Part shown: piece by piece, positions 1-64,000 of the stretch
Position numbering within the stretch: position 1 is the first letter of the stretch
Layout: the number at the start of each line of letters is the position of its first letter
NCBI GenBank assembly: GCA_009914755.4
Contig: CP086569.2
Coordinates: forward strand, 11,072,001-11,136,000
DNA length: 64,000 nucleotides
Direction of reading: 5' to 3'
DNA from: the human T2T-CHM13v2.0 reference genome, Homo sapiens
The notes under the pieces: model-generated
Database searches by the model: none
What the model was told of the DNA's origin: nothing
What the model saw: only the letters and a program-made list of their open reading frames with translations
Position numbers and translations under genes: made by a program

Positions 1-3930
<3,930 letters not shown>

Positions 3931-4838
3931 CTTTGTGGTTTTAACTACTTTTGGTCTTTGATGATGGTGATGTACAGATGGGTTTTCGGTGTAGATGTCC
4001 TTTCTGGTTGTTAGTTTTCCTTCTAACAGACAGGACCCTCAGCTGCAGGTCTGTTGGAATACCCTGCCGTGTGAGGTGTCAGTGTGCCCCTGCTGGGGGG
4101 TGCCTCCCAGTTAGGCTGCTCGGGGGTCAGGGGTCAGGGACCCACTTGAGGAGGCAGTCTGCCCATTCTCAGATCTCCAGCTGCGTGCTGGGAGAACCAC
4201 TGCTCTCTTCAAAGCTGTCAGACAGGGACACTTAAGTCTGCAGAGGTTACTGCTGTCTTTTTGTTTGTCTGTGCCCTGCCCCCAGAGGTGGAGCCTACAG
4301 AGGCAGGCAGGCCTCCTTGAGCTGTGGTGGGCTCCATCCAGTTCCAGCTTCCCTGCTGCTTTGTTTACCTAAGCAAGCCTGGACAATGGCGGGCGCCCCT
4401 CCCCCAGCCTCGTTGCCGCCTTGCAGTTTGATCTCAGACTGCTGTGCTAGCAATCAGCGAGATTCCGTGGGCGTAGGACCCTCTCAGCCAGGTGTGCGAT
4501 ATAGTCTCGTGGTGCGCCGTTTCTTAAGCCGGTCTGAAAAGCGCAATATTCGGGTGGGAGTGACCCGATTTTCCAGGTGCGTCCATCACCCCTTTCTTTG
4601 ACTCGGAAAGGGAACTCCCTGACCCCTTGCACTTCCCAGGTGAGGCAATGCCTCGCCCTGCTTCGGCTCGCGCACGGTATGCACACACACTGGCCTGCGC
4701 CCACTGTCTGGCACTCCCTAGTGAGATGAACCCGGTACCACAGATGGAAATGCAGAAATCACCCGTCTTCTGCATTGCTCACGCTGGGAGCTGTAGACCG
4801 GAGCTGTTCCTATTCGGCCATCTTGGCTCCTCCTCCCA
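3931..4838 (-). promoter_or_regulatory. L1 5'UTR with internal sense promoter (YY1 site at the extreme 5' end) and antisense promoter region
   Basis: The sequence is colinear with the L1HS 5'UTR. The YY1 core CAAGATGGCCG reads as its reverse complement cggccatcttg at about 4816-4826. Promoter activity is established knowledge for this family, not measured here. Confidence 0.8.
4386..4601 (+). CDS. L1 ORF0 (primate-specific antisense ORF in the L1 5'UTR), 71 aa, intact
   Basis: ATG at 4386 in a good Kozak context (ggacaATGG). Translation MAGAPPPASLPPCSLISDCCASNQRDSVGVGPSQPGVRYSLVVRRFLSRSEKRNIRVGVTRFSRCVHHPFL* matches the published ORF0 peptide with about 3 substitutions. Its orientation points toward the adjacent satellite. 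Confidence 0.6.
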   Translation: MAGAPPPASLPPCSLISDCCASNQRDSVGVGPSQPGVRYSLVVRRFLSRSEKRNIRVGVTRFSRCVHHPFL

Positions 4839-5500
4839 TTCTTTCCATTCATTTCCATTCCACTCCATTAGATTCCATTTCATTTCACTCCTTTCCATTC
4901 CATTCCACTGAACTCCATTTCACTCCAATCCACTTCACTCCACTCCACTCTTTTCTGTTCCGTTCTGTTCCATTCTTTTCCTTTCCATTCCATTTCATTC
5001 CATTCCATTCTATTCCATTTCAGTCCACTCATTTCCATTCCATTCCACTCCATTCCAGTTCATTCGACTCCACTCCACTCCACACTGTTCCATTCTGTTC
5101 AGTTCCGTTCTGTTCCATTCCATTGTGTTCCACTCCATTCAAATCCACACCACTCCATTCCACTCCACTGGTTTCACTCAATACAACTCCACTCCACTCC
5201 ATTCCATTCCTCTCCATTCCATTCCACTACACTCCATTCCATTCCATTCGATTCCACCCCATTCGTCTCTATTCCACTGCATTCCATTCCACACCACTCC
5301 ATTCCACTCCACTCCACTCTATTCCACTCCATTTAATTCCATTCAACAGTACTTTATTCAATTTCATTTCACTCCATTCCATTCCATTCCACTCAACTTC
5401 ATTCCTGTCCACTCCATTCCACTCCGCTACACTTCATTCCACTCCCTTCTATTCCACTGCACTCCATTCCATTCCATTCTACTTCATTCCTTTCTATTCC

Positions 5501-5563
5501 TTTATTTCTACTGGATCGCAGTCTGTCACCCAGATGGAGTGAAGTGGCACAGTATTAGCTCAC
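5501..5563 (-). mobile_element. Alu 3'-terminal remnant (antisense orientation), about 60 bp, representative copy
   Basis: tttatttctactggatcgcagtctgtcacccagatggagtgaagtggcacagtattagctcac resembles antisense Alu TTTTGAGACGGAGTCTCGCTCTGTCGCCCAGGCTGGAGTGCAGTGGCGCGATCTCGGCTCAC, with CpG decay. Confidence 0.65.
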
Positions 5564-6202
5564 ATTTCATTTCACCATTCCATTCCATTCCATTCAATTC
5601 CATTACGCTCCACTCCACTCCATTCCGTACCATTCCTTTTATTTCCACTGCGTTCCGATCCACTCCACTCAACTCCACTCCACTCAGTTCCATTCCATTC
5701 CATTCCATTCCCTTCCTTTCCAATCCATTAGACTCAAGTCCATTCCACTCCATTCCATTAGACTCAACTTCATTCCATTCCACTCCATTCCACTCCACTC
5801 CACTCCTCATCCTTTTACTCCTCTCCATTCCATTCCATTCCATTCTTCCGCACTCTAATCCACTCCACTCAACTCCACTCCACTCCATCCCATTCCATTC
5901 CGTTCCCTTCCATTCCATTCCATTACACTCTATTCCATTACATTCACCTCCATTCCACTCCACTCCCATTCATTCCATTCCACTCAATTCCATGCCAATC
6001 CACTCTTTTCCACTCCATTCCATTCCTTTCCACTCCATTCCATACCAATCCATTCCATTCCACTCCATTGCACTCCATGCCACTCCAAAAAATTCCATTC
6101 CACTCTATTCGATTCCATTCCACTCCATTCGATTCTATTCCACTCCATTCTATTCCACTCTGCTCCATTCCATTCTATTTTTCTCCATTGCATTTCCTTC
6201 CT

Positions 6203-6266
6203 TTATTTCGACTGGTTCTGTCTCTGTCACCCAGATTGGAGTGCAGTGGCACAATCTTAACTCTCA
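6203..6266 (-). mobile_element. Alu 3'-terminal remnant, representative copy
   Basis: ttatttcgactggttctgtctctgtcacccagattggagtgcagtggcacaatcttaactctc. Both flanks are the same as in other copies (...cctttatttcgac upstream, ...catttcatttcacc downstream). Confidence 0.65.
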
Positions 6267-9200
6267 TTTCATTTCACAATTCCATTCCATTCCAATCCAC
6301 TCTAATCCACTGCACTCCTGTACACTCCATTCATTACACTCCATTCATTACACTCCATTCAACTGCACTCAGATCCACTCCACTCCACTCATCTCCACTC
6401 CATTATATTCTGTACCATTCCCTTCCCTTCCGTTCCATTCCACTCCATTCCTTTCCACTCCACTCCATTCCACTCCACTCCTATTCACTCCTTTCCCATC
6501 CATTCAACTCCACTGCATTCCACTACATTCCAATCCATTCCATTCCACTCCAATACTGTCCATTCCACTCAAATCCGTTCCACTCCACTCCATTCCACTC
6601 CAATCCATTCTAGCCCACTCCACCCCATCCCACTCCATTGCATTCACCTCCACTTCATTCCATTCCATTCTACTATATTCCATTCCAATACATTCCGTTG
6701 TGTACACTGGATCTCACTCTTTCATCCAGACTGGAGTGCAGTGGAACAATCTTAGTTCACATTTCTTTTCACCATTCCATTCCATTCCATTCCATTACAT
6801 TCCGTCCCACACCATTCCATTCAATTCCTTTCCCTCCATTCTCTTGCATTCCATTCCTCTCCATTCCACTATATTCCACTGCATTCCCTTCCACTCCACT
6901 CCATTCCACTCCTCTCCACTCCACTCCCTTCCAGTCCATTCCACTCCATTACACTACACTCCATTCCACTCTAATCCATTCCCCTTTATTCCCTTCTATT
7001 GCAATAAATTCCACTCCATTCAATTTCATTCCACTCCTTTCCAGTCCACTCAACTCCACTTCATTCCACTCCACTCCATTCCACTCCATTCCTTTCCATT
7101 CCGTTCCATTCCACTCCACTGCATTACACTCAACTCCTTTCCACAATGCTGCATTTTACGCCATTATACTCCATTCCACTCTGTTCCACTGCACTCCACT
7201 CCACTACACTATACTCTACTGCATTCCACTCCACTCCATTACCCTCCGCTAAACTCCATTCCACACCATTCCATTCCATTCCACTCCATTTCATTACTTT
7301 CCTTTCCTCTCCATTCCACTCCATTAAACTCCACTCCATTACAGTCCACTCCACTCCATTCCACTGCATTCCATGCCTTTCCATTACATTACATTCCAAT
7401 CCATTCCAATCCACACAATTCCATTCCACTCCTTTCGACTCCACTCCAATCCCGTCCACTCAACTCCACCCTACCACACTCCACTCCATTCCATTCTGTA
7501 CCATTCCCTTCCATTCCATTCCATTCCACTCACTTCCTTTTCAATCCACTCAATTCCTCTCCACTCCAATTCACTGCATTACCCTCTTTTCCACTCCATT
7601 CCACTCCATTCCATTCCATTCCACTCCATTTCATTCCATTCCTTTCCACTCCATTCCACTCCACTCCATTCCATTCCAATTCATTCTACTACACTCCACC
7701 CCATTCCACTCCATTCCATTACTCTCCACTGCATTCCATTTGATTCTTCTAAATTCCTTTAAATTCCATTCCTTTATTTTGACTGTGTCTCACTCTTTCA
7801 CCCAGACTGTAGTGAAGTGGCACAATACTAGTTAATATTTCATTTCACCATTCCTTTCCATTCCATTCCATTCCACTCCAATCGATTCCACACCACTCCA
7901 CTCCACTCCTTTCCATTCCATTACACTGCATTCTGATACACTCCACTCAACTCCACTCCGCTCCATTCCGATCCACTCTTTTCCATTCATTTCCATTCCA
8001 TTCCATTCTGCTACACTCCATTCCATTCCACTCCATTCCAATCCATTCCACTACACTGCACTTCACTCCACTCCACTCCCCTCCACTCCACTCAACTACA
8101 ATACACTAAACTCCACTCCATTCCATTCAGTTCCATTCCATTTCATTGCATTCCACTGCACTCCGATCCACTCCACTCAACTCCTCTACACTAATCTCCA
8201 CCCCGTTTTGTTCCATTACTTTACATTCCTTTCCATTCCATTCCATTCCATTCCACTCCACACCACTTCTTTCCATTCCACTCCATTTCATTCCACTCCA
8301 CTCCACTCCAATCCACTTCACTCGTCTCGAATCCATTCCATTCCACTGCACTCCGATCCACTCCACAAAACTCTAATCCACCCCACTCCATTACACTCCG
8401 TTCCATTCCGTTCCTTTCCATTCTGTTGCATTCCATTCCACAACATACCATTCCAGTCCAATCCATTCCACTCCACTCCACTCCACTTCACTCCACTCCA
8501 TTTCACTCCATTCCACCCCTCCCCACTGCACTCTGTGCCTTTCCTTTCCATTCTGTTCCCGTCCGTTCCATTCAATTTCATTCAATTCCATTCCATTCCA
8601 CTCCACTTCATTCCATTCCTGTCCATTTCACTCCATTCCACTGCGTTCGACTCTGATCCTCTGCAATACACTCCACTCCTCTCCAATCCATTCCAATCCA
8701 TTTCATTCCATTCCACTCCACTCCATTCCTTTCCATTACAGGCCATAGCACTGCATTCCACTACATTCCATTCCATTCCACTACATTCCGCTCCACTCCA
8801 TTCCACTCCACTCCACTCCATTCCACTCTATTCCATTCCATTACATTCCACTCCACTCCATTCACCTCCACTCGATTCCAATCCACTCCACTCCATTATA
8901 CTCCATTCTACTCCATTCCATTCCTTTATTTGATTGGATTGCTTCTCATTCTGTCACCCAGACTGGAGTTCAGTGGCACAATATTAGCTTACTTATCATT
9001 TCAACTTTCCATTCCATGCCATTCAATTACATTCCAATGCATTCCATTCCATTACACTCCACTCCATTCCATGCCATTCCACTCCATTCAATGCCATTGC
9101 ATTCCATTCAATGACATTCCATTCCATTCCACTCCATTCCATTCCGTTCCACTCCACTCCACTCCATTCCATTCCACTCAAATCCACTCCACTCCACTCA

Positions 9201-9644
9201 AATCCACTTCACTCCACTTCACTCCATTCCATTCTGCTCCATTCCATTCCGCTCCTTTCTATTCCATTGCACTCCATTCCATTTCTTTAAATGCCATTGC
9301 ACGCCTCTCCATTTCACTCGATTCTACTCCACTCCTCTCCAGTCTACTCCACTCCACTTCACTCTATTCCATTCCTCCCCGTTTCTTTCCATTCCACTCC
9401 ACTCCATTACACTCAAATCCAGTCCTTTCCACTCCATTCCGTTCCATTCCACTCCATTCCATTCCATTCCTCTATATTCCATTCCATTCCATTACACTAC
9501 ATTCCACTCCACTCCATTCCTCTCCACTCCATTCCAATCCACTCCACGCCATTGCACTCAAATACATTCTACTCCAGTCCATTGCACTCCATTACATTCA
9601 ACTCCACTCCATTCAATTCCACACTTCTCCATTCCATTTCTTTT

Positions 9645-9709
9645 CTTTATTTCAGCTGGAACTCACTGTGTCACCCAGACTGGATTGCAGTGGAACAATG
9701 TTAGCTCAC
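9645..9709 (-). mobile_element. Alu 3'-terminal remnant (variant 'ttcagctggaactcactgtgtcacccagactggattgcagtggaacaatgttagctcac')
   Basis: Same motif, present in both copies of the about 1.05 kb HOR (second copy 10691..10759). Confidence 0.6.
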
Positions 9710-10690
9710 ATTTCATTTCAACACTCCATTCCATTCCTTTCCATCACTCCACTCCACTCCATTCCAATCAATTCCACTCCACTCCATTCCAATAAAATCC
9801 ACTAGTCTCAAATACAATCAATTCCATTCCACTCCACTCCATTCCGTTCCATTCCATTCCATTGCATATCACTTCTCTCCTACCCACTACAATCAACTCC
9901 AGTCTACGCCTCTCCACTCCACTTCTTTTCATTCCGTTCCATACCATTCCATTCCATTCTGTTCCATTCCATTCCACTCCACTCCACTCCATTACATTCC
10001 ATTTCCCTCCATTCCACTCCACTCCACTCCAGTCCACTCCACTCTATGCCAATACATTCCATTCCATTCCAATCCATTCCACTCCATTACACTCCACTCC
10101 ATTCCATTCCATTCCATTCCACTCCATTCAGTGCCATTCTATTCCTTTCAATACCATTCAATTCCATTCCACTCCTTTCCATTCCGTTCCACTCCACTCC
10201 ACTCCATTCCATTCCACTCAAATCCACTCCACTCCACTCCACTCAAATCCACTCCACTCCACTTCACTCCATTCAATTCTATTCCATTCCATTCTGCTCC
10301 TTTCTATTTCATTCCAGTCCATTCCATTCCTTTAAACGCCATTCCACGCCCCTCCATTTCACTCGATTCTACTCCACTCCTCTCCACTCTACTCCACTTC
10401 ACTTCACTCTATTCCATTCCTCCCCATTCCTTTCCATTCCACTCCATTCCACTCCACTCCATTACACTCAAATCCAGTCCTTTCCACTCCATTCCGTTCC
10501 ATTCCACTCCATTCCATTCCATTCCTCTACATTCCATTCCATTCCATTACACTACATTCCACTCCATTCCTCTCCACTCCATTCCAATCCACTCCACTCC
10601 ATTGCACTCAACTACATTCTACTCCAGTCCATTGCACTCCATTACATTCAACTCCACTCCATTCAATTCCACTGTTCTCCATTCCATTTC

Positions 10691-10759
10691 TTTTCTTTAT
10701 TTCAGCTGGAACTCACTGTGTCACCCAGACTGGATTGCAGTGGAACAATGTTAACTCAC
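10691..10759 (-). mobile_element. Alu 3'-terminal remnant, HOR paralogue of 9645..9709
   Basis: Near-identical to the 9645..9709 copy, including flanks. Confidence 0.6.
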
Positions 10760-13700
10760 ATTTCATTTCAACATTACATTCCATTCCTTTCCATCACTTC
10801 ACTCCACTCCATTCCAATCAATTCCACTCCACTCCATTCCAATAAAATCCACTAGTCTCAAATACACTCCATTCCATTCCACTCCACTCCACTCCATTCC
10901 ATTCCATTACATTCCATATCACTTCTCTCCTATCAACTACCGTCAACGCCACTCTACACCTCTCCACTCCACTTCTTTTCATTCCGTTCCATACCATTCC
11001 ATACCATTCCATTCCATTCTGTTCCATTCCCTTCCACTCCATTCCACTCCATTGCATTCCGTTTCCCTCCATTCCACTCCACTCCACTCCAGTCCACTCC
11101 ACTCTACGCCAATACATTCCTTTCCATTCCATTCCATTGCATGCCATTCCATTCCATTCCACTGCACTCCTATCAACTCCTCTCAACTTCACTACTGTCC
11201 ACTCCTTTCCATTCCATTCTGTTCTGCTCTGTTCCATTCCATTCCGTTCATTTCCACTCCACTCCACTCCTCTACATTCCATTACATGTAATTCCATTTC
11301 ACTGCATTACACTACCCTCCACACCACTGCACTCAACTCCAATCCATTCCAATTCATTCCATTCCATTCTGCTCCTTTCCACTGAACTGCACTCCACCAC
11401 ACTCCACTCCACTTCGTTCCATTCCATTCCATCCCATTCCATTCCACTCCATTCCACTCCACCCCACCTCACTCCACTGCACTCCACTCCAGTCCACTCC
11501 ATTGCATACCATTCCATTCCATTCCACTGCATTCCATTCCATTTCTTTCTTTTCAGAATATCTCCCTCTGTCACCCAACCTGGAGTGCAGTGGCACAATC
11601 TCTGCTCACATTTTATTTCACAATTCCATTCCATTCCATTCCATTCCGCTCCATTCCACTCCACTCCAATCATTTCCACTCCATTGCATTCCAGTCCACT
11701 CCATTCCGTTCGGTTACATGCCATTCCATTCCATTCCTTTCAACTCCTTTCCACTCTGCTCCACTCCATTCCATTCCAATCTACTCCACTCTCCTCTTTT
11801 CCATTTCCTTCCATCCCATTCCATTCTACTCCTTTCCACTCCATTCCATTCGGTTCCATTCCATTCCATTTCATTCCTTTTCAATATTTTCTTTCGACAG
11901 GATCTCACTCTGTACCACAGGCTGGAGTGCAGTTGCAAAATCACAGCTCACATTTCATTTCAGCATTCCATTCCATTCCATTGCATTCCATTCTATTCCA
12001 TTCCATTACACTCCGTTTCATTCCAATCCATTCCATCCCTTTCCATTCCATTGCATTCCATTCCATTCCACTGCACTGTGATCCACTCCACTCAACTCCG
12101 CTCCACTCCAGTCAATTCCATTCCATTCCACTCCATTTCAATCCATTCCACTCCATTACATTTCATTCCACTGTACTAAATTCCATTCCATTCCACTGTA
12201 CTCCAGTGCACTCCACTCCACTACTTTCCACTCCACTCCACTCTGTTACACACCTCTCCATTCCATTCAATTCCATTTTCTTCCATTCCATTCCATTCCA
12301 CTGCACTCCTTTCTATTCCACTCAACTCCATTCCACTCCACTGCATTCAGTTCCCTTCCTTTCCATTCAATTCCCTTCCATTCCTTTCCCTTCAGTTCCA
12401 TTCCTTTCCATTCTACTCCACTGCCTTCCATTCCACTCCATTTCACCCCATTCGACTCCATTCTACTCTACTCCATACCACTTCACTCCACTCCACTCCA
12501 CTGTACTCCACTCCAGTCCATTCCATTCCCTTGCGTTCCATTCAGTTCCAATCCATTTCCCTCCCTTCTATTCCACTCCACTCCACTCCACTCCATTTCT
12601 CTCCATTCCACTACATTCCTCTCCACTCCATTCCACTCCACTCCACTCCCTTCCATTACACTTCAATCCATTCTATTCCACTCCATTCCCTTCTATTCCA
12701 TTACACTCCATTCCTCTCCATTCCACTCCACTCCATTCTTCTCCAATCCATTATACTCCACTCCACTCCATTCGACTCCATTCCGTTAACCTCCACCTCA
12801 TTCCTTTCCATTCTACTCCATTCCATTCCATTCTTTTATTTCGTCTAAATCTCACTCTGTCACCAAGACTGGAATGGAGTAGAACAATCTTAGCTCACAT
12901 TTCTTTTCACAATACCATTCCATTCCATTCCATCCCATTCCATTACACTCCACTCCATTCCTTTCCAGTCCACTCCAATCCACTCTACTCAACTCCACTC
13001 CATTCTATTCCACTCCATTTCAATCCACTCCACAACTTGCATTTCCATTTCATTCCATTCCTTTTCATTCTATCCTAATGCACTCCCATCCACTCCACGC
13101 AACTCCACTGCACTCCAGGCCACAACACGCCATTCTGATCCTTTCCATTTCGTGCTCTTCCATTCCACTCCTTTCCATTCCACTCCTCTGATTTCCATTC
13201 CACCCCACTCCACTCCACTCCACTCCATTCCATTCCTTTCCATTCCAGTCAAATCCCTTCACTCCATTCCATTCAATTCCATTCCCTTCCATTCCATTTC
13301 ATTCCATTCCATTCCATTCTACTGCACTCCAATCCACCCGTCTCATCTCCACTCCACTCCATTCCGTTCCTTTCCGTTCCATACCATTCCATCGCATTCC
13401 AATCCATTACTGACCATTCCATTCCTTTCCATTCCATTCCATTCCACAACACTCTATTCCGTTCCACTCCGTTCAACTCCATTCCACTCCAATCCACTCC
13501 ACGGCACTCCACTCCACTGCACTCCAATATACTTCATTCCATTCCATTAAATTCCACTGCACAAATAGCTAATCCACTCACCTCCACTCCATTCCCATCC
13601 ACTCCACTCCATTCCATTCTGTTCCATTCCATTCCATTCGGTTGCTTTCCATTCCACTCAATACCACTCCACTCCATTCCACTCCATAATATTGCACTCC

Positions 13701-16700
13701 ACTCCACTCAATTCCACTCCATTCCACTCCATTCCATTAAATTCCATTTCACTCCATTCCACTCGACCCACGTCCACTGCTTTCCACTCCACTCCATTCC
13801 AAACCACTACATTCCACTCCACTCCATTCCATTCCCCTCTGTTCCATTCCACCTCACACCATTCTGCTCCATTATATTCCATTCCATTCCATTCTTTATT
13901 TCGACCGGGTCTCACTCTGTCACCCAGACTGGAGTACAGTGGCACAATAATAGCTCACATTACAGTTCAACATTCCATTGCATTCCATTCCATTCCACTC
14001 CATTCCATTCCATGCCATTCCATTCCATTCCTTTCCATTCCATTGCATTCTATTCCAGACCCCTCCACTCCACTGCACTCCATTCCATTTCATTCATTTC
14101 CACTCCATTCCATTCCACTCCACTCCATTCCATTACATTCCATTCCAATCCTCTCCACTCTACTGCACTTCTCCCCACTCCACTGCACTCCGTTCCATTC
14201 CATTGCATTTAACTCCACTTCATTGCTTTCCATTCCACTCCATTTGAATCCATGCCATTCCATTCCATTCCGTTCCATTCTTTTGCATTCCTTCATTCCA
14301 TTCCACTGCACTCCTATAGACTACACTCAATTCCAAACAAATCCACTCCATTAGGTTCTGTTTCATTCCATTTCTTTCCTTTCAATTCCACTAAATTCCA
14401 ATCCATTCCATTTAACTGCAGTCTGATCCACTCCACTCAACTTCACTCCACTCCACTCCATTCAGTGCACACCTTTTCACTCCATTCCACTCCATTCCAC
14501 TTCATTCCATTTTATTCCACTGCACTGCAATAAAAAATACTCAACTCCACTCCACTCCACTCCATTCCATTCTGTACTTTTCCGTTCCTTTCTTTTCCAT
14601 TCTTTTGCACTCCACTCCATTCCACTCCACTCAATTCCATCCTATTTCATTTTACTCCTTTCCTCTCCATTCCACTCCACTCCATTTTACTCCACTCCAC
14701 TCAACTCCATTCCATTCCACTCCATTACTTTCCATTACACTACATTCGAATCCAAATCATCCCACTCCATTCTACTCCATTCCTCTCCACTCCATTCCAC
14801 TCCACTCCATTTCAATCAACTCCACTCAGTTCCACTGAATTCCATTCCATTAAACTCCATTCCATTCCATTGCATTCCATTCCATTCCATTCCATTCCAT
14901 TCCATTCCATTCCTTTCCATTCATTCCATTCCATTCCACACCATTCCTTTCCAGTCCACTTGATTCCATTCCAATCCAATCCACTCCACTCCAATCTGTT
15001 CCATTCCATTCCATTCTGCTACACTACATTCCCCCCTATTCCATTCCACCCCACACCATTCTGCTCCATTCTGTTCCATTCCATTCCATTTCTTTCCATT
15101 CCTTTCATTCCTTTTCATTCCGCTGCACTCCAATCCACTCCAGTCTATTCCAAACCAATCCACTCCGTTTAGTTCCGTTCCTTTCCATTTCTATCCATTC
15201 CATTCCATTACATTCCAATTCATTCCATTTCACTGCACTCCGATCCACTCCACTCAACTTTACTCTACTCCACTCCACTCCATTCCGTTTCACACCATTC
15301 CACTCCATTCTACCCCACACCAGTTCATTCCTTTCCATTCCATTTTATTCCACTGCATTCTGATAAATAACACTCAACTCCACTCCACTCGACTCTATTT
15401 CATTCCATACTCTTCCGTTCCGTTCTTTTGCACTCCACTCCGTTCCACTCCACTCAATTCCAACCCATTCCTTTTTACTCCTTTTCACTCCATTTCACTC
15501 CACTCCATTTTACTCCACTCCACTCAACTCCATTCCATTCCACTCTATTCCATTCCATTACACAACAATCGATTCCATTTCATTCCACTCCATTCTACTC
15601 CATTCTTCTCCACTTCATTCCACTCCACTCCGTTACACTCAACTCTGTTCTATTCCATTCCATTCCATTCCATTAAACTCCATTTCATTCCATTCCATTC
15701 CATTCCATTCTATTCCATTCTATTCCACACCATTCCTTTCCACTCCACTCGATTCCATTCCAATCCACTCCACTCGATTCCATTCCAATCCACTCCACTC
15801 CAATCCACTCCATTCCATTCGATTCTGCTCCACTGCATTCCCCTCTATTTCTTTCCACCTCACACCATTCCGCTCCATTCTCTTCCATTCCATTCCATTC
15901 TTTATTTCGACTTGATCTCACACTGTCTTCCAGAATGGAGTGCAGTGGCACAATATTAGCTCACATTACATTTCACCATTCCGTTGCACTCCATTGCTTT
16001 CCATTGTATTCCATTCCATTCCATCGCATTCCATTCCAGACCACTCCACTCCACTCCACTCCACTCCACTCCATTCCATTCCATTCCTTTAAAATCCATT
16101 CCAGTGAAGTCCGATCCAAAAATTCAACTCCACTCCACTGCATTTCACTCTTCTCCTTTGCATTCTGCTCCTTTCCATTCGGATCCATTCCATTCCTTTC
16201 TCTTCCATTCCATTCCATTCCTTTCCATTCCATTTCATTCCTTTCCATTCCATTCCACTCCACTCCATTCCCTTCCATTCCACTCCATTCCATTCCATTC
16301 CATTCCACCCAATTCCATTCCTCTCCATTCCACTCCACTCCACTCCAATCCACTCCAATCCACTCCACTACACTCCAAACCATTCCAGTCTACTCCACTC
16401 TACTCCTCTCCATTTCTTTCCATTTTATTCAATTCCATTTTCTTCCATTCCACACCACTCCCTTCCATTCCATTCCATTCCATTCCATTCCACTCCATTC
16501 CATTCCATTCCATTCCATTCCACTGAATTCCCATCCACTCCAGTCAACTCCACACCACTCCAATCCACTCCACTATGTTCCGTTCCATTCCATTCCATTC
16601 AATTCCATTGAATTCCTTTCCATTCCATGCCATTCCAAACCACTTCATTCCATTCCAATCCATTCCCGTTCATTTCATTCCACTCCACTCCACTCCATTC

Positions 16701-19700
16701 AATTCCATTCCTTTCCACTGCACTCCAATCCACTCCACTCAACTACATTCCACTCCACTCCACTCTGTTCTATTGCATTCCCTTGCATTCAATTCCATTA
16801 TGTTCCATTCGATCCCACTCCATTCCCACCCTCTCCACTCTATTCCACTCTGTTCCATTACACTTCATTCCACCTCATTTCTCTCCATTCTACACCATTC
16901 CTCTCCATTCCATTCCACTCCATTCCACTCCAGTCAATTCCACTCCATTCCATTCGACACCACTCTAATCCATTCCATTCCACTCAATTCCACTACACTC
17001 GACTCCACTCCACTCCGTTCCATTCCACTCCTCTAAACTCCGTTCCATTTCAATCCATTAATTTCCATTTCATGACATTCCATTCCACTGCATGTTGATA
17101 CACTCCACTCAACTCCACTCCACTCCACTCCGTTCCATTCCATTTCGTTCTATTCCATTCCATTCCACCCTACTTCATTTCATCCCACTGCATTCCACCA
17201 CACTCCACTCCACTCCACTCCTGTCCTTTCCATTTCATTCCATTCCGTTCCACTGCACTCAAATCCACTTCACTCAATACCACACCACTTCACTCCATTC
17301 CATTCCGTTCCATTTCGTTCTATTTCATTTCGTTTAACTCCATTCCTTTTGATTCCACTCCACTCCAATCCACTCCATTCCACTCTATTCCACTTCACTG
17401 CAATACAATGCACTCTACTCCACTCCATTTCATTCCTCTCCATTCCTTTCCATTCTACTCCATTCCATTACATTGCATTTCACTCCATGCTACTCTATTC
17501 CACTCCACTCCATTGCACTCCACTCCATTCCACTCTACTCTACTCCATTCCATTCAATTCCACTCCGTTCCATTTTATTCCACTTCTTGTCACTCCATTC
17601 CACTCCACTATACTCCATTTCACTGCACTCCATTCCATTGCATTCTACTCCTTTCCATTCCATTCCATTCCATTATTTCGACTAGATCTAACTCTGTCAC
17701 CCAGAGTGGAGTGCAGTTTCACAATCTTAGCTCACATTACCTTTCATCATTCTGGTACTTCCATTTCATTAGATTCCACTCCATTCCAATCAACTCCACT
17801 CCACTCCACTCCATTCCATTCAATTCCACTCAATTCCATTTAATTTCACTCCTTGTCACTCCATTCCATTCCACTACACTCCATTCCACTCCCCTCCATT
17901 CCGTTGCATTCTACTCCTTTTCATTCCATTCCTTTCCATTATTTCGACTTGAACTCACTCCATCACCCAGAGTGGAATGCAGTGGCACAATCTTATCTCA
18001 CAGTACATTTCGTCATTCCATTACATTCCATTTCTTTAGATTCCACGACATTCCAATCAACTTCACTCCACTCCACACAATGTGACAACACTCCATTCCA
18101 TTCCATTTTCTTCCATTTCATTCCACTGCACTCCAATCCACTCCCTTCGTCTCCACTCCACTCCAATCCAATCCATTCTGTTCCATTCCATTTAATTCCG
18201 TTTCATTCCATTCCATTCCATTCCATTCCATTCCATTCCATTCCATTCCAATCCACTCCATCCATTCCACTCCATTCCCGTCCATTCCCCTCCACTCCAC
18301 TCCATTCCCGTCCATTCCCCTCCACTCCACTCCATTCCATTCCATTCCATTCCACTCCATTCCATTCTATTCCATTCCATTCCACTGCACTGCCATCGAC
18401 TCCAGTCAACTCCACACCACTCCTATGCACTCCACTATGTTCCTTTCCATTCCATTCCATTCCATTCCATTGAATTCCGCTCCATTCCATGCAATTCCAA
18501 ACCACAACATTCCATTCCACTGCATTCCACTCCATTCCTTTCCACTCCACTCCACTGCATTCAATTCCATTCCATTCCACTGCACTCCAGTCAACTCCAC
18601 TCAAATGCATTCCACTCCACTCCACTCCACTCCACTCCACTCCACTCCACTCCACTCCACAGTTCCAATGTGTTCCCTTGCATTTCATTCGGTTCTGTTC
18701 CGTTTAATTCCACTCCATTCCCTTCCTCTCCACTCCATTCCACTCCACTCCTTTTCACTCCATTCCATTCCATTCCACTCCTCTCCACTCCACTGCACTC
18801 CATTCGATTTGACTCCCTTTCATTCCACTACCCTCCATTCCGTTTCATTCCATTCCTCTCCATTCCTTTCTTTTCTACTCCACTCCATTTCACTGCTTAA
18901 TTTCTACTCACTCTTTCACACAGACTGGAGTGTAGTGGCACACTCTTAGGTTGCATTTCATTTCAAAATTCCATTCCATTCCACTCCATTCCATTCCATT
19001 CCACTTCACTCCATTCCATTCCATTCAATTCCTTTTCATTCCACTGAACTCCAATCCACTTCACTCAACTCCACTCCACTCTATTCCTCTCCATTCCATT
19101 CCATTCTATTCCATTCCATTCCATTCCATTCCATTCCATTCCGATTCATTCCATTTCATCCCATTCCTTTCCTTTCCATTACCTTACATTCCACTCCATT
19201 CCATTCCATTCCACTCCAGTCCACTCTAATCCATTCCATTCCATTCCACTCCACTCCATTCCATTCCATCCCACTCTATTTCACTCCATTCCACTACAAT
19301 CCATTCCACTCCACTCCATTCCATTCCCTTACACTCCACTCCATTCCCTTACACTCCACTCCATTCCAGTGTGTTCTACCCCATTCCATTCCTTTCCTTT
19401 CATTTATTTTGGCTTGACCTCACTCCATCACCTAGACTGGAGTACAGTGTCACAATCGTAGCTCACATTTAATTTCACCAATGCATTCCATTCCATTACA
19501 TTCCAAAATATTCCATTCCTCTCCACTCCACTCCCCTCGATTCCATTCCGCTCAACTCCACTCCACTCCATTCCATTCCATTCCATTCCACTCTATTCCT
19601 CTGCACTCTGATCCACACCACTCAACTCCAATCCCCTCCACTCTACTCCAACACGTTCCATTCTTTTACATTCCACTCTGTTCCATTCCATTCCATTTGG

Positions 19701-22700
19701 TTTCACTCCATTACATTCCACTCCATTCCATTCCTTTGCACTCCATTCCATTCTACTCCAGTCCACACTATTCCACTCCACTCCACACTATTCCACTCCA
19801 CGCCATTGCTGTCCACTGCTTTCCACTCCACTCCATTCAAATCCATTCCACACCACTCCACTCCATTCTATTCTAGTCCATTTCACTCCATTCCACTGCA
19901 CTCCATTGACCTCCACACCATTCCACTCCACTTCACTCCATTCTACTCCATTCCATTCCACTCCAATCCATTTAATTCCATTCTACTTCATTCCATTGTA
20001 TTACTTTATTTTGATTGGATCTTTTTCTGTCACCTAGACTGGAGTGCAGTGGCACGATATTAGCTCACATTTCATTTCACCATTCCATTCCATTCCATTA
20101 CACTCCACTCTACTACACTGCACTCCACTGCATTGTATACCTTTTCATTCCTTTTCTTTCCATTCCATTCCATTCCATTCCATTCCATCCCATTCCATTC
20201 CATTCCATTCCATTCCATTCCATTCCATTGCACTCCATTCCATTCCACTGCCCTCTGATCCACCCCACTCAACTCCACTCCATGCCATTCTGTTCTGTTC
20301 TGGTCTATTCCATTCCCTTCTATTCCCTTCCATTCTGTTCCATTCCTTTCCATTTCAAGCCATTCCATTCCATTCCACTGCATTCGTCTCCTTTCCACTA
20401 CACTTCGCTCCACTCAATTCTATGCCATTGCATTCCACTACATTCTGATCCACTCCAATCAACAACACTCCGCTTCTCTCCACTCCACTCCATTTCATTC
20501 CATTCTGCTCCATTCCATTCCATTTCATTCCACTCCATTCCATACCATGCCAGTCTATTCCACTCCATTCCATTGCACTTCATTCCACCTCATTCCTGTC
20601 CATTCTACAAAATTCCACTCCATTCAATTCCACTCCATTCCATTCCACTCCATTCCACTCCACTCCATTCCACTCCATTCCATTTGACCCAGCTCCAGTC
20701 CATTCCATTCCACTCCATTCCACTACACTCGACTCCACTCCATTCCATTCCACTCCTCTAAACTCTGTTCCATTCTAATCCATTAATTTTCATTTAATTA
20801 CGTTCCATTCCACTGCACTTTGATTCACTCCACTCAACTCCACTCCACTCCATTCCATTCCATTCCTTTCTATTCCATTCCTTTCCATTCCATTTCATTC
20901 CATTCTTTTCCATTCCGTTTAACCCGACTCCATTTCATTCCACTTCATTCCACGACACTCCACTCCAGTCCACTCCACTCCTCTCCTTTCCGTTCCATTC
21001 CATTCCACTACACTCGAATCCACTTCATTCAACATCACTGCACTCCACTCCATTCCATTCCATTCCATTCCATTCTGTTCCATTTCATTTCATTCAACTC
21101 CATTCCTTTTGATTCCACACCACTCCACTCCACTCCATTTCACTCAAGTCCAATCCATTCCACTTCTCTACAATGTAATGCACTCCACTCCACTACATTC
21201 CATTCCACTCCATTCCATTCCATTCCATTCTTCTCCATTCAATTTCTTTGCATTGTACTCCATTCCATTCCATTCCATTTCACTCCATGCTACTCCATTC
21301 CACTCCACTCCTTTGCACTCCACTCCATTCCACTCCACTGCACTCCATTCCACTCCATTCCATTCAATTCCACTCCATTCCATTTTTTTCCACTTCTTGT
21401 CACTCCATTCCACTGCACTACACTCCATTCCACTCCACTTCATTCCATTGCATTCTACTTCTTTCCATTCCATTCCATTCGAATATTTCAACTAGATCTC
21501 ACTTCGTCACCCAGAGAAGAGTGCAGTGGCACAATCTTAGGTCACATTACATTTCATCATTCCATTACATTCCGTTTCATTAGATTCCACTCCATTCCAA
21601 TCAACTCCACTCCACTCCATTCCACTCCATTCCTTTCAATTCCACTCCATTCCATTTTATTCCACTGCTTGTCACTCCATTCCACTGCACTACACTCCAT
21701 TCCACTCCATTCCAATCCACTCCTTTCTACTCCATTCCATTCCATTCCATTCCATTCCATTCCTCTGCACTCAGATCCACTCCACTCAGCTCCACTCCAC
21801 ACCACTCCATGCCGTTCCATTCGGTTCCATGCCGTTCTGTTCCATTCCGTTCCATTTCTTTCCACTCCAGTCCACTACATTCCCTTATATTCGATTCCAT
21901 TGAACTCCATTCCACTCCTCTCCACTCCACTGCACTCCACTCCACTTCATTCAAATCCATCCCATTCCATTCCCTTCCTTATCACTGCAATGCACTCCAC
22001 ACCACTCCACTCCACTTCATTCCATTCTATTCCAATCCACTCTGTTCCTTTTCATTCCACTCCATACCATGCCATTCCACCCGATTCCATTCCATTACTT
22101 TCATTTCAATCCACTGGACTCCACTCCACCACTATCCACGACATTCCAGTCCACCCCATTCCACTCCAGTACACTCCATTCCACTCCAATCCACTCCTGT
22201 CCATTCCATTCCATTCCATTTTATTACATTCCATTAACTTCCTTTCCACTCCACTCCAATCCATTCCATTCTTCTGCACTCAGATACATTCCAGTCAACA
22301 GCACACAACTCTACTCAACTCCACTCTGTTCCGTTCAGTTCCTTTCTTTTACTTTAAATTCCATTCCCTTCTGTTCCACTGCATTCCACTCCACTACATT
22401 CCATTACATCCGATTACGTTCCTCTCCATTCCACTGCACTCCATTTCACTTCATTCCAGTCACCTTCACTCCGTTCCACTCCACTCCATTAGTTTACACT
22501 CCACTCCAAACAATCACTCCACCCCATTCCATTCCATTCCATTGCATTCCATTCCATTCCATTCCATTCCATTCCATTCCATTCCATTGCATTCCATTCC
22601 ATTCCATTCCATTGCATTCCATTCCATTCCATTCCATTCCATTGCATTTCCTTCCATTGCATTCCATTCCATTCCACTCCATTCCATTCCATTCCTATCC

Positions 22701-25700
22701 TTTCCATTACCATCGTTTCCACTTCATTTTATTCAATTCCACTCCCTTCCATTTCATTCCGCTACATTCCACTCCATTCCACTCCAATCCACTCCATTCC
22801 ACTCCACTACAGTCCACTTCACTCCACTCCTCTCCATTCCATTCCATTTTATTCCATTCCATACAATTCCATTCTAATCCACTCCATTCCATTCCAATCC
22901 ACTGCACTCCGATCTACTCTATTAAACTCCCCTCCACTCAACTCCACATTGCTCTGTTCTATTCGATTCGATTCCATTCCACTCCACACTATTCCATTCC
23001 ACTGATTTCCACTCCATTCAACTCCATTCCTCTTCACTCCACTGCACTCCACTCTACTCCACTCCTTTCCATTCCTTTTAATTCCACTGCACTCTGATCC
23101 ACTCAACTCAAATCCACTGCACTCAACTCCACTCCATTCCAATCCATTGCACTCATTCCCTTTCTTTCCATTCCATTCCATTCCATTCCGTTCCACTAAT
23201 TTCCATTCTATTCCTATCCATTCAACTCCACTGCATTCCATTCCTGTACTTTACACTCCACTCCACTCTATTCCACTGATTTCCACTCCACTCTACTCCG
23301 CTCAATTCCTTTCCATTCCATTCCATTTCACTGCATTCCAATCCACTCCACTCGTCTCCACTCCACTCCTCTCCACTCCTCTCTGTACCATTCCATTACT
23401 TTCCGTTCTGTTCTGTTCCTTTCCACTCCATTCCATTCCACTGCAGTCCATTTCACTCCATTCCAATCCAGTCCTCTACACTCCATGCCACTCCACTCCT
23501 TTCCATTCCATTCCATTTCCATCCATTCCATTCCAATCCCCTCCATTTCATTCCATTACGTTCATTTCCATTCCATTCCACTGCACTCCAGGCACTCCAC
23601 TCAACTCCACTCCACTACATTCTGCTAGGTTCCGTTTTCTTCCATTGCCTTTTGATCCATTCCATTTCATTCCTTTCCATTCTATTCCTTTCGATTTCAC
23701 TCCATTCCATTCCACTCCATTCCAATGCATTCCATTCCACTCCACTCCACTCTCTTCCTTTGCATTCTATTCCAATCCACTGCAATCTGATCCACTCCAC
23801 TCAACTTTGCTCCACTCCACTCCCGTCCTTTGCAGTCTGTTCCATTCCATTTCATTCCATTCCATTCCTATCCACTACTCTCCATTCCATTCCACTTCAT
23901 TCCCCTCCATTCCGTTACACTCCACTTCATTACATTCCACTCTATTCATTACCATTCCTCTCTACTCCATTCCAGTTCACTCCATTCCATTCCACTCGAC
24001 TCCATTCATTCCATTCCACTCCATTCCATTCCATTCTACCCCATTCCATCCCATTAGTCTCCATTCCACTCCACTCCACTACACTATAACCCAGTCCACT
24101 CCACTGCACTCAATTCCATTCCACTCCTCTCCATTACATTCGATTCCATTTTATTCCATTGCATTGCATTCCATTCCCTTCCATCCAATTTAACTGCATT
24201 CTGTTCCAATCCACTCAAATTCGCTCCACTCCAGTCCACTCTATTCTGTTCCATTCCATTCCATTTTCTTCCGTTCTATTCAATTCCATTCCATTTCATT
24301 CCATTCCATGCCACTCCATTCCATTCCATTCCCCTCTATTGCCCTGCATTCCTATTAAATCCACTCCACTCCATTCGACTCCAATCCACTCAAATCCAGT
24401 CCACTCCACTGCATTCTATTCCATTCCAATGGACTCCAGTCGACTCCATTCATATCCACTCCACTCCACTCTACTCAGTTCCATTCCGTTAAGTTCTGTT
24501 CCATTCTGTTTCATTCCGTTCCTTTCCAGTCCAATCCCTTCCACTCCCCTCCATTCCACTCCACTCCATTGCACTGCATTCCACTCCACTCAAATCCTCT
24601 CCACTCCAGTCCATTCCATTTCACTCCATTCCATTCCATTACTCTCCTTGTCACTCCAATCCACTCCACTCCATTGAACTCCACATCATTCCACTCCCCT
24701 CCACTCCATTCCACTCAATTCGTTTCCACTCCACTCCACTCCTTTCCCTTCTACTCCTTTCCAATCCATTTCTTTATTTCTACTTGACCTCATTCTGTCT
24801 TCCAGACTGGAGTGCAGTGTCACAATCCTGGCTAAAATTTCATTTCACAATTCGATTCCATTCCATTCCATTTCTTTCCACTCTACTCCATTCCACTCCA
24901 CTAAACTCCACTCCACTCCTCTCCCCCCACACCACTCAATTCCATTTCACTGAACTCCATTCCATTCCATCCCATTGAATTCCATTATATTACATTCCGT
25001 ACCATTCCATTCCATACCATTCCATTAAATTCCACTCCTCTCCATTCCATTCCCCTCCATTCCAATGGAATCTCACTCTGTCATGCAGATTCGATTGCAG
25101 TTGCAAAATCTTCACTCACATTTCATTTCACTATTACATTCCATTCCATTCCGTTTCCACTGCATTCTGATATACTCCACTCAACTCCTCTCAACTCCAC
25201 TCCACTCCACTCCACTCCGTTTCGTTCCATTCCATTCCATTCCATTCCATTCCATTCCATTCCATTCCATTCCATTCCATTTCATCGCATGCCCTTCCTT
25301 TCCGGTCCATTCCATTCAATTCCACACCACTCCTTTCAATTCCACTCCATTCCACTCCATTCCTCTCCTCTACACTACAATCCACTTAACTCCACTCCAT
25401 TCCACTCCACTCCTCACCAATCCACTCCCCTCCACTCCACTCCATTGAATTGCATTTCATTCCACTTCACTCTGATCCACTCCTCTCAACTCCACTCCAC
25501 TCCACTTCATTCCATTCCGTTAGGTTCCATTCTGGTCCATTCGACTCCACTCCAGTCAATTCCTCTCCACTCCATACCACTCCACTCCAATCCACACTAC
25601 TTTACTCCACTCCATTCCACTCCACTCCATTCCATGCCACTCCACTCCATTCTGCTCCATTCCTTTCACTTTTATTACATTCAATTCCACTGCAGTGTGA

Positions 25701-28700
25701 TATCCTGCACTCAATTCCACTGTACACCACTTCACTGTGTTCCGATCCTTTCCCTTGTGTTCAGTTCTGTCCCATTCCATTCCACACCGTTCCATTCTCT
25801 TACACTCCAGTCCATTCCAGTCCGCTCCACTCTGTTCCGTTTTCTTCCATTCCATTCCATTCCATTCCATTCCATTCCATTCCATATTTTTCCATACCAT
25901 TCCATTCCACTTAACCCCATTCCATCCCAACCCATTCCCCTCTCTTCCACTCCACTCCACTCCTTTCCATATCATTCCATTGCAGGACACTCTGATCCAC
26001 TATACTGAACTCCACCCCACTCCACTCCACTACATTCCATTCCATACCTTTCCATTCCATTCCTTTCCATTCCATTCCACTCAAATCCATTCCACTCCAA
26101 TTCATTCCACTACACTCCTTTCCACTCCACTCCTTTTCACTCCATTCTACTCCATCGCACTCCACTCCAATCCACTCCATTTCATTCCATTCCATTCCAT
26201 TCCACTCCACTCCATTCCAATCCATTCTACTCCATTCCATTACATTGCTTTAATTTGACTAGATCTCATTCAGTCACCCAGATTGGAGTGCAGTGGAAAA
26301 ATATCAGCTCACATTTCTTTTGACCAGTCCATTCCATTCCATTCCATTCCATTCCATTCCATTCCATTCCATTCCATTCTTTTACATTCTTCTCTATTCC
26401 AATGCACTCCGAACCACTCCACTCAACTCTACTCCAATCCCGTGCACTGCACTCTCTTGTATTCCTTTCTACTGTGTTCCATTCCATTCCATTGCATACT
26501 ATACCATTCGATTCCACTCCACTCCAATCCATTCCACTCAATTCCACTCCACTCCACCCCACTGCCCTCCACTCCATTCCATTCCATTCCGCACCACTCC
26601 TTTCCACTCCACTCCATTTCATCCAATTCTACTCAATTCCACTCCACTAATATCCACTCCAATGCATTCCACTAAACTCCATGCCCTTCCACTCCATTCC
26701 ACTCCATTCCTCTCCATTGTATTGCATTCCATTCCATTCCATTGCACTCCATTCCTCTCCATTATATTGCATTCCATTCCATTTCATTGCACTCCATTCC
26801 ATTCCATTCCATTGCACTCCATTCCATTCCATTCCACTTCATTGCATTCTACTCCACTCCACTCCATTTCATTCCATTCCATTCCACTCCAGTCTCTTCC
26901 AATCCACTCCTGTGCATTCCATTAAATTCCATTGCATTCCACTGCACTGTAATCCACTCCAATCAATTCCACTCCACTCCAATCCAATCCGTTCGATTCC
27001 ATTCGGTTCCCTTCCATTCCATTTCCCTCCATACGATTACACTCCACTCCGTTCTGCTCCACGCCATTTCTCTCCTTTCCACTTTATTCGACTCCACACC
27101 ACTCCACACCATTCCATTCCACTTCACTCCATTCCATTACACTCCATTCCATTCCATTCCATTCCACTCCACCCCATTGCACTCCACTCCACTCCATTTC
27201 ATTCCATTCAAATCCATACCATGGCATTTCAATCTACTCCACTCCACTCCATTCCACTCCACTACATTCCACTCCACTCCACTCCATTCCACTCCATTCT
27301 ATTCCAATCCACTCCATTCCATTCCATTGTACTCCATTCCATTCCATTGTACTCCATTCCATTCCATTGCTTTATTTCGTATGAATCTCACTCTGTCACC
27401 AAGAGTGGAGAGCAGTGGCACAATCTTAGCTGACATTTCATCTCACCATTCCATTCCATTCCATTCCATTGCATTCCATTCCATTCCACTCAGTTCCTCT
27501 GAAATCCGATCCACTCCACACAATTGCACTCCAATCCACTCCACTCCATTCCACTTAGTTCAAATCCGTTCTGTTCCGTTCAATTCTATTCTGTTCCATT
27601 CCATGCCACTCTTTTCCACTCCATTCCACGCCACTCAATTCCACCCCACTCTATTCCACTCCACTCTATTCCACTCGAATCCATTCCATTTCTTTCCATA
27701 CATTCCATACCAGTAGATTCCATTCCATTCCATTCCATTCCATTCCATTCCATTCCATTCCACTTCACTCAGACCCACTCCACTCAACTCCACTCCACTG
27801 CACTCCACTCCATTCCGTTCCATTCCGTTCCGTTCCATTCCATTATATTCCACTCCACTCCTTTCCTTTCCAATCCATTCCACTGAAGTCCGCTTCACTC
27901 CACTCCTGTCCACTCCATTCCATCCCATTCCGTTCCAATTCACTCTGATTTACTCCACTCAACTCCACTCCAATCCACTCCGGTACACTCCTTTCCATTC
28001 CATTCCATTCTGTTCTGTGCCACTCCATTCCCTTCCACTCCAATCCATTCCATTCCACTCTATTCTTCTCTGCACCTTTTCACTCCATTCCACTCCACTC
28101 CACTCAAATCCACTCTACTCGAATCCATTACATTTCAATCCACTCAATTCTATTCCACTACATTCCATTCCATTCCATTCCACTCCATTCAACTTCAATC
28201 CACTCCAGTCAAATCTACTCCACACCATTCAATTCCATTCAACCACAATCCACTCCATTCCATTAGATTCCTTTCCATTCCATTCCACTGCACTCTGATA
28301 CACTTGACTTAACTCCACTCCACTCCACTCAACTGTCCTCCATTTCGTTCTGTTCCATTCCTGTCCATTCCATACCATTCCACTCTGTTCCTCTCCATTC
28401 CATTCTACTCCATTCCATTTCACTCCATTTTAATCCATTCCACTCCATTCCACTACAATCTACTCTGTTCCATTCAATTCCATTCCAATGCATGCTGATC
28501 CAGTCTAGTCAACTCCACTCTAATCCACTCCATTCCACTACTTCCTTTAAGTTCCGTTCCATTCCATTCCATTATACTCTATTCTTTTCCACTCCACTCC
28601 TTTTCACTCCACTCCATTTCACTCCATTCTACTCTATTCCAGTACACTCCTCTCCACACCCATCCTTTCCTCTGCATTCCATTGCACTCCATTCCATTCC

Positions 28701-31700
28701 ACTCCATTCCATTGCATTCCTGTCCTTTCCATTCCATTCCTCTCAATTCCACCCAATTCCACTACATTCCATTCCAGTCCATTCCATTCCACTCCACTCC
28801 AATCCACTCTATTCCATTCCTTTCCACCCCATTAAGTTCCATTCCCTTCCATTCCATTCCACTCCATTGCACTCCATTCCACTCCACCCATTCCAATCCA
28901 CTCCATTCCGCTCCACTCCACTCCATTCCACTACATTCCATTCCATTCCTTTCCTTTCCATTACGTTTATTCCATTCCATTCCATTCCATTCCATTTCCT
29001 TACATTCCACTCCACTCCATTCCCTTTAATTCCTTCCATTCCACAGAACTCCGATTCACTTTACTCAACCCCTTCCACTGAACTGCACTCTGTTCCATTC
29101 CTTTCCGTCCATTCCCTTCAGTTCCATTCCCTTACACTCCACCCATTCCACTCCACTCCATTACACTCCACTTCATTTCAATCCATTACACTCCATTGCA
29201 CTCCTCTCCTCTCCACTCCACTCCTATTCAATCCATTCCATGCCACTCAATTCCATTCCATTCCATTCCTTTCCAGTCCATTTCACTCCATTACACTCCA
29301 CCCTTTCCATTCCACTGCATTCCACTCCACACCACTGCATTCCACTCCTCTCCACTCCATTCCCTTCCACTCCATTCCATTCCATTCTAGTTCATTTCAA
29401 TTCATTCCTTTATTTCCACTTGATCTCACTCTGTCACCAATACTGGAGTGCAGTGGCAGAATCGTGGCTCACATTTCATTACACTTTTCCATTCCATTCC
29501 GTTCCATTCCATTCCATTCCATTACATTCTGTTCCATTACATTTCATTGCACTCAACTTCATTCCATTCCACTACATTCCTCTCCCTTCCACTTTACTCC
29601 ACTCCACTCCTTTCCATTCATTTCCATCCAGAGCACTCCGATCCACTCTATTCAACTCCAATCCACTCCACTCCTCTCAGCTCTGTTCTGTTCCATTGCT
29701 TTCCATTCCATTCCATTCCATTCCATTCTGATCCGTTCCCATCCATTCCATTCCATTCCACTCCATACCATTCCATTCCATTCCATTCCAATCCATTCCA
29801 CTCCACTCCACTCCATTCCACTCCACTCCACTCCATTCAACTCCATTCCATTGCATTCCCCTCCATTGCATTCCGTTCCATTCCTATCCATTCCACTCCA
29901 TGCCTCTCCACTCCATTCCACTCCACTCTTTTACACTCCATACCAATCCACTTCATTCAATTCCATTCCATTTTTCTCCATTCAATTCCATTCTTTATTT
30001 CGACTGGATCTCACTCTGTCACCCAGACTCTAGTGTAGTGCCACAATCTTAGCTCATATTTCATTTCACCACTCCATTCCATTCCACTCCACTCCACTCC
30101 ACTCCACTTCACTCGACTCCGTTCCATTACACTCCATACCAATCCATTCCACTCCTCTCCACTCAATTCCATTCCACTAAATTCCATTCCATTCCATTCC
30201 ATTCCATTCCATTCCATTCCATTCCACTCTAATCCTCTTCAATCCGCTCCACTCCAATCCACTCCAATCCATTCCATTCCCTTCCATTCCTCTCCACTAC
30301 ATTCCATTCCAATCCCTTCCACTGTACTCTTATCCACTCCACTCAACTCCACTCAACTCCATTCAACTCGAATCCTTTCCCTTCCATTCCATTCCATGCC
30401 ATTCTATTCCATTCCATTCCTTTCCGTTCCATACCATTCCATTCCATTCTATTCCATTCCACTCCACTCCACTCCATTCCATTCCATTCCTATCCATTCC
30501 ACTCCAATGCACTCCGTTCGAGAACACTCCACTCTTCTCCACTCCACTGCAATCCATTCCATTGTATTCCATTCTGCTGCACCCCGATCCACTCCAATAA
30601 ACTCCAGTTCACTCCACTCCATTCCGTTGCATTACGTTCCTTTCTGTTCCGTTCCGTTACTTTCCATTCCGCTCCATTTCATTCCATTCCACTAAATTCC
30701 ACTCAGCTGCCTTCCACTCCACACCACTCCATTCCACTCCATTTCATTCCACTCCAATCCAATTCATTCCATTCTACTCCATTCCTTTACGTTCTTTTAT
30801 TTCGACTGGGTCTCACTCTGTCTCACAGACTGGAGTGCAGTGGCACAATCTTAGCTCACCTTTTTTTGCAGCATTCTTTTCCATTCCATTTCATTCCATT
30901 CCATTACATTCCACTGCACTGCGACCTACTCCACTCAACTCCACTCCATTTCACTCCATTATACTACATTCCTTTCCATTCCATTCCACTCCATACCATT
31001 CGGTACAATTCCACTACATTTGATTCCATTCCTCTCCACTCCATGCCATTCCATTCCATTCCACTCAACTCCACACCACTTTACTCCAATCCACTCCAAA
31101 CCACTACATTCCATTCCATTCCATTCCACTTCTTTCCTTTCAACTGCACTCTGACCCTTTCTGCTCAACTCCACTCCACTCCAGTCCACTCCGTTCCATT
31201 CACTTCAACTCCATTTCTTTCCATTCTCTTCCATTCCACTACATTCCATTCCACTCCACTCCACTCCATTGCACTCCCCTCCATTTATCGCCATTCCACT
31301 CCATTAAAACCCACTCCACTCCACTCCATTCCATTTCACTCCATGCCACTCCATTGCACTTCACTCCACTCCAGTATACTCCTCTCCACTCCATTCCATT
31401 CCATTCTACTCCATTCCACTCAACTTCATTCCATTCCACTCTGGTCCACTCCATTCCACTCGACTCCACTCCATTCCATTCCTTTCCACTCCATTCCAGT
31501 ACACTCCATTCCACTGCATTCCACTCCATTCCATTCCACTCCATTCCACCCCATTCCACCCCATTCCATTCCACTCCATTCCATTCCACTCCACTCCATT
31601 CCATTCAATGCTACTGCATTCTATTCCAATCTTTATTTCCACGGGATTATCTCTGTTACCCAGACTTGAGTGCAGAGGCACAATCTTAGCTCTCTTTTCA

Positions 31701-33699
31701 TTTCATCATTCCATTCTATTCCATTTCATTCCATTCCATTGCATTCCGTTCCACTGCATTCCACTCCTCTCCACTTTTCTCCATCCTATTCCACTCCACT
31801 CCATTCAATTCCTCTCCCTTCCAATCCATTCCATTCCACCCCACCCCATTCCACTCCATTCCACTTCTTTGCATTCTACTCCACTGAATTCCATTCCATT
31901 CTACTCCTTTCCATTCCGTTTCTTTATTGTGACTGGATTTCACTCTGTCAACCAGACTGGAGTGTTGTTGCACAACCTTATATCACATTTCATTTTACCA
32001 TACCATTCCGTTCCATTGTATTCGAATCCACTTTTTCCATTCCTTTCCAGTCCATTCCATTCCACTCCATTCTACTCCATTCCAGTCCACTCCATTCCAA
32101 TCCACCTTACTCCAGTACAATCCACTCAAATCAACTCCATTCCACTCCATTCCATTCCTTTCCATTCCCTTCCATTCCATTCCACTGCATTCCGATCCAC
32201 TGCACTGAACTCCACTCCACTCCACTCCATTCTGTACCATTTGATTCCGTTCCATTCTATTCAATTTCATTCCATTCTACTCCACTCCATTCCATTCCAC
32301 TTTATTACATAACATTCCACTCCACTCCACTCTATTCCATTCCATTCTATTCTGTGCACTCCGATCCATTCCACTGAACTCCATTCCACTCCATTCTATT
32401 CAGTTCCATTCCGTTCCGTTCCGTATCATTCCTTTCCACTCCATTCCATGCCACTTCACTCCATTCCACTCTACTCATCCAGTCCATTCAATTACACTCC
32501 ATTCCATTCCATTACACTTTGTTCCATTACACTCCATTCTACACCATTCCAATCCATTCCACTCCACTCCATTCCAGTCCTCTCCATTCCACTCTACTCA
32601 ACTCCATTCCACTCCATTCAATTCCATTCCACTCCATTCCATTACTTTAAATTCCAACCCATTCTCCTCCACTCCATTGCACTTCATTTCGTTAGACTCC
32701 TCTCCACTTCGTTCCACTCCATTCCATTCCACTCCACTCCATTGCATTTCATTCTACTCCATTCCATTCTGTAAGTTTATTTCGACTGGATCTCACCCTG
32801 TCACCCACACTGGAGTGCAGTGGCACAATCTTAGCTTATATTTCATTCCACCGTTCCATTGCATTCCACTCCACTCCAGTCCGCTCCACTCCATTCCATT
32901 GCATTCTTCTCCATTCCATTCCATATATTTATTTTGACCGGATCACACTATGTCAACCATACTGGAATGAAGTGGCACAATCTTAGCTCACTTTTCATTT
33001 CACCTTTCCATTCCATTCCATTCCATTCCACTTCATTCCACTCCATTCCACTCCACTCCAATCCACTCGACTTCATTCCATTCAATTCCACTCCAATCTA
33101 CTCCATTCCACTTCACTCCTTTCCATTCCACTCCAATCCACACCATTGCTTTTCACTCCACTACAATCAATTCCATTCCATTTCATTAAATTCCAATCTT
33201 TTGCATTCCATTCCATTCCATTCCATTCCATTGCATTCCATTCCATTCCATTCCTTTCCACTCCATTATATTCCATTCAACTCCATTGCGGTCCATTTTT
33301 CTCCACTACACTCCATGCCAATCCACTCCACTCAACTACACAGCACTCCACTCCATTCCATTCCACTCCACTCCATTCTATCCCATTCCATTCCATTCCA
33401 TTCCATTCCATTCCATTAAATTCCATTCCATTCTACTCTACTCCTATCCATTTCACTCCACTCCGCTCCACTTCACTCAGTTCCATTCCATTCCATTATA
33501 TTCCATTCCATTCCATTACGTTCCATTACATTATATTCCACTCCACTCGATTCCATTCCACTCCATTCCCCTCCATTCCACTGCACTCCACTCCACTCCA
33601 CTCCCATCTACTCCATTCCATAGCACTCCATTCCATTCCAGTGTACTCCAATCCACTCCACAGAACTGTACTCCACTTCACTCCTTTCCATTCCGTTCC

Positions 33700-34750
33700 G
33701 TTCCATTCCATTCCTTTTGATTCCACTGCTTTCCCTTTCATGCCACTCCACTCCACTCCGATTCATTTCACTCCTTTCCACTCCATGCCACTCCATTCCT
33801 CTCCACTCCACTCCGCTACACTACACTCCACTACATTCCACTCCATTTCACTCTATTCCATTGCATTCCAATTCTTTCCACTCCATTTCACTCCCCTCCA
33901 GTACACACCACTCCACTCCATTCTATTCCACTTCTCTCCATTCCATTCCATTCCCTTCCATTCCATTCCACTGCACTCCGATCCACTCCACTCCACTCCA
34001 CTCTACTCCATTGCAGTCCATTACATGTGATTCCATTACACTCCATTCCACTTCTCTCCACTCCACTGCACTCTACTCCACTCCATTCCACTCCATCCCA
34101 TTCCATTCCACTCCATTCCACTGCACTCGTCTTCACCCAATATCTCTCCACCTCATTCCATTCCATTCCATTCCACTGCCCTCCACCACATTCCACTCCA
34201 CTTCACTCCACTCCACTCCACTCTACTCCAGCACACTCCATTCCATTCCATTCTATTCCATTCCATTCCATTCCATTTTATCCTATTCCATTCCTTTCCA
34301 ATCCATTCCATTCCATTCCTTTGCTTTCCATTCCATTCCATTCCATTAAATTCCTTTCCACTCTATTCTCTTCCATTCCACTCCATTCCATTCCACTCCT
34401 CTCCATTCTATTCCAGCCCATTGCACTCCTCTCTACTCCATTCCATTCCATTCCATTCCATTCCACTTCACTGCACTCCATTCCATTCCATTCCTTTCCA
34501 TTCCAGTCCATTCCCCTCTACTCCATTCCTTTCCAATCCATTCCTCTCGACTGCACTCCATTCCATTCCACTCCACTCCTTTCCATTCCATTCCACTCCA
34601 CTCCACTCTACTCCACTCCATTCCACTCCACTCCATTCCATTCTATTCCATTCGATTCCACTGAACTCCATTCCATTCCATTCCATTCCATTCCATTCCA
34701 TTCATTCCATTCATTCCATTCCATTCCTCTCCATTCCATTCCTTTCCATT
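33700..34750. repeat. HSat3 block paralogous to the 0.9-1.0 kb HOR units at 41.7-45.0 kb
   Basis: Artefactual peptides are shared with the later units, e.g. MECGGGQWNGMEWNEVERYWVKTSAVEWS… at 33888..34196(-) versus 42294, 43144 and 44140(-), and MIPLHSIPLLSTPLHSTPLHSTPSHS… at 34027(+) versus 42415, 43283 and 44276(+). Nucleotides 34290-34560 align with 41720-42000. Confidence 0.55.
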
Positions 34751-37700
34751 CCATTCCATTGCACTTCACTCCAATCCACTTCAATCAAATACAGTCTACT
34801 CCACTCCACCCCACTCTGTTCTGTTCAATTCCATTCCAGTCCGTTCCATTCAATTCCCTTCCATTACATTTCATTCTATTCCACTCCACTCCATTCCATT
34901 CTCCTCCATTCCACACCATTCCTCTCCACTCCACTGCACTCCACTTCACTAAATTCCACTCTACTCCACTCTATTCCATTCCACTCCACTCCAATCTATT
35001 CTACTCCATTACACTCCGATCCACTCCACTCCACTCCCCTCTGCTATACTCCAGTCCATTCCATTCTGTTCCATTCCATTCCATTCCACTACATTCCAAT
35101 GCACTCCACTCAGTTCTACTCCACTCCATTTCACAACATTCCACTCCATTCCACTCCACTCCACTCTACTCCACTCTCCTCTACTCCATTCCATTCCATT
35201 TACTACGTTCCATTTCATTTCTCTCCATTCCATTGCATTTCAATCCTTTCCATTCCATTCCATTCTTTTCCACTCAATTCCACTCCATTCCATACCACTC
35301 CACTCCATTCTTTTTCACTCCACTCCATTCTTTTTCACTCCACTCCATTCCACTCCATTCCATTCCATTCTACTTCATTGCATTCCAATCCGTGCCACTC
35401 CATTGCCTTCCACTCCATTCCCTGTACTGCATTCAACAGCTCTCCACTCTATGCAACTCTATTCCTTTCCATTCTACTCCATTCCTTTCCATTTCTTTAT
35501 TTCGACTGGATGTAATTCTGTCACTCAGACTGGAGTGCAGTGGCACAATCTCAGCTCACATTTCCTTTCAACATTGCACTCCATTAAATACCTTTGCATA
35601 CCACTGAACTCATTTCCACTCCACTCCACTCCATTCAATTCCAATCCACTGCACTAAAATCAAATCCACTCATCTCCACTTCTGTCCACCCAACTCCACT
35701 CCATTCCATTGCATTCCTTTCCATTGTGTTCCGTTTTGTTCCATTCCACTGCATTCTATTCCATTACACACCATTCCACTCTACTCCGTTTCACTCCATT
35801 CCATTCCATTTCACTCAAGTCCACTCCACTCCTCTTCACTCTGGTCCGTTACATTCCATTTGATTCGATTCGATTCCATTCGATTCCATTCAATTCCATT
35901 CCACTCCGATCAACTCCAATCAACTCGACTCCACTCCACTCCGTTCCATTCCATTCCATTCCATTCCACTGCACTCTAATCTACTCCTCTCAACTCCTTT
36001 CCTTTCAATTCCACTCCATTACATTTCATTCCACTCCACTCCTTTCTACGCCACTCCATTTCACTACATTCCTCTCCATTCTAATCTATTCCACTCCACT
36101 CATCTCCTTTCCATTCCATTCCATTTCATTCCATTCTTCTGCACTCCAATCCTCTCCACTCAACTCTTCTCCACTCCAAACCCTTTGATTCTGTTCCATT
36201 CCATTCTATTCTGTTCCATTGCATTCCATTCTAATCCTCCCCATTCCTTTCCACTCCTCTGCACTCCACTCCACTACCCTCCACCCCATTCCCTTCCATT
36301 CCTTTCTATTCCAGGACACTTCAGTCCAATCCACTCCACTCCACTCCACTCCATTCCGTTGCATTCCCTTTTGTAACGTTCCGTTCCATTCCATTAAACT
36401 CCATACCATTCCACTCCACTCCAGTCCACTCCACTGCATCCAAGTCAATTCAATTCCACTCAATTCTATTCCATTCCACTCTGTTCTATTTCATTCCATT
36501 CCACTCCATTCCACTACCTTCCAATCCACTCGATTCCCCTACTCTCCATTCCACTCCACTCAACTCCATTCCATTCCATTGTACTACATTTCCTTCCTTT
36601 CCATTCCACTCCGTTCCACTCCATTATCCTCCAGTCCATTCCACTTCATTCCTTTAGACACCATTCCACTCCATTCCACGCTATTCCATTCCACTATACT
36701 CCAATCCTTTCCATTCTACTCCATTCCATTCCGAAACTTTATTTCGACTGGATCTCACTCTGTCACTCAGACGGTAGTGCAGTAGCACAATCTTTGGTCA
36801 CATTTCATTTCACCATTCCATTCCATTCCATTCCATTCCATTCCATTCCATTCCATTCCATTCCATTCCAATCTACTCCACACCACTCCACTCTATTCCA
36901 CTACATTTCATTCCAATCTACTCCATTCCATTCCATTCCACTCCATTCCATTCCATAACTTTATTTCGACTGGCTCTCACTCTGTCACCCAGACTGGAAT
37001 GTAGTGGCACAATCTTAGCTCACTTTTCATTTCCCCTTTCCGTTACATTCCATTCCACTTCATTCCATTCCATTCCATTTCATGCCATTCCACTCCAATC
37101 TACTCCACTACAATCCACTCCACTTCACTCCATTCTGTTCCACTTCATTCCACTTCAATCCAGTCCACTCCATTCCATTCCACTCCAATCAACTGCATTG
37201 CTTTACACTCCACTCAATTCTATTCCACTCCATTCCATTCAATTTCACTCCAGTCCATTCTATTCTATTGCACTCTACTCAACTCCACTCCACTCCACAA
37301 CACTACACTCCATTCCATCCCATTTTGCTCCATTCCATTCCATTCCTTTATTTCGACTGGATCTCACTCTGTCACCAAGATCAGAGTGCAGTGGCAGAGT
37401 CTTAGCTCACATTTCATTCCACCATTCCACTCCACTCCACTCCATTCCATTCCACTCCACTCCATTCCATTCCACTCCACTCCATTCCATCCCATTCCAT
37501 TCCATTCCACTCCATTCCATTCCATTCCACTCAACTTCATTGTTTTTCACCCCACTCAATTCTATTCCACTCCATTCCATTCCATTTCACTCCAGTCCAT
37601 TCGATTCCATTCCATTCCACTCCACTCCATGCTATTCCATTTGGCACCATTCTATTCCTTTCCAATGCACTGCACTCCAATTCACTCCACACCATGCTAC

Positions 37701-38564
37701 TCCATTCCATTCCACTCCACTCCACTCCACTACAATCCATTCCCTTCCATTCCAGTCCACTCCATTCCATTCCTTTCCATTCCATTCCATTCTGTTCCAC
37801 TCCATTCCTTTCCGTTCCATTCCATTCTATTCCATTGCATTGCATTGAATTCCATTGCATTCCATTCCTTTGAATTCCACTGCACTCTGATCCACTTCAG
37901 TCAACTCCCTTCCATTCCTCTCCACTCCATTCATCTCCACTCTTTCCACTCCACTCCACCCCATTCCACTCCATTCTATTCAACTCCACTCCTTTTCATT
38001 CTATTCTACTCCATTCCATTGCAATCCTTTATTTTGAGTGGATCTCACTCTGTCACCAGGACTGGAGTGAAGTGGTACTATTTTAGCTCACATTTCATTT
38101 CACCATTCCATTCCATTCCACTCCATTCCACTCCACTCCACTCCACTCCGTTCCACTCCTCTCCATTTCATTCCACTCATCTCCATTCCATTCCACTCCA
38201 CTCCACTCCGTTCCTCTCCACTCCATTCCATTTCATTCCATACCATTCCATTCATATCCACTCCATTCCATTCCACTCCAATCATCTCCATTTCTTTTCA
38301 TTCCACTCAATTGTATTCCACTCCATTCTATTCCATTTCACTCCAGTCCATTTCATTCCTCTCCACTCCATTCTATTCCATTTGACACCGTTCCATTCCA
38401 TACCACTCCACTGCTCTCCAATTCACTCCAAACTATGCCACTCCATTCCATTCCACTCCACTCCACTACACTGCAATCCGTTCTCTTCCATTCCACTCTA
38501 TTGCATTCCATTCCATTTCATTACATTCCATTCCTGTACATTGCATTCCATTCCATTCCTTTCA

Positions 38565-39065
38565 GTTCCACTGCACTCTGATCCACTTCAGTCAACTCCT
38601 CCCCACTCCACTCCATTCAACTCCACTCCTTTCCACTCCACTCCATTCCATTCCACTCCACTCCCATACATTACAATCCATTCCCTTCCATTCCACTCCA
38701 ATCAATTCCATTCCATTCCATTCCATTCCATTCCATTCCATTCCATGCCATGCCATGCCATGCCATTCCATTCCATTCCATTCCATTCCATTCCATTCAA
38801 ATCCTTTCAATTCCACTGCAGTCTGATCCACTTCAGTCAACTCCTCCCCACTCCACTCCATTCAACTCCACTCCTTTCCACTCCACTCCATTCCATTCCA
38901 CTCCACTCCCATACATTACAATCCATTCCCTTCCATTCCACTCCAATCAATTCCATTCCATTCCATTCCATTCCATTCCATTCCATTCCATGCCATGCCA
39001 TGCCATGCCATTCCATTCCATTCCATTCCATTCCATTCCATTCCATTCCATTCCATTCAAATCCT
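38565..39065. repeat. 245-bp tandem duplication within HSat3 containing a (CATGC)4 run
   Basis: caattccactgcagtctgatccacttcagtcaactcctccccactcc…ccatgccatgccatgccatgccattcc occurs at about 38570 and again at about 38815. Peptides at 38592..38861(-) and 38837..39181(-) are identical. Confidence 0.7.
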
Positions 39066-41029
39066 TTCAATTCCACTGCAGTCTGATCCACTTCAGTCAA
39101 CTCAACTCCATTCCATTCAACTCCACTCCTTTCCAATCCACTCCAATCCATTCCACCCCACTTCACCCAATTCCACTCCATTCCATTCCACTCCCCTACT
39201 TTTCATTCTATGCTACTCCATTCCATTCCTTTCATTTATTTCGACTGGATCTCACTCTGTCACACAGACTAGAGTGCAGTGGCACAATCTTAGATCACAT
39301 TTCATTTCACCATTCCATTGCATTCCTTTCCACTCCACTCAATTCCATTCCATTCCAGTCCTTTCCACTCCACTCAACTCTACTCCAGTCCACTCCTTTC
39401 CATTCTGCTCCATTCCGTTCTGTTCCATTCCACTCCATTCCTTTCTATTCCGTTCCCTTCCATTATATTCCATTCCATTAAATTCCATTCCATTCCATTC
39501 CATTCCATTCCATTCCATTCCATTCCATTCCATTCCATTCCACTGCAATCCAATCCACTTCACTCAACTCCACTTCACTCCAGTCCACTCGGTTATCATC
39601 CATTCCATTCCATTCCATTCCACTGCATTCCATTCCATTCCATTTCATTCCACTGCATTCCATTCCATTGCTTTCCTCGAAAATATCTCACTCTGTCACC
39701 CAGCCTGGAGTGCTGTGGCACAATGTCAGCTTTCATTTCACTTCGCCTGTCCATTCAAATCCATTCTATTCTCTTCCATTCCATTCCACTCCACTAGACT
39801 CCACTCCAGTCAATTCCACTCCACTCCACTTCAATCCATTCCAGTACACTCCACTCATTTCCTTCCAATCCAATTCCATTGCACTCCTTCCCACTCCACT
39901 GCACTCCACTCCATTCCATTCCATTCCATTGCAATCCACTGCACTCCACTCCACTCAAATCCATTTTACTCATTACATTTCTGTTCCCCTCCATTCCATT
40001 CCATTCCACTCCATTCCACTCTACTCCATTGCAGTCTACTCCATTCCACTCCACTCCATTCCACTCCACTCCACTCCAATCCAGTACATTCCTTTCCACT
40101 TTACTTCATTCCACTACACTGCACTCCATTCCACACCACTCCACTCCATTCCATTCCTGTCTATTCCACTCCATTGCAGTTCAATCCCCTCCATTGTATT
40201 CCACGACACTCCGTTCCACTCCACTCCACTCCTTTCCACTCCACTCCACTCCATTTCATTCCATTCCATTCCACCCCACTACACTCGAAACAACTATACT
40301 CCTTTCCATTGCATTCCATTCCATTCCATTCCATTCCATTCCATTCCATTGCATTCCATTCCACTCCACATCACTCCACTCCACTCCACTCCATTCCACT
40401 TCACTCCACTGTACTCCACTCCACTTCACCCCACAACACTCCATTCCATTTCACTCCACTCCACTTCATTCCACTCCACTCTATTCCATTCCACTCCAAT
40501 CTATTCCATTCCATTCCATTCCATTCAAACCCGTTCCATTCCACTGCACTCCATTCCATACCACTCCACTCCACTCCATTACACCCCATTCCATTCCGTT
40601 CCACTCCAATTCAGTCCACTCCTCTCCACTCTCCTGCCTTCCACTCCATTCCATTCCACTACATTCAATTTCATTCATTTCTTTACACAAGATCTCTCTC
40701 TGTCACAAAGGCTGGAGTGCAGTGGCACAATATCAGCTCAGTTTACTTTTCACTATTCCTTTGCATTCCATTCCATCCCATTTCATTCCACACTTTCTCA
40801 CTCCATTCCACTCCACTCCATTTCAATACATCCCAGTCCATTCGACTCCATTCCACTCCACTCCTTTCCACTCTTTTCCACTCCACTTCACTCCATTCCA
40901 ATCCATTCCATTCCATTCCATTCCACTCCATTTCATTCCATTCCATTCCATTCCATTCCATTCCATTCCATTCCATTCCATTCCATTCCATTCCATTTCT
41001 CATCATTGAATTCCATTCCTTTCTTTCGA

Positions 41030-41175
41030 CACGATATCACTGTGTCACCCAGGCTAAAGTGCAGTGGCATAATCTCAGCTCACATTACATGACAACTTTC
41101 CATTGCATTGCCTTCTATTCTATTACATCACATTATATTGCATAGCTTTGCATTGCGTTGCATTGCATTGCATTC
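41030..41175. repeat. Composite sub-repeat: Alu remnant followed by a (GCATT)-rich segment of about 90 bp (subfamily marker), copy 1
   Basis: …aggctaaagtgcagtggcataatctcagctcacattacatgacaactttccattgcattgccttc…ttgcattgcgttgcattgcattgcattcc. Confidence 0.6.
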
Positions 41176-41699
41176 CATACCATTCCATTCCATTCCATAC
41201 CATTCCATTGCATTCCACTCCATTCTATTCCATTCCAATCCACTCCTATTCACTCCACTCCACTCCAATCCAATCCAATCCATTCCATTCCATTAAAATC
41301 TACTCCATTCACCTCAATTCCACTAAACTCTACTCCACTCTTCTCCACTCTACTCCACTCCAATCCATTCCATTCCATTCCATTCCACTCCATTCTCCTC
41401 CATTACACTCCATTATACTCCATTCCATTCAACTTCACTCCACTCCACTCCACTCCACCTCATTCCATTCCCGTTCACTACACTTCACTCAATTCCACTC
41501 CATTCCCCTCCAATCCATTCCATTCCAATCCACTCCACACGACTCCACTCCACTCCATTCCATTGGATTCTATTCCACTCCGCTCCACACAATTTCATCC
41601 CATTCCACTCCATTCATTTCCACTCCACTCCACCTCACTCTAGTCCACCCCACTCCAATCCACTGCATTCCATTCCATTCCAGTGCAATCCACTCCACT

Positions 41700-44600
41700 C
41701 AAATCAATCCCACTCCTCTTCTCTACTCCCTTCCATTTCATTCCATTCCATTCCATTCCATTCCTTTGCTTTCCATTCCATTCCATTCCATTAAATTCCT
41801 TTCCACTCTATTCCCTTCCATTCCACTCCATTCCATTCCACTCCTCTCCATTCCATTCCAGCCCATTGCACTCCTCTCTACTCCAGTCCATTCCATTCCA
41901 TTCCACTTCACTGCACTCCATTCCATTCCATTCCTTTCCATTCCAGTCCATTCCCCTGTACTCCATTCCTTTCCAATCCATTCCTCTCGACTGCACTCCA
42001 TTCCCTTCCCTTCCATTCCCTTCCTTTCCATTCCATTCCATTCTATTCCTTTCCACTCCACTGCACTACACTCCATTCCTTTCCATTTCACTCCAATCCA
42101 ATCCACTCCATTCCACTACACTTTTCTTATTTCCTTTCCACTTCCTCCATTCTATTCCTCTCCATTCCATTCCATTCCATTCCATTCCATTCCATTCCAT
42201 TCCATTCCATTCTCTCCACTCTATTACATTCCACTCCACTACATTTCATTCCATTTCACTCCACTCCCCTCCACTCCATTAACCTAAACCCCACTACTCT
42301 CCACTCCATTCTTTTCCACTTCTCTCCATTCCATTCCATTCTCTTCCATTCCATTCCACTGCACTCCGATCCACTCCACTCCACTCCACTCTACTCCATT
42401 GCATTCCGTTACATGTGATTCCATTCCACTCCATTCCACTTCTCTCCACTCCACTGCACTCTACTCCACTCCATTCCACTTCATCCCATTCCATTCTACT
42501 CCATTCCACTGCACTCGTCTTCACCCAATATCTCTCCACCTCATTGCATTCCATTCCATTCCACTGCCCTCCACCCTATTCCACTCCACTTCAGTCCACT
42601 CCACTCCACTCTACTCCAGTACACTCCATTCTATTCCATTCCATTCCTTTCTATCCTATTCCATTCCTTTCTAATCCATTCCATTCCATTCATTTGCTTT
42701 CCGTTCCATTCCATTCCATTAAATTCGTTTCCACTCTATTCCATTCCATTCCACTCCTCTCCATCCCATTCCAGCCCATTGCTCTCCTCTCTACTCCATT
42801 CCATTCCATTCCATTCCATTCCATTCCATTCCATTCCATTACATTCCACTCCACTGCACTCCATTCCATTCCCTTCCATTCCCTTCCATTCCATTCCATT
42901 CCGTTCCATTCAATTCCATTCTATTCCTTTCCACTCCACTGCACTACACTCCATTCCATTCCATTTCACTCCCACCCAATCCACTCCATTCCACTACACT
43001 TCTCTTATTTCCTTTCCATTTCCTCCATTATATTCCTCTCCATTCCATTCCGTTCCATTCCATTGAATTCCATTCCATTCCATTCCACTCCGTTCCATTC
43101 TCTCCACTCTATCACATTCCACTCCACTACATTCCATTTCATTTCACTCCACTCCCTGCCACTCCATTAACCTAAACCCCACGACTCTCAACTCCATTCT
43201 ATTCCACTCCATTCCATTCCATTCCATTCCATTCCACTGCACTCCGATCCACTCCACTCTACTCCATTGCATTCCGTTATATGTGATTCCATTCCACTCC
43301 ATTCCACTTCTCTCCACTCCACTGCACTCTACTCCACTCCATTCCACTCTATCCCATTCCATTCTACTCCATTCCACTGCACTCGTCTTCACCCAATATC
43401 TCTCCACTTCATTCCATTCCATTCGATTCCACTGCCCTCCACCCCATTCCACTCCACTTCACTCCACTCCACTCCACTCTACTCCAGTACACTCCATTCC
43501 CTTCCATTCCATTCCATTCCATTCCATTCAATTCTATCCTATTCCATTCCTTTCTAATCCATTCCATTCCTTTGTATTCCATTCCATTAAATTCCTTTCC
43601 ACTCTATTCCATTCCATTCCACTCTGTTCCATTCCACTCCTCTCCATTCCATTCCAGCCCATTGCACTCCTCTCTACTCCAGTCAATTCCATTCCATTCC
43701 ACTGCACTGCACTCCATTCCATTCCATTCCATTCCATTCCATTCCATTCCATTCCATTCCTTTCCATTCCAGTCCATTCCCCTCTACACCATTCCTTTCC
43801 AATCCATTCCTCTTGACTGCACTCCATTCCATTCCCTTCCATTCCCTTCCATTCCATTCCATTCCATTCCATTCCATTCCATTCCATTCCATTCCATACC
43901 ATTCTGTTCCTTTCCACTCCACTGCACTACACTCCATTCCATACCATTCCACTCCCATCCAATCCACTCCATTCCACTACACTTCTCTTATTTCCTTTCC
44001 ACTTCCTCCATTCTATTCCTCTCCACTCCATTCCATTGCATTCCAATCCATTCCACTCCATTCCATTCTCTCCACTCTATTACATTCCACTCCACTACAT
44101 TCCATTCCATTTCTCTCCACTCCCCTGCACTCCATTAACCTAAACCCCACGACCCTCCACTCCATTCTGTTCCACTTCTCTCCATTCCATTCCATTCCAT
44201 TCTCTTCCATTCCATTCCACTGCACTCCGATCCACTCCACTCCACTCCACTCTACTCCATTGCATTCCGTTACATGTGATTCCATTCCACTCCATTCCAC
44301 TTCTCTCTACTCCACTGCACTCTACTCCACTCCATTCCACTCTAACCCATTCCATTCTACTCCATTCTACTGCACTCGTCTTCACCCAATATCTCTCCAC
44401 CTCATTCCATTCCAATCCATTCCACTGCCCTCCACCCCATTCCATTCCACTCCACTTCACTCCACTGCACTCCACTCTACTCCAGTACTCTCCATTCCGT
44501 TCCATTCCATTCCATTCCATTTTATCCTATTCCATTCCTTTCCAATCCATTCCATTCCATTCCTTTGCTTTCCATTCCATTCCATTCCATTAAATGCCTT

Positions 44601-45035
44601 AACACTCTATTCCATTCCATTGCACTCCATTCCATTCCACTCCTCTCCATTCCATTCCAGCCCATTGCACTCCTCTTTACTCCAGTCTATTCCATTCCAT
44701 TCCATTTCACTCCTCTGCACTCCATTCCATTCCATTCCATTCCAGTCCATTCCCCTCTACTCCATTCCTTTCCAATCCATTCCTCTCGACTGCACTCCAT
44801 TCCATTCCCTTCCATTCCATTCCATTCCATTCCATTCCATTCCATTCCATTCCATACCATTCTATTCCTTTCCACTCCACTGCACTACACTCCATTCCTT
44901 TCCATTTCACTCCCATCCAATCCACTCCATTCCACTACACTTCTGTTATTTCCTTTCCACTTCCTCCATTCTATTCCTCTCCATTCCATTCCATTCCATT
45001 CCATTCCATTCCATTCCATTCCATTCCTTCCTCGA
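41700..45035. repeat. HSat3 higher-order repeat, unit about 0.87-1.0 kb, 4 tandem units (first partial)
   Basis: The unit-boundary motif ccactccattaacctaaaccccac(t/g)ac(t/c)ctc recurs at about 42285, 43170 and 44143. Long blocks are shared between units, and the run ends at the Alu remnant near 45035. Confidence 0.7.
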
Positions 45036-45730
45036 GAGTATCTCACTCTGTCACCCAGCCTGGATTGCCGTGACACAATATCAGCTCTCATTTCATTTCA
45101 CCATTCCATTACATTCTATTCCACTCCACTAGACTCCACTCCATTCCATTCCACTCCACTCCACTTCATTGCATTCCAGTCCATTCCACTCATTTCCTTT
45201 CCTTCGAATTCCATTGCACTCCTTTCCTCTCCACTGCACTCCACTGCACTGCACTCCATTCCATTCTGTTCCACTCCATTGCATTCCATTCCAGTCTTCT
45301 CCACTCCACTCAACTCCATTCCACTAATTTCCTTTCTGTTCCACTCCATTCCATTCTATGCCATTCCACTCTACTCCATTGCAGTCTACTGCATTCCACT
45401 CCACTCTACTCCTTTCCACTCCTCTTCAGTCCACTCCAGTCCACTCCATTCAAATACTCTCTACTCCTATCCATTCCACTCCACTTCAGACCGCTCCCCT
45501 CCATTCCATTTCCCTGCCCTCCGATCCACTCCACACAACTCCACTCCACTCCGCTCCACTCTGTTCCATTCCATTCGGTTTGTTTTGTTCTGTTCCTTTC
45601 CACTCCAATCCACTCCATTTCACTGTACTCAACTACATTCCATTACATCTGATTCCATTTCACTACATTCCAGTCCTTTCCATTTCACTACACTCCATTC
45701 CATACCATACCACTGCATTCCATTCCAATA

Positions 45731-45833
45731 TTTTCTTTTGGCAGGATTTCCCTGTGTCACCAAGGCTGGATTGCAGTGGCACAGTCACCAAGGCTGGATT
45801 GCAGTGGCACAATCTCAGCTCACATTTCATTTC
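45731..45833 (-). mobile_element. Alu 3'-terminal remnant with an internal 27-bp tandem duplication
   Basis: tcaccaaggctggattgcagtggcaca occurs twice in tandem, followed by atctcagctcac. Confidence 0.6.
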
Positions 45834-46684
45834 ACCATTCCATTAGCCTCCATTCCATTACATTCCACTCCACTCCTCTCCATTCCTCTCCACTCCACTC
45901 AATTCCATTCCATTCCTTTATTTCGATTGGATTTCACACTATCACCCTGACTGCAGTGCAATAGCACAATCTTAGCACATATTTTATTTCACCATTGCAT
46001 TCCATTCCATTCCACTCCATTCCATTCCATTCAACTCCATTCCATTCCATTCCGTTCCTCTCCATTCCATTCCATTCCATTCCACTCCATTCCATTCCAT
46101 TCCATTCCATTCCATTCCATTCCATTCCATTCCACTGCATTGCACTCAGCTCCACTCAATTCCACTCCACTCCAATCCATTCCTTACCATTCCATTTAAA
46201 TCCCTTCCATTCCACTCCTTTCTTTCAACACATTGTCCCTGTCACACAGGTTGTAGCGCAGTGGCACAAACTCAGCACACTTCACTTTTCTCCATATCAT
46301 TCCTTTCCACTCCACTCCCCTCCTCTCCTTTCCACTCCACTCCATTCCACTCCACTCCACTCCAATCCATTTCATTCCATCCCATTCCATTCCACTCCTT
46401 TCAAATCCACTCCACTCCATTCCATTTTATTCCACTGTATTCTATTCCTTGATTTTCTTTCTACAGGATCGCAATCTGTCACACAGGCTGGAGTGCAGTG
46501 GCACAATCTCAACCCACATTTTGTTTCACCCTTCCATTAAATTCCATTCCATTCCATTCCATTCCATTCCATTCCATTCCATTCCATTCCATTCCATTCC
46601 ATTCCCCTCCATTCCATTCCCTTCCACTCCACTCCAATGCACTCCACTCCACTCCACTCTAATGAATTCAATTCTTCTTCATTC

Positions 46685-46752
46685 AATTGCATTCTTTTTT
46701 TTTTTTGGACTGGATATCACGCTCTCACCAAGACAGGAGTGCAGTGGCACAA
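46685..46752 (-). mobile_element. Alu 3'-terminal remnant retaining a 13-nt poly-T (reverse complement of the Alu poly-A tail)
   Basis: tttttttttttttggactggatatcacgctctcaccaagacaggagtgcagtggcacaatctaagcttac. The poly-T plus the GAGACGGAGTCTCGCTCTGTCGCCCAGGCTGGAGTGCAGTGGC homology together make Alu origin clear. Confidence 0.7.
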
Positions 46753-48469
46753 TCTAAGCTTACATTACATTTCACCATTCCATTCCATTTCATTCCATTC
46801 CATTCCATTCCATAGCATTCAATTACACACTACTCCGTCCATCCCATTCCACTCCACTCCATTCCATTCCACTCCACTCCCCTCCAATCCATTCCACTCT
46901 ACTCCAATCAATTCCAATCCACTCCACTCCATTCCACTACACTCCATTCTATTCAATTCTTTTTCATGCTATTCCATTCAACTGCTTTGCATTTCATTCC
47001 ACTCCACTGAACTCCACTTCATTCCATTCCACTTCTCTCTACCCCACAGCACTCCATTCCCTTCCACTCCACTGCACTCCACCCCACTCCACTCTGATCT
47101 GCTCCATTCCATTCCACTCCACTGCATTCCATCCCACACTTCAGTCCCCTCCATTCCATTGCATTCCGTTCCATTCTTTTCCATTCCATTCCTCTCCTCT
47201 CCTTTTCATTCAATTCCACTTCACTCTACTCAACTCTATTCCATTCCATTCTTCTCCAATCCATTACTTTCCACTCCATTCCATTCCATTCCACTCCACT
47301 CCACTCCACTCCACTCCATTCCACTCCACTCCACTCCATTCTATTACAATCCACTCCATTATATTCCATTCCACTAGACTCCACACCACTCCAGTCCCCT
47401 CCAATCTACCTCACGGCACTGCATTCCATTCCATTAAATTCCACTCCTTTACATCCCATTCCTTTCCTTCAACAGAATCTCATTCTGCAACCAGGCTGGA
47501 GTGCAGTGGCAAAATCTCAGCTCATATTTCATTTATCATTCCATTCTATTCCATTCCATTTTTATCCATTCTATTCCCGTCTACTACATTCCATTCCACT
47601 CCACTCCACTCCATTCCACTCAATTTCATTCCATTCCATTCCATTCCATTCCATTCCATTCCATTCCACTCTACTGCACTCCTCTCCACCACACTCCTAT
47701 CCACTGCATTCCATTCCATTAAATTGCATTCCAGGCATTTCATTCCACTCCACTCCACTAAACTCCAATACGTTCCATTCTTCACCAGTCTACTCGATTT
47801 CACTCCATTCCACTCCACCCCAGTCCATTCCACTCCATTCCACAACACTCCAGTACATTCCTTTCCACTCCACTCCATTCTCTTCCATTCCATTCCATTC
47901 AATTTCTCTTCATTTCATTCCATTCCCCTCTATTCCATTCAACTTCACTCCATTAGATTCCAGTCAACTCCATTCCACTCCACTCCACTCCATTCCATTC
48001 CATTCCATTCTATTCTATTCCATTCTATTCCATTCCACTCCACTCCACTCCTTTCCGTTACAATACATTCCACTCCATTCCACTCTACTCCACTCCACTG
48101 AACTCCATTCCATTGCATTCCACTCCATTTTATTCCATTACATTCCACTCCACTCCACACCACTCCACTCCATTCCACTCCATTCCACTCCATTCCTTTC
48201 CATTCCACTCCACTCTACTCCACTCCTCTTCACTATGCTCCATTCCATTGCATTCCAATCCACTCCATTCCACTCCACTCCCTTCCTTTCCATTGCACTA
48301 CACCCAATTCCACTCCACTCCACTCCATTCCCCTTCAGTCCAGTCCACTCCACCCCATGCCACTCCTCTGTAGTGCATTCCACTCCACTGCACTCCACTC
48401 TACTCCAATCCACTCCATTACATTCCATTCCGTTTGATTTCACTCCACTGCATTCCATTCCTTTCTTTC

Positions 48470-48610
48470 AACAAGATATCATTGTATCACCCAGACTGGA
48501 GTGCAGTGGCACAGTCTCAACTGACATTACATGTCCTCTTTCTTTTGCATTGCATTCTATTCCATTGCCTTGCATTGCATTGCATTGCGTTGCATTCCAG
48601 AGCATTGTAT
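48470..48610. repeat. Composite Alu-remnant + (GCATT)n segment, copy 2
   Basis: Same architecture: …cagactggagtgcagtggcacagtctcaactgacattacatgtcctctttcttttgcattgcattctattccattgccttgcattgcattgcattgcgttgcattcc. Confidence 0.6.
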
Positions 48611-49594
48611 TGCATTCCATTCCATTCCATTCCTTTCCATCCCATTCCATTCCATTCCACTTCCTTCCATTCCATTCAACCCCATTCACCTCCACTCCAC
48701 TCCACTCCACCCCACTCCATTGCATTCCATTCCATTACAGTGCACTCCACTGCACTCCATTCCATTCCACTTCAATCCACTCCACTCCACTCCTCTCCAT
48801 TAAATTCCATTCCATTCCACTCTATTCCACTCTTCTCCACCACACTTAACTCCATTCCATTCCATTCCATTCCACTCCATTCCATTCCATCCCACTCCAT
48901 TCCAGTCCATTCCACTCCACTCCACTCCACTCCACTATATTACTTTCCATTCCTCTCACTCCACTCCATTCCACTCCATTCCACTTCACTCCACTCCATT
49001 CCAGTCCACTCCACTGCATCCCACTGCACTCCACTGCATTCCATTCCACTCCACTCCATTCCCTTCCATTCAATTCCACCCCCTTCCACTCCACTCCATT
49101 CCACTCCCCTCTGTTCCATTTCACCCCACTCATTTCCATTCCTGTCAACTCCATTCTACTCCACTCTACTCCATTCCTTTCCTTTCTATTCCACTCCATA
49201 CCACTCCATTCCATTCCATTCTACTCCACTCAAATCCACTTCATTCCACTCCATTCCACTCCAGTGAACTCCTTTCCACTCCATTCCATTACCTTCCACT
49301 CCACTCCTCTCCGTTCCGTTCCATTCTACTCCATTCCACTCTACTCCACTTCACTCCACTCCAATTCACTCCGCTCCATTCCATTCCAATCCTTTCCACT
49401 GCATTCCACTTCACTCCATTCCATTCCATTCCACTCCACCCCATTCCACTCCTCTCCATTCCATTCCAATCCAGTTCAATCCGCTCCACCCCATTCCAAT
49501 CCACCCCACTGTATACCACTCCAATCCACTCCATTCTACTCCAATCCAGTCCATTCCATTCCATTTCTCTCCACTGTATTCCATTCCTTTCTTT

Positions 49595-49745
49595 CAACAG
49601 GATGTCACTGTGTTACCCAGGCTGGAGTGCAGTTACAGTATCTCAGCTCAAATTGAATGTCAACTTTCCATTGCGTTGCATTCTATTTCATTGCCTTACA
49701 ATGCTTTGCGTTGCATGGCATTCCATTGCATTGCAAAGCATTCCA
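49595..49745. repeat. Composite Alu-remnant + (GCATT)n segment, copy 3
   Basis: Same architecture, Alu remnant then attgaatgtcaactttccattgcgttgcattc… Further copies lie at about 50085-50215 and 51630-51790. Confidence 0.6.
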
Positions 49746-50996
49746 TTCCATTCCATTCCATTCCATTCCATTCCATTCCATTCCATTCCATTCCATTCCA
49801 TTCCATTCGTTTCCATTCCATTCCACTCCATTCCATTCCATTCCTTTCTTTAAACAGGATCTCTCTCTGTCACAAAGGCAAGAGTGCAGTGGCAGATTCT
49901 CAGCTTACATTTATTTTCACCATTCCATTGTATTCCATTCCATCCCATTCCATTCTACTCTATTTCACTCCACTCCACTTCTCTCCATTCCTTTCCAATC
50001 GACTCCATTGCACTCCATTCCAATCCACTCCACTCCACTCCATTCCATTCCATTCCATTTCACTCCATTGCATTCCATTCCTTCCTTTCGACAGGATATC
50101 ACTGTGTCACCAAGACTTAATTGTAGTGGCACAATCTCACCTCACATTACATGTCAACTTTCCATTGCATTGTATTCTACTCCATTGCATTCCATTGCAT
50201 TCCCTTCCATTCCTTTGTATTTCATTCCACTCCACTCCATTGCACTCCATTTCACTCCACTCCTTTGCTCTCCACTGCATTCCACTACATTCCTTTTCAC
50301 TCTACTCCATTCCACTCCAATAGACTCCACTAAACGCCACTCCATTCCATTCCACTCCACTCCACTCCAGGCCAATCCAGTCCACTCCATTCCACTCCAC
50401 TCCAATCCATTCCATTTGACTCCACTCCATTCCATTCCACTTCACTCCATTACAATCCTATCTACTCCACTCCATTCCACTCCACTCCACTCCATTCCAT
50501 TCCTGTCCAATCCACTCCATTCCTCTCCACTCCACCCCACTCCACTCCATTTCATTCCACTCTACTCCATTCCACTCCACTCCACTGGATTCCAATCCAC
50601 TCCACCCCACTGCATCCATTCCATTCCATTCCACTGCACTCCACTCCTCTCCATTCCACTCCATTCCATTCCATTCCACTCCATTCCACTCTACTCCCCT
50701 ACTCTCCACTCCAATCCACTCCACTCCTTTCCATTCCATTACATTCCACTCTATTCCACTGCTCTCCATCCCATTCCATTCTTCTCCTCCCCATTCCACA
50801 CCTCTCCACTCCTTTCCTCTCCTGTCCCATCCACTCTAACCCATTCCACTCCACCCCATTCCACTCCACCCCACTGCATTCCACTCCACTCCATGCCATT
50901 CCATTCCACTGCATTCCACTCCAATCCCCTCTACTTCACTCCACTCCACTCCTCTCCAGTACAGTCTGTTCCTTTCCACTGCATTAATTTCCATTC

Positions 50997-51060
50997 CTTT
51001 TTTTGGAAGGATCTCACTCTGTCACCCAGGCTGCTGTGCAGTGGCACAATCTCAGCTCAC
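50997..51060 (-). mobile_element. Alu 3'-terminal remnant, best-preserved copy
   Basis: tttttttggaaggatctcactctgtcacccaggctgctgtgcagtggcacaatctcagctcac is close to the AluJ/S antisense consensus TTTTTTTGAGACGGAGTCTCACTCTGTCACCCAGGCTGGAGTGCAGTGGCACAATCTCAGCTCAC. Confidence 0.75.
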
Positions 51061-52183
51061 ATTTCATTTCTCCTTTCCGTTCCATTCCATTCCACTGCAC
51101 TCCACTCCAACCCACTTAATTGCATTCCACTCCACTCCAATCCGTTACATTCCATTCCTATCCAATCCCTTACATTCCACTCCTTTCTTTTGAAAGTATA
51201 TCCCTCTGTCACCGATGCTGTAGCATAGTCATGCAATCTCAGCACACATTTCTTTTCACCATTCCATTGCGTTCCATTCCATTTCTCTCCACTCCCTTCC
51301 ACTGCTTTCCATTCCACTCCACTCAACTCCATTCCATTGCAATCCACTGCACTCGACTCCACTCAGTTTCATTCCATTCCACTCCATTCCCCTCCCCTCC
51401 TCTCCTTTCCATTCCAATCCTCTCCATTCCACTCCATTCCATTCCATTCCATTCCATTCCATTCAACTCGTTTTCACTCCACTCCACTCCACTCCTTCCC
51501 ATTCCACTCCATCCCATTCCATTCGACTCCATTCCACTCCACTCCACTCCTCTCTTTTCTAATCCACTTCATGCGATTCCATTCCATTCCATTCCATTTC
51601 AAACCGTTGCATTCCATTCCTTTCTTTTGAGAGGATATCACTATGTCACCCAGGCTGGTGTGCAGTGGTATAATCTCAGCTAACATTACATGTCAACTTT
51701 CCATTGCATTGCATTCTATTCCTTTGCTTTGCATTGCATTGCATTGTTTTCCATTACCTTGCATTCTATTCCATTCCGTTTCATTCCAGGGCATTCCTTT
51801 GCATTCCACTCCTTTCCATTCCATTCCACTCCACTCCATTTCACTCAACTTCACTCCACTCCATTCCATTCCATTCCATTACACTCACTCCACTCCATAC
51901 CATCCCACCCTTTCCACTCCATTCCACTCAATTCCAGTTCACTTCACTCCAGTCCAATCCACTCGATTCCACTTCAATCCATTCCGTTCCATTCCACTCC
52001 ATTCCATTCCACTCCACTTCATTCCATTCCACTCCACCCCATTCCATTCCAGTCCACTGCACTCCATCGACTCCATTTCATTCCATTCCATTCCACTCCA
52101 CTGCACACCACTCCATTCCATTACACACCATTCCTTTCCACTCCACCCCACTCCAATCCATTCTTGTCCACTCCACTCCAATG

Positions 52184-55100
52184 GGGGCATTGTTACATAT
52201 TTCTGCACTGATCACCCAGGTAATGCAACTGTTGTCTACACTCTGCCTACAGGGGCATTGTGACATATCACTACACTGATCCCACAGGTGATGAGACTCT
52301 TCTCCACGCTCTGCCTACAGGGGTCTTTGTGACATATCACTGCACTGATCACTCAGGTGATGGGACTCTTCTCTATACTCTGCCTAGAGGGGGATTTGTA
52401 ACATAGTTTTGCTCTGACCACCCAGGAGATGGAAGTCTTGTCTAGGCTCTATCTATGGGGGCATTGTGTCAAATATCCGCACTGATCATCGAGGGGATTT
52501 AACGTTGTCAAGGCTCTGTCTACAGGGATTTTTGTGGCATATCACTGCATTAATCACCAAGATGATGTAACTCTTCTCTAGGCTCTGTTTACATGGGCAT
52601 TTTCACCTATCACTGCACTGATCACCCAGGTGATGTAACCCTTGTCTAGGCTCTGCCTACCAGGGCTTTGTGACACATCTCTACACTGATCACCCGGGTG
52701 ATGTAAGTCTTTGTTGGATCTGCCTATGGGAGCATGCGACATATCTCTGCAGTGATCACCCAGGTGACAGGACCCTTTTCTAGGCTCTCTGTATGGGGGA
52801 TTTGTGACATATCTCCGCACTGATCACCAAGGTGATGTAACGTTTGACTAGGCTCTGCCTACTGGGGCATAGTGACATATCACTGCACTAATCACCGAGC
52901 TGATGTACCTCTTACCCAGGCTCTGCCAATACGGGGTCTTTTGACATATCTCTGCACTGATTGTCTAGGTGATGTTACTCTTGATTACGTTCTGCCTGCA
53001 GGGGCATTGTGAAATATATATTTACTGATCAAACAGGATATGTAACTCTTCTCTAATCTCTGTCTACAGGTGGCATTGTGGCATAACACTGCACTGATCA
53101 CCCAGGTGATGGGACTCTTCTCCAGGTTATGCCTACTGGGGACACTGTCACATATTTCTGCAGTGATCACCCAGGTGACGGACTTTTGTCTTGGATCTGG
53201 CTATGGGTGCAATGTGACATATCTCTGCATTGATCATCCAGGTCATGTAACTCTGGTCTAAGCACTGCCTAAAGGGACATTGTGACAGATCTCTGCACTG
53301 ATCACTCAGGTGATCTAACTATTGTCTAGGTTCTGCTTAAAGGAGCCTTGTCACATACCTCTGCACTGATTACCGAGGTGATGTAACTCTTGTCAAGGAT
53401 CTCCTTTCAGGGGGTATTGTTACACGTCTCTGAACTGATCACCTAAGTGATGTGACACTAGCGTAGGCTTTGCCTACAGGGGCATTTTGACATATCTCTG
53501 CACTGTTAACCGAGGTGATGTAACTATTTTCTAGGCTGTGACCACAGGGGGATCGAGACATATATCTGCACTAATCGCCAGGTGATCCAACTGTTGTCTG
53601 GGCTCTGCCTACTGGGGACATTGTGACATATCTCTGCACTGATCTCCCAAGTGATGTAACTTTTGTCTAGGCTCTGGCTACGCGGCATTTTGACATATCA
53701 CTGCACTGGACACCCAAGTGATATAACTCGTGTCTAGGCTCTGCCTACAGGGGGCCTGTGACATACCTCTGCACTGATCACCCAAGTGATGTAACTCTTG
53801 TCTGGGATCTGCCTGCAGGTTGCTTTGTGACATATCCCGTCAATGATCACCCAGGTGATGTACCACTTGTCAAGGCTCTGCCTACAGGGGCATTGTGAAG
53901 TATCTCTGCACTGATCACCTAGGTCATATAACCCTTGTCTAGGATCTCTCTGCAGTGGCATTGTGACATATCTCTGCAGTGATCACCCAGGTAATGTAAC
54001 TCTTGTCTAGGATCTGCCTATAGGGTGCTTTGTGACATTTCCCTGCAATGATCACCCAGGTGATATGCCATTTGTCTAGGCTCTGCCTACAGGGACATTA
54101 CGATGTATCTCTGAACTGATCACCTAGATCACGTATTTTTTTCTAGGTTCTGCCTACAGTGGCACTGTGGCATATCTCTGCAGTGATCACCCAGGTGATG
54201 TAACTCTTGTCTAGAATCTGACTACATGGTGCTTTGTGACATATCCCTGCAATGTTCACCAAGGTGTTGTACCACTTGTCAAAGCTCTGCCTGCTGGAGC
54301 ACTGCGACGTATCTCTACACTAATCACCTAGGTCATGTAATTCTTTTCTAGGATCTTCCAACAGTGGCATTGTGACATATCTCTGCACTGATCACCCAGG
54401 TGATGTAACACTTGTCTAGGATCTGTCTAAAAAGACTTTGTGACATAACTTTGCGCTGATCCCCCAGGTGAAGGGACTTTTGTCTATGCTCTGCTACGGT
54501 GGCATTGTGACATATCTCTACACTGATCACCCAGGTGTTGTAACTCTTGTGTTGGATCTGCCTACTGGGCATTGCGACATATTGCTGCACTGATCACCAA
54601 GGTGATGTGACTCTTGTCTTGTCTAGGCTCGGTGTATGGGGGATTTGTGACTTATCTCTGCACTGATTACCCAGGTGATGTAACGCTTGACTAGGCTCTG
54701 CCTACTGGGACACAGAGACAGATCATTGCATTGATCATCAAGCTGATTTGTCTGTTGTCCAGGATCTGTCTACAGGGGGCCTTGTGACGTATCTCTGCAC
54801 TGATCATCTAGGTGCTGTATCTCTTGCTTACGTTCTTTTTGCAGGGGCTTTGTGAAATATCTCTGTATTGATCAACCAGGTGATGTAACTCTTGTCTAGG
54901 CTCTGCCTACAGGGGGCATTGTGGAATAACTCTGCACTGATCACCCAGGTGATGTAACTCATCTGAGCTCTGCCTACAGGGGCCTTGTGACATATCACTG
55001 CACTAATCACCCCGGGGAGAGAATTCCTCTCTAGGCTCTACTTACAGGGGGCTTTGTGACCTGTCTCTGCAATGATCACCCAGTGATGTAACACTTGTCT

Positions 55101-58100
55101 AGGATCTGCGTTAAGGGACTTTGAGACATAACTCTGCACTGATCATCCAGGTGTTGGGGCTTTTATCTAGGCTCTGCCTACAGGGGCATTGTGACGTATT
55201 TCTGCACTGAACACCCAGGTGACGGACTCTTGTCTTGCATATGCCTATTTGGGATTTCTGGCATATCTCTGCACTGATCACCCAGGTAATGAAACTGTGC
55301 TATAAGCTCTGCCTACAGGGGAATTTTGAGAGATCTCTCCACTGTTCACCCAAGTGACGTAACTATTTTCTAGGCTTTGCCTACAGGGGGTTTGTGACAT
55401 ATCTTTGCACTGATCACCCAGTGATGTAACTCCTCTAAGCTCTTCCTTCAGGGGCCTTGTGACATTTCTCTGCCATGCTTACCCTGGGGAGAGAATTCTT
55501 GTCTACGCTCTGCCTACAGGGGTCTCTGTGACATATCACTGCACTGATCTTGAAGGTGATGTAACAGTTTTATAAGCTCTGCCTACAGAGTGTATAGTGA
55601 AATATATCTGCACTGATCACCTAGGTGATGTAACTCTTGTCTACCCTCTGCCTGCAGGGGGCATTGTGAAATATCTCTGCACTGATCAACTAGGTGACGT
55701 AACCCTTCTCTAGTCTCTGCCTACAGGGGCGTTTTGACATATCTCTGAACTGGTGACAAAGGTGATGTAACTCTTGCCTAGGCTTTGCCTGCAGGAGACA
55801 TTGTGACATATCTCTGCACTGATCACACAGGTGATGTAACTCTTGTCTAGTCTTTGCCTACAGAGGGCGTTGTGGCATATCTCTGTACTGATCTCTCAGG
55901 CGAGGTAACTCTTGTCTAGTCTCTGCCTACAGAGGGCATTGTGACATCACTCTGCAATGATCACCCAGGTGATGTAACTCTTGTCTAGGCTCTGCCTACC
56001 GGGGCATTTTAACATATCACTGCACTGATCACTGAGATGATGTAACTCTTGTATATGCTTCGCTGACAGGGGGCATTGAGACATATCTCTCTGTTGATCA
56101 CCGAGGTGATGCTAGTCTTGTCTAGGATCTGCCTGTAGAGGGCATTGTGAAATATCTCTGACCTGATCATCCAGGTGATGTAATTCTGGTCTAGGCTCTG
56201 CCTACTGGAGACACTGTGACTTATCTCTGCACTGATCACACAGGTGATGTAACTCTTGTCTAGTCTTTGCCTACAGAGGGCGTTGTGGCATATCTCTGCA
56301 CTGATCTCTCAGGTGAGGTAACTCTTGTCTAGTCTCTGCCTGCAGAGTGAGTTGTGACATCACTCTGCAATGATCACCCAGGTGACGTAACTCTTGCCTA
56401 GGCTCTGCCTACATGGATATTGTGACATGTCTGTTCACTGATCACCCAGGTGATGTAAATTTTGTCTAGTCTCTGCCCACATGAGGATTTTGATATATCC
56501 CTGCACTGATCACCGAGATGATGTAACTCTTTTCTGGGCTTTTCTGACAGGAGGCATTGAGACATATCTCTGCACTGATCACTGAGGTGATGCAACTCTT
56601 GTGTGGGCTCAGCCTACAGGGGGCATTGTGACATACCTCGGCCCTGATCACCCAGGTGATGTAACTCTTGTCTAGGCTCAGCCTAAAGGTGGTATTGTGA
56701 CATATCTCTGCACTGATAACCCAGGTGATGCAATTCTTCTCTAGGATCTGCCTACAGGGGCATTGTGACATATCTCTGCACTGATCACAAAGGTGATGTA
56801 ACTCTTCTTTAGGCTCTGCCTGCAAGGTGCTTTGTGAAATCAATCTGTATTGATAATCCAGGTGATGTAACATTTGTCTAGGCTCTGCCTAAGGGGGCAC
56901 TGTGACACATCTCTGCACTGATCACTGAAGTGATGTGACCCCTGTCTAAGTTCCCCCTATGGGTGCATTGTGAGATATCTCATCACTGATTCCCCAAATT
57001 ATGTAACCCTTTTCTAGGGTTTGCCTAAAGGGGGATTTGCCACATATGTCTGTACTGATCACCCAGGTGGTGTAACCCTTTTCTGGGGTCTGCCTACAGG
57101 GAAGTTGTGACATATCACTGCACTGATCACCCAGGTGATGTAACTTTTCTCTGGGCTGTACTTTCATGGGTCTTTGTGACATATCTCTGCACTGACCAAC
57201 TAGGTGATGTAACTCTTTTCTAGGCTTTTCCCGGAGGAGGCATTATTACATATCTCTACAATGATCACTGAGGTAGTGCAACTCTTGTCTACGCTATGCC
57301 TACAAGGGCATTGTGACATATCCCTACACTCATAACACAGGTGATGTCACTCTTGTCTAAGCTCTGCCAACCGGGGTCTTAGTGACATAACTCTGCACTG
57401 ATCACTCAGATGATGGTACTCTTCTCAATACTCTGACTAGAGGAGGATTTGTGACATATCCCTGCACTGATCACCCAGGTGATCGAAGTCTTGTCTAGGC
57501 TCTGTCTAAGGGGGCATTGTGTCAAATATCTGCACTGATCACCCAGGTGATGTAACTCTTTTCTAGGCTCTGTCTACAGGGATTTTTGTGATATATCACT
57601 GCACTGATGACCTCGATGACGTAACTCTTGTCTAGGCTCTGCCTACAAGGGCATTTTGACTTATCACTGCGCTGATCACCCAGGTGATGTAACAGTTGTC
57701 TAGGCTCTGCCTATAGGGGGCATTGTGACATATCTCTACACTGATCATCCAGGTGATTTAACTTTTGTCTAGGCTTTGACTGCAGTAGTTTTTGACATAT
57801 CTCTGCACTGATCACTGACGAGATGGAACACTTGTCTAGGCTCTGCCTAAATGGGCATTGTGACACATCTCTGAACTGATCAACCAAGTGATGTAACACT
57901 TGTCTAGGCTCTGCCTACAGGGCTTTGTGACATATCTCTGTACTGATCACCCAGGTAATGGGACTTGTGTCTAGGTTCTGCCAACGGGGGCATTGTGACA
58001 TATCTGTAAACTGATCACCCAGGTGATGTAACCCTTGTGTTGGATTTGCCTATGGTGGCATTGCGACATATTTCTGCACTGATCACCAAGGTGATGGGAC

Positions 58101-61100
58101 TATTTTCTAGGCTCTGCCTGTGGGGGCTTTGTGACTTATCCCTGCACTGATCACCCAGGTGATGTAACACTTGACTAGGCTCTGCCTACTGGGGCATAGT
58201 GACATATCACTGCATTGATCACTCAGATGTTGTAACTATTGTCTAGGCTCTGCTTAAAGGGGTCTTGTCACATATCTCTGCACTGATCACCCAACTGATG
58301 AAACACTTGTCTAGGCTCTGCCTACACGGGCATTGTGACACATCTCTGAACTGATCAACCAATTGATGCAACTCTTGTCTAGGCTCTGCCTACAGGGACT
58401 CTGTAACATATCTCTGCACTGATAACCCAGGTTATGGGACTTTTGTCTAGGCTCTGCCTATGGGGGAATTGTGACGTATCTCTACACTGATCACCCAAGT
58501 GATGTAACTCTTGTGTTGGATCTGTCTATGGGGGCATTGCGACATATTTCTGCCCTGATCACCCAGGTGGTGAGACCCTTTTCTAGTCTTTGTGTAGGGG
58601 GGCTTTGTGACATATCTCTGCACTGATCACACAGGTTATGTAACACTTGACTAGGTTCTGCCTACTGGGGCATTGTGAAATATCACTGCATTGTTCACTC
58701 AGATGATGTAACTATTTTCTAGACTGTCTAGGTGATGTAACAATTTTATAAGCTGAGCATATAGGGAATTTTGACAAACCTCTGCACTGATCACCTGGGT
58801 GATATACCTGTTGTATACCCTCTACCTACAGGGGGTATTGTGAAATATCTCCGCAATGATCACCTAGGTGATGTAACTGTTGTCTACCCTATGCCTACAG
58901 GGGGCATTGTGAAATATCTCTGCACTGACCACCAGGTGAGGCATCTCTTGTCTAGCATCTGCCTACATGGGATATTGTGAAATATCTCTGCACTGATCAA
59001 CTAGGTGATGTAACTCTTGCCTAGGCTCTGCCTACAGGGGCTTTTTGACATATCTCTGAACTGATGGCAAAGGTGATGAAACTCTTGCCTAGGCTTTGCC
59101 TTCAGGGGACATTGTGACATATCTCTGCACTGAGCACTCACGTGATGCAACTCTTCTCTATGCTCTGCCTACAGGGGGCATTGTGACATATCTCTGCACT
59201 GATCACCCAGGTGATGTAACTCTTTTCTAATCTCTGCCTACAGAAGGCTTTGTGACATCACTCTACACGGATCACCAGGGTTATGTAACTCTTGTCTACC
59301 GTCTGCCTACAGGGGGCATTGTGAAATATCTCGCACTGATCACCCAGGTGATGCAACTCTTGTCTAGGATCTGCCTGCAGGGGTTATTGTGAAATGTCTC
59401 CGCACTGGTCAACTAGGTGATGTAACTATTGTTTAGGCTCTGCCTACATGGGCGGTTTGACATATTTCTGAACTATGACAAAGGTGATGTAACTCTTGCC
59501 TAAGCTTAGCCTACAGGGGACATTGTGACATATCTCTGCACTGATCACCTAGGTGATGTATCTCTTTTCTAGTCTCTGCCTACAGAGGGGGTTGTGACAT
59601 CACTCTGTATGGATCACCCGGGTTATGTAACTCTTGTCTAGGCTCTGCCTATGGGGGCATTGTGACGTATCTCTGCACTGATCACCCAGGAGATGTGACT
59701 CTTGTTTAAGCTCTGCCTACAGGGGCTTTGGGAAATATCTCTGCACTGATCACTGAGCTGACATAACTCTTGTCTAGTCTTTGACTACAGTGGGATTTAT
59801 GACATATATCTGCATTGATCACCCAGGTGATGTAACTCTTGTCTAGGCTCTGCCTACTGGGATATTTTAACATATCAGTGCACAGATCACCGAGATGATG
59901 TAACTCTTGTATAGGCTTCACGGATAGGGGGCATTGAAACATAACTCTGCACTGATGACCGAGTTGATGCAACTCTTGTCTGGGATCTGCCTACAGGGGG
60001 CATTGTGACAAATTTCTGACTTGATCACCCAGGTGATTTTACTCTTTTCTAGGCTCTGCCTACTGGAGACATTGTGACTTATCTCTGCACTGATCACCCA
60101 GGTGATGTAACTCTTGGCTAGATCTGGCCACAGGGACATTGTGACATATATCTGCACTGATCACACAGGTGATGTAACTGTTGTCTAGTCTTTGCCTACA
60201 GAGGGGGTTGTGACATATCTCTGCACTGATCTCTCATGTGAGGTAACTCTTGTCTATTCTCTGCCTACAGAGGATGTTGTGACATCAGTCTGCCGTGATT
60301 GCCCTGATGATGTAACTCTTGTCTGGGCTCTGCCTACATGGACATTGTGACATGTCTCTGCACTGATCATTCAGGTGATGTAAATTGTGTCTAGGCTTTG
60401 CCCACAGGGGCATTTTGACATATATCCACAGTGATCACCGAAATGATGGAACTGTTGTGTAGCCTTTGCCAACAGGAGGCATTGAGACATATCTCTGAGC
60501 TGATCACTGAGGTGATGCAACTCTTGTCTGGGCTCTGCTGACAGGAGGCATTGAGACATATCTCTGCACTGATCACCGAGGTGATGCAACTCTTGTCTGG
60601 GCTCTGCCTACAGGGGGCGATGTGACATATATCTGTCCTGATCACCCAGGTGATGTAACTCTTCTCTAGGCTCTGCTTAAAGTGGGTATAGTGACATATT
60701 TCTGCACTGATCACCTAGGTGATGTAACTCTTTTCTAGACTCTGCCTACAGGGGCATTTTGACATATCTCTGAAGTGATCACTGAGGTGATGTAACTCTT
60801 GTCTAGGCCTTGCCTACAGGGGGCATTATAACATATCTGTGCACTGATCACCCAATTGATGTAACTCTTGTCTAGGCTCTGCTTTCAGGGGGTATTGTGA
60901 GATATCTCTGCACTGATCACCCAGGTGATGAAACTCTTGTCTAGGCTCTGCCAACAGGGGCATTTTAACATATCACTGCACTGATAACTGAGATGATATA
61001 ATTCTTTCATAGGCTTCGCCGACAGTGGGCATTGAGACATATCTCAGCGTTGATCGCCAAATGATGCAACTGTTTTCTGGGATCTGCCTAAAGGGGACAT

Positions 61101-61397
61101 TTTGATATATCTCTGATCTGATCTCCCAGGAGATGTAACTCGTGTCTAGTCTCTGGCCACAGGGACATAGTGGCATATATCTGCACTGATCACACAGGTG
61201 ATGTAATTTGTCTAGTCTTTGCCTACAGGGAGCGTTGTGAAATATCTCTGCACTGATCTCTCAGGTGAGGTAACTCTTGTCTAATCTCTGCCTACAGAGT
61301 GCTTTGTGACATCAGTCTGCAATGATCACCCAGGTGATGTAACTCTTGTCTAGGCTCTGCCAACATGGAGATTTTGACATGTCTCCGCACTGATCAC
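52184..61397. repeat. Beta satellite (about 68-bp Sau3A family) array, orientation A
   Basis: About 135 tandem monomers of about 68 bp, each with …ctgcactGATCAcccaggtgatgtaactcttgtctaggctctgcctacagggggcattgtgacatatct… The GATC site typical of beta satellite is present in most monomers. It begins abruptly after the last CATTC-type pentamers at 52183. Confidence 0.85.
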
Positions 61398-64000
61398 ATT
61401 GTGACATAGGTCGCAATGCCCCATAGGCAGATCCAACACAAGAGTTACATCACCTGGGTGATCAGTGTAGAGATATGTCACAATGCCCCCGTAGGCAGAG
61501 CCTAGAGAAAAGTCCCATCACCTTGCTGATCATTGCAGGAATATGTCACAAAGCAACCTGTAGGCAGATCCCAGACAAAAGTTATATCACCTGGGTGATC
61601 ACTGCAGAGATATGTCACAATACCACCGCAGGCAGAGCCTAGGCAAGAGTTACATGCCCTAGGTGACCCGTTCAGAGATACATCACAATGCCCCTGTAGT
61701 CAGAGCCTTGACAAGTGGCACATCACCTGGGTGATCATTGCAGGGATATGTCACAAAGCACCCTGTAGGCAGATCCAAGGCAAGAGTTACATCACCTGGG
61801 TGGTCAGTGCAGAGATATGTCACAAGCCCCCTTTATACAAAGCCTAGACAAGAGTTATATCAGCTGGGTGATTAGTGCAGTGATATGTCACAATGCCGTG
61901 TTGCCAGAGTCTAGACAAAAGTTACATCACCTGAGAGATCAGTGCAGAGATATATCACAATATCCCCAGTGGGTAGAGCCCAGACAAGAGATAGATCACC
62001 TTGGGATCAGTGCAGAGAGCTGTCTCAATCACCCTGTGGGCACAGCCTAGACAAGAGTTACATCACCTCGGTTAACAGTCCAGAGATATGTCAAAATGCC
62101 GCTATACTCAGAGCCTACACAAGTGTTTCATCACTGAGGTGATCAATGGAGAGATATGTCACAATACTCCCTATAAGCTGAGCCTAGACAAGAGTTACAT
62201 CACCTGGGTGATCAGTGCAGAGATATGTGACCAGGCCCCTTTAACCAGAGCTTAGACAATAGTTCCATCACCTGAGTGATCAGTGAAGAGATCTGTCACA
62301 AAGCCCCTTTAGGCAGAGCTTAGACCAGAGTTACATCACCTGTGTGATCAGTGCAGTGAAATGTCACAATGCCCCCATAGGCAGATCCAAGACAAGAGTC
62401 CATCACCTGGGTGATCAGTGCAGAAATATATGACAGTTCCCCCAGTAGGCAGAGCCTAGAGATGACTCCCATCACCTGGGTGATCAGTGCAGAGTTATGC
62501 CAAAATGCCCTCTGTAGGCAGAGCCTAGACAAGAGTTACATCACCTGGTGTATCAGTAAGAGACATTTCACAATGCCCCTGCAGGCAGAGCGTAAGCAAG
62601 AGTTACATTACCTAGATGATCAGTGCAGAGATATGTCACTAGGCCCCCTATAGGCAGAGCCTGGAGAAGAGTTACATCATCTCGGTGATCAATGCAGCAA
62701 TATGTCACTATGCTCCAGTAGGCAGAGGCTAGTCAAGTGTTACATCACCTGGGTGATCAGTGCAGATATATGTCACAAAGCCCCCATGCAAATAGCCTAG
62801 ACAAGAGTCCTATCACCTTGGTGATCAGTGCAGAAATATGTCGCAATGCACCATAGGCAGATCCAACACAAGAGTTACATCACCAGGCTGATCAGTGTAG
62901 AGATATGTCACAATGCCCCCGTAGGCAGAGCCTAGACAAAAGTCCCATGACCTGGGTGATCAGTGCAGAGATATATCACAAAGCCCCTGTAGGCAGAGCC
63001 TAGACAAGAGTTACATAATTTGGTTGATCAGTTCAGAGATGTGTCACAATGCCCACGTAGGCAGAGCCCAGACTAGAGTTCCAACAGCTGGGTGATCAGC
63101 GGAAAGATATGTAACAAGACCTCTTTAAGCAGAACCTAGACAATAGTTACATCATCTGAGTGATCAGTGCAGTGATATGTCACAATGCCCCCGTCGGCAG
63201 AGCCTAGACAAAAGTCCCATCACTTGGGTGGTCATTTCAGGGACATGTCACAAAGCCCCTGTAGGCAGAGCCTAGACAAGAGTTACATCATTTGGTAGAT
63301 CAGTTCAGAGATGTGTCACAATGCCCATGTAGGCAGAACCTAGACAAGTGTTACATCACCTGTGTGATCAGTGCAGAGATATGTCACAAAACCCCTGCAG
63401 GCAAAGCCTAGACAAGAGTCGCATAACCTGGATGATCAGTGCAGAGTTATGTCACAAAGTCCCTTTAGGCAGATCCTAGGCAAGAGTTACATCAGCAGGG
63501 TGATCACTGTAGAGATATGTCTCTCTGCCACTTTAGGTGGAGCCTAAATAAGAGTTACATGACCTAGGTGATCAGTGCAGAGATACATCGCAATACCCCT
63601 GTAGGCAGAGCCTTAACAAATGGTATATCACCTGGGTGATTATTGCAGGGATATGTAAAAAAGCACCCTGTAGGCAGATCCCAGACAAGAGTTGCATCAC
63701 CTCGGTGATCAGTCCAAAGATATGTCTCAATGTCCCCTGTCAGCGAAGCCTATACAAGAGTTACATCATCTCGGTGATCAGTGCAGTGATATGTTAACAT
63801 GCCCATGTAGGCAGAGCATAGAAAAGAGTTACATCACCTGGGTGATCCGTGCCGAGATATCTCACAATACCCCCTGTAAGCAGAGCCTAGACAAGAGTTA
63901 CACCAACGGGGTGATCAGTGCAGGTAGATGTCATAAATCCCACTGTAGGCAAAGCCTAGACAAGTGTTACATCACCTCAGTGATCAGTAAAGATATATGT
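61398..64000. repeat. Beta satellite array, inverted orientation (reverse complement of the 52184..61397 monomers); continues past window end
   Basis: From about 61408 the monomers read …gtaggcagagcctagacaagagttacatcacctgggtGATCAgtgcagagatatgtcacaatgcccc…, the reverse complement of upstream monomers. A roughly 1.43 kb (21-monomer) recurrence appears at 61411 versus 62841. Confidence 0.85.

What the first reader, a model, noticed from the sequence alone, without database searches (positions are those of the whole stretch)
61380..61420. Head-to-head inversion breakpoint inside the beta-satellite array with a near-palindromic centre
The monomer orientation flips between 61397 and 61408. The junction reads …gcactgatcac|attgtgacata|ggtcgcaatgcccc… The left half cattgtgaca and the right half ggtcgcaatg (reverse complement cattgcgacc) form an 8/10 inverted match around a 'ta' centre. 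This signature is typical of fold-back or hairpin-mediated inversion, or of an inverted duplication. The arms are not exact mirror images near the junction, so it is not a simple recent palindrome.
Basis: seen in the sequence. Interest (0 to 1): 0.5.

Follow-up and report, generated by a model that had tools for sequence, protein, structure and literature searches.

The report
Old strand-switch breakpoint in beta-satellite
The 68-bp beta-satellite repeats do flip orientation at this spot, but it is an old, ordinary rearrangement scar of a kind already counted by the hundreds in complete human genomes, and the small palindrome at its centre is a 9-bp hairpin-type footprint rather than the centre of a large mirror-image duplication.

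Summary
135 beta-satellite monomers in + orientation (52184-61397) meet at least 39 monomers in - orientation (61406-64000, running off the window). The junction reads exactly as quoted.

The fold-back interpretation holds only at small scale. The two arms have identical 68-bp consensus sequences, so they belong to the same subfamily. They are not mirror images: identity in mirror register is 76-77%, which is background.

The - arm is instead a mosaic of inverted paralogues of + arm blocks 3-9 kb away. The best is 61490-62919 against 52662-54091, with a mean of 0.83 on its anti-diagonal; 0 of 500 permutations reach that.

The breakpoint resolves to the base:
- The + arm stops at monomer phase 32 (61397).
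- The - arm starts at phase 13-17 (61406-61410).
- In between lie 8-11 nt (ATTGTGAC[ATA]) that are an inverted copy of the - arm's own first 9 nt.

This gives a 9-bp stem with a 4-nt loop, and the single stem mismatch is a CpG/TpG transition. I read this as end-joining of an inverted segment after a short hairpin or snap-back step. That reading is inferred, not shown.

As a generic motif the palindrome is no more frequent than chance. Strand switches in beta-satellite arrays are already described (Altemose 2021, Nurk 2022). Interest is low. Read support for the assembly could not be tested.

The parts
52184..61397 (+). The + oriented arm: 135 diverged, monomeric 68-bp beta-satellite repeats. 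The last one is truncated at monomer phase 32 (...CTCCGCACTGATCAC).
   Evidence: TRF, consensus BLAST and wrap-around parse. Paralogues of the last 101 nt (L61, L55, L118; 0.86-0.89 against background 0.77 +/- 0.036) continue CCAGGTGATG after phase 32, so the arm is cut at 61397. No higher-order repeat: lag means are all 0.74-0.77.
61398..61408 (+). Junction filler ATTGTGAC(ATA). It is a beta-satellite fragment in + orientation, phase 6-16, and matches the consensus perfectly. The last 3 nt (ATA, 61406-61408) can equally be read as phase 17-15 of the - arm. C61397 is shared with the + arm (1 nt of microhomology).
   Evidence: Local alignments. A PSSM parse with two jumps (+ arm | + fragment | - arm) scores 71.2 bits against 48.9 bits for the best single-jump parse. 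GATCACATTG and ACATAGGTC occur only here in the window.
61397..61418 (.). The 22-bp near-palindrome CATTGTGAC-ATAG-GTCGCAATG: a 9-bp stem and 4-nt loop. The single stem mismatch (T against CG-context G) is a CpG/TpG transition.
   Evidence: strand folding on DNA: -6.2 kcal/mol, z = -5.6 for the 22-mer alone, but z = -1.6 in a 56-nt context. Palindrome scans.
61406..64000 (-). The - oriented arm: at least 39 beta-satellite monomers, running off the window. The first monomer is truncated and keeps only phase 1-13 (certain) to 17 (probable).
   Evidence: The junction-proximal 84 nt belong to a distinctive dimer type with five paralogues at 90.5-95.2% identity (background 78.8 +/- 4.5%). All five continue ...GCGACATATTTCTGCAC, whereas the junction reads GCGACCTATGTCACAATGTGATCAG, which pins the break after phase 13-17.
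52662..54091 (+). The + arm block that is the closest relative, in inverted order and orientation, of - arm 61490-62919. A weaker signal extends over 52184-54156.
   Evidence: BLAST: 83.2% over 1977 bp against 75-78.6% elsewhere. Anti-diagonal s=29 has mean 0.831, z about 6.5, and each L monomer's partner on this diagonal is its best match among the R monomers in most cases. 0 of 500 order permutations reach this value; their maximum is 0.779.
61490..62919 (-). The - arm block that is paralogous to 52662-54091, at about 0.81-0.93 per monomer.
57852..58666 (+). A second set of + arm blocks (two copies, 7 monomers apart) whose inverted paralogues lie at 62513-63259 in the - arm. Eight-monomer windows reach 0.88 and single monomers reach 0.96.
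   Evidence: s=107 and s=114, and L x L lag 7 at 0.864.

Best explanation
This is a genuine, old strand-switch (inversion-type) breakpoint inside one decayed, monomeric beta-satellite array in a hominoid pericentromeric or acrocentric-type region. It has no function of its own.

A piece of the same array was joined in reverse orientation to a + arm broken at monomer phase 32. The visible part of that piece is a mosaic of relatives of + arm blocks lying 3-9 kb to the left.

The end of the inverted piece, broken at phase 13-17, carries an 8-11 nt extension that is the reverse complement of its own last 9 nt. This is the footprint expected when a broken end forms a short hairpin or snaps back on itself and is extended or opened off-centre before being ligated. 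It resembles P-nucleotide-like or polymerase-theta-type inverted templated insertions. The final join to the + arm used 0-1 nt of microhomology, so it was non-homologous or microhomology-mediated end joining rather than homologous recombination.

Shown: the flip, the base-level breakpoints, the filler, the lack of mirror symmetry and the displaced inverted paralogy.

Inferred: the hairpin/snap-back step, the end-joining pathway, and the choice between an in-place two-break inversion and an inverted duplication.
For: - Orientation flip.
- Same subfamily on both sides: identical consensus and equal LL/RR/LR identity.
- No mirror symmetry: mirror-register alignment 77.1%, anti-diagonals s=130-139 at 0.76-0.78 against background 0.762 +/- 0.011.
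- Displaced inverted paralogy: s=29 at 0.831 with 0 of 500 permutations reaching it; further blocks at s=107, 114 and 56.
- Both arms truncated mid-monomer, confirmed with arm-specific paralogues.
- Three-part junction favoured by 22 bits over a two-part one.
- The filler is an inverted copy of the adjacent 9 nt, with one CpG/TpG difference, forming a 9-bp stem and 4-nt loop.
- The age is not recent: paralogues differ by 5-17% and the stem already carries a transition.
- The class is known. [quoted passage not shown] Nurk et al. describe a 'mosaic inversion structure' in proximal BSat arrays (PMC9186530). A 2026 preprint finds hundreds of randomly placed strand switches, read as by-products of array expansion (10.64898/2026.07.22.740206).
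Against: - The filler matches the array consensus perfectly, so it could have been copied from any consensus-like monomer rather than from the adjacent end. There are 16 other + copies of ATTGTGACATA and 6 inverted copies, the nearest at 61474, 68 bp away.
- I estimate about a 3% chance that a random beta-satellite fragment would land in the hairpin-forming phase and orientation. That is suggestive, not conclusive.
- With only one junction and one end of the - block in the window, an in-place inversion cannot be separated from an inverted duplication.
- Read-level support for the assembly is untested.
Confidence: 0.7

Rival explanations
1. True fold-back (snap-back replication, or breakage-fusion-bridge-type sister fusion). 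This would have produced a long perfect palindrome centred at 61407/61408. Its left arm was later almost entirely deleted or replaced, leaving only CATTGTGACATA. The jump from phase 32 to phase 5 at 61397/61398 would be the scar of that deletion.
For: - The + fragment ends at phase 16 and the - arm starts at phase 17, so the two meet in the same monomer phase at the small internal ATAT palindrome. That is what a zero-loop fold-back gives.
- From established knowledge, long palindromes are unstable and tend to be stabilised by asymmetric deletions.
- In the structural-variant sense, joining 61397(+) to the inverted equivalent of about 54.1-54.6 kb is a 'fold-back-type' junction with a spacer of about 7 kb.
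Against: - No mirror-image similarity survives beyond 11 nt.
- It needs a second event, a deletion ending 11 nt from the centre.
- Large indels are rare in this array: one 96-bp monomer among 174.
- The - arm has at least two independent inverted paralogy diagonals with different offsets (s=29 and s=107/114). One fold-back does not predict that.
Confidence: 0.17
2. Assembly artefact: a chimeric or mis-joined contig, or a missed-adapter or fold-back read, that created a false head-to-head junction.
For: - Satellite arrays are hard to assemble.
- No read data could be examined.
- Two exact-match scans of metagenome contigs for the junction, a 35-mer and a 21-mer, found nothing. A look-up of a junction-spanning ORF also found nothing. 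These collections are not expected to contain this locus, so the negatives carry little weight.
Against: - Missed-adapter or fold-back read artefacts give arms that are exact reverse complements. Here the mirror identity is background, about 77%.
- A graph mis-join needs long near-identical overlaps, but the closest inverted relatives are only about 83-95% identical and lie elsewhere.
- The junction carries a diverged, CpG-decayed micro-palindrome, which fits an old germline event.
- Such switches are validated features of T2T assemblies.
Confidence: 0.05
3. Two separate beta-satellite arrays of different origin that happen to abut in opposite orientation, with no inversion of shared material.
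For: None beyond the change of orientation itself.
Against: - The consensus sequences are identical at 68/68 positions.
- Divergence within and between arms is equal.
- The arms share specific multi-monomer paralogous blocks and a distinctive dimer type with derived variants (TCTACAC, TTGTGTTGGATCTGCCTAT, GCATTGCGAC) on both sides.
Confidence: 0.03
4. A functional inverted-repeat element, such as a protein-binding palindrome, a structured RNA or a regulated cruciform, placed at the switch.
For: The 136-nt window across the junction folds better than its shuffles as ssDNA (-23 kcal/mol, z = -3.4), whereas one-orientation control windows give z = -0.45 to +1.0.
Against: - That stability is the automatic result of placing roughly 76%-identical repeats head to head.
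- No Rfam family matches anywhere in the window.
- There are only short, repeat-derived ORFs.
- The stem is short and already decaying.
- Published surveys find strand switches randomly placed.
Confidence: 0.02

Closest known systems
Strand switches ('mosaic inversion structure') of human beta-satellite arrays in T2T assemblies (Altemose et al. 2021/2022; Nurk et al. 2022; 2026 population preprint)
   Same: A 68-bp beta-satellite array next to HSat-type (CATTC)n satellite with an internal orientation switch. It lies in diverged, non-HOR repeats. The same repeat population sits on both sides, and inverted blocks are interleaved with direct ones.
   Different: Nothing in kind. The passages I read in those papers count and map switches and did not describe junctions base by base. 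The base-level anatomy here (phase 32 | 8-11 nt inverted self-copy | phase 13-17) is an added detail for one instance.
Fold-back inversions / inverted duplications from breakage-fusion-bridge cycles or snap-back replication (cancer genomes, yeast palindromic amplification)
   Same: A head-to-head junction, a short palindromic core, and the two joined positions a few kb apart in reference terms (about 7 kb between 61397 and the nearest + arm relative of the - arm end).
   Different: No mirror-image arms survive. The event is old and germline-fixed, inside a tandem array where many paralogues exist, so the 'partner' position is ambiguous. No copy-number step can be assessed.
Hairpin-derived palindromic junction insertions (P-nucleotide-type additions after off-centre hairpin opening; polymerase-theta 'snap-back' templated insertions in alternative end joining)
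   Same: A short insert at a non-homologous junction that is the reverse complement of the immediately adjacent end (9-bp stem, 4-nt loop), with 0-1 nt of microhomology at the other side.
   Different: The pathway cannot be identified from sequence alone. The insert is also a perfect match to the repeat consensus, so a different template cannot be excluded. This comparison rests on my own knowledge of those pathways and was not tested.
Inversions in divergent monomeric alpha-satellite layers flanking active centromeres
   Same: Old, decayed tandem repeats that accumulate inversions, TE insertions and segmental duplications. Here a 5'-intact L1 abuts the neighbouring HSat array.
   Different: A different satellite family and monomer length. 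No relation to centromere layers is shown here.

Membership tests
Human beta satellite (Sau3A / BSR 68-bp family) | Tandem repeat with a unit of about 68 bp | tested here: met
   TRF gives periods of 68/69 bp with 96 + 38 + 38 copies. The monomer length mode is 68-69 in the wrap-around parse.
Human beta satellite (Sau3A / BSR 68-bp family) | A Sau3AI site (GATC) in the monomer consensus | tested here: met
   The consensus ...CTGCACTGATCACCCAGG... contains GATC at phase 27-30. That this site defines the family is from my own knowledge.
Human beta satellite (Sau3A / BSR 68-bp family) | Sequence match to the published BSR or beta-satellite consensus | not testable with these tools
   No repeat library is available. 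A full-text search for four 19-20-mers of the consensus found no paper. The identification rests on period, Sau3A site, context and my recollection of the consensus.
Human beta satellite (Sau3A / BSR 68-bp family) | Hominoid pericentromeric or acrocentric context next to HSat2/3-type satellites | tested here: met
   47 kb of (CATTC)n lies directly upstream, with the boundary at 52183/52184. The flanking LINE-1 ORF2 matches human L1 ORF2p at 1822 bits over 830 aa.
Satellite strand switch (intra-array inversion breakpoint) | The same repeat family on both sides in opposite orientation | tested here: met
   (identical consensus, equal divergence).
Satellite strand switch (intra-array inversion breakpoint) | Junction supported by reads or present in independent haplotypes | not testable with these tools
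   No reads and no primate genome collection are available. Indirect attempts were negative and uninformative.
Fold-back inversion / palindromic inverted duplication | Arms are reverse complements of each other in mirror register about the junction | tested here: not met
   Mirror-register alignment is 77.1%, which is background. Anti-diagonals s=130-139 score 0.76-0.78 against 0.762 +/- 0.011. Palindromic matches do not extend: 9 of 14, 10 of 20 and 21 of 40.
Fold-back inversion / palindromic inverted duplication | Both arms meet in the same repeat phase with a short or absent spacer | tested here: inconclusive
   This is true for the 11-12 nt + fragment against the - arm (phase 16 | 17). It is not true for the main + arm, which stops at phase 32.
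Hairpin / snap-back templated junction insertion | The insert is the reverse complement of the sequence immediately adjacent to the junction | tested here: met
   CATTGTGAC against GTCGCAATG gives 8 Watson-Crick pairs plus one G-T at a CpG site, with a 4-nt loop. Caveat: the insert also equals the array consensus.
Hairpin / snap-back templated junction insertion | Dependence on a specific pathway (Artemis/DNA-PKcs hairpin opening, or Pol theta) | not testable with these tools
   This needs experiments. The sequence cannot discriminate between pathways.

The most novel reading that the evidence does not exclude
The short inverted self-copy at this junction might not be a one-off. It could be the recurrent signature of how the mosaic inversion structure of beta-satellite arrays arises. 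Broken ends or stalled nascent strands in beta-satellite would preferentially fold back at the monomer's internal ATAT/TGATCA mini-palindromes, so that a large share of the hundreds of strand switches would sit at the same monomer phases and carry hairpin-derived fillers. That would turn a descriptive catalogue into a testable mechanism for satellite inversion.
Probability: 0.12. Interest if true: 0.45.

Novelty: already known. Interest (0 to 1): 0.15.

Why it matters
On its own it matters little. It is one more orientation switch in a satellite family already known to contain hundreds of them, in non-coding heterochromatin, with no sign of function.

Its modest value is methodological in two ways:
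- A strand switch in a roughly 75%-identical monomeric array can still be resolved to the base by using arm-specific paralogues.
- Doing so separates 'large fold-back palindrome' from 'end-joined inverted segment with a hairpin-type filler'.

If the same footprint recurred at many beta-satellite switches, it would point to a specific mechanism for the mosaic inversions seen in T2T assemblies. For assembly quality control, the lack of mirror symmetry argues against the usual fold-back read artefact.

Tried and rejected
1. Mirror-image (fold-back) arms. Tested by BLAST of the reverse-complemented right arm against the left arm and by a monomer identity matrix. Rejected, because the mirror register is at background.

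2. Unrelated adjacent subfamily. Rejected, because the consensus sequences are identical and the arms share paralogous blocks.

3. Higher-order repeat structure as the explanation for the inverted paralogy. No array-wide HOR exists; lag means are flat. There are only local features: a 3-monomer a-b-c run at about 53.7-54.5 kb, a 7-monomer duplication at 57.6-58.7 kb, and a recurring distinctive dimer.

4. Single-jump junction, with the switch at the monomer's TGATCA palindrome and the - arm running on to phase about 25. Rejected, because it scores 22 bits worse than the three-part parse and the - arm paralogues continue differently.

5. Statistical excess of palindromes. Not found: counts are at or below shuffle expectation.

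6. A second orientation switch at 58.7 kb. The '-' BLAST hit is a 14-nt chance match, and the irregular 96-bp monomer there is a direct intramonomer duplication.

7. Independent occurrences of the junction. Two metagenome-contig scans and one exact-protein look-up returned nothing. They are uninformative because these collections are not expected to hold this locus.

8. Structured RNA. Rfam gave no hit at gathering thresholds in the whole window.

9. Literature look-up of the consensus sequence string. No hits.

10. Chromosomal assignment. Not possible with the tools. The context fits an acrocentric short arm or the chr1/chr9 pericentromere, but that is only a guess.
Full report
**Context.** The window is hominoid satellite DNA.
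- Bases 1 to about 4832 are the antisense strand of a 5'-intact LINE-1. The 5'UTR start is at 4832. ORF1 and a broken ORF2 are present. ORF2 matches human L1 ORF2p structures at 1822 bits over 830 residues.
- Bases 4843-52163 are a (CATTC)n HSat2/3-type array, which keeps a strongly negative GC skew throughout and so shows no switch of its own.
- Beta-satellite begins at 52184 with a sharp boundary. Its units are 68 bp and their consensus carries the Sau3AI site.
- Rfam finds nothing in the window.

**Checking the observation.** The quoted sequence is present at 61380-61422.
- BLAST of the 68-bp consensus gives only + hits up to 61397 and only - hits from 61424 on. The one stray - hit on the left is a 14-nt chance match.
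- TRF splits the array at 61397/61406 and reports reverse-complementary consensus units.
- AT skew changes sign at the same place.
- A wrap-around alignment parses 135 monomers on the left and 39 on the right, which run off the window.
- The palindrome is as described: 8/10 around 'ta'. This equals 9/11 with no spacer, or a 9-bp stem with a 4-nt loop and dG -6.2 kcal/mol as single-stranded DNA.

**Is the palindrome beyond chance?** Not as a motif.
- Palindromes of that quality occur 5 times in the 11.8 kb of beta-satellite, against 8.9 +/- 4.8 in shuffles.
- Stems of 9 bp with at most one mismatch occur twice, against 6.1 +/- 2.7.
- The palindrome does not extend: 9 matches in 14, 10 in 20, 21 in 40.
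- What is special is only that it sits exactly on the strand switch. That happens because the same stretch of the monomer (phase 5-14) is present there on both strands.

**Are the arms related, and how?**
- The consensus of left and right monomers is identical at all 68 positions.
- Mean pairwise monomer identity is the same within and between arms (0.745, 0.737, 0.742). It is therefore one repeat population, not two subfamilies.
- There is no array-wide higher-order repeat.
The mirror register (61458-63986 against 58857-61397) gives 77.1%, indistinguishable from the 75-78.6% found in dozens of other registers.
- In the monomer matrix the mirror anti-diagonals score 0.76-0.78 against a background of 0.762 +/- 0.011.
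- The outstanding signal is elsewhere. Right-arm 61424-63395 aligns in inverted order to 52184-54156, at the far end of the left arm, with 83.2% identity over 1977 bp.
- Per monomer, the core of this match (61490-62919 against 52662-54091) runs at 0.81-0.93, and each left-arm monomer's partner is its best match among the right-arm monomers in most cases.
- No permutation of monomer order out of 500 reaches the observed mean of 0.831; their maximum is 0.779.
- Further inverted paralogies with other offsets exist: 62513-63259 against 57852-58394 and 58123-58666, at up to 0.88 in 8-monomer windows and 0.96 for single monomers.
- The left arm also has direct internal paralogies of similar strength.

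The array is therefore a patchwork of old segmental duplications, and the right arm is a mosaic of inverted relatives of left-arm blocks.

**The junction at base resolution.**
- The + arm ends with a monomer cut at phase 32 (...CTGATCAC, 61397). Its closest paralogues continue CCAGGTGATG, which is missing here.
- The first 84 nt of the - arm belong to a distinctive dimer type marked by TCTACAC, TTGTGTTGGATCTGCCTAT and GCATTGCGAC. It has five other copies: R22/21 at 95.2%, L34/35 at 94.0%, L92/93 and L85/86 at 92.9%, and L7/8 at 90.5%, against a background of 78.8 +/- 4.5%.
- All five copies continue ...GCGACATATTTCTGCAC. The junction copy reads GCGACCTATGTCACAATGTGATCAG. The - arm is therefore cut after phase 13-17 (61410-61406).
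- Between the arms lies ATTGTGAC(ATA), 61398-61405(-61408). It is a + oriented fragment of phase 6-13(16) that matches the consensus perfectly.
- A position-specific scoring of 61366-61422 prefers this three-part parse to the best two-part parse by 22 bits (71.2 against 48.9).
- The filler is the reverse complement of the first nine bases of the - arm. CATTGTGAC faces GTCGCAATG, and the one mismatch is T opposite the G of a CpG, the commonest mammalian transition.
- C61397 is shared between the + arm and the filler (1 nt of microhomology).
- G61409 fits neither reading.

**Mechanism.** The evidence shows a non-homologous join between two mid-monomer breaks in opposite orientation, with a short inverted self-copy on one end. 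I infer that the end of the inverted segment formed a small hairpin or snapped back on itself. It was then extended or opened off-centre and ligated to the + arm by end joining.

Two points remain open:
- I cannot decide whether the inverted segment was flipped in place (two-break inversion) or copied (inverted duplication or template switch), because its other end is outside the window.
- The main rival is a true fold-back palindrome whose left arm was later deleted to within 11 nt of the centre. It explains the in-phase meeting (phase 16 | 17) at the ATAT mini-palindrome. However, it needs a second, precisely placed event and does not predict the several different inverted paralogy offsets.

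An assembly artefact of the fold-back-read type is excluded by the lack of mirror identity. A generic mis-join is unlikely but untested. The better folding of the 136-nt window across the junction (z = -3.4 against -0.45 to +1.0 in controls) is the automatic consequence of head-to-head repeats and is not evidence of function.

**Age.** Paralogues of the blocks involved differ by about 5-17%, and the stem already carries a CpG transition. The event is therefore old, on a scale of millions of years. This is a rough inference only.

**Comparison with what is known.**
- Nurk et al. describe a 'mosaic inversion structure' in proximal acrocentric BSat arrays (PMC9186530).
- A 2026 population preprint finds hundreds of strand switches in beta-satellite arrays. 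Their number is proportional to array length and they are randomly placed, and the authors interpret them as stochastic by-products of array expansion (10.64898/2026.07.22.740206).

This junction is an instance of that class. In the passages I read, I found no base-level description of such junctions, so the anatomy given here is a small addition and not a new kind of feature.

**Verdict.** The novelty rating is 'already known'. Interest is low (0.15).

The most novel reading still open is that such hairpin-derived fillers and preferred monomer phases are a general signature of beta-satellite inversion. I give that a probability of about 0.12, and it would be of moderate interest if true.

Noticed in passing
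window 1-4832 (minus strand): A 5'-intact LINE-1 lies antisense, and its 5'UTR start (GGAGGAGGAGCCAAGATGGCCGAATAGG...) abuts the (CATTC)n array directly. ORF1 is 356 aa with an aberrant, frameshifted C-terminus. ORF2 is open for 833 aa and then broken, and it matches human L1 ORF2p at 1822 bits over 830 aa. This is a fairly young L1 at the edge of, or inserted into, an HSat array. It is not coding-competent.
   Followed up: partly
window 52163-52184: The HSat-type (CATTC)n array changes to beta-satellite at a sharp boundary (...ccactccaat|gggggcattgt...) with no intervening sequence. Monomers at the left-arm start (52184-52660) show only background similarity to the inverted right-arm block that matches their neighbours.
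   Followed up: partly
window 58690-58765: One irregular 96-bp monomer is caused by a direct intramonomer duplication of about 28 bp (aggtgatgtaac[t/a]atttt...). This is why TRF splits the + arm into two arrays at 58722/58764. It is not an orientation change.
   Followed up: yes
window 53682-54500, 57648-58666 and 62513-63327: There is local higher-order structure inside an otherwise monomeric array. A 3-monomer a-b-c periodicity runs over about 53.7-54.5 kb. A 7-monomer duplication lies at 57.6-58.7 kb (0.86). A distinctive dimer (TCTACAC...TTGTGTTGGATCTGCCTAT + GCATTGCGAC) recurs six times across both orientations at 90-95% identity.
   Followed up: partly
window 17529-18207, 32712-33050, 36594-37182, 45756-45811: Longer-period sub-repeats (266, 152 and 222 bp) and Alu-like fragments (for example GTCACCAAGGCTGGATTGCAGTGGCACA duplicated exactly, and ...GGAATGAAGTGGCACAATCT) are embedded in the (CATTC)n array. 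They may help assign the HSat subfamily or chromosome.
   Followed up: no
window 61340-61449: Across the junction the + arm segment TAACTCTTGT (61340-61349) can pair with ACAAGAGTTA (61440-61449). The centre of that symmetry is about 61394.5, 13 nt to the left of the small hairpin's centre at 61407.5. This illustrates that the main arms are out of register with the 22-bp core.
   Followed up: yes
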